DNA of 64,000 nucleotides from Guillardia theta CCMP2712. Taxonomy: Eukaryota > Protista > Cryptophyta. The position numbers and the translations under genes are program-made. The DNA is taken from NCBI RefSeq assembly GCF_000315625.1, contig NW_005434608.1, positions 254,018 to 318,017 of the forward strand, in the 5' to 3' direction. Under the pieces are notes generated by a model that saw only the letters and a program-made list of their open reading frames with translations, did no database searches and was not told the origin of the DNA. Positions 1-64,000 of this stretch are shown here, one piece after another (position 1 is the stretch's first letter; the number at the start of each line of letters is the position of its first letter).

Positions 1-112
1 CCCTCCCTCCCTCCCTCCCTCCCTCCCTCCCTCCCCTCCCTCCCTCCCCTCCCTCCCCTCCCTCCTCCCCCTCCCCCTCCCCTCCCTCCCTCCTCTCCCT
101 CCCTCCCTCCCT
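1..112. repeat. (CCCT)n pyrimidine microsatellite
   Basis: Direct reading. Confidence 0.95.
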
Positions 113-129
113 CGCACTTCCAACTCTCT

Positions 130-1080
130 CACCCTCTCTCGCCAGCATGCTCTCCAGTACGGGATCGACCCTGCCCGTCTTGTGCTGTGGGAGGTGAAGA
201 AAGGGGAAAGCCTTAGCCGCTTCCTCCTCTTTGCCGACCTCCTCCTCGACTCCCCTGCCCACTCCATTGATCCCTGGCAGATCCTTGAGGTACCTCCTCC
301 CTCCCCACTCAGCATGAGGTCACTGACTGCTTCCTGCAGAGTCTTCAAGCTCGATGCCCAGTGCTCTCCCTGCCCGGGCAGCAGCTGTACCAGAGGAGCA
401 CTGCTGCCATCCTGCGCTCGCTGTCACTTGACGACGTGTTCTTGGGTGAGGACAGACTGAGTGGAGATGGCACGTTGTATATCTTCATGATCATCATTCT
501 TCCTCCTCCTCCTCCTCCTCCTCCTCCTCTGCTGCTGATGCATCTTCGTCTCCTCCTCCTCCTCCTCCTCCTCCTCCTCCTCCTCCTCCTCCTCTAATAG
601 TGCTTCTCCTCCACTTCTGCCCTTCTCCCTCAGTCTTCCTTGTGACTGTTTTCCTCCTCCTCGTCCGTCGCTGCAGCGAGAGACCTCTTGGACTACGAGC
701 AGCTGGCCGTCAGGCTTGCCACCCACCCGGGGGCCATCAGGTGAAGTTCCTTGATGAGCATGCTGGACGTTGAGACTGAGGCAGGAGGACAAAGTCAGAC
801 CTCTCCGGTGTGATAGATTCGCAGAGAAATCAAAATTTCTCTCCTCCTCCTCTCGCTCCATCTTCTCGTTCTCCTGTGGCTCCTCGGCTCCTTCCAGGTT
901 GAGGCTCCGACTCCTCCGTGCTCCCTCTGAAGAATCCATCCGACAGGAAACAGTCTCGATCTCGCCGGCGGGGTCAGACTGCTTGAAGTCGCTTTCAAGA
1001 CCCTCTGGGACTTGCATCACAACGACGTGCTCCCTCGTCCTGCCCTCCCGGAGGAGACAGGCCTTCGTCGTCCTTACAAG
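130..1080 (-). CDS. Exon-like fragments of a hypothetical protein; a separate gene or a 3' extension of the NASP-like gene
   Basis: Long minus ORF 424..1119 and coding-like sequence at 130-470, separated by a (GAG)n tract; no recognisable domain; splicing unresolved. Confidence 0.3.
500..594. repeat. (CCT)n microsatellite
   Basis: Direct reading. Confidence 0.9.
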
Positions 1081-1100
1081 AGATTTCACGTCGTCGTCCA

Positions 1101-2047
1101 TCAGTTGTGAAGCGCACAAGCTTCACGGTCAAGCTTGTCCTGCAGCTCTTGCAAGCGCTCCTTGCCCTCGGCTATCTCCCTCGCGTCTTCGCTGAACAGG
1201 TTGTATCTGATCTTCAAGCACCTCTTCATACACTTCACCGCACTCACTATCCTCGCTCGCTCCTTCTCCCACTGCACATCCACCGTCCTCGACCAAGGGC
1301 TCATGATCCACTTTGACATCTCCACAAACACCTCGGCCAGCAGCTTGTCGTCCTTGCCCTTCCTCTCCAGCACCTCTCTCGCCTGCTTCAGCGCCGTCCA
1401 CGCGCTCTGCATGGGGTTGAAGCAATCGTCGTCAGAGCCGTCGGAGTCAGCGGAGGCGTCCTTGTTGACGTAGGAGGAGTTGGCGTCGGAGAAGTTGGAC
1501 AGCACCTCCTTCTCGTACAACGATCGAGACAGCATGAGCACGGCTCGCACGCACTCCACCGAGTCTTCCTCAAAGTTGTCTATTTTCTCCTCGATCGCCA
1601 CCGTCAGCAGGTCCACAGCATCGTCGTACCTTCCTTCCTCGAACGCAGTTTCTGCGAACCCTATGCACTGATCGGCCGTCATGACGTCGTCGTGCGGGAG
1701 GACCCTCTTCTCATCCTGCATATTCTCACCCTCCTCCGCCTCCTCCTCCTCCTCCTCTGCTTCTGAAACATTGCATGCTCGCTTCAGATCATCTATGTGA
1801 ACGCGTGGGACGGGAACATCCGCTCCTATGCCCCCTCTCAGCTGCAGCAGGCAGCGTGCAGAAGACCTGGGGGGACTCAGTAGGAGGGAGTATGACAGAG
1901 CAGACTATGGGCTCACCTGATATTGAGGATACCCCATCTCCCTCCTCTGTTCACCTCCCCGTGGGTCTTCTTCAGCTGAGGATCAACCAAACCGCAGGCT
2001 ATGGCCACGAGCCAAGAGACGAGGATGAAGTACTTGACGGACGGCAT
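1101..2047 (-). CDS. NASP/Sim3/Hif1-like (SHNi-TPR) histone chaperone with signal peptide and LRGG leader
   Basis: Exon 1 2047-1917, 50-nt GT-AG intron 1916-1867, exon 2 in frame with ORF 1101..1721. Translation MPSVKYFILVSWLVAIACG...LLQLRGG...; TPR helices YDDAVDLLTVAIE..DSVECV..acidic insert..MQSAWTALKQAREVL resemble the interrupted TPR of NASP. 3' end uncertain. Confidence 0.6.
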
Positions 2048-2319
2048 GCTCTGATCGGCTCAGATCCCGGGCATCTGCCGACATGTGGTTCAGGCCGAGG
2101 AAACATCTCCCCCTATCAGCATCCTTCTCTCACACAGACATACAGCATCCTAACCTCCTCATGCAGCATGTGATACATCTCGTTGGGATCTTGCGCTACA
2201 CATACGCGCCCCTCCTCTCCTTCCTAACTGACTCTCTTCCCTCCTCTCCCGCAGGCCTTTGAGGCAGGCTTGTGAGGCAGCCGCCTTCAAGTGGCCGCGA
2301 TGATGAGTAGTCACGCATG

Positions 2320-2670
2320 ATTGGACCGTGCCCGGCCGCCCCGCCCGGCCCCTCGGAGCCGGGCCTCAGGCCGGGCCCGGGGCTCATCCTCTCAGTCCCC
2401 CCCCCGCCGGTGGGCCGGGCCGGACTCCGGTCCGGGTCACGAGTGACACACCGTGGCGCAGTGCCGCACCGGGCCGCGGGGGGCCGGGGGATCGGACCGC
2501 CGGACCGGACTCATGATTCGCAATGAGAGAGTCGCTGTGTACAGTGCCCCCCGCCGAAGGAGTGTATTCCGAGAGCGGCTGAGTGCCTCCCGCCCCCCGC
2601 GACTCAGTCCCGGCGGGCCGCCAGCGCCCGGCCGCCGCCAGCCCCGGCATCGAATCACTGAGGCGGACTT
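2320..2670. promoter_or_regulatory. CCGG/GGCC-rich non-coding island between divergent genes
   Basis: Very GC-rich with many CCGG and ACTCA/TGAGT words; shares TCACTGAGGCGGAC with the island at 21043-21290. Confidence 0.5.
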
Positions 2671-2806
2671 CCAACAAGCTTTGCCACTACCAGGAGTTAC
2701 TGTTACCAGGGCATGGCGGGGGCAAGCAGCGACGGAATGCGCACTGCAAACGCCGCCAGTATGAGCAGGAGCGACCGGACGAGGTGAAGTAATGAGGTGT
2801 CTTCTA

Positions 2807-5800
2807 TGTTGAGATGTTTGTCGCTCAAGTGTGTGTTGAGCGTGCTCATAATTCCATCGGGCCCAAGCAAGCTTTTGTTCGAGCATACTCAAAGTTTGTG
2901 GCGAGATGAGATGACATGCCTTCTATCATGTGTGTGCGGAGTGCAATCAAGGGAGAGACTGTGCAAGACAGAACACTGTTCTGATTTGAGTCAAGGGGTG
3001 CAAAGGAGGTTCTCATTCTTTCTCAGACGCTTCCCGCTCCATGCTTCGGCGTTAGCTTGGTTGATACACTTGGCCATGCAAACTCATCCACGCGGCTCGA
3101 AGCCTTATCCAACGATCTACTACAAACGAGTAGACTCTCTGGCGGGTGGTTCTACCGCACTCTTGTGAGTGGATCATCGCTCGTTTGATCGCAATCTTGC
3201 TGATTCCGCCATGTGCAGAGAGTCTCTGAAGCAAATGAACGTAACTCCATCTCTACCACCAAAGTCGGTCCTGTTCTCGTCGGCAAGAGGATCTTTACCG
3301 GGATATCCGGACAGAAATCTTGACTTGTTTGCAACAATGAATTGGTTCTCGGTCTCTGCAGGAGGTGGATGAAATTGAACATGTTTCTACCAGTGAATCA
3401 ATCTGCAGGTTTTCATTCCTGTGGTATTCGCAGATACTTCAACTCGTCCAAGCACACACTTCCAGTTGACTACTCCACATTCGACCACATGTCACCAGAT
3501 GATGCTCCCGGACAGCTGAGGTTTGTACCCTGTCGATCAAGGTTCAACCTCCTGACTCTCAGGAACAGATGTTGGGGCATGTACGACTACGGTCAAATCC
3601 ATCCCTTGCCGTTGCCATTTGGGGAGGCCTCGAAATTGAGGAGATGTACAACAAGTGGAGGTTGCTTTCGGGATCTTATTCAGTCTGCCAGGCACCGGGG
3701 ATAGCAGTCGCACAATCACGCTCGGTCAATCGATGGCAAAGGGGCTCCCCCCCATCCCTCTGCAGGTGGTAGAGAGAGACTGTTGGGATTGGGACGACGG
3801 GTGGAGAAACATTTCTGCCGGTCATTCAGCGAGCGTGAGACATGAATCGCCCTCTAAGTTTGCAGCAGGATGGCTGCACACATGTGGGATCCTCGCCAAC
3901 GGAACGATGCTGTGCTGGGGAAACAACGCCAACGGGGAGCTCGGGACGCCCTAGTGAGACCTCTGTGGTGCGGTCTTGCGAGGGGAGCTGACGTGTGATG
4001 GAGTTGGAATGCCTCGGATGGGATAACATGTCAGGGTCAGAGTCAGAGCGACAACTGCATCGTGCGACTGGAGGGCACCTGGGTGATTGAGCAAGAGTGC
4101 CGAAAGATTCCCTCCGACCTGACGTTGAACTTGTAAGGCCCTCACGGAGACTGGTGGAGTATCAGCTGGAAGACAGCACACATGTGCCATCATGTGCACT
4201 CCTACCTCACCCAAGGCTGTAGACTCATTCACAGTAGTCGGTGAGAGATTGCTTCATCCCTTCCTCCCTCGCTTCTGATTTGTTGCAGGTGCCCCGTACG
4301 CTATGCCCTGGCCTTCGTCTCCTCCAGAGACTTGCACGCAAGGCGTTGTCAAGTGAGGAACAGACGGGATCTGCCTTGTCAGCCCTTGCTGAAGGCGACG
4401 CAGGTGCTGGGGGGATGATACGTTCTATCAAGCTCAGAAAGGGGTGGATGAGTTGTTCAAAAACGAGCAATACGACGACTTTATCAGCGTGTGTACAGCA
4501 ACTGCTCATTCTTGTGAGAGCTTCACCCGTTTGCTCGAGTATTAGCATCCTGATAACTTCTTCTGCTGCCAGGCGCTGTAAGACGGGAAGGATCCTTGTA
4601 TTGCTGGGGTTATGATGGGAACACGAGAACGACGATTCCAGCAGCGTACGCTGCTCAGAAATGGATCGCAGTGCGATGCAAGGTCATTTCCGAACTGATC
4701 GAGTGAGGAGGAGGGACTGATTTGCAGACAGGGAGCCCACACTTGCGGGCTGACTACCCCGAATGCAATCGGCCGATCTACTCTTATATGCTGGGGCTAC
4801 AGTGGGTACGGACAGACAAGCGTGCCTTACTTTGAGAAACAAGTACGTTGACCGGTCAAGGTGAAGGATCAACTGAATCAGCCCCTCGTCTGTAGGTATT
4901 GATCCCACAGAATTCGTCGACAGTACCAGAAATTCAGATTCTGGTGACTTTTGCGAGCCCGGATGCACTGACTGAAAGCGACTGAACTGCAATGCTGTCA
5001 GCAACTTGACCGGAGCGTCCTCACGTTCGACACTGGCGATGTCAACACATGCGCATTATGGCAGTTGACCGAGGTCTGAATGCCTCCATCCTCTCGCCCC
5101 GATGTCACTCTTCTGACTGGTCGCTCCCTCTCAGGCGGAACAGACTTGCGACACTGCCAACTCAATCCCCCCAGCTCTCAACGGACAGTAAGTGAAAAGC
5201 ATGCTGAACCCACGGCCTTGACAGCCTCGTGCAAGGTGCTGGGGCGACGGCTCATACGCGCAGAGCAACCTCCCTCTGCGTCCTCTGGGATATACGGCAA
5301 TCAAGATCTGTGACGTGCTGATCTGGAACAAGATAACGGTGAGGAAATTCTCTGTGAAATCTTCCAGCTGATGACTTCTACTTCCTTGCTCGTCAGGCTG
5401 GCTCGGCGCATACATGTGGGATCACTATCGACGACCCCGGTCAAGACTGTTCCCAGGTCCTGTTTCCCCGTCCTAGCGTGCTGGTTGTGAAACATGACAT
5501 GTCCGTACAGGAGTCGAGATGCGACGAATACCCTCCTCCTCTCTGCAACCCAACCTGCGATCCTCGCACTCGCTATCCGGGAGCTCCCATCATCAAATGC
5601 CCGCGGTATGTGAAAGGATACCTGATAGGCGTCTCTCCAAGGTGAAACCGCAGGAACGTCTTGCATGCTGAATGGTATGACATGCTCTGCAGATTCAACC
5701 CCGGGGACGGGAACTCTCCTCTTTGCGTTCCAGCAAGAACCAACTACATGAGGAAATGACATGCTGGACGAGGCAAGGCATCAAGACTCTCTGCTGACTC

Positions 5801-5952
5801 TTCTTCCTCTCAGGTGTTGGGGCTCGGACAGCAATGGTCAGATCTTCATGCCAGGGAGCAAGGCATCCGAGTTAACCCCGGACTTCCTCTCCGTGTCTTT
5901 CTTTGCATGCCTGCTGCTCCTAGGAAGAGCTCACGATTACAGTGTTGGATAA
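2807..5952 (+). CDS. Multi-exon RCC1-repeat beta-propeller protein, probably secreted or membrane-anchored
   Basis: Repeated exons such as VSAGG, AAGWLHTCGILANGTMLCWGNNANGELG, VSAGRQHTCAI, CWGSDSNGQ; hydrophobic C-terminus FLSVSFFACLLLLG; start approximate. Confidence 0.75.
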
Positions 5953-6480
5953 ACCACGATTACAGTGTTGTATAAACTACGATTACAGTGTTGGATAGAC
6001 TACGATTACAGTGTTGATAAACTACGATTACAGTGTTGGATAGACTACGATTACAGTGTTGGATAAACCACGATTACAGTGTTGGATAAACTACGATCAC
6101 AGTGTTGGATAGACTACGATTACAGTGTTGATAAACTACGATCACAGTGTTGGATAGACTACGATTACAGTGTTGGATAGACTACGATCACAGTGTTGGA
6201 TAGACTACGATTACAGTGTTGGATAGACTACGATTACAGTGTTGGATAGACTACGATTACAGTGTTGGATAGACTACGATTACAGTGTTGGATAAACTAC
6301 GATCACAGTGTTGGATAGACTACGATTACAGTGTTGATAAACTACGATTACAGTGTTGATAAACTACGATTACAGTGTTGGATAGACTACGATTACAGTG
6401 TTGGATAAACTACGATTACAGTGTTGGATAAACTATGATCATAGTGTTGGATAAACTACGATTACAGTGTTGGATAAACT
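5932..6480. repeat. 23-bp minisatellite (CGATTACAGTGTTGGATARACTA), ~24 copies
   Basis: Contiguous units without spacers; variants GATCAC, GATAG/GATAA and a 22-bp deletion unit. Confidence 0.95.
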
Positions 6481-6656
6481 CTACCTCAACTTATCGTGCA
6501 TAGCATGACGAGATTGTTCGTTTCCCTCACCTTGCCCGGCTTGTTCTGCATGTCGTTCGCAAAGGACTACGAAGCCCGCCTCGGCGTCGGCTTCAAAGAG
6601 AATGGCGGGAGGGGAAGTGAACGGATGGGCTGATGAGCAGGCAGGATGAAGGAAGA

Positions 6657-6762
<106 letters not shown>

Positions 6763-7124
6763 AGGAAGGAAGGAATGATTGCAGGCAGGCTGGTAGACAA
6801 GCGAGGAAGTAGGATACTGCAGACTTTTATGTGAGCAAAACATCTTGAAACATCGAGACTGAAGGACAATAGCTCGAGGCAGATCTTGTTTGTGTTCATC
6901 AGCCAAAACCTTTGTGATCCGTTCAACTGAGGCAGAGATTGCAACAAGAGTTGCAAATTGCAGGAGGTTTGATCTCTGCTGTATGTTGTTTTCATCCTGT
7001 TATTTAAATCTCCTTCGCGATGGCCATGTTTGACAATACTTTTGCTCAGCCCCGTCAGACTTGAGAGGAAACAAGCGAAGAGTGCAAGTTTTCTTGGACG
7101 TGACAAGATCCATCCTGTAACAGG

Positions 7125-7622
7125 ATGAGGCTCCACATCGAGTGGTTGCGATTGCTGATGACCATGTTCATGCTCTTGACTATAGTGGCAACCAACCATG
7201 CCCGGTGCATCCTAGCAACCATCCAGTACAGCGAGAAGTACACAGACAGCACCTACGAGTACAGGTGAAGTCACATCAACAGAGGAGCCGGGGACATGAC
7301 AGTGCTGGCATGCTGCAGACACGTCATCCTCCCCCAAGAGACTGCTCGCATGTGCCCCAAGAACAAGCTGCTGACAGAAACTGAGTGGAGGAGCCTCGGG
7401 GTGCAGCAGTCGAGGGGATGGGTTCACTATGCCATCCACAAGTTGGTCCCGTCGTCTCCTCAAGGATACTTCTGACACATCTCCGTGCAGGCCAGAACCG
7501 CACATCCTCCTCTTCCGTCGGCCTCTTGGAACTGATCCTGTACCTCCAGTCATGAGTTGGTTGTTGCGCTGACTGCGATACAGGTGACAGGAAAGGTAGT
7601 TGACAAGGCAGAGCAGAAGTGA
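7125..7622 (+). CDS. CKS1: Cyclin-dependent kinase regulatory subunit (Cks/Suc1)
   Basis: Spliced (introns 7265-7318, 7442-7490, 7540-7583): [20 protein letters not shown]...[41 protein letters not shown]; start codon uncertain. Confidence 0.95.
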
Positions 7623-7887
7623 AACGAACGTCTTGCTCCTCCGCTCATGCTGCGAACTCCTTACTGATCGTCCCCTGCGTTCAAACCCTTGCCTGCTCCA
7701 GCGGCCGAACGATGCCGAATGTTCTGGTGCTGGTGTCATGGTTTATTATCTCCTATTCCTACAACATTTTCTCTCCTTCTCTTCTTTCCTCCGCTTGCCT
7801 GTACACTTGTCTTGATATGTCAGTCGGAGACTATCGGCCTGTCTGAGGAGAACGGAGCTCGGTCTACCTGTATCCGTTAAAGATCCT

Positions 7888-10101
7888 TCAGTTGTGCTTG
7901 AATCGTCTCTCATAGTACTTGCTCATGCTAGAAACCAACAAGAAGGTGCAGGCGCACAAGACAAGACCGCACGCAAACACGGCTTGCTCGACTGTCGTCT
8001 CCTCCTCTAGGTAGACCATGGCTCCAAGGTTCAGCTGCCAGTTCGACTCTGTCCACACAACATGGGACATGTTGCGGTCGCCCTGAGACAAGACGAACTG
8101 AGACTGGTTGACATCCCATGCCACACCGAGAGGAAGAGCGTCTTGAAAGAAGGCGAAGGATCGGACGCACTTGCCCTGCAGGCAGCGAAAGTGCTTCACA
8201 GGCTGACAGGAGCCCGACGGATCGCAACAGTCGCAGGCTGAGGCTTCCTTGCTCGTCTCGTTCACTTCTCCTGGAGCAGAGGTGGCCATGGCAAGCTGCT
8301 CAAAGAGGAAGCGCTCCCTCTCGCTCGGGCCGCGCAGGGTGGGAGGCTGGTAGACGGACGTGTAGGATGAGGACGGGGCTTCCTGCTCCGAATGCTTCCA
8401 CATGATCTTCCCTGCAAGCTCCCTCACCAACGTGCAGTTGGCGTGCAGGGCAGGAGCTTCAGCTCCTGTGGACAGGCTGTACAGGACCATACTCAGACGT
8501 GAAGCTGCCCGACACAAGCCCTCGGCCCGCAGCTCGGCTCCTCCGCTCTGAATCTTGTCGAAGCGGCTCTGATAAAAAGGGTTGGTGAAGTGGGAGCTGT
8601 ATCCTGCAAGCAGAGCCCTTCCCTTGGGTGCCTTTGCCAACTTGCGAGCTTCCTGCTGCCCCGTCGCCTCCTCCAAGACGCTGCCCACAATGGTTGAGGG
8701 TGGGAATGGCAGGCCCTCGTCAGGGGAAGCGACTCCCGCAACCCCCGGGACGGAAGCTTGTTTGAGCACGAGCTCTCGAGCCTTCACTGAGGAATCGGAG
8801 GGCGAGCAGCCAGTATGGAAGAAGAGCCCCTGAGACTCTCCCAGCTCTCCACCGGCTGACGTCAGCTGGTCGACTTCAAGCACGAAGTCTATGGGGTTGT
8901 CCCGCAGCTGGACGATCTCGGGGGATAGCATGGGAGGGTCGACGCAGACATCGTTGGGAAGGCCGTTGGAAGGAGAGGTTTTGATCTTGCGGCAAGAGAA
9001 GTTGGCTATGTCACTGAGGAGCTTTCGGGAGCCTATATGGTCCCATTGCTCCCCTTGCAACAGCGCGAAAACGATAGGAGTACCCGCCAGCTCCTGCATC
9101 TTTCTTCGCACATCCTTGAGGGCATCGGCAGCAGCGATCAAGGCCACCACAGCAGATCCTTGGGAGGAGGCTCCCTCGGCAAGGTCATGGAAGAACGCGC
9201 TGGAGTCCATGGCTGCTGCTGCGACAATGATTCCTTGGGAGGGCGGAGGGGGGAACGAGGGAGAGTCGACGGACCAGATGTTGTACCCTCCCAAGGGCAG
9301 ACACGTCTGCTTGCCGATGCAATCATACGAGGTCGGTTCCTTCTGTCGAGCGCATGTCGGCTGAGCCCATGACACTGGGTGGGTCTTGGAGGAGGTGCAC
9401 TCGAACCCAAAGTCGCAACACGACCCTGCACAGTTGGGCCTGCAGTTGGGACAGCACGAGTCCACCTGTTGTAGCTCCCACCAGCTCTCCTGCTCGAGGC
9501 GGAAGCCTTGGAAGACGTCCATGTAGAAGTTCATCCTCACGACCAGGGCTGGCATCCAGGGCTTCACCTGCGCTATGAGCCCTTTGAGCTGGGCCGTCCT
9601 CGACGAGTTCACAGCGATGATAGGGAAGTTGAAACTCTGCTCCGAGAGGCTGTTCCCTGGGACGTTCCACTTCCCACTGCACCCAGATGGAGCTTTCTGC
9701 TCCTCACACTTGCAGTAGCGCATGGGGTTAGCTGGTGAGAAAACCCCCGACGTCGGCAGGTCGTCGGAGCGGGCAAGCAGGATACCTGAACATCTACTGG
9801 ACTTCTTGAGCGCCAGCATGTTCTCTAGAGTGAAGAGATCCTCGTTGAGGAGGACCGCCCTCCTAGACACGTCCTTATCTTGAAACAAGGCATCCAGATC
9901 CGCCTGCTTTTCCGCAACTACCAACCTCCCTGCCTCCCCTCCTGCCATGGCCGACCTGCATCCCACGGCGCCCAGGTTGTTAATCAGTGTGGTGCATGAA
10001 ACCTCGCTGTTTAGTTCCATGCGCATGATGGGTTCCGCCATGGCGGCGCTCGCTGCCGCCACCAACCACATGGCCCTCCATACCCACCGGCATGCTGGCA
10101 T
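7888..10101 (-). CDS. NCSTN: Nicastrin (gamma-secretase subunit), intronless
   Basis: Signal peptide, VGC N-terminal motif, CLPLGGYNIW, MDSSAFFHDLAEGA, GEQWDHIGS (DYIGS motif), WTESNW, C-terminal TM. Confidence 0.93.
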   Translation of the reverse strand: MPACRWVWRAMWLVAAASAAMAEPIMRMELNSEVSCTTLINNLGAVGCRSAMAGGEAGRLVVAEKQADLDALFQDKDVSRRAVLLNEDLFTLENMLALKKSSRCSGILLARSDDLPTSGVFSPANPMRYCKCEEQKAPSGCSGKWNVPGNSLSEQSFNFPIIAVNSSRTAQLKGLIAQVKPWMPALVVRMNFYMDVFQGFRLEQESWWELQQVDSCCPNCRPNCAGSCCDFGFECTSSKTHPVSWAQPTCARQKEPTSYDCIGKQTCLPLGGYNIWSVDSPSFPPPPSQGIIVAAAAMDSSAFFHDLAEGASSQGSAVVALIAAADALKDVRRKMQELAGTPIVFALLQGEQWDHIGSRKLLSDIANFSCRKIKTSPSNGLPNDVCVDPPMLSPEIVQLRDNPIDFVLEVDQLTSAGGELGESQGLFFHTGCSPSDSSVKARELVLKQASVPGVAGVASPDEGLPFPPSTIVGSVLEEATGQQEARKLAKAPKGRALLAGYSSHFTNPFYQSRFDKIQSGGAELRAEGLCRAASRLSMVLYSLSTGAEAPALHANCTLVRELAGKIMWKHSEQEAPSSSYTSVYQPPTLRGPSERERFLFEQLAMATSAPGEVNETSKEASACDCCDPSGSCQPVKHFRCLQGKCVRSFAFFQDALPLGVAWDVNQSQFVLSQGDRNMSHVVWTESNWQLNLGAMVYLEEETTVEQAVFACGLVLCACTFLLVSSMSKYYERRFKHN

Positions 10102-10234
10102 GCCCTGCCCGTAAATGCTCCCTGAGGCGAGCCCTGCAGCAAAAGAAACAGTGCTGTAATGATCACTTATCTTTGATGAGTAATCTATCTGTATGTAGTC
10201 TACTTTAACTTAACTTTAGTAGGTATCCACTTCT

Positions 10235-10340
10235 TACTGAGTCACTCGCGTGAGCTGCGGCCCGGGCCCAACGATATTGCCCGGGCATCGGGCCCCGGGC
10301 CCCGGGCCCGGTGTCGGCCGGGATGACTGAGAGGTTAACT
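10235..10340. promoter_or_regulatory. CCGG-rich island upstream of nicastrin
   Basis: CCCGGG tandem words flanked by TGAGTCA and TTAACT. Confidence 0.45.
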
Positions 10341-11438
10341 TTAAAATCAACTACGGAATAACGGTCATCAATTTGCGAAGACAACACAGCTCCCCAATGG
10401 ATGACCCACCCCTGTGAGTTCACCCTACCACCCCCCTCTCCCATCTGGTTGAAGTTTGAAGTGACACGTTGAACCATTCACTATGCCTCATACAGCGCAT
10501 TTACTGAGGATCTCGTCCTATCAAATACCCTTATGTGCTCATGTCCCCTTTCTGGTCTGCCGCCACCACCACGACTGTGGTACCCCTACCCCCCTCTTTC
10601 CTCGACTGCAGGTGAATGAACCCCTGCAACGAGCTTAACTTTGAGTCTGTGTGCCTGCGAAAATTTTAAAAGCTTTACCTGGGATTTAATCTGTCTCACG
10701 GATGAGTTTTAAAAAATAGTTAACCCTATGAGAGCTATGCCTTTTGGGTCCTAGGAAATCATCATCTGTATGGGGAGACGAGGTCCTAGCATGCTTCAGG
10801 AGCAACCTGTTAGGCTGACAGGACCAAAACGACCTTAGCTGGTCATAGAAGGGCTATGTCAGTGGTCATAGCATCCTATGTTTGCACCGCGCGAACCTCT
10901 CAACCCCACCTCCATCACATGAGTACCCCCACAATTCCTGTTTGAAAGTACCCGTATCTATTCACTTTCACGAGCACCCTACCCCCCAATTTACCTGTAA
11001 CAACCCTGTGACTTCCACCCTTTCGTCCGATTACATTCGCCTCCTCCACCCTCATTTGCAGTTCACATTTGTCCAGTGTGCTGTTCCTCTCCTCTTCTCC
11101 CTCTTCCCCCCTCTTCCCCTCCCCCCCTCCCCCCCCTCTCCTTCCTTCACTTGCCGATTCTGTTGGCTTTCCTCTGACCTCCTTCATTCTCTCTCCTTGC
11201 TTCTTTGAGTCGGAGTCTGGCCTCAGCTTGTTATTTCGTTTTCAACCGAACTCTAAACCTTCTGTTCCTTCCACTGTTGCTTTTCCACGAGCCAGTCCTC
11301 TATTCTCGTCATTATTGTACTTGACGTTGAAGCCCAATCCCTCGTCTGTGCTGGATGAACATCTTGGGCTGATTCAGTTCTTCTTAGTTAGTCCGCAGTA
11401 ATTTGCCATCTACACGCAAACTCTTTCTGAAGATCGAG

Positions 11439-12167
11439 ATGGTTAACCTCGCGAATCGAGTGGGATGCTTCTCCATGATCAAGTACTTTACTATTCGGGC
11501 ACAGAGACCAGAAGATGCACACCTTGGTATCGAAGCAAAACTTATGTCCGGCAGTTTCCGCGAGCCTCAGTTCTGTATGCAGTACCCGCTACGTCCCGTA
11601 GGAAGTTTCTCAGTGATTGAGCAGCATGAGAGCATTCATGACAGGGTGAACAATACCTTCGTCAGCTGCAATTTCGAGATTGCTGAACCACGGCACGTAC
11701 ACGATCCTGCTGACCTCGTTAATGGCGGCTTGGAGTCGAACTATTCTTCAGCAACTTCAGATTTGTCGAGGGCATCGACTTTGGACTCTTGCAAGCCAGA
11801 AAATCATAAGCTTTGTCTGGATGGTTTTGAAGAAACCGAGCCAGCAATGGCAGCGGAAACCATTGACTTCATTGATATTCAAGATAACTCGACATTCCTG
11901 ATGCAGAACCTTGTTGGTCACAACGCGACACTTGGCCAGCAATTCCTTGTTCCATTGAGGGCAAATAACAGCTCTGTAAAGCCTGGTAGACATTGCAGTA
12001 CAACTTTCACGAAACTCCAACAAGTCGGCGCCAAGATCCAGCAGCGTCAAGAGCAGGTATCCGTCGTCCACAAACATATTTCAAACAAAGCTTTTCAGCC
12101 AAAGTCTCCCAAGGTTTTGAATTGCAGGAGATTGTACAATGTTCCACGACAGATCTACATGATGTAA
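11439..12167 (+). CDS. Hypothetical protein (single ORF, ~242 aa)
   Basis: Uninterrupted ORF; no domain recognised. Confidence 0.5.
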   Translation: MVNLANRVGCFSMIKYFTIRAQRPEDAHLGIEAKLMSGSFREPQFCMQYPLRPVGSFSVIEQHESIHDRVNNTFVSCNFEIAEPRHVHDPADLVNGGLESNYSSATSDLSRASTLDSCKPENHKLCLDGFEETEPAMAAETIDFIDIQDNSTFLMQNLVGHNATLGQQFLVPLRANNSSVKPGRHCSTTFTKLQQVGAKIQQRQEQVSVVHKHISNKAFQPKSPKVLNCRRLYNVPRQIYMM

Positions 12168-12195
12168 TCTGATTTTTAATGTATAGAAATTAGCT

Positions 12196-13194
12196 TCATT
12201 TGAAAACTTTTAAGATCAGCAAGTTCTCGATACCCGCTTTCCTTCTCATCACAACCTTTGTTCTGTACCCCTTTGTTCCCATCCACTTGGCAATCTGTCA
12301 ACAGTTAGACGATGTCACTATACAGTTGTTTTGTGCCGAAAGCTTTGAAACACATCCTACCTCGTGCGGATCGTTGCTATCTAATGCAACCATGTACAGT
12401 CGTCCCTGGGGCGATAAGATTGTCTGTCGAGCATATCAGAAAGGATTCTCATGGCGAGATACTCAACCTCAATTTTCTCCAAAACTTTATCGACAACTTC
12501 CCTGCCTTTATCACCCCCAGCCCACGATCTCGCAATCCAAGAGCTCTGGTGAGAACACGAGTAACGCTGCAGATATCACGCGCGGATCCTTGTCAATACC
12601 TCGATCTCTTCATGAGGGGTTGGGACGTAGGGAGGATTGAAGAGCAAGACATCTATTCCACTCTGAGGTTGAGTCAGAAAGCATGAGGCGACACCAGGAG
12701 GCCTACGGGAAGGTTAATGGCCGAGAACAGGTCCATGTTGAGCAGGTCGATCTTGAGCTGTTCAGCATGCTCACTTACTCGCACATGCTCTTTGCAAGGG
12801 GGGGTAACCTCGTTAGCTTCAAACGTTCGGCGAGCTGCTGCTACTGCATGCGGGTTGATGTCGGAAGCTATGTACGCTGGGCCCTTGAGGTTCAAGGCTA
12901 GGAATGCCGTGATGCACCCCGACCCGCACCTGCACAACATTCAGGGGTTTGGAGGAGGAGGATAATTTCTTGATGTACCCGAGCTCAAAGACAAATCCAG
13001 GTCTTGCAGCTCTGATATCTTCAAGCTCTTTTTCTAGGGCATCCATGAAGAGGAAAGTATCCTCGGCCGGTTCGTAAACATGCTCCCAATCACTCCCTGT
13101 GAGCGGGATAACCTGCCACGGCGATTCAGTCCTTGCTGCATGCGTGCAGTATTGCTCCATCCACCGGATCTCGCTTCAATGATTGACCAGCCAT
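12196..13194 (-). CDS. N6AMT1: HemK2/Mtq2 eRF1 glutamine methyltransferase
   Basis: Spliced: MAGQSLKRDP|VIP..VYEPAEDTFLFMDALE..ELG|CGSG..SDINPHA..VLLFNPPYVPT..AWAGGDKGREV..RRKAGIENLLILKVFK*. Confidence 0.92.
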
Positions 13195-13871
13195 GCCGTG
13201 ACGCGATGCAGGGTGGGTTCCTGCGCTCGCCAGGACTGGGGAAACTTGCTGGAAGAGGAGGAGGATGGAAAGGGCGCGGGTACAAGTCGTCACTTTTCTT
13301 ACTCTCTCGCAATCTCACAACCCCGAAGCTTCAGATCGATGCAGGTGTAAGAGCAACATGTTTCCTGCTTCTTTGACGATCTCAATTCTTGCGCCCTCGT
13401 GAATTCTCAACTTGACCGATCTGTGTGAGAACAGACTGAGTGAGAGAGCCGAACGGTCAGCTACATCTTGACACATCTTCCTCTTCCTCCTCCATCCTTC
13501 ATCCCACCTCGCCTTCCTCCTCCTCCTCCTGGTCAACAGCTCCTAGCTAGAGTTGCATCTCGCATGTTGAGCTAATAATAGCATCAAAATTCGGACTTGA
13601 AATTGAAATTTCAACCAAATGGTCGAAAAATCCACAGATTCAAAGAGAAATTTGAATATTACATGGATAATTTGAATACTATATGGAGGATTTCTTTATT
13701 GTGGGTTTTCAAATAATTTATTGTAAGAATCGGAATGTTATTCCGATTGTGCAAAATGTATGGGATTTTTATTGGAATCCATAAACTTCTATAAATTCTG
13801 GTACACTCCGAAAACATTGAAAAGAGTAGTATATGATAGCTAATAAAAGCTTCGGGAAGAATCCTTACGTA

Positions 13872-14140
13872 AGAGACGAGAGAGGGGAAGGGGAGGGAGA
13901 GCAGGGGAGGAGGAGAGAGCGAGAGCGAGCGAGCGAGCGATAGAGCGAGGGAGAGAGCGAGGGAGAGAGCGAGGGAGCGAGAGAGAGCAAGAGCAAGAGC
14001 GAGAGCGAGAGAAAGAGAGCGAGAGAGGAGAGAGAGCGAGTGCGAGAGCAAGCGAGAGCGAGAAAAAGGAAGGAGCGAGAGAGAGGGAGAGAGAGAAAGA
14101 GAGCGAGAGAGCGAGAGAGCGAGGAGAGAGAGAGAGAGAG
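13872..14140. repeat. GA/GAGC purine-rich low-complexity tract
   Basis: Direct reading; follows an AT-rich block at 13570-13870. Confidence 0.85.
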
Positions 14141-14269
14141 TAGAGAAGATCGTAGAGGACAGCTCTATACGGAAAAGAACCGGCGTGAAGGTTTAGATAG
14201 GCAAGGAGAGAATCGAAAAGACGGAAAGGCGGGGAGGGCGTAACGACGTGTCAGTCTTAAAGATCCTGC

Positions 14270-15780
14270 GAATGCCAATCTGATTGAACAACTTCGACCG
14301 ACCGTGTCAAGATCTCCACAGCTTCTGGTTCAACGCTACCATTCGATTTGCTCTCTTCCGAACACGACAGTCCTCTGTTCGCCTAGTTTGTCACTGACAC
14401 AACAAGAGACAAGATGAACAAGTTGAAGACGATCAGTTGCATGATGGGTGAGCATCTAGCTTTCGCTCACCTTTGTGACATGATTGTGCAGGAAAAACAA
14501 CACCAAGGCTGTCAAGAAGTTATTCCTTCCACGTCCTTCATCCGCAGATGCGACGGATTCGCCCAGTCGCCCCACGTCTTCACATGCCATGGTTGCGACA
14601 GGGGAGGCATTTCTCGGAGGGACCAGAGAGGTTCGCACGATCGATATTGATGACAATGCAAAGATGGTCCTTTGATCATGTTCGCAGCGGCCCTGAGAGG
14701 AAGGAAGGCGCCGCCAATGCACAGAGCAAGGTTGATTGCACTTGGGGGTTTAAGAGCAGAGACGCTATCCTTGAAGTGCTCGACGACAACAGGCAGATCA
14801 GCCAGCAGATGGTTAGGACTTGCTTGTTGGGAGGGTGCCGAAGATCTCATACCTTCATGCTTCTAGCTTTTCAGTTCCATGATGCCCTTGAAGAAGTTGA
14901 ACATGTAAAAAAGGCCTGTTGGGTGTTGGTGATATTCGCTGACATACTGCCAAGTTCGAAGGAGGGCATTGAGATGGGGACAATACACGCATTCTTGTGC
15001 ATTGCTGAGATGTGAGATTGTAGTTTCCTCTTGTGAAGTCACCGAACTCATGGTGGCCAGGTATCGAAGCCGCGATGAAAGCAAGTTCGAGATTCACAGT
15101 TCTAGCATCTTGAACGGAGGCCTGGCCATGCAGTTTGCGAAGCAGGCCCAGATCGTAAGTCCGCTGTCACGTGAGTGTTAGCTCATACTGTGCGAAGGAT
15201 GAAACACGCCGGATTGTATCCGTCGATTCAGTTCCGAGATGTACGTGTCGAGTAGCAGTTAACCGTCTGGCAGTTTTGGCTAACCGAGCTCCCCAGTTGA
15301 AGTCGTCGTTGCTGTACTCTATCGTCACCTTCGAAGAAGTCGTGCCAGACTTTGAAGGGTATCCTGAGCTTGCTTGTCAACAGCAGCCTGACTGGTCGTG
15401 CAGACATTGGTCTGTTCGATTCTTTGGCAAGAACATGCTTTCCAGTTTCATCACAGTCCGTGCTTTTTCCTCTGATACTCTCTTCCTGACGTTGGTGAAC
15501 CGACTGCAGATTGCTTCAAGTTATCTTCAACTAGCTCAGACGATGCAACCTGTGATCTCAAGAATATCGTTTGTTCGATTCTTATCTCTGCACTCCAGGT
15601 TCATCTACAAGTGACCATGCATATTAAAGGAAGACAACGGATCAGCTTCGTCAACCTTGAACAGTGGGAGCATCGACCCCCCATGATAGATGAGACAAGC
15701 TCGGACGACACGGGCTTTGAAGACTTCGATCACGTTTGGTTGCTGGAAGCTATGATCGACTGGAAGGATTTCATGTGAGA
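14270..15780 (+). CDS. Hypothetical multi-exon protein
   Basis: Alternating coding-like segments and short GT-AG introns; no domain recognised; ends approximate. Confidence 0.35.
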
Positions 15781-15937
15781 GCAAGAGCCTGTTGTTGTTA
15801 GGGGAGTTCATGTTCGTGTTCATGTCTTTGTCTTCTTTTGCCCATTGTTTTTCGCTGTGGTAGTGGTGATCATTTGGATGATGGAAGGCGAAAGGCTAGA
15901 GAAGGAGGGAGTGAACCGGAGGAGAAGTTTGGTGACT

Positions 15938-16000
15938 GAGGAGGAGGAGGAGGAGGAGGAGGAGGAGGAGGAGGAGGAGGAGGAGGAGGAGGAGGAGGAG
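15938..16000. repeat. (GAG)n microsatellite
   Basis: Direct reading. Confidence 0.95.
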
Positions 16001-16612
16001 GGGGAAGGAAGGAAGGAAGGAAGAGGAGGAGGATAGAAAGTGTATTTGGAAGGTGTATTCGTGTGGTGGTTGCGTTCAGGACTCATCGCTGAGTGACTGG
16101 AGGGAGCGGGGGGTGGGGGGGGAAAGAAGAAAGAGGTCGAGCATCAAGCTTGGGGGCTGATCAACTTGAACAGACAAATGAATCAGATGCCGACCGGCTT
16201 CGAGTCCGGGGAGGATCACGAGAACATCCAGTACAGGTTGAGGGAGAAGAGACTAGGTTGATTGGCCCTTGACATGACGCCAGGTGGATAGTTAAAGACA
16301 TCAACGAGCACATGGAGACAATCGGCGAGCAGAGCAAGTGGAACATCAGATGGTCGTGATATGCAGACTGATCTACTTGCTGACTTTTAGTTGCAAACAG
16401 GTGAACGACTGCAGAAGCTCTATGCAACACAGTGCAACCGTCCAGTGGCCTCCAAAGATGGCACGATGTGCATACTACTACAACACGATCCCACATAAAC
16501 ATGTTCATTCAAAAGTCGGATTGAGAGTCAAAGTAGCTGTAGTTTCCCATGCTTGTTTGCACGATGATACTTTGAAGCGCGGTCTTGAAAACTTATCGGG
16601 TTCTCGTTTGCA

Positions 16613-18461
16613 TCATTCCTCTCCGATCCCTTTTGTCTTGTGCAGCTCGTACCAGTGATGATCCTATCAAACGACATCATCAGCATGTCCATCGTGAAAC
16701 CACCTCCGGACCTTCTTCGATTTTCTCAGGCGCACGATGACTGTATCCTTCTTGACTCGGACGTTGCTCTCCTCAGGGATGATCTCTTCACTAAGTTTCG
16801 GAACTTGCAATCTATGGTTGAAACCTGCAAGCAGCTGTTAGATCCACATTCCCCGAGCTTGTTCCTTTCACACCCCTTTGTCCCATCCTCAACCTCCTCG
16901 CTTTCATTCTGCCCATCTCCTCCTCCTCTTCCTCCTCCCCCCGCCTCCCACCACATCTCCTCCTCACCGCATCTCCTCCTCACTTACCATTGTAGTTCAT
17001 GATCCTGATACTGCAACTCCTCACGTCAAAATCCGCTGTCACTGAGCTCTCCGGCAGGTCGCCAACCTTGGGCATCGAGATGTAGACCCTGACAGCTTCC
17101 CGTCACCTCCAACCACTGCGAGTCGAGTTCCCTCACTTGACCCAGCCATCCTCGTCCTCGAACGAGTAGCTGCTGATTGTCTTGTAATGAATAATCTCCT
17201 CCTGCTTCGCAGCACGCGTGCGAATCTGCGGTCACATGAGCAAGTTTCCCCGTTACCCTCCTCCCCTCCGCCTGAACCTGCTTCGGCGCCTCCACTGGAG
17301 CTGGCGCCTCATCAGTGGCCTTGCGGGACCAGTAGTAGTAGGATTTGTCCTTAGCCTTCACTTTGGACAGCTCGATCGCATTCTTCACTTCGGATGAGTT
17401 CACCACAATCCGCTCGTTGTTCTCTGCCACCGAGTTAGAACTTCGCGCCTCATCCCCTCCTCCTCCTTCCCCACCCTTCATGGCCTCCTCAAGCGTCACA
17501 ATCCAGATGTCATCTCCGTTCTTAAACGTCTTGGCGATCGGAGCGTCGGCAGGAACGACAACCTGCAGGACAGGTAAGGGGGAACTTTGACGGTTCCCTT
17601 CGTTCTCACCTGACCGTCTGTTCGCGCACACAAGGAGTACTTGTCCAGCCCTTCCACCTCTGAGTTGTTCTTGTGCTTCTCATTGTAGATCCTCACAAAG
17701 TCCTGCACAGCAGGTTACAAACAAGGACCGAGTATCTACCGAGAAAGACACCTCTATCAAGCTTCCCACGGTTTTGCCAGCGTCAGTGATCTGGAAGACT
17801 TGTGTAGCGTTTGGATCTTGTCTTGACGACGCAGCTGAATGTAAGCATTAGAAGCACATCCAAGGCTCGGCATACTGCCCTCACCACTCTCGTAATGAGC
17901 ATACACTTTCATCTTTACTGTCTCCTTCTTGGCTTCTGAGCCGTTGGCGTGAGCCGAGGTGATGCTAGATTCGTTGCTGGACCCTGTTGCCGTTTAACCA
18001 GCTAAGATCGAGGGCAGGGAAGGTCTTACCATCCAGATTTCTAGGCTTAGAAGACTCCAGGACGTTAACAAATACATCATCTCCAGCTGACACATAGTCT
18101 TTCAACTTCGCATCTTCAGGTATGATTTTGCTGAAGGAACCCCGTCAATGAAGATCAAGTACCAGATATTCTTTGACAAAGAGTGCATTCAAACTCAACC
18201 AAACTGATCGTTACATCCCACATATCAAACTCACCTTCCAATCTTCAACTCAATCTTCGCAGGCTCCAGAAAGCACTTGTGCCCGTACTTTGAGTTGTAC
18301 TTGGAGCAGAAGAAAGCCTTAAGGTCCGCGCAGGATGGAGGCTTTTCCCCTCCTTCCACCAGGGCCTCATCGATCATGAAGGGACTTGTGTATGCTGGTC
18401 TTTCCTCCTCTCCTCCCTTCTCGTCCTCCTCTACATGACAGTATCCTTTCCCTCCCGGCAT
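16613..18461 (-). CDS. Protein with two tandem related N-terminal domains (possibly beta-grasp) and a C-terminal CS (p23/SGT1/CacyBP-like) domain
   Basis: Spliced model: KGYCHVEE..F..YNSK..IIPEDA..GDDVFV and KVYAHYE..F..YNEK..VVPADA..GDDIWIV; CS-like YSFEDEDGWVK|VYISMP..IIPEESNVRVKKDTVIVRLRK..HWYEL. Confidence 0.65.
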
Positions 18462-18944
18462 TGCGAGTTCTCTAAACCACGACCACCCACCAGTCATGAT
18501 ACCACCAACTCGCCTACCCCCTACCTACTCCAAGTCCTCGAATCACCCACCCTGACTGTATTGGCGGTTCAGCACCCTACCCCTCCTTCCATCCCAACGC
18601 ATCATTGGGCAATTTCGATCAAATGACTGAAACCATGTTGTTCAATTTGAAACTATCATTAACTTAATTTCAAATTATCTATGAAAAAAACTTCCAGAAC
18701 TTCTGGTTGGATGGGGGAGGTCCAACCCTACCCCACTTTTCGAAATCGACAATTTCATAAATTCCACGTCAAATAACAAATAAACTATAATACGATGTTT
18801 GTATTCCATCAATAGACTACAAAAGAATCAATATTCAATTGGCACCATGCACAAAGCCCGAGACTATAGAAACCTTGCTGCCATATCCTTTCACTGTAGT
18901 GATACTCTGGGGCAGGCTCGTAAAATCCTTCGGCCCCCATCACC

Positions 18945-20785
18945 ATGCTGCGCCTCCTAAGCGTCGGTCTGCTGCTGGCAGCGCAGGGGTCGAGCATGGG
19001 CTACGAGCTCAAGAGATTCGGGCTAGGATCCCATGCTCGCCTTGCTCCTTGCGTTCAGCCAGGCTTCGTTAGCTTCTCAGCCCTCCCCAAGTTTGCAATG
19101 CGAGCCCCGAGCGACCTGGCGGTTGCTCGTCTCCGTCCCAAGGCTGCTTTCGCTGTGAGAAGAGCAAGGCTCGGTTGCCGCTCCTTGGGCATGATGGCTG
19201 ACGAGGGAGAATCTCCGCATGCATCAGTAGACAGCGACGAGGCTGAAGCTACTTGGACTCTCCAGGACGACCTAGAACGAATCCGTGCAGCACTGGATCC
19301 TGGATCCGAAAGCGGCCGCAAACTGCAGGAGACCATAGAGAAGCTGGAGAAACTCAGCGATGCTGCCGTCCAGCCCAAGTCCACCAAGTTGTTCAAGTCG
19401 GTGAAGAAGAGGACAGGGGCATTCGCTGTCATGGTTGAGACTTGTCTGGAGGAAGGGAGCGAGCAGGAGGTGGTGGACCTGTCGCGACAAATCCGGCAGA
19501 GCAAATCATCAGGGATCATGATAGACGTCAGGAACACTTTCTCCTCAGATGGAAGACAAAGCTTCGATCAAGTATTCATGGAACAAGTGCTGCACCATTG
19601 CAAGCCTGCTGACTTGTTCCACAGATATCCCAGGAGCAGAGATCGGCAAAGGGAAATTTTCCAGGGCCATGCCCGATTGTTGTTCGCCATCGATCTATTG
19701 CACATCCATGGCAGGTACCTCAGTCAGCTACTGGAGGACAGCTACGTATGCTGACCTGTTCCTGCCTGTCAGGTTGCCGAGATCTCGTGTGCAGGAGCAG
19801 AAGGGGTCGTGTTGTCCTGTGCCGCACTGTCCGATCAGGAGTGGTATCACCTCTGCTGTCCTCACAAGAAGCACCACCACGTCTCTCCCTGTCTATCACC
19901 TCTTCCTTCAGAATCCTTTCGGCTCCTCGAGATTTCTCTCTCTTTAGTTCACCGAGACTGACGTCGATGGCTGACCGTTGTACCTCGGCAGGGGCTCAAA
20001 GCTGATTCAGAGCTGCAACTTTCTTGGACTTGGTCGGGGCTCTTGTCTTGAGTTGCAGCGTCTCGTGATGACTCTGAACTTCCAGAGGTCCTTGTGGAAG
20101 TATCCGATGAGGACGAAGTGAAGCAAGCTGTGGAGGTTGCGGCGTTAAGGCTGACTTCGACGTGATGATCCTTTCCTGTCAGGCTGGAGCAAAGATTGTT
20201 TGTGTCAGAGGGGTTGAGAGTGTGGAGGAGGCTGTCATCCTCAGGGCGAGCATCCCCGACGTGCGTTGTTGGCTGGTGCCAAAGTGTGGAGTCCTGACAA
20301 GTCTTGCAGACTTGCGCGGCCGTGTGTGCTGTCCCAGCCCAACAGGAAGACAACAATGAGGTTTCTTCTGCTGTTTCCGCTGCCTTCCCCTGTGATTGGT
20401 TTTCCTGCTCTCAGATAGTTGAGGTCGAGCGTCTGAAACAGGCCAAGTATGATGCAGTCATCCTCATGGACGCAGCCCTCTCCGCTGGCCCGGACCGTTA
20501 CTACGTGCAGTTCGCACTCAACGAGATTCTTGTTGGTCTCCACGCCCCATCCTGCACGGCACTGACACGTGACGATCCCTTCAGAGCAAGAAGAGCAGCT
20601 CGTACTCCTTCGGGACGATGGGAACGTCAGGAGAGGTTGGCCCACATCCCACCTCTCTCGTCGCTAATGCTCCTCTCAGCCCGATAAGCCGCCCCCCGGC
20701 ATGATGCCGGCAGCGCAAGAGGCGGCGAAGAGGAATCCAAGGTGAGTTGGGGTGTCGCTACGACACTTGCTGACAAATCTTCTTG

Positions 20786-20840
<55 letters not shown>

Positions 20841-21032
20841 TCCGGGCCCGCCTTCTCTCCATCGCTCACTGACTCTCACAAAGGGCATGGGCGAAGGCGC
20901 AGCGGGAGGCGAAGAAGATCGTCTCCGACTACAAGAGGGGAGTGAGGTATGGAGGGTTGGAAACCGTCGTACTATGTATTTCTCTTGATCTCTTCTTTTT
21001 GCAGGGTACTGGACAAGTCAAGACAGTTCTAA
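18945..21032 (+). CDS. Indole-3-glycerol-phosphate-synthase (TrpC)-like TIM-barrel protein with bipartite plastid-type leader
   Basis: Signal peptide MLRLLSVGLLLAAQG plus Arg/Ser/Ala-rich transit; AVMVE, KGNFPGPCPIV, AGAEGVVL, LGL|EVLVEVSDEDEV..AGAKIV; 3' end approximate. Confidence 0.65.
20785..20839. repeat. (GCCT)n intronic microsatellite
   Basis: Direct reading. Confidence 0.9.
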
Positions 21033-21042
21033 GGAAATAAAA

Positions 21043-21290
21043 CCCGGGCCGCGCCGGCCCCGGGCGGATCCGTTCAATTTTTTGCTGGCCCGGCGCACTG
21101 ACAACCGTTGAACCGCAACACTGTCAGCGAGCTCACTGAGTCAGGATTCCTCACTGAGTCGGGATTCCGAAGTTTGCAAGCGGCCCGGCCCGGGCCCCGG
21201 CTGGCCGGAACTTGGCAAATCGCCGGGACCGTCACCCGGTCGGCCCGGCCCCGCCGAGTTGAGTGAGTGCATGGTCACTGAGGCGGACCC
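21043..21290. promoter_or_regulatory. CCGG-rich island upstream of the GNAT-TadA gene
   Basis: GGCCCGG words, repeated CACTGAGTC, terminal TCACTGAGGCGGAC. Confidence 0.5.
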
Positions 21291-21431
21291 CTCTTGTTGC
21301 CCTTCGCCCCTGAGTCCATGGCGGGGCAGATGTCGAGCGGTCGCATCTCCCCAGCCGCGTATGTTGTGCTCCCCACCGTGAGCCTCCTGCTCTCCCCTCC
21401 TCTCCCCCTCACATTCCAACGCTCATGCAGC

Positions 21432-22869
21432 ATGCTGAAAGGCCTCTCGCTGCCCACTGCTCGTCGGCTGCTGACGACGAGACTCATGCGTGAGAACGAA
21501 GGAGGAAGGAGAAGAGCGGGGGAGGTGAGGATAGAGAAGGTGTCGGACAAGCACGAGGCCCTCCTGGACCTCATCCGAGCTTCTGTGCAGGACAACGAGT
21601 TCTCGCCCTATGAGGATGTTGAGGAGGCAAAAAGGTACAAGGAGGGGTTCTCGTACTACCTCGCCAGCCTCTCCTCCTCTGGCGAAACCTGCGGCTTCTT
21701 CTCCATGGGATCATCTTTTCCCAGGAGAAGCTCGCACGTATGCAATCTAGACGTCTACACAGTCAGGTCGTACAGGAGGCAGGGGATCGGATCGATCATG
21801 TGCATGGAAGCGCAGCGCATAGCGAGGAGCGAAGGTGGAGGGAGGAGATGAGCTTACAAAGCTGACGTGTCGCAGGGTTCGAGCTCCTGTGGGCGCCCCT
21901 TGTGTTTGTGAGCAATACTGAAGCTTGCGAAATGATGAGAGCGATGAACTTCCGCCTGTTGTCTGTCTTGCCGCGCGCAGGGAGGCTGAGAGATGGGAGG
22001 AGCAGGACGGACGCGATGCAGTTCTACCTGCCCCTGCAGGAGAGCAAGCAGAAGCCCGCTGCTCGCGCGCTGACTTCAGAAGGGACGGATGATGCACGAG
22101 ACGAAGAGTGGATGAAGAGGGCGATGGAGCTGGCGGAGAGAGCGAAGGAGGGAGGTGAGATTCCTGTAGGAGCTGTGGTTGTCTTAGGAGACGACCTTGT
22201 GGGAGAAGGATGCAACATGATACGAGCAAGCGTTGATCCGAGTGGGCATGCGGAGATGATTGCGATCCGTCAAGCTGCTCAGCGGCTGGGAAATTACAGG
22301 TGAGGGAGGAAACGTTGAAGATGAATATGGATATGAAGAAGATGGTGAAGGTTAAAGCATTGTGGAGGTGGAGGAGGGGGAGATCAGTTTGATAGATGTT
22401 ACAACTCGAAGAGGAGATTGGTGTGATAAATGTCATAGCAATGGTGATGGTGATAATGATGATGATGACGACGATGACTGCGTCAAGCATGTGCATAGAG
22501 ACGTTTGTGGAGTGGAACAAAAATAATTTCATTCTGCCAGGCTCACGCAGTGCACTCTTTATGTCACCTTGGAGCCGTGCTGCATGTGTGCAGGAGCAAT
22601 CATCCTTGCAAGGATGAAGCGAGTTGTGTTCGGTGCAAGAGACGTCAAGACAGGATGTGCTGGCTCTGCTCTCGACCTGATCGGGCTTCCGAAGTTCAAC
22701 CATGTCGCACGAGTGAAGGCCGGAGTGATGGAGGATGCATGTTCGAAACAGTGAGGGCCATTTTCTTTCCTCCTGTGCCCGGACTCTGATCTTTCCTTTC
22801 AGACTCTCTGATTTCTTTGAGGAGAGGAGAATCGCAAAATTGAAGGATAAGGAAGGGAAAGCAGGCTAA
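21432..22869 (+). CDS. tadA: GNAT acetyltransferase (Mpr1/Spt10-type) fused to tRNA adenosine-34 deaminase (TadA-type)
   Basis: Introns 21835-21875, 22300-22540, 22751-22802. GNAT: FPRRSSHVCN..YRRQGIG..VFVSN. Deaminase: GEIPVGAVVV..DPSGHAE..LYVTLEPCCMCAGAI..RVVFGARDVKTG..FNH. Confidence 0.88.
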
Positions 22870-22942
22870 GGCCGGGGAGCAGACGAAGTTTTTGTTTGTA
22901 ACGCTTCGAAGCTGTTAATCTTTGTGTTGGTTCACTCCGCAT

Positions 22943-23068
22943 TCAACCTACATTGTCCGCGTCCATGTCCGAGCAATTTCTGATGGCATAAAGCAGTTTC
23001 TCTGTCATCACCTAGAGTTGGTGTCACTGTCACTTTCATCGTCATCGTCATCGTCATCATCATCATCA

Positions 23069-23157
<89 letters not shown>

Positions 23158-24005
23158 ATCGTAGTCATCCCCTCCACTTTCTCCATCAACTCGATCTTGA
23201 TTATTTTCATCTACATGCAGCACTCCCCACTGTCGTACCTCAATCGAAGAATAAGCAGGAAGATGCAGGGTGAAGAAGCACGTGTCTGCCTTGGGTAATC
23301 TAAAGACAACTAGTGATCAAACAGAAAAAATGACAATATGAGAGGAAGGTGGAGGAACAAAGAGGAATGATAGGAGAGAAAGACTACAAGAGGACTGGAA
23401 AGATGGAGGAAGGAATGGAAAGAAGGATGCGAGGGGGGAAGGAGGAAGGAGGAAGGAGGAAGGAGGAAGGAGGAAGGAGGAAGGAGGAAGGAGGAAGGAT
23501 GATAGGAGCAGCACCGATCGTCCCCTGGAGGGAGCACATGAATCTTGAAAGTCTCTTCGAAGTCACTCGCTCTTGGCAGTCGACTTCTCCCCCAAACAAA
23601 GCGGAGGAAGCGCAACCGGTCCCTCTGACTGAAACCTCCCAGGACCCTCCACAGGTCCTCCACCACCTCCTTCGCATCCCCGTCCGTGCGGAAGATAGCA
23701 TGCTCCCTCAGTAACTCCAGGTCGACCTCCGCCTGACCCGTCACCATGCTCTCCAGCTCACTCCAGTGCAGGAGGAGGAGCGAGCATGGCTGGACGATCT
23801 CATGAAGACCCCTTCTGATCGCTGACACCTGCTCTCTGCTCTCCTCAAGGCGGATGCGGAAAGCAGCGCGCGCCATGGCGGTCCTGCCTGCTGCTGTGCT
23901 GCAGCCCGTCGCCTCCTCCGAGCTCAGCAGCACCTTCCTTCCATCGCTGAGAGAAACCTCCATGGTGCCATCAGCCAGCTCCCACAAGCCGCTGCTACGC
24001 TGCTT

Positions 24006-24041
<36 letters not shown>

Positions 24042-27000
24042 CCTCATCATCCTCAGCAACACCCTGCCCGTCATTGTGTCGACCTGCATGACATCTGCGT
24101 GCGAGACGGGCTGCTGAGCAAGAAGCTTCCAGAAGAGAGGAGGAAAGTTGAGGTCCAACGGCATCCCCGTCCTGATCGCAATGCCCATCATCCTCCCGAG
24201 AAACTCAAAGAGGGAAAGATTATGCGGAGAGGAGGAGGAGGGAGACGGGAGGAGCTTGTCCTGGTTCGGTAACGTGCCTCCTTCGTGCTTGTTGGGGCAG
24301 GGGATCAGCAGAGGTAGTTTGCCTTCCTCTAGCTCAGCGCATGAGGAGGAAAGGCTCTCCCTGTACGGCCCTCCGTATCCCTCCGCACCCTCCCCCAGGA
24401 AGTGGACGAGGAAGGGCATGTCCTGCCTGCGGAAGAGAGCAGGAGGGAGGAAGGAGATCTGACTATAGAGCTGCTGGAAGACCGTGACGTTGCAGTGGCG
24501 GTCGACCACGACTGTGACCTGCTGTGATTTGTTGCTCAGATGCTGGAAGCACTGTGACATGTGCTGCTTTTTGACGTCGGTGAAGACAAGATCCCGCAGT
24601 CCATAGAGGCTGTGAGCAAGCGACCCGGCAGTACCGACGAGCGACAGGTCGACGAGGGAGAAGATGAAGTCGGCGAGAAGAGAGTTGAAGGTGAGGAGCA
24701 TGGAGGACCGGAACCGGAGCAGCAAGGAGGGTAGGTGCTGTATCTTGGCTCGATCGTCCGCCTTCAGCGCATGCGCCTCGTCGACCGCCTCCTCCGCCCT
24801 GTTGAGCACGTCCCCCATGACGAAGCCAGCGGGAAAGAAGAGGGAGGAAGGGGAGGCGATGGAGCCAAGGTTGTGGACCTCGGGGTTGTGGTTGACGAAG
24901 TTGCCCAGCAGGTCATCTACAAACCTGTCGACGTTGGCGAGGCAGCTGACAAGATTCTCAAGCACATCCCTGTGGTTGCTGAGTATTTCCAGCCGTCCTT
25001 GCTCGGAGTAGTCTGGGAAGACAAGGAAACGATATCCCCAGTTCGATCCCTGCTTGCCGGAGAAGTTGTAGACAAACTTGCTGCCCTCCATGACGAGGAA
25101 AGATTTGCCCTTGCAAGCTTGCTGGAACTTGGTACCGCTCAACTTGTGCACTCTCGACGAAGACGACGAGGACGAGGACGAGGACGAGCCGGGAGAAGAC
25201 GCAGAGGAAGCAGAGTCGCAGTGCAGTCTTGCGTGCTCGTCCTCCTGGAACTTCTTGTGGAAGGTCAGAAAGTCGTCAGAGTCTGTAGCACATCGCCTGT
25301 CAAAGATTATCTTCAGCCGAGCCGCTCCAGGGAACTCGACCACCCCCTCCTCCCAAGTCCCTCTCTGATACGGGTGTTGCTTGCTCTCCTTGATGCAGAA
25401 GGGAGTGACAAGGTTGATGAAGCTCTCGCACAGGAAAGAATGTGACAGCGAAGGCAAACCGTGCTTGTCCGACAGCGAGCTCAGCGCTGAGGAGAAGATG
25501 AGCACCTGCTCGGCAGCCTCCATGCTGCACACAGACGTCGCCGAGATCTCTACTCGCTGCCTTGCTGTGCTACTCAGTTCGCAGAACCTCGCAAGCTCCT
25601 CCGTCTCCTCTTGCCCGAACCCAGCAACGGCACAGTCTCCCTCCTCCCCCCCCTCCACTCGCGCCTGCTCCCCTCGCTCCCGCGAGCTCCATGTCAGGTG
25701 GTTGTGCAGGAGCTTGTTCGGGATGTCAGTGGGGACGAAGCGCAGGCACGTGAACATAGTCTCCATCAGAGTCCTCAGAAGGATCGACACGTCGCTGGGG
25801 CTCTCGACTTCATGGAGAATGCGATACCTCAGCTCCTCGGCGGAAAGATCCAGCAGGTGTGTTGTCATGATGACCAGGCTGTCCTCGTTGCTGTGCTGGA
25901 CGACCGGGTGGAAGGGGAGGAGGCGGAGGATGCTGTTGATGGCTCTCATAGCCTCTACCCGCACGGAGGTAGAGCTGCGAAAGTTGGAGGACAAGCTCAT
26001 CAGCTCCTCGACCAGGTCCACGAGCTCCTGAGAGGGAGCGGAGGGAGGAGGTGAGAGGAGCAATGTAGAAGTCATCCGGAGCACACAGACTGCTGGTAGG
26101 GATGATGGGGATACGAGCATCTTGTACCCCCAGACGCTCTCTTCGCTCTTCCCCACTACCTTGAACCAGAGGCAGTTGCCGGAGATGTCGATGGGGGAGA
26201 AGGAGTTGTAGCCCTTGCCGCTGATGGAGGCTACCAGATCACTGCAGTCTGCATCTCGAAAGATGAGTAGCTTCTGCCTTGCGCCGAGTTGACTTCTCTT
26301 GTCGAACACGACGCTGATCTGATAGTTAGAACGCACAGAGTGAGTTCAGGTGATAGCAACAGTTGTACATGTTACCCTGGAGCAACTGGCAATGTCGATG
26401 GAAACACGCCTTGACTTGCCGTCAACAGCCCCATGGAAGGGATGTGATGATTCTGCTACCTTGACTGCAGCTGAAACATCAGTCGCTCCAGTTGTTGTTG
26501 CAGCAAACTCACCGTATTGCTCGTGATGCTTGTTGACTTGTGCGATCTCTGCCGTCAGCAGCGCAGCAACCATGTTGCGAGATCCAAGATCCGCTCCTCC
26601 CTCCTCTCCTTGACAACGTTGACTTGTGCTGCTGACTTTGTGATTCATCTGCATCATAGCTTGCAGAGCGCGGACAGGGGAAACTAGCGTGGTCGATGGA
26701 TCTTTTGTGGAGTTGACATGTTTGCCGATGATGTTCAAACACTTGCCGGTTGTCTCTTGTGTGAAACTGACATCTGAATGGTAGGTGGAGAGCAAGGGTA
26801 GACTGCAGATCACACAATCTCGCAATGTCGTCATGTACATCTCACTCCTGATCTTGCAGAGACATCGCACGAGCTCATTACCCTGCAGTCTCATGGCAAG
26901 GCAGAAAGTGTGGAGAAGGAACTTGTTGGGGCGAGCGAGGCTGGCAACAGGGACCTGAAGGATCTGTGGAGTGTTGTGGTAGCATCCGAGGAGGTCGAAG

Positions 27001-27599
27001 CAGACTGACGCTGTCTGCGAGTCTTTGTGGATCGCTACCACCAGCCCGCAACTGCCCCTCCTTGCGTTACCCAGCATCTTGAGATCCTCTGCGCTTCTGA
27101 GGTCCCGTTGGTACTCGTAGATGCTGCCGAGTTTGATCTCCACACAGTCAGTGCTGTGCTCGTAGCTATCGGGCTCGAAGCATTCCTGCCGGGGGAGGAA
27201 GTACCTGCAGCAGAAGTCTCCCTCCAGCTCTTCTTCCTCGGCCTCGTGCCCTTGCTCGGACGAGGAGCAGGATGCTGCTGTGGCATCCACGTCCATCACT
27301 TGGGGGTTGTCGATCACGTACTGAGCGGAGGAGTCGAGGAGCCAGGCGGCTGCTAGTTGGGCGTCGTCCCGGTTGAGCTGTAGAGCAACCAGGCAGAGCT
27401 GGTGGGGGTAGCCCAAGGCCGCCAGGTCATTGGCCATGGCAGAACGCTGACCTTGTCTGAGGTCCTGATCTTCGTTGGGGGGAGAGGGAGGAGGGGCAGG
27501 GGGAAGAGTTTCTTCAAGGTTGTTGTATGCAAGTTGAGGAAACATGATGCTGTTGCTGTTGCTGATGTTGATGTTGATGTTGTTGTTGTTGTTGTCGTC

Positions 27600-27634
<35 letters not shown>

Positions 27635-30600
27635 TGTTGCTGTTGGTTTGAAACAGGTGATACATGTACAACTTTTCCATTATTGTTCCTTCGAGATGAC
27701 GGCACTGATTCCATTCCGATGTTGTCAAAGAACAAGGGCTTTCAGGATCTGCCGCGTCGTCTACAAGATCTCTCCAAAACACCACGAGCTCTGAGACATC
27801 AAAAATGTTCTTTGTGCTGCAATCAGCTAGCAGATTGTGAATGGACTTGATTGCAAACAACGACATCTGCCATATGATTGCTCTCCTTTCCTCAACATCT
27901 GTGCTGCCAGCTATCAACATTTCATCATGATCTTTCTCATGCTTTTCTTCATTGTCATTGTTGCCTTGTGTTTCAAATCGACACTTGTACTTCCGTCTTA
28001 TGCTGCTGAGCTCATTTAAGGCCGCAATCAGGTGTGGGAGGATGTCGTGAGAGGGAGGAGGAGGAGCAACGTTGTCAACAACCTCAAGCTTGTCAATGTG
28101 GACAAGATTTCTGTCTGTGGACTTGGGATCATCTATCAGCTCGACGTGGCAAGAGTCGAAGAGAAAGTTTGAGACGACGACTTCTTGTCTTTGATTGTTG
28201 TGATTGTTGTGATTGTTGCTGTCTGTGCAAGATGATGGTCTTTCTGCATGACGATGTCTAACTTTTGACCCAACACGGAAGAAATCAACCTGTCCTCCAA
28301 AGATAGCAAGAGAGGACATGGCAGAATGAGGAGAAAGGAAGAACTGCTCCTCGTCTTTTAGGCTTGCAAGACTTTTGATGATTGCCTCTGACGTCACGTC
28401 TCGCCATGTCGTCTTCCTCAACAAGGCTCTGAGAAGGAACACACACTCTGCTGCAACAGACCAGTGAAGTACTTCATCTCGCTCGTCGAGGATTGTCTTG
28501 TCTGCCAGACTGAACTTCTTGCACGAGTGTGAGAAGAGAGAAACTCCAGAAATGCTCAACAGCCGATTGATTGTCATCTCCATCACTGCTGATGAGCATG
28601 ACAGGAATGGCAGAACCTTTTGCAGCATTTGCATGACGCTCACTCTCACTCTTGTATCCCCGAACTTGAGAAACTGGAAGAAAATCTCCACTGATTCCCA
28701 AGAAGACAACAAGCACATCAGTTGCCGATCATAACAAGTCTTCTCGATGAAGTTCGTCCATTCCAGCATCTCTGACCTGAGATCACTGACATAGTTCGTC
28801 ATCGAGTTACAAACATTCTGACGAAGATGTTGGACTCCTCCCATCTTGACGCAAATGTCTCTCATACGTCTCCAAACGCTATCATAACACCTGGACATAC
28901 ATTCATTTTCTTCTGCATGGACATTGCAGAGAGCAAAAGAGGAGACAAGACGCAGGACGGTCTGAGCTGAAAGTGAAAGTTGTAACGGAGGAAGACAAAT
29001 CCAGTCAGGTTCCAGTTCCATGTCCTCGACATGATCAGTGGATGTTGGCTGCCAAGGAGTTGTCACAGCAGTACTTGTGGAAGATGTGGATGTTGTGGTT
29101 GCTGAAGTAGAAGTAGAAGTAGACGTTGATGTTCTTGTTGTTGTTGTTGATGATGATGATGATGATGAGAGGAGTTTGATTCCTCTGATCCTGCTGTTAC
29201 ATCCAGTGTCCTGGTTCTCATGCACCACAATCCTCAAAAGACAAGTCTCAATGGCGTGTGTGGTAGAAGACAAGATATTGACCCATGCTCCTGGGCCTTG
29301 TCTGTGATGATACTTGGCGACTTGATACAGATCACTATCGCTGCTGCCGATCTTGACGGAGATGCTCTTGGGAGTGAAAGAACGGTCTTTCAGGTAATCG
29401 AGGAAGACAAGTACCTTGTTGATCTTGACGATGCCAGGGAATGCAAACTGAACCCAATGGGGTCGGGAGCCGTCTGACTGCCAGAAACTTTCCATATCAC
29501 TGTCGACAAGATTTCTTGCGAGCAGGCTGGCAGAGGAGACGGTGATGTGAGAACGTAGAGTTACATCTCTGCTCAGGTGCACGATCGGATCTCCCAGCCA
29601 GCCCACGTGCTTTCTCACGCAGCTCCACAAAACCCTCACCATCTTATCGTTGTGCTCGAGGACATTCAGGTCAACATGAGCAAACTTATCTTCAGACTTG
29701 AGAAGTGTTCCCTGGAACCAGTAACCATGCACCTCCCACATGTTCTCACAACTCAGATTCTCCTCCTCCACGCTCCTGTCTGCTGTTATGAACACGTCCA
29801 CCTCCTTGCCAACAATTCGCCCGCAAGCGACTTGTTCATATCGCCTGATAGATTTCTTTGCCACCTTGAAGGTCCTTGTTGTCTTGGTCAACTTCTCAAC
29901 CCTCACATTCTCATCATCGATCTCTCCAACAACTCGAACGGGAAAGAAGAAAATTCCATTCATCTTCAATTCCTCACATTCTCCAACCATTCGGACCTCA
30001 AAGATTCCTTCATAACAATCTGACTGGGCCGCGACCTTCTCTGTTCGCATTTCTCTCTCAAACACACTCTCGCACACCTTCCGAACGTTCTCAACATTGT
30101 CTCGCAACAGCTTCTGCCCTGGTTTCTCACTCATGTTGAGCATCGTTGAGACAAGACTGAAGAAAGATTGTACAAGCTCTTCGCACTTCAAGTCTGCTTT
30201 CAAAATCCTCGTTGACAAATCCAGCAACAGCAAGAACATCGTCTCAACAATGCTCTCGTACTTCTCAGTCTTGCACACTGCCAACGATTGCAAACTCCCT
30301 GAGCTGAGCGAAGATGTCAAGGTACGAATTACATCTGTGAAAACATCAAGATCCAGGTATGGTTGTTGCAGGATGTGCCTGAAGATGCCTGTAGCATGTA
30401 AGGTCTTGTCAACAACCTCATTCATTGCAATAATGCTGCGGAAAAACTCCGACGAGTCATGATCTTGTTTCATGAAGTCGACAACATCATCGACGAACTT
30501 TGACTTGTCCATGTTAGACGTCGGTTGCAGGAGGCAAAGGAGCTCAATGACTCTACATCTCATCGTCGTCATGATCCGCATGTAAGACAAGTTCGACTGT

Positions 30601-33600
30601 GTCTGCGAGCTGACGGAGTTGTCAAGGTTGAGAAGACTCATTTTGATCTCCTGGTGTTTGTGCAGAAAGAAAGCTCTCAATTTCATCTTTGCAGCTTGCA
30701 GCAACTGCATGTGAGTTTGTTGTACATCTTCAAGTGAGTTCTGCAGTAGAGAAATGACGGTGCTTGCAAACAGCTCGTCGATCAGAGTTACAAACTGCTG
30801 CCGCAAACGCACTTGTTCCTCCATGTTCCCCTCGCTGTCTTTCTGCATCATAGTTGCAAAATGCAAAGAGTCTTCAAGGACTTGTCTTGTGCCTGAAAAC
30901 ATTCTCGCAATGATTTCCGAGCAACGATCCTGCGTCTCTCGGATGCTGCTGATGCTCTTCAGCTCCCTCAGAATATCATGGTAAGTTTTCCTCACTCCAT
31001 GCTCAAAAACTCGGTGAGACAAACATGTAGAGACGCTCTCGACATCCCGGCCTTGACTCATCATCATCGTCTTTGCACATCTTGCAGCCAGCTGCATCTT
31101 CATGCTCGAGATGATATGAACGGAAGAACGTGTCTTAGTGTGATGTCCAACAACTAGACATCGGAACCCCCACCTGTCACTTGCTATCTGCTCCGACGTC
31201 TCAAATGCAACTTTGCAAGAGCAGCCAGGAATGAAGATTGACATCTTGTGGTTCCGAACAGAGATGGTGTTGTCTTTTGTGAGAGAAGACTTCGATAGTT
31301 TGTGGGAGAAGGAAAAGGTCGTTGAGAGACTCTCTGCAAGAACCTGTTCATCGTGCAACAGTCAACTCATGCTGAGATAGTTTCATGATGACAGTCTGTT
31401 CAGACCTTGAGTTCATCGGAGGGAGAGAGATCAGTTCTCGGATCGATCTCAACAGTCAGAAAGTCTGCTTCGGGGATGTTGACCTAGAGGCGATGGATGG
31501 TTAGAAGTGCTCACGGGGAAAACTATGATGCATAGCAATGAGATGAGATGAGATGAGATGAGATGAGATGAGATGAGATGAGATGAGATGAGATGAGATG
31601 AGATGAGATGAGATGAGATGAGATGAGATGAGATGAGATGAGACGAGATGAGATGATCAGCACAAACAAGTCAAAGGGGCAAAGCAAAAGCAGTAGACAA
31701 CACAAACAACAAGTAGCACGCACATAAGTTCACACACAAACATCATCATCATCAAGACAAGCAAACATGTCGTACATTATAGTTCTCCCTCTCGCAAGCC
31801 CGATAAGGATGTGGAGACTCGATGATCACTGAACTTCTCCTCCTCTCCTCGCTTTCATCCTTCATCGTCGACCACCTCGTCTCCTCCCCCTCCTCCTCCG
31901 CTAACCTCATTCTCATCAAGACAGGAAGCAGCGCTTGCGCGAACATCTCAGACTGGACGAACAAGAACCCTAAGGAGAGAGTTCCTGGGACCACCAGAGC
32001 GAACATCGCATCGTCCTCCAACGCCAGCCTCAGGTCCTCCTTCGACAGCCTCTCCTTCAGCGTTGCTGACCACTCATCCGCGCTCTCCATGATCCTGAGG
32101 ATGGTGGGCAGGAGGCAGCCATGCAGGAGCATGCGGCAGCTGGTCAGGTCCTCGTTGTCGAGGACGTAGCTCGTCACCTCCCGGACCAGGCTGAGGATAG
32201 CTTTAGCCATGAGCTCGTGGTCGAAACCCTCCATTCTCCTGATAGGATTCATCGTCAATACCATCAGCCCGGTCATCTTGCAGAAGCTGGAACAAGATGT
32301 ATCGACGCGCTGCTGCTGATGCTGCTCCTCCTCCTCCTCCTCCTCCTGCCGCTCCTGCTGCTCCTGCCACTCCTCTTCCTCGTCACCGCTGGTTTGAGAC
32401 TTTGGGATCAAAAATCGAGTGAAGGTGACGTCTTGGGCTGCTGCTCTGAGAAGCGCGTGAAGGAGGAGACGGTCGCCTGCTCCGAGGGTTTCTCCCGAGA
32501 GAAGACGAGAGAGAAGCTCGTGGAGGAGACGAACCTGAATAGAGAGAGTAAGGAAGAGGAGAGGAGAGGAGAGGAGAGGAGAGGAGAGGAGAGGAGAGGA
32601 GAGGAGAGGAGAGGAGTGGAGAGGAGGGGAGAGGAGGGGCGAAGCAGGGCAGGGCAGGGCAGGGCAGTGCAGGGGAACTGACGGCAAAGAGACTAGAAGA
32701 GAGGATAGGAGCTCGGCGAAGGAAGAAGACAAGAGGAAAGTGGCCATAGCAAGCTTTTCACCTGCTTCTCCCCCCCGGGCGAGATGATTCCATACCCATC
32801 GATAATGATGCGACAGCACTCGTGGTGAATGGGCGTGTGCTGCAATGAGGCAACCCCGATCAGATCCCTGACGAGAGGAAGCAGGTCGATCAGGACAAGC
32901 TTGCAAGCGTCGATTTCACTGCCCGCCTGTGATGCTGCGGTCAGAAGGGAAATGGCAAGAGGAGAGATGGACAACAACCTTACTTGTTGACGGGTTTGAT
33001 GCTTCCTCTGCATCCCCTCCACTTCCCAGCTGCTGCTCAGCTCCTGCTGAAGAGATCATGCTCTTGAGCTCAACCAGGTTGAAGTAGAGGATCCTGAGAG
33101 TGAACGTAATGAGCGTCTCAACCGCCGCGTCATATCGCTGGTTGTCAAAGTTCGACAGGATGTTCTTGACTCCCGTGAACGTCTCCCTGCAAACTTCGAT
33201 GCACCAGGGGAACCAGGAAAAGTTTCCGACGTCGTGAGGAAAGACGATCCTGTCCTTGACCTCTTCCTTCTTGAACAGACCCTCGAAGAAGGACCCGTCT
33301 CCCCTATGCGCTCGCACCCACGACGTACACATGAGCTCGACGTGCGCCAGGAGGATAAGGACTGAGAGCGGCGCTGACCGAGAGCGGCGTGCTGAAGAGA
33401 GGAAGTGCTCGGGCAGGGTCAGGAAGGCGACGGCGTCGCAGGGGTAGTGGTAGCTGGAGTCGTCCTGAGCTGAGAAACAGGTTTGACACCCTTCGACGTT
33501 TGCAAGGAGGTTGAGGGTGATGCAGGCGCTGGACTTGCTGTCCGGTAAGGAGGAAGAGGAGGAAGAGGCTGAGGAGGAAGGGGCGTTGAGACAAGAACGC

Positions 33601-35012
33601 AAGGAAGGAGGAGGAGTGAAGGAAGGAGACGAAGGAGAAGCAGAAGGAGACGAAGGAGAGGCAGAAGGAGGGGGAGGAGAGGCAGAAGGAGGGGGAGGAG
33701 AGGCAGAAGGAGGGGAAGGAGGAATTGGTCCGTCGTCATTGAGCACGCCGGCCGACCATATAACGTTGAGGTTGGAATCGTAGGTGAGGGAGGAGGTAGA
33801 GCTTGCGATAGAGCTGCAGCCGTCGCAGGAGTGAAGTCCGGACTCCATGTCAAAGGTCCTGCACACAAACTTCCTCCTCCCTGCTCTCTCCTTCACATGC
33901 ACGTGTAGCGTCTGCCCGTTGCTGTACAAGAGACATCCTAGGGGGGAGGGCAGTAGATCTCGTTCCGTCAGGGCAGCCTGCGCGCTGTCCCCCGATATCG
34001 CAACCAGGTGATGAAAACCGCAGGCAATCTCCGACAGGTTCTTCTTGGTCATGCTGGGAACGAGCACAGGAACGAGCCGGTCGGTCGAGTCGCCCAGCCC
34101 GAGCTGGCCATGGCAGTTGCAGCCGAAGCTCCACAGCTCTCCGCTCTCAGAGAGGACGCAAGTGAAGTGAGTGCCGCACGAAATCTTCACAACCTTGACG
34201 TTCCGGAGTGTCTCCACCTGCATCGGCGACGAGACGCTGTCGGTGTGACCGAGGCCAAGTTGACCCTGGTGGTTGTAGCCGAAGGTGAACAGCTTGCCGT
34301 CTTCGAGCACAACGCATGTGTGGCTGTACCCGCACGCGATCATGCTGGCTGGCCGCTCTTGGAGCGCTGCGATGAGGGTGGGGACGTTGGTGGACGACCT
34401 GCTCCCGAGACCGAGCTGACCGTTGAGATTCTTGCCGCAGGAGAAGACCATCCCTTCCTCCGTCAGGAAGATCGTGTGGTACTGACCGCATGCGGCAAGG
34501 CGGACGAGATGAGGAGAGGGGAGTTCAACCCTGTGCGGCAGCAGCTGGTTGGGTCTGGTGCCGATGCCTAGCTGCCCGCAGTCGTTGAGTCCGAAGGAGA
34601 AGGCAGAGCCGTCGGAGGAGACGACGACGGAGTGGTGATAGCTGCAAGACGCCGAGAGGACGCGGACGTGCTTGAGGGACTCTACGAGAAGGAGGGAGGG
34701 GGACATCTTGGTAGACCCAAGTCCTAGCTGACCGTGGTTGTTGCACCCACACGAGTAGACTTGTCCTGCTGACGTGACTACCAGCACGTGCTCTGCCCCG
34801 TTGAAGCAGCTGACCTGCACTACCTTGCAGTCGGGCGGTAGCCCCTCCATGAGCTCGATGTCGCTGCTGTACTCCTTGGACCTGTTGGCCGACCCTTGAT
34901 GTGTTTCTCTCGCTAACTGCCCCGTTGAGTTCAACCCGCAGCAGTAGACCTGACAGGATGTCAGACGTGTTTGAAGTATTGTTCTTGTTGATCAATGGAA
35001 TCGTCGTCGTCG

Positions 35013-35057
<45 letters not shown>

Positions 35058-35086
35058 CCATCATCATCATCATCGCCATCATCATC

Positions 35087-35172
<86 letters not shown>

Positions 35173-37236
35173 TTTCATCACCTTGCCCTCTTCCGTCAGG
35201 AAGTACGACGTCTCACTCCCAGCAGCTACCTTCACGATCCGCTTCCTCCTCAGCGACTGAACCAAGGACATTTCGACTTGCTCTCTGAAAGTTGAGTGCC
35301 CTAGCTCGCCCTTCCTGTTCTGCCCACACGCAAACACTCCGCAGTCTCCCTCCCCATGTGTCTCCTCATTCACACAAGACGACAGGGAGGAGGAGGAGGA
35401 GGAGGCAGCGAGTCCGCGCTCGTCGCATGCCTTGTGAGCAGCGGCATCCTGCGACAGCATGTCGTTGTGCAAGCACATGGGGCCGACGAGCCTGATGGTT
35501 CGGAGGATAGAGCCATCTCTTACATCTAACGCTTCTACCACAACGTGACCGGATCTTATCAACCTGTCTTACATGGTAAGAGGAAGTTTGGAGAGCATGC
35601 TAGCACTTTGGAGCAAACTAGTGCACAAAAGTCTAGAATGCCAATCATTAATGCAATAACACCCAGTTTTCTCGACATCCCACTCACTGTTTCACTCTCC
35701 CTGAATGCGTGCTTCTATGTGTTCGTTCTCGTATGGAATTGTATCTCCTTACCTCTTCACGGAGTACAACAAACTCCCGTCTCCAAAGATTGGACCGTAC
35801 TCCACATCAGCAGACTGGAACTTATCTAGAACGCCTGTCTCTTGCAGACTGACTTTGTCAAGGATGAAGATCTTCTTCTTCTCTTCTCTGACGCTGCTGT
35901 GAGATCGGAAGAAAAGCCAACTGCCAGCGCAAGCCAGCCATCCTTTCTCTCCTTTCCTATACGAGCTGCATGATACAACTCCGACATCTTGGCCTTGCGA
36001 TATCCCCTTGGCGATCTTCATCAATCCAACGTTGCAGTGAAGGAATATGAAAGATCCGTCAGAAGCAATCGTCGAGTAGTTCTCAGTGAAATCTGCCTTC
36101 TTTTACAAGACACCGTCAGTTCCAGCTAGACTTCGGCATCCAAACACAAACACACACTCTCTGACACTCACACTGACGCAAAGATCAAAAGCAGAACGGG
36201 TCAAGTGTAGATCACCAGCACACACATCATGTTCGGAAGGATCTCCGGCAACACAGCCATCCCCTCCTCCACTTCAGCAGCTCACCGCAGCGCCGATCCT
36301 CCAAGTTCGCAGGGAGTTGGAAGAGCACAGGGAAGACAGCGGGGTGTGGAACCACCTTCTGAGTACTGTGCATGACTCGTCCTCCTCTTGGACGCTTGTG
36401 CACTCAACAAACCGGCTGACCAACGAGAAGACGTCTAGCTGCAGCTCGCTGCTCCTGATGCCAAGAAGAGCTGACCGCAGGACCCTCGACAAGCTGCCCT
36501 GATGGATTGAGAGATGAAAATGAGCACGTAGCGCCTGCTCCCGCTGCTGCAAGGGGAACCCCTCCCCGCTGGCGATGTCTGCTAGGGTTTCCGCCAACGG
36601 CTCCAGGACCTCCTCGTCCTCTCCCATCAGGCTCAACGGGGGAAGACCATCCAAGATCTCGCAGAGAGAGTCGCACACCTGAGCTAGCAGCTCATGCCTG
36701 TCCCTGGACAAGGACCGGATGGTGAGGAACAACGTCTGGAGACCCAGTTTTACCATCACAGGGAGACTGGACCTCTTGCGGGAGGGGCACGACAGCCTCC
36801 TCCCTCTCTGCTCACACGCGCTGCTGCTGAATCTCGCTGCCTTGTGCAGCTCGTAGAGCTGCAGGGCAACTCTTGCGCTCAGCATCATCGATGAACGAGA
36901 TCCGCCAATCTCACTGCGACTGATGGCGTCCTTTGATATCATTCTGATCCACTCCTCTACGCCCTCAGTGTGCTCTAGAGCATGTCCGAAACACGGTTTG
37001 CATCTTTCGCCCTCCTGCTCCGCCCCCTCTGCTCTTGTGACATGTTCCTGAAGGTGGGCGTACCTGGTAGCAACCAGGCTCTCGTCCGAGCTGATGGATG
37101 TGTAGGAGGTGTTCAGTGCGCTATGTTGGCTCATCTTGACGTTGGCGGGGTCAATGTTCCTTAGCTGTTCGTACATGTGCTTGTATTCCGACGGCATCGT
37201 AGTTGCGATGTTATCACCCTGCTGCCGTCTCGCCAT
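22943..37236 (-). CDS. Giant HERC-like HECT E3 ubiquitin ligase (RCC1 repeats, DOC/APC10, UBA, ESxHPY modules, HECT)
   Basis: RCC1 repeats ~34000-35330; DOC-like FWQSDGSRPHW..HENQDTGCNSRIRG ~29175-29550; UBA-like LAALGYP..AAAWLLD ~27330-27440; HECT GEGAEGYGGPYRE..FLRFVWGRSRLP..LPKADTCFFTLHLPAY|..KLLYAIRNC..DAD; stop at 22943. Confidence 0.9.
23037..23160. repeat. (CATCGT)/(CAT)n tract in last HECT intron
   Basis: Direct reading. Confidence 0.9.
31540..31655. repeat. (GAGAT)n intronic microsatellite
   Basis: Direct reading. Confidence 0.95.
35000..35170. repeat. (CAT)n/(CATCGT)n intronic microsatellite
   Basis: Direct reading; lies between RCC1 exons. Confidence 0.95.
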
Positions 37237-38561
37237 CCCCCACCGGAGCTGAAAAAGCAGAACTTCAGTATTGTACAGGAGGAATCAAGGCAAGAAACAA
37301 GGTTGATGGGGAAGAATGCGAGAGGATTAGAGCATGGAGGGCATGGAAGGAGGGCATGGGGTATGGGGGGTATGGAGTGGAGAAGGAGGAGCTACGATAT
37401 AGGAGCGTGTGAACCAGGGGTGGGGCGGGGAAAGCATGGAGCAGGAGATTGCCTAAAACAATTATTGATAGTATAAATATATAAGCCGGAACTACTTTAT
37501 ACCAGGACTGATGGTACGATTATAAATTATTAAAATAAAAAGTTGCTCCCAGGAGCCTTAAGTGTATTATATGTTGTCGAAAAATATTTGTTTTGAAAAA
37601 CATAAATATTTTAGAATGTGAAATAATATATTTTCGGATCCATTCCTTATTTTGTCGGGGGGATCATTTAGTACCAATGACATACCCTACCCCTTCGTTG
37701 CTGAGCCATACCCCTCTGATTTGATTCAATTCTAGGGTGAAATGTACCCAAGAATTGGGCACATAGTACCACCCTACCCTACATCCTCCACAATAGCTTT
37801 ACTTCAGCATAGTCTTTTTAAAAATGAGACTTTTAGGTATCCCCTCGTCCCCCCGCCTGCAATATGGGCAGTGGAGGGGATGAGGAGACCGGCCCTTGAC
37901 GCCAACAAACCATGGCAAAACCTTGTGGCGGGGAGGAGGGAGGAGAGAGGGGGGGGGAGAGGGTGGAAGGTGGAGGGTGGAAGATGCACAAGCTGTGAAA
38001 GGAGGGAGCATGTCACGGGTAGGAGGGAGCATGGACATGCAGGAAAGGAGCATGGACTGGGAATAACTCCTGAGGCAGGACGGGTTAATGGTGACGAGGG
38101 TGCGATGGAGGAGTGAAGACGTCCAGACAAATGAGCGACAAACAGGATGATTGTGGTCAAACCAGGATGGTGGTTACTTGTGAGAACCAGCGAGCAGGAG
38201 CAATAAGGCTAGGGAGAGGTGGTGAGGACATGAATGCGATAACGACAAAGGATGGTGAGGTGGCATGGCAAGTCCCATGTGAGCATGGAAGGAACATGAG
38301 TTCAACTCAGATGAATGCTAGAGAATGTGTAGAAGAGAGGCGGCAGCTGCTGGTATTGGTTGTGATGGGAAGAGGAGAAGCGGTGAATGAGACGAGAGAG
38401 AGACCGTAGAAAGCGAGTCCGATTTTCTTGAGCATGTGGTGGGGAGTTACTCTCAATCCTAGCTCAGTTGTCTACCATCAGTCTGAATGATTGTATTCCT
38501 CATCTTACAGGAATGAGATTCTTCGCAATGTCAAGGAGCTTGTGATCAAGGTTCAGCAGGA

Positions 38562-40280
38562 TGAATGACCGGTGGTACCATCAGACGGCTGTCGTTGTGC
38601 TCCTGATATTTTTGGAACAGGATTGGAAACGTTTTCGCTGCTCTCTTCCTATGTGTCCTGCATACAGTGCGAGCTCAAACTGCCAGCAGTGGTTGTGATG
38701 CTGGCTCTTTCTGCTGCACCTTGCCGCCATGTCGCTGTGGGACTTACGTAACTTGTTTGGCCAACACCAACTGCCTCAGTGCTGTCTGCGAGATTTGCCC
38801 TCCAGGATCGTACTGCACGTGCGAAGCAGGTCTGCTACAGCCAAGAGCTGGGTAGAGGGGTCTTCTTGTGACTGTTACCGGCAGCATGTCCGAAATCGCT
38901 GACGTCGACGCCGAGCAATCTCATCAGGTTCCTTACAGTAACTTGATGTTCAGTATGAGGGTCACGTGGGGTCGGCAGGGTCTGCCCTTCGGGATACTAT
39001 TGCCCCATGTTCTCCGGCCGTCCAACACCGTGCCCAGCCGGTGATCACAATGAGGAGAGACGGGTCCAACTTTGTGACTAGAGTCGCAGGGACATACGGT
39101 GACAAGACAGGGTTGAAGGCTTTGGAAGATTGCAAGAAATGCCAACTGCTGCTTGACTCAAGGTTTCCATCTCCATTTGGTCTCTGAAGGTGATAAAGTC
39201 GAACAGTGAAGGCTCGTCAAAGTGCAAGTTGTCGAACGCCGGGATTGCAGGTCTGTGCGAAAGAGCTGTGCCCAATCCCGCCTCACCAATACCTCCAGTC
39301 ATCTGCGCCTCATGTGGAGGGTCACTTGTGTGAGTATCGATACGGATGCTGTGGAGCAAATTCTGAATTGTTCATCGGTTGGGCGAATGCAGCATTGGAC
39401 TGTTGTGTTACGTCGGGTCAGTCTCTTGAGAATTATGAGAATCTTCGTTGATGGGAGGTGTAGAATGCATTGGAGGAGGCTGCGGGCAAGGCAAGCAGAG
39501 TCAAGATTCCTTGAGTCCACTGTGAGATTTTACCGATCTCTTCCTCCTTCGACTTTTTTTCGCAACTGAAGTGTCCCCTGATGACCTTGTTGTCTGCTCC
39601 TGGTGAGTATCAACTGACATTGCTTCCTGGCGTTTTCTCTGCAGGGTCCGCAACTCAAACCACCAGGTAACCATCCCCTGTTAACAATAGAACGAACCTG
39701 AGAGCCATTGTGTTCTTTCTTGCTCAGCCAACTTCTCGCCGATGGAGAGCTACGGCACCGATGACGACACGTCATCAGACCGACTGTACCCCGGGGACTC
39801 CATGGAGCCAACGGCTCCGATAGCCAAAGTCTTGAGTGCAGATGAGAGGAGGGAGCAGCTAAGAAGGAGGATGGAAGTAATCTTAACACTGGAGCTGCCT
39901 GACAGCAGACTGACTCTTCTTGTGAATGAAAGGAGCTTGAACGGCAAGAATCGATCAAGGCAGTTGCGAAGGGCAAGGTAATCTTGAGGTGTTCAAGGTG
40001 CTGCTGCTGACGAAGGAGCACAGGTCCAAGACAAGGCCCGAGAGAGCCTGATAGAAGACAATAGGGTAGAACGCATATTGACTCTGCGATGGTACGCGCG
40101 CTGATCAACATCGCATTTGCAGATGCAAGCAAGAGTCGGGAAAGCATCACAAGGTCATTGTGCCCTTCTTACTCTTCAATTGTAATCTCTACCTTGCATT
40201 GACATGTAGACAGGGAAGAAAAGCTTGTTCGGAAAGGATAAGAAGAAGCATGATGATGAAGTCAACATAGAAGTCTGCGT
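38562..40280 (+). CDS. Cys-rich secreted/membrane protein with GCC2/GCC3 (ephrin-receptor-like) repeats; may be two genes
   Basis: Hydrophobic N-terminus AVVVLLIFL; CDAGSFC, CEICPPGSYC, GTYGDKTGL..CKKC; many micro-exons. Confidence 0.5.
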
Positions 40281-40469
40281 ATGATTCCTCAACGCGATGT
40301 TTTCTTCATCTTCGTTTGACTTTTTCGCTTAACTTCTCTCACTGTGGGAGACGCTTTCTGTACAATATGTGTCCTTGCCTTTAGAAACATCTATATACCT
40401 CTGAATTCACTTTATTATGCACATTTCTTCTAAGATCGCAGTCTGTTACACTTGTCTCCTCCGATTCTT

Positions 40470-41400
40470 CTTTTCTTTCACTTCACTACCATACCCAACA
40501 GAGAAATGTTACAGAAGTGAATCATCTAGCCCCTGCAAGGCAAGATGATTAGAGAGGCTTCCTGAGAAGCAACAGAACCAACTTCGAGCATAATGCCGCA
40601 AGAAGACGTAGTAAGTAGCCCACGAGATTACTATCGCAAGAAAGCTCTTCTGCACAGACAAGGCAAGTCAGGCATTCGCTCTTCCATCAGCTGATTTTTC
40701 ACCTGCATCACCATCTCCCCGCTGGTGAAGTTGAAGCTGGGAAACGAACAGTGTGAGAAGATCATGAATGTTAGAGCACAGGGCAGGTGACGAGCCCATC
40801 ACATCATGTATGTTAGAGCAGAGAACAGGAGACGAGGAGAGCAGGCAGGGGTAGCGGGAGAGCAAAACCACATCGCTCACATAGAGAAAACGTCGACGCA
40901 TCCCTGCCGGAACTCCGGGTTGGTGAACAATGAGAAGAAACTTCTGAGTTTGCGGGGGCGCAAGAGGTGTGAGAAAGACATCATCTTGAAGGTCTCAATG
41001 GCCTGCGTTACCCGCCCAGTCATAGTGCCCTCCTGCCCCGTGGCATCGCTTTTGTGTGCTGTCCTCCTACAGCCTTTGTGCTCGGGATGGTTCAGAGCAC
41101 AGGACGAGGCACCTGCAGAGCTCCGTCCTAGCAGACGAGAAGCCCCTGAGATCAGCAGAACGAGCAGGATCCCGCCGACTGTGGCTACCTCCTCCAGAGC
41201 TGGTGGGAACAAATCTACATCTCCGATTCCATTGCACCCGAAGCCCCTCCTCCTCCCACAGTCATCGGGCACGAGGGCTCTGACGCAGACCTGCTCCTCG
41301 GGCTTCCTCGGATCCCCCAGCATGACATGGGTTCTCCTCGCCCTCGCCCTCTCCCCTTGCCATCCCATCCATCGCGCCCCGTCCTCCAACCCCAGCATCC
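40470..41400 (-). CDS. Hypothetical protein with a hydrophobic segment
   Basis: ORF 40877..41593 with VATVGGILLVLLISGA and downstream short exons. Confidence 0.3.
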
Positions 41401-41529
41401 TTGCCCGCCCTTCTCTTGCCCACGGAGCTATTGAAACTCTTCGTGCCCCTGCCTGAAAAAACTCTAATTGAGCTCCTAGTAAATAATGCCCATCCCCCAA
41501 CCTAGTCCTCACCAAACAAGTCAGCGAGC

Positions 41530-42000
41530 GCCCGATGTCCGGCCCGACGGGCACTGGCAGCATACTAGACTGAAAATGATCCGATCGGATCACCCGGTGA
41601 TCGATTCAAGCCTAGTCCGGGCAAGCTCCTCCTCCGCCTCCGCCTCCGCCGCCTCTTCCTAGTCCTCGTCCTAGTCATCCTCCTCGTCCTCGTCCTCGCG
41701 CGAGGAGTCCTCGTCCCACTTCAGGCTTGCTATCGCCGAGGCGCTGAGCAGCAGCCTATTGACCTTCCGGACCCCGGGCCCAACTTGGCAAGGGTCCGCA
41801 GGGCCTAACACGGACCCAGACTGACTAACTCGGAAAGCACTCAATTGAGCCTCGGAGTATCATGAGCCGCGAGCGAGGACAATCCGAGGCAGCGGGAGAC
41901 AACTCCGATCCTGACTCCCGGAGTACGATCGGGAGTGCCCGGCGGGTCAGCGGGGCCCGGGCCGGGCGCCCGCCGCAGCCTGGGCTAGTGATAAGTTTAC
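41530..42000. promoter_or_regulatory. CCGG-rich island between divergent genes
   Basis: CCGG/GATCGG/TGACT words, followed by a CACCCC/CCCCTA block at 42060-42240. Confidence 0.45.
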
Positions 42001-42190
42001 TCAAAGTCACTCAAGTTAAAATGAAGTTTTACGGGCCTTGTTTTTTTTAGCCTTTTGACCGTTTTTTCCCCCTACTACTCTTGACTCCTCTCATAACCTT
42101 CTTAGAGACTCTGACCCCACCCCCCTGGGTGTAAGAGAGGCCTTTTTTGACCCACCCCTACTTCTAGCCTTTTGTAACCCCCTTTCCTCC

Positions 42191-48339
<6,149 letters not shown>

Positions 48340-48563
48340 GTAGAACGAAGGATACTTCAACTGATCCGAATCTTCGCTCCTCGCCCTGGTATTTCACCTG
48401 CCCTCCTGCTCCTCCCGTTCACTAGGCTCATAGGACGGAGCGAGAGAGTGAAGATACTTGTGCAGGAAGCAGGTAATGACTCTCCTCCTCCACCGCTACC
48501 CTATAGGACTCGAGACCTCCCTCCCTCCACACTCCCTCCCTCACTCACTCACTCCCGGCCTCC

Positions 48564-48663
48564 NNNNNNNNNNNNNNNNNNNNNNNNNNNNNNNNNNNNN
48601 NNNNNNNNNNNNNNNNNNNNNNNNNNNNNNNNNNNNNNNNNNNNNNNNNNNNNNNNNNNNNNN
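48564..48663. other. Assembly gap (100 N)
   Basis: Run of N. Confidence 1.
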
Positions 48664-48942
48664 GGGTACTTTCAGAGATACCGTGGACTGACAACAATAA
48701 GGAAAGGAGGGGGAAAAAAATATGGACTTAGGAGCCTGCAAAAAAGACCTCTCTCACACCCGAGGGGATGGGATCCCTCCCTACCTCCCTCCCTCCCTCC
48801 CTCCCTCCCTCCCTCCCTCCCTCCCTCCCTCCTTCCCTCCCTCCCTCTGCTGATTTCTGCATCTCACCCTCACTATTCAACACTTCGATCGCATGATCGC
48901 TTGCCAGTCTTCAAGTTCAAAGCCCCGATCGTAAAAAGATAC

Positions 48943-49386
48943 ATGGAGATTGCATCCAACTACGTCGACCTGGAGAAGAGAAGAGAGCGGTTCAGTGCTG
49001 GCGCCGACGGCTCTCTCTCGGTCAACGGATACATCAGGACCAACACACCTGGAGGTTGTACGCACAGGCATGCGACTCATTCTAATCTTTGAATTACAGC
49101 CAAAGGCCCGCAGCTTCCAAAGATGATCGACCCCGTCTTCAATTACAACTCGCAGGCAAGCTTAACTTCTCACTCCCAGTCCCTTTAATCTTCTCGCAGA
49201 ACATTCAGGCTTCTCTGTTTGCTCAGCAACGCTCGAGGTATTTCCGTGTCATCTTGCTGGTTTGAGATCTCAAATCTCCTGTCAGTTGTATTATCCCTTC
49301 TGCTGAAGATGTTGACATCTGAGCATGAGTATGCCTGTCCCAATGACTCCACCAGCCGTCGCGCTATTGCAAAGATATACCGATGA
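48943..49386 (+). CDS. Small hypothetical multi-exon protein
   Basis: MEIASNYVDLEKRR.. followed by short GT-AG-bounded exons. Confidence 0.3.
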
Positions 49387-49399
49387 TGCAACGTGCTAG

Positions 49400-51330
49400 A
49401 AGGATCTTCGGTCTCTCTTTGATTGATACAATATCATGTTCAAGTATAAGATATCTTGTTTTACATGCTTCAAACTTATAGTACACCTCCTCAAATGTGA
49501 CTTCAGGCTTCACATTTCTTGACCTCCAGACCTCTGGAAAACAGCAATGAATCCAACGATAGAAGAAGAAGAGAAGTAAGACGCTCACCCGTGGATCGCC
49601 AAGGCTGTCAAAGAACCTGGTGTAATTCCTGACTGTGTTGCTGATCGCGCAACCTTCATTCGTCATCTTGACCTCCTCCTGTCATCAACAATCATCATCT
49701 TCCAACTCTCAAACTTCTCTTCTCGCCTGCATCTGACATCTCAGGGAGATGTTCAACACCCCATCATGACTCGCGCGCCCCTGAGACCACCGAGGGGTAA
49801 GGCGACTTTACAGGGACGTACAGCTATACAGGAGGAAACTCCAGACTTTGACGGACTTTGCGAGTAACTCGAGCCCTAGGGGACGCTGCAGAGGAGAAGC
49901 TCATTCTTCAGATCTCGTGAATCACATCAAACCTGGTCGAAGTTGCTCAAACTGAGACCCAGCCTGCGTGCTCGTCTGCGCGCCCCATGACGTCTCCTTC
50001 TTGATTTCTCGTCTTGGTGATTGGGGGAAGATCAGGTCCTTCGACGTCTGCTGCAGAGTGAACTTCAGAGAGTGAGGGAGATCGAGCACGAGAGAGGGAG
50101 AGAGAGACAGGGGAAGAAGGAAGGGGGAAGGATGAGGGAACACGTTACAAGTACCTTTGAAAAGGAGGAGTGGGACACATCGACGGGATCGTTGAGAGCG
50201 GTGTAGTCTGATCGATTGTTTGCGCAAGCCCCGTTACCTTCAAACCTTCCACCCAAGGATGTTCCAAAGGTTCTTTCCTCGGGATCACTGCCATTGTTCA
50301 TTGCGTCGGACGTGTGAGAAGCCTGGGACTGCGTCTTCGCTTCCGAGAAGACCGATTCGCGATTCGCATCTCGCAATAAGGACATGCAATATTCAAAGTG
50401 ATGCCTGTCGGACACTCCGCCGTCCGAGCCGTACTTGTCCATCTTGTCATAAGATGCAGGATTTGATCTGCTGTATTCTAGACCTCTCTTCAACTCACTG
50501 TTCTTCACCTGCTCAGCATGCAACTTGAGTTGCAGCTCACGGATCTGCGCCTGCATTGAGGAGATTTTGGTGTCTTGCACGGACGTGTAAGTTTCAAGAT
50601 CATGTTCCAGCTTGCTGATGCGGTTTCTCTTCACATTCGATTCTTTCAGCTCGTCTTCCAGTGATTTAATTTTCTTTTGCGATGCACTTAACTTGAGTTC
50701 ATAGTCTCTGAGCTTTTGCTTTAATGCTTGATCAGCATCTGCTTGCGATGCAATGCTCTCCCTTGTTGAATGGAAGGATTCCACCACATCTGAGCAAATT
50801 TCCTGCGCTTCCATGCATTTCCATTTCAAGTCCATCAATGAATTTCGAAGAACGATCACATCAGCCTCTCGTTTTTGAACTTTGTGGCGTATTCATTGAT
50901 GACCTTAGATGCTTTCTCGCGTTGTATTTTCAGCTCTTCGTTTCCTTTTTGAGCAATGGCCTGAACCTCGTATTGCAGTTTTCTGTTCTCTTCTCCCTGC
51001 TCAAACATCTTACTTTGAAGATTCTTGATTTCATTTCTCAAGGCCTGCTTCTCTCGATCTGCAACCATGTATGTCCCCTGCATTTGTCGAGACATCGCGC
51101 TGTCATACATTGATTTCCTGCAGGTTATGTCAACAGGTATTTGTATCATAATGAATAGTACTGCGCATATTGTTGCATAGCAGATGATGAGACCGGAACC
51201 TGCCTATAGGACGATCTACAAATGTTTAGCAACAGCATAAATGAATAGAGAGCACCTTGGATAAATTACTGTATTGTTCATCTCAGCTTGAAACAATTCC
51301 AATTCCAAATCTGTCATTGCAACTCGTCAG
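49400..51330 (-). CDS. Coiled-coil hypothetical protein
   Basis: ORFs 50856..51149 and 50065..50859 with heptad K/E/Q-rich sequence; further exons to ~49400; ends approximate. Confidence 0.55.
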
Positions 51331-52007
51331 CTTCAAAACTCTGAGACCTCCTAGCCCGAGGCATTGAGCATTCATCGATCAAATCGTCTCAAGTACAATG
51401 CACCGTAGGGGCTAGCCACCACCCCATTCAATGATGAGGTTGTAGTGCCACTTGAGGCTAAAACACTATTGGTAACAATCAGCTTCTACGAGCATGGCGG
51501 CAAGCTGATATCATATCACTTTACATTCAACATCTTCATCTTCCATTGTTTCTCTCTCCTTCCTTTGTGCTCTTCTCCCTTTTCTGCCTACCGCCCTCGC
51601 GCATTTCCCAATTAAAATCGTCCTGACCCCACCCCCACCCTTCACCACCCACCCCTGGTCGTCGACACATCAACCATCTGATCCACCCCAACCCTGCGCC
51701 CCCTGTTACCACCCCCCACCACTTGACTTTGCTTCGACACACTGACCAAAGGACGGGTCAGTTCGGGGTAAACCCCTGGCGGTGGTACATGAACCCCTAC
51801 CGACTACCGGTACTCACGGTGCAATTTTAACACTACGTTACAGCCCAGCCTGCACTACCCCTACCTCCCTGGATCAGCCCGAACCCCCGGGTACAGTAAC
51901 CACGAGGACACCGGTCCTGCACTCACTGTCAGACCATCTTGGAAGCTCAGAAAACAAGGGGTCCGAAAGTCGCTAAAGCCGACGGAGCGGCTATTTAGAG
52001 CCATGAG

Positions 52008-52120
52008 CTTCTTCATCATGCTTCTTCAAGTCATCATGCTTCTTCAACATGCTTCTTCAACATGCTTCTTCAACATGCTTCTTCATCATGCTTCTTCATC
52101 ATGCTTCTTCATCATGCTTC
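52008..52120. repeat. 13-bp tandem repeat CATGCTTCTTCA(A/T)
   Basis: Direct reading, ~8 copies. Confidence 0.9.
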
Positions 52121-53131
52121 GCGTTATCTTTCTCATGACATCACCAACAATTCGTGTAGAACCATCACTTCTTGTGTCCTGCCCTCAAGTCCTAGCCCCA
52201 GTCATGTGTATGATACCCTGGTCTGGTGAAGACGCCGATATGTTTCAGAAAGTCTACTCTGAGCAAATAAACGTTTCATTGGTTAAAGTATCAACCAAGT
52301 TGCAAAGAGCATCTGATTGCAGTCTTGAAAGTGATGAGAACTCAATCTGCCTCCCGCATCAGTGCGCTTGTAAAGCAATCTTGCATCTTGGATGATCAAT
52401 GCCGGCACTAGAAGTTATGGGCTCGAAACGTTAATCACGCACATGTTGTTTATTTCTATACTATCTTCTTCCAGACCCTCTTTTCCTCTCCCTCCTTCCC
52501 GCTACCTAGTATACATGCTACGACGCCCGCCCTTTGCTCCCCTCCGCTCACACAGGATTCGCTTTCGCGATGCTCCGGCGCTGCCGTCGAGCGCGTAGAA
52601 TGGAGTCCAGCACCACTCTGCCGCTGTTGCTGGCCCCTCCGTCCGGGCTGATGATGCTGCCGGAGACAGCTTTCTGCCTCCTCGCTTCCTTCCGGGGCCG
52701 GCTCGATGTCAGGTAAAAGGGAGCCGCGGAGCAACGGTATAGGACGACGTCGTCGAGCATCCGGATCGATCTTGAAGAGGAGGCCGGGGACGGGGAGGGG
52801 GAACAGGAGCACACGGCGTCAGAGGGGAGGTGTAAGCACATGTGTGGCGGGCGTGAGCGTGGGCGTGAGTGTGGGGAGGAAAGAGGTGTGCCTTTATCGA
52901 CTTGTTGCCGTGTTTGTGAGGTTTTAACCACAGAGTGGTGCCATGAGGAGCTGACAGCACCAACCCTTATGAATGCCTGGAGAAAAGGGGGGGTGGGGTG
53001 GAAGTCTGCTCTAGTCGAAATCATCAACAGAGCTCATTTCAGTGTAAATCTCTTCCCTGCGCTCATGCGGAATGCACGGCAGTGGCGATCCAGAGGCCCT
53101 TTTAGGGAGGCTATTCCGGTGAGCCTGGTCA

Positions 53132-53271
53132 GCAGGCCCGACAGTCACGGGGTGAGTGTGCAGTGGTTACGCCGGAGGAGGCACGGACAGAGGGGTGGTT
53201 GGATTAACTGGAAGGTTTCTGGAAAGGTGTCAGGCCCGACAGTCACGAGGTGAGTGTTTAGCGGTGGTTAC
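53132..53271. repeat. Spaced ~40-bp direct repeat CAGGCCCGACAGTCACGRGGTGAGTGT..GTGGTTAC
   Basis: Copies begin at 53132 and 53231. Confidence 0.85.
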
Positions 53272-54837
53272 AGTTACATCAAAAGACTGATAAAGCTCAG
53301 CTGGCCGGTGACGAGACAGCGGATGAAAAGAACTGATTTCCTGTACAGCTCATTCCCTGCGCCCCTTTAAGGTCAGCTGGTCACGTGGGTAGTTAAGACC
53401 GAAATCCATTCAGTCAATAGGGGGCTTATGGGCGCCAGAGACCTTAGACCTTAGGATTAGCTGTCCTTGCCGTTACACGGCGGTTTTAACCTTAGTCTGA
53501 TTTTGAGACGTTGTGATATAGGGAAAAAGCAATCGAGTTTTCTTCTAAAATCACTCAATAATTTGTACCATGACCTTAACTTTTAGAGTTTTATTCTCTT
53601 TTTATTTCATTTTTGGAAGTGTTGGATTAGTAGTGAAACTGAAATGTTTGTGCAGAACGAGCGCTTGCAAGGTGTGTGAGATGTTAGCTTATGCTGTTGT
53701 AGGTGATGTTGCAAGCAAGTACAAGCATGATGAAGAACAGCTTAATGCATACGAGGTGTTGCATGGTCCAATTATATTACTCATGTTCTAATTACAATGA
53801 ACACAGGAATAAAGAAGGGGAAAACTGCAAAACTGCTCGGATGCACCGCTTCAATACCATCGGCCCTCTAGCGCTCTGATAGCTCTGATTATTCTTGTCC
53901 TGCTCACATCTACTTTCCCCGATATTTGTCTTCTACTCAATCTTACCCCGCCTCGACACGAGCTTCACACCATCAGCCCTGTCGAGAAGGAGGGAAAAGT
54001 CTGGACTTGGTGCTGAACTCAATCATGCAAGCACGATCAAGGCTAGGAACAGGAGACTCGAGTGTACGATAGATATCAGTATCCAGATGTTCGTGTAGAT
54101 CTGATCGATGTATATCTGCCTGTGGAGAAATAAACTTTCATTCATCACCCATAGCAAAAAAATTAACTTGATGTCACTGATACATTGAGAGAATGGAGAC
54201 ACTCAAATGATTGTGGTGAGAAATCTTGCGATCAGGAGGCTTCACAACAGCGATGATGATGATGATGTTTATGATGATGATGATGTTTATGATGATGATG
54301 ATGGAGCTGATGATGATGGCGACGACGACGAGGACGATGACGATGATGATGACATATCTGTAGAAAGAATCTCACTGACTCTAGTCTCTCTAATTTAGCT
54401 AAAAAATGGAGTCATTTCTTTTACTTAAAGTTGAGTAAACGTATATAGTTGAGTAAACGTTCAAAATGCAGGAAGCACAATGGTGGAGCAACGATCGGGC
54501 GCCGCCCTACAGCAAGGATGATGGTGTGCTACATCAGATCATGTCTTAGGATCATTCTAGGCATAGTTGTACATTACCATCATCAGCTCCATTCTACAGA
54601 TATGTAGTCACCGCGAGCCAGGTAGCCAGAGCCTCAAGTGATCGTCTCCCCTCTCCCAGCTATAGCCTCACCTATAAATTCATCGACGATAAAGCAGCTC
54701 GTCTGACACGAATAGGGCTCTCTCCTCCACCCCCTCCACCGTCACTCTGGCCTTCGAAATGCCCTGGAGCTGCTTACGATGCAAGGCAAGAAAGCCTTCA
54801 GGCTGCTCAATGCCCCATACTCCATTATCCTTGTCGT

Positions 54838-54942
54838 GTACTCACACCTACATGCTTCTCGTGTGCTTACAGCTATATGCTTCTCGTGTGCTTACACCTG
54901 TATGGCGCTTCTCGTGTGCTTATACCTATATGCTTCTCGTGT
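54838..54942. repeat. ~25-bp tandem repeat (TGCTTACACCTATATGCTTCTCGTG), ~4 copies
   Basis: Direct reading. Confidence 0.85.
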
Positions 54943-55099
54943 ACTGGTGCCTTACAAGTCCATCATATCAGATCACAGTCGCTTTCTGTACAGAGGAAAG
55001 CTCGAAATGTGTAAGTTGTCAAACATCCCTTTGAGTTCTGCATCTGATTTGACCTCTCATGGTGTTCACTTCAAAACGCCTAATCCCATGTTCGTAAGG

Positions 55100-57150
55100 C
55101 GGTGAGCGTACAAGTTTGTTGCAGACGATTGAATGATTTGAACTTTGCATATGCTTTTGATTTCTCATGCGGATAACATGAATAGTATGTGAGTATCGCA
55201 GGAGCTGTCGTAATGACAGATGGATGTTTCTGACATTTGGTTCGGTTTGAATTCACATCTATCACTAATGGACGAGCCGGGTTGATAGTTTGTGAGTGTA
55301 TGACAAAGAAGTGAAGACTGATCAGCATGACTTGATTCCCAGGCAACTTTCGACGATGGAGGCGATGGTAGGTGCAGAATTTGTTCCAAGGATGTCAGGT
55401 ATCATCGCGCGGAGTTCAAAGTCTGCGACGTAAGAAAGAACCTTCTATTTACTTCTATCGATTTGATAGGACTCGCTCTATACAGATCTGCATACAAATC
55501 TATTTCTGAAAAGACTTTTGCAGACCACCTACAAGAAATCGTGGTTCAGTTCGAGGTGTATGATGTGCTCGAAACCTCAGAAGGACCATGACTCCTGCTT
55601 TGGGATCTGCAACGTAAGTAAATTCTTGTTTTGAGGAGGACGAATCGCCTACTCAATCAATCCAACAGCATGATTTGATTGAACGATGATTGCACAGGCT
55701 GTAAGCACAAGTCCTTTCTCTGAAGATAACGACTAATTGACATCAATTTGCTGAATTTTCTGACTCGCGGCTTGGCTGGCGCGGTTGCCGGGCTGGATAG
55801 GAGGTAAGCGTCTTTCGATTTGATGAAGTCAAACGATTCTTTTACTGCTCGCCTTGCTCTCTGTTGATAGAATGAGTTGACAATTGAATTTTAAAGCGTG
55901 TAAGTACCTCATGTACCAATGAAGCGATCGACCCGTCTGACTCGCTCCCTTCTGAACATCTCTGGGGTCTTGGACTCTCTCGATGAAGAATGTAAGAGGC
56001 CAATGAAATGATCGAATACACATCAGATGATTTCATGTTTCATACTGATTAGGCAACATTTAAACCTGGAGAAGAAGGGAAGTGCATGATCTGTTCCAAG
56101 CTTGAGAAGTATCATTACCAAAACAAAAGATACTGTAACGTGAGAGAAATTTCTCATGTATGAAAGTTTCTGATATTGATTTCGCACTCTATCCAAAATT
56201 GCGGCTTGGTTGACCCTCAACGGTGATTACAGGAGGTCAGTTCCCTCTGATTTGATCCCCTCTAAAATTAAACATTCATCTTTTTTCTATGTACGCTTTT
56301 CGCATGTGACCACGTTTTGCACGGGACTGAATAGCATGTGAGTCTCCCTCAAACGATTGTCGTTGAATTGTTCACACTGTACTGACTTGTTCTTCTGCAT
56401 GTTGCATCTGTGATGGAATAGACGGTAAGAATCTTTTCGTCTGCACCGTACCTGCACTGAGATAGCAATGTTTTCTGTTGGTTCATTTCCTCTTGGGAGC
56501 TTTGTGGGGCTTTCAGAATGTAAGAGTGATCAGAACGCATGTTGCGTGATCGATCTGACTTGATGCTCATTTGATTTTGTTTCAATGATCTCGCTTACAT
56601 CGAACGATTGGAACACCGTGCAGTCTGTAAGAATCTTCATCAATGTTACATGTGTGATAAAGCTGACGTTGAATCTTGTTGTGTCACGCGCAATCTCAAT
56701 GCTGCTGGACAGTACGTAAGTTGCGATGGATGTGATTGTCTCAGATGTCAGTATTTCTGATATTTTCTTGTTTCCTCGCGGATCTTGTTGCTACTGGACG
56801 TGCTGGGACTTGGAAGTGCGTGAGTACCAGATGAAGCCACATGACTGGAGTTTGGTGCTTCTGACATTGATTTTCTATGCTGTTTCTACTCTTAAACGGG
56901 CTGGACTTCTGTGTTCTGATAGTATGTAAGGGTCATGGAGTGTTGCTCAACAAAAACTGACATTTTTCTCTCCTTCGTCATTCAAACGGATTGATTGTCC
57001 TTAGTGCTGTGTAAGAAATGCCTTGTACTGTTCTTTATGAATCTCCTCTGAAGTCTTTTTTGTTGAATGTGGGATTTTAAACAACCTCATCAGAACGTAA
57101 GTTGACAAACATTCCTCAAGAAACATATCTAACATTGCATTCCAAACAAC
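55100..57150 (-). pseudogene. Decayed intronless long ORF (possible viral or transposon relic)
   Basis: ORF pieces 57001..57264, 56023..56220 and 55165..55389 share one frame; stops are sparse in between; more AT-rich than flanking genes. Confidence 0.5.
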
Positions 57151-57253
57151 CTTCGTTTCAGTGCGCCAAGGCTCGGGGATGGCAAGAGTACGATCAGGTG
57201 GAAAGACTTGATCAGAGCCAAGTTCGTACTGATCTGACTGATGGACCTTGTAG

Positions 57254-64000: not shown

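What the first reader, a model, noticed from the sequence alone, without database searches (positions are those of the whole stretch)
1101..2047. Histone-chaperone-like TPR protein with an ER signal peptide: candidate nucleomorph-targeted NASP
Seen: an exon missed by the ORF track encodes MPSVKYFILVSWLVAIACG-LVD.., then a basic stretch, then an acidic linker and NASP/Sim3-like TPRs. Known: NASP-family proteins are H3-H4 chaperones without signal peptides; in cryptophytes, signal + transit leaders lacking a +1 aromatic residue route proteins to the periplastid compartment that houses the nucleomorph. Inference: a host-encoded chromatin factor serving the endosymbiont nucleus.
Basis: partly seen in the sequence, partly recalled or inferred. 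Interest (0 to 1): 0.7.

Follow-up and report, generated by a model that had tools for sequence, protein, structure and literature searches.

The report
Short NASP-like protein with periplastid leader
A nuclear gene of the alga Guillardia theta makes a shortened relative of the histone H3-H4 chaperone NASP behind an import leader of the kind that sends proteins into the remnant endosymbiont cytoplasm holding the nucleomorph, so it is a plausible but untested host-supplied chromatin helper for that relict nucleus.

Summary
On the minus strand, exon 1 (2047..1917), a 50-nt GT-AG intron (1916..1867) and exon 2 (1866..1101) give a 298-codon frame. RNA-derived contigs from three studies carry exactly this splice. 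The public model starts only at the internal Met (1721).

The leader has a hydrophobic signal-like start and a net-basic spacer, and it ends in LQLRGG. The six G. theta proteins listed as localised to the periplastid compartment by GFP fusion all end their leaders in the same LRGG box. This scan had already noted that box many times on other DNA of this genome.

The mature 242-aa acidic protein belongs to a small family, probably cryptophyte-only, in which every member carries such a leader. A family profile hits solved NASPs first (AtNASP E 7.5e-6, human sNASP about 1e-3). The AlphaFold model shows TPR2 split by an acidic loop and matches sNASP best.

It is not a textbook NASP. It has three TPRs rather than four, it has no Pfam SHNi-TPR hit, and the residues that bind the H3 alpha3 helix are mostly absent.

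G. theta also has an apparently leaderless canonical NASP (C154) and a second, fuller NASP gene whose first reading frame looks like a leader (C44). Periplastid targeting is likely. Histone chaperoning for the nucleomorph is inference.

The parts
2048..2184 (-). 5' untranslated region as far as RNA contigs reach. It holds out-of-frame upstream ATGs at 2106 and 2084 and an in-frame TGA 12 nt before the start codon.
   Evidence: The contig of X1 reaches 2184. ORF list and sequence.
1917..2047 (-). Coding exon 1 (131 nt, phase 2). It encodes the signal-peptide-like start and the first part of the transit-peptide-like spacer.
   Evidence: Orthologue leader.
1991..2047 (-). Residues 1-19, the putative ER signal peptide: n-region MPSVK, a hydrophobic core (mean Kyte-Doolittle 2.7 over 11 residues) and A-C-G at -3..-1. 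The next residue is Leu (Cys if the cut follows AIA).
   Evidence: (hydropathy) and reading. SignalP was not available.
1867..1916 (-). 50-nt GT-AG intron.
   Evidence: Joint seen in contigs of three runs from three studies. Sequence.
1101..1866 (-). Coding exon 2 including the stop (1103..1101). It encodes the end of the leader and the whole mature protein.
1830..1850 (-). LLQLRGG, the ubiquitin-tail-like box that ends the leader. It is the probable processing site.
   Evidence: The same box occurs in Hanusia and in all family members and in 6 of 6 G. theta proteins listed as GFP-localised to the periplastid compartment.
1725..1763 (-). Acidic linker EAEEEEEEAEEGE at the N-terminal end of the mature protein.
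1719..1721 (-). Internal Met, the start of the public 206-aa model. A Met stands just before the TPR domain in all listed relatives (nine codons nearer the domain than in Guillardia and Hanusia) and is probably the ancestral start codon.
1107..1676 (-). NASP-like TPR domain: three TPRs plus a terminal helix (P0001 residues 16-205).
   Evidence: AlphaFold model with pLDDT 81. PDB profile hits. Foldseek and VIA-align results.
1416..1472 (-). Disordered acidic and Ser-rich loop that interrupts TPR2 (P0001 residues 84-102). This is the SHNi-type hallmark.
1398..1400 (-). Trp of the A-W motif in helix B of TPR2. It aligns with human sNASP W180 of the H3 alphaN-binding E177/W180/D181 triad and is kept in 12 of 13 family members.
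   Evidence: Residue roles from PMC9122598.
608..1100 (-). 3' untranslated region. The 231-aa low-complexity ORF at 424..1119 overlaps it and is probably not a gene.
   Evidence: Contigs run on to 605-610. ORF list.

Best explanation
This is an expressed two-exon nuclear gene of Guillardia theta for a 298-residue precursor. Shown: the exon structure and the splice, the family-wide build (hydrophobic N-terminus, variable spacer, LRGG-type box, acidic/Ser linker, Met, TPR domain), and the profile and fold similarity to NASP. Inferred: the first ~19 residues act as an ER signal peptide. The remaining net-basic stretch of about 37 residues has no aromatic residue after the signal cut and ends in LQLRGG, so it would carry the protein across the periplastid membrane and leave it in the periplastid compartment, where the leader is probably removed at the LRGG box. 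The mature protein is 242 residues, 27.7 kDa and pI 4.5. It is a shortened NASP derivative: TPR1, a TPR2 split by an acidic loop, TPR3 and a terminal helix. It most likely holds basic clients. The best candidates are the H3 and H4 histones that the nucleomorph encodes and that are translated in the periplastid compartment, handled alongside the nucleomorph-encoded Asf1 and Hira. It may be small enough to enter the nucleomorph without a classical NLS.
For: Gene model: (splice in three studies; one contig spans 2184..608).

Leader conserved as a feature but not in sequence: Hanusia P0002 and ten metagenome or SRA-assembly relatives, all with a hydrophobic N-terminus and an xRG[GA] box. In L007 and L008 the leader and domain lie in one open frame.

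Periplastid hallmark: starch-synthase-like ugg-t, EF-1alpha, 14-3-3, RRM1, CyP and Ubc8 of G. theta are all listed as GFP-localised to the compartment. All six end their leaders in (L)RLRGG or LRGG just before the mature part (PMC12136025, Appendix S3). The rule that a leader without an aromatic +1 residue retains the protein there, and a nucleus-encoded H2A shown in the nucleomorph, come from PMC5443833.

NASP link: the four best PDB hits of the family profile are all NASP (7w5m 7.5e-6; 7v6p, 7v1m, 7v1k about 1e-3), against 0.066 for the next family. Foldseek ranks 1-5 are NASP. The top three VIA-align rows are sNASP at Z 16.3-16.9 with the highest identity, 20-21%. The language-model neighbours shown are SHNi-TPR clusters or clusters so named. 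The family HMM hits the exons of both G. theta NASP genes in colinear order.

Need: no NASP was found among nucleomorph-encoded proteins, while Asf1 and Hira are reported there.
Against: There is no Pfam SHNi-TPR hit for this protein, and only 1 of 9 relatives reaches E 0.11. It has three TPRs, not four. Its last helix lies where sNASP has TPR4 helix A, so the long helix that builds the H3 alpha3 groove and the dimer is missing. Of the alphaN triad only the Trp is kept across the family. Generic TPR proteins (LGN, KLC, TONSOKU) score within about 1.5 Z of NASP. No signal-peptide or ASAFind predictor could be run. Upstream out-of-frame ATGs and the conserved internal Met leave room for a leaderless isoform. 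No localisation or histone-binding data exist. I saw no NLS.
Confidence: 0.55

Rival explanations
1. It is a periplastid TPR adaptor or co-chaperone that descends from NASP but no longer handles histones. It might escort other basic proteins or act in import or protein quality control. The fuller NASP at C44 would then do the histone work.
For: TPR4 and the capping/dimer helix are lost, and the H3 alpha3-contact residues are mostly absent. A second NASP gene with a Pfam SHNi-TPR hit, whose first reading frame looks like a leader, exists at C44. Sequence is only 23-31% identical across the family.
Against: The acidic split of TPR2, the acidic N-terminal tail and the conserved Trp of the alphaN site are retained, which fits a client that is basic and histone-like.
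Confidence: 0.25
2. It is an ER-lumenal or secreted TPR protein. The N-terminus is an ordinary secretory signal and the protein never crosses the periplastid membrane.
For: A hydrophobic N-terminus alone does not separate secretory from periplastid proteins, and no predictor was run. One relative (P0017) reads FFAPS after its hydrophobic start, so leader details vary.
Against: A spacer of about 37 residues with net positive charge ends in LRGG, the box found in 6 of 6 G. theta proteins listed as GFP-localised to the periplastid compartment. A NASP-type acidic cytosolic or nuclear fold has no known role in the ER.
Confidence: 0.08
3. The similarity to NASP is generic TPR resemblance. The family is an unrelated three-TPR protein whose loop happens to be acidic.
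For: There is no Pfam SHNi-TPR hit. Structural scores of LGN, KLC and CHIP are close to those of NASP. The Atlas shape search gave only generic TPR clusters.
Against: NASP entries take the first four places in a sequence-profile search, about four orders of magnitude ahead of the next family, with the loop at the same place in TPR2. Independent language-model neighbours are SHNi-TPR clusters. The family HMM gives colinear hits to both G. theta NASP genes.
Confidence: 0.12

Closest known systems
NASP / SHNi-TPR family (human sNASP 7v6p, 7v1k; Arabidopsis NASP 7w5m; Sim3, Hif1)
   Same: Both have TPR1, a TPR2 interrupted by an acidic disordered loop, the A-W motif at the start of TPR2 helix B, a C-L-x-I/L motif in TPR3 helix B and an overall acidic charge. 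NASP gives the best profile and fold matches.
   Different: This protein has three TPRs instead of four. It lacks the long TPR4B/capping helix, I saw no C-terminal NLS, and it has no Pfam PF10516 hit. It carries an N-terminal bipartite leader. The mature part is about 240 aa, against 385-790 aa.
G. theta SHNi-TPR gene whose first frame looks like a leader, at G000:C44 (locus L002, minus strand)
   Same: It is in the same genome. Its first reading frame holds a hydrophobic signal-like start, a Ser/Arg/Leu-rich spacer and LLLRGG just before TPR1. TPR1-3 are colinear with this family.
   Different: It keeps a Pfam SHNi-TPR hit (25.7 bits) and a long Glu-rich insert in TPR2, so it is closer to canonical NASP.
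G. theta canonical NASP at G000:C154 (locus L001)
   Same: The TPR exons are colinear with this family. It carries the LQLAWE motif, and SHNi-TPR scores 35.2 bits.
   Different: No hydrophobic leader appears in the first readable exon, and it has a fourth TPR and a long C-terminal helix. It is presumably the host nuclear NASP.
[quoted passage not shown] 2017, PMC5443833)
   Same: It is a host-encoded chromatin protein with a signal peptide plus a transit-like leader lacking an aromatic +1 residue.
   Different: H2A was localised to the nucleomorph by antibody. This protein has no localisation data and is a putative chaperone, not a histone.

Membership tests
NASP / SHNi-TPR | Pfam PF10516 (SHNi-TPR) match at or above the curated cut-off | tested here: not met
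   No PF10516 hit for exon 2 even at E<=10. Among 9 family members only one reaches E 0.11. Both other G. theta NASP genes pass.
NASP / SHNi-TPR | TPR2 interrupted by an acidic stretch | tested here: met
   The model has helix 55-83, a disordered acidic/Ser loop 84-102 and helix 103-121. The loop aligns with the NASP insert in 7w5m and 7v6p.
NASP / SHNi-TPR | Four TPRs followed by a capping helix | tested here: not met
   There are seven main helices, meaning three TPRs plus one terminal helix. The terminal helix overlies sNASP up to residue ~263, which is TPR4 helix A (helix limits from PMC9122598).
NASP / SHNi-TPR | Significant sequence-profile similarity to solved NASPs | tested here: met
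   Family profile A3: 7w5m E 7.5e-6; 7v6p 8.8e-4; 7v1m 1.1e-3; 7v1k 2e-3. The next family (KLC) scores 0.066.
NASP / SHNi-TPR | H3 alphaN-binding triad (human E177, W180, D181; Xenopus Q-W-D) | tested here: inconclusive
   The Trp is kept in 12 of 13 members. G. theta and Hanusia have Q-S-A-W-T, so Gln sits at the E177 place, as in the Xenopus NASP.S construct, and the Asp is replaced. Other members lack the E/Q.
NASP / SHNi-TPR | H3 alpha3-binding residues (R242, E246, Y249, L253 in TPR4A; L306 in the capping helix) | tested here: not met
   By position, R-E-I-A-E in G. theta matches R242 and E246 only. Y249 and L253 fall on Glu, the other family members differ, and no equivalent of the L306 helix exists.
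NASP / SHNi-TPR | Binding of H3-H4 | not testable with these tools
   Needs pull-down or ITC with nucleomorph and host histones.
Cryptophyte periplastid-targeted proteins (bipartite leader) | N-terminal ER signal peptide | tested here: inconclusive
   Heuristics fit: a basic n-region, a hydrophobic core with mean Kyte-Doolittle 2.7 and A-x-G before the likely cut. All relatives have such a core (1.9-3.6). SignalP and TargetP were not available.
Cryptophyte periplastid-targeted proteins (bipartite leader) | Transit-peptide-like stretch whose first residue is not aromatic | tested here: met
   The residue after either plausible cut is Leu20 or Cys18. The stretch has net positive charge. The rule is as stated in PMC5443833.
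Cryptophyte periplastid-targeted proteins (bipartite leader) | Leader ends in an LRGG-type box, as in the reference proteins listed as GFP-localised | tested here: met
   LQLRGG at 1830..1847. The box is present in 6 of 6 G. theta reference proteins and in all family members. The cryptophyte plastid reference file holds only 3 occurrences of LRGG.
Cryptophyte periplastid-targeted proteins (bipartite leader) | Localisation in the periplastid compartment or nucleomorph | not testable with these tools
   Needs GFP fusion or immunolocalisation.

The most novel reading that the evidence does not exclude
Cryptophytes evolved a lineage-specific, three-TPR NASP derivative as a dedicated escort for the divergent nucleomorph-encoded H3-H4. 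It would work with the nucleomorph's own Asf1 and Hira, next to a second, fuller periplastid NASP. It would be delivered by a leader whose ubiquitin-tail LRGG ending is cut by a ubiquitin-type protease of the import machinery.
Probability: 0.3. Interest if true: 0.6.

Novelty: new variant of a known kind. Interest (0 to 1): 0.45.

Why it matters
The nucleomorph keeps genes for H2B, H3, H4, Asf1 and Hira but, as far as published surveys show, none for NASP. How its histone supply is buffered is therefore unknown. A host-encoded NASP-like protein carrying a periplastid-type leader (probably two, counting C44) would give a concrete handle on how the host controls chromatin of an enslaved nucleus. 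It also corrects a public gene model that starts 92 codons too late and so hides the targeting signal. A naturally minimised NASP, with three TPRs and no dimer helix, could also show which parts of NASP are enough for histone holding.

Tried and rejected
1. Pfam on exon 2 alone gave only weak TPR_2 and a chance Toxin_trans hit.
2. The first AlphaFold run, on a two-sequence alignment, was unusable (pLDDT 49). The 13-sequence run was good.
3. The Atlas shape search gave only generic bacterial and eukaryotic TPR clusters.
4. hhalign of the family against single NASP exons gave the right places but weak scores.
5. I tried to find the published nucleomorph H2A gene to compare leaders. Only H2A, H2A.Z-like and one intron-split variant frame turned up, without a readable first exon, so I dropped this and used the published periplastid reference set instead.
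6. No synteny was found between the G. theta locus and the metagenomic homologue contig L006.
7. Gould et al. 2006 (MBE) is not held in the library.
8. No paper holds NASP together with cryptophyte, or LRGG together with periplastid.
9. The taxon of the metagenomic relatives rests on one neighbouring gene only. Its best named hit is G. theta at 50% identity, against 38% or less for other named taxa.
10. The spliced 298-aa protein was never joined or searched as one piece. All searches used exon 1 and exon 2 by reference, and exon 2 holds the whole mature protein.

Full report
**Gene model**

On the minus strand, an ATG at 2047 opens a frame that starts MPSVKYFILVSWLVAIACGLVD. An in-frame TGA lies 12 nt upstream, so the frame cannot start earlier (read). 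The frame meets a consensus donor (CAG|GTGAGC) after 131 nt. Fifty bases further on, an acceptor (CCCCAG|G) restores the frame of the long ORF that ends at 1101. This gives 43 codons, one split Arg codon and 254 codons, or 298 residues.

Contigs of three runs from three studies skip exactly these 50 bases. One 1527-nt contig covers 2184..608, which is the 5' UTR, both exons and about 490 nt of 3' UTR. These runs are only guessed to be RNA, but a precise GT-AG deletion in a contig shows that it comes from spliced RNA. The public protein (P0001, 206 aa) begins at the internal Met at 1721 and so lacks the leader.

Exon 2 by reference contains the last 12 leader residues and the entire mature protein.

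**Organism**

The assembly has 87.1 Mb in 669 contigs. A protein named as Guillardia theta by UniRef and MMETSP (P0049) maps exon by exon at 80-93% identity, the shortfall coming from exon edges. The closest relative of the gene is from Hanusia phi. Earlier notes of this scan name G. theta. This organism has a nucleomorph.

**The leader**

Residues 1-19 have a basic n-region, a hydrophobic core (mean Kyte-Doolittle 2.7 over 11 residues) and A-C-G before the likely cut. The next residue is Leu, or Cys if the cut follows AIA. The following stretch of about 37 residues is net basic and ends in LLQLRGG.

The Hanusia orthologue comes from a transcriptome and is 73% identical in the mature part. Its leader differs in sequence but keeps VAIAC in the hydrophobic core and LRLRGG at the end.

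An exhaustive HMMER scan found seven further real clusters at 50% identity. Two other long proteins in that list matched only in short repeated stretches and I set them aside. A word search added three more proteins. All of these come from metagenomes or SRA assemblies. Every one has a hydrophobic N-terminus, a variable spacer, an (L)R(L/G)(L)RG(G/A) box, a Ser/acid-rich linker, a Met and then the TPR domain. In two genomic contigs the leader and domain lie in a single open frame.

The Met just before the domain in all the relatives looks like the ancestral start codon, with the leader added upstream of it. In Guillardia and Hanusia the corresponding Met lies nine codons further upstream.

**Why this points to the periplastid compartment**

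I found the box in the family alignment and then looked for it in the ASAFind 2.0 supplement (PMC12136025). Its Appendix S3 prints the full sequences of the G. theta proteins listed there as localised to the periplastid compartment by GFP fusion (Gould et al. 2006). The six are starch-synthase-like ugg-t, EF-1alpha, 14-3-3, RRM1, cyclophilin and Ubc8. All six carry LRGG, five of them as RLRGG, at the end of the leader. In EF-1alpha and 14-3-3 it sits directly before the recognisable mature protein.

By my own estimate, chance expectation for LRGG in a 100-residue leader is about 0.3%. The cryptophyte plastid reference file holds only three occurrences of LRGG.

After that I queried the scan's notebook. 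63 notes on other DNA of this genome already describe the LRGG-ended leader as a periplastid hallmark, and some estimate 160-200 such genes. I confirm the 6-of-6 statement but claim no priority for the motif. No paper in the searchable library pairs LRGG with periplastid or RLRGG with cryptophyte.

The rule that a leader without an aromatic +1 residue keeps a protein in the periplastid compartment comes from PMC5443833, as does the precedent of a host-encoded H2A shown in the nucleomorph.

**The mature protein**

From Ile57 the protein has 242 residues, 27.7 kDa and pI 4.5, with 58 acidic and 32 basic residues. With a 13-sequence alignment, AlphaFold gives pLDDT 81 and pTM 0.76. The model has these elements:

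- helices 16-28 and 32-50 (TPR1)
- helix 55-83, a disordered acidic loop 84-102, then helix 103-121 (a split TPR2)
- helices 125-139 and 154-175 with a short insert between them (TPR3)
- a terminal helix 181-205

**The link to NASP**

- Pfam does not see SHNi-TPR in this protein.
- Alone, the protein hits 7w5m (Arabidopsis NASP) at E 0.027.
- With the nine-member family profile, the first four PDB hits are all NASP: 7w5m at 7.5e-6, and human sNASP 7v6p, 7v1m and 7v1k at about 1e-3. Kinesin light chain follows at 0.066. The alignments run through the acidic insert into the A-W helix and TPR3.
- Foldseek ranks 1-5 are NASP.
- VIA-align puts three sNASP entries on top (Z 16.3-16.9, 20-21% identity). 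However, TONSOKU, LGN and KLC follow within about 1.5 Z, so the fold alone is not decisive.
- The language-model neighbours shown for a family member are SHNi-TPR clusters or clusters so named.
- The family HMM hits the exons of both G. theta NASP genes in colinear order: TPR1, TPR2A, TPR2B and TPR3B.

I take descent from NASP as likely, at about 0.8.

**Where it departs from NASP**

NASP is defined by four TPRs, an interrupted TPR2, a capping helix and a C-terminal NLS (PMC4082323, PMC9122598). This protein has three TPRs. Its last helix overlies sNASP TPR4 helix A. The long helix that forms the dimer and half of the H3 alpha3 groove is absent.

Of the alpha3 contacts R242, E246, Y249, L253 and L306, only the first two have positional matches (R-E-I-A-E), and only in Guillardia. 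Of the alphaN triad E177/W180/D181, the Trp is kept in 12 of 13 members. Guillardia and Hanusia have Gln at the E177 place, as the Xenopus NASP.S construct does. I saw no NLS.

Histone binding is therefore plausible, given the acidic tail, the acidic loop and the conserved Trp, but it is not assured.

**Context in the genome**

A whole-genome scan with PF10516 found two other loci.

- **C154 (L001):** this encodes a canonical NASP with LQLAWE, SHNi-TPR at 35 bits and a fourth TPR. Its first readable exon shows no hydrophobic leader.
- **C44 (L002):** this encodes a fuller NASP with SHNi-TPR at 25.7 bits and a long Glu-rich insert. Its first reading frame holds a hydrophobic signal-like start, a Ser/Arg/Leu/Pro-rich spacer and LLLRGG immediately before TPR1. 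Note s1-430665 of this scan, not yet followed up, probably refers to it.

So the alga probably sends two NASP-type proteins into the endosymbiont remnant. The C44 protein is the better candidate for the orthodox H3-H4 chaperone.

**Taxon range**

No named organism other than Guillardia and Hanusia appears in the family. One homologue contig (L006) carries a carnosine N-methyltransferase gene whose best named hit is G. theta: 50% identity and 327 bits, against 38% or less and about 135 bits for other named taxa. This fits other cryptophytes, but it is a single line of evidence.

Published surveys report nucleomorph-encoded Asf1 and Hira but no NASP.

**Verdict**

| Claim | Status | My estimate |
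|---|---|---|
| Exon 1, splice and leader-plus-TPR build | confirmed | – |
| Periplastid targeting | likely | about 0.8 |
| NASP ancestry | likely | about 0.8 |
| Role as H3-H4 chaperone for the nucleomorph | reasonable but unproven | about 0.45 |

This is a new, shortened variant of a known family that uses a targeting route already known for other chromatin proteins. It also corrects a public gene model.

Noticed in passing
L002 = G000:C44:258673-261744, minus strand; first reading frame at L002 2645..2310: This is a second NASP gene in G. theta, closer to canonical NASP. Its first reading frame has a hydrophobic signal-like start, a Ser/Arg/Leu-rich spacer and LLLRGG directly before TPR1. 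Later exons carry TPR2A, a long Glu-rich insert, the AWE helix and a Pfam SHNi-TPR hit. It is probably the orthodox periplastid or nucleomorph NASP. Its splicing was not checked with RNA.
   Followed up: partly
L001 = G000:C154:62872-65964, minus strand: Canonical NASP gene with LQLAWE, SHNi-TPR at 35 bits, a fourth TPR and a long C-terminal helix. No hydrophobic leader appears in its first readable exon.
   Followed up: partly
window 1830-1850 and family leaders (P0002-P0010, P0041-P0043): The leader ends in a copy of ubiquitin's tail (LRGG or LRLRGG). The same box ends the leaders of all six G. theta proteins listed as GFP-localised to the periplastid compartment, and occurs in two Thalassiosira candidates in the ASAFind 2.0 supplement. 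The scan has noted this motif many times elsewhere in this genome.
   Followed up: yes
window 1719-1721 and the matching place in all relatives: A Met is kept just before the TPR domain in the metagenomic relatives (M-V-x-R-D-D-I); in Guillardia and Hanusia it lies nine codons further upstream. It looks like the ancestral start codon, but it could also allow a leaderless isoform. Out-of-frame upstream ATGs at 2106 and 2084 lie in the 5' UTR.
   Followed up: no
window 424-1119, minus strand: A 231-aa ORF with poly-Glu and poly-Arg runs lies inside the 3' UTR of this gene's transcript. It is probably not coding.
   Followed up: no
window 2320-2640: A very G+C-rich stretch with imperfect inverted repeats (20-24 nt arms, 75-80% complementary) lies just upstream of the transcript's 5' end. 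A 30-nt probe from it found no second copy in the window. It may be a promoter island or an element remnant.
   Followed up: partly
P0017 (metagenomic relative), residues 1-20: This relative reads MAVCIAVGVFFAPS at its start, resembling the aromatic plastid-type motif, yet it still carries the LRGLRGA box. Its N-terminus may be incomplete, or its targeting may differ.
   Followed up: no
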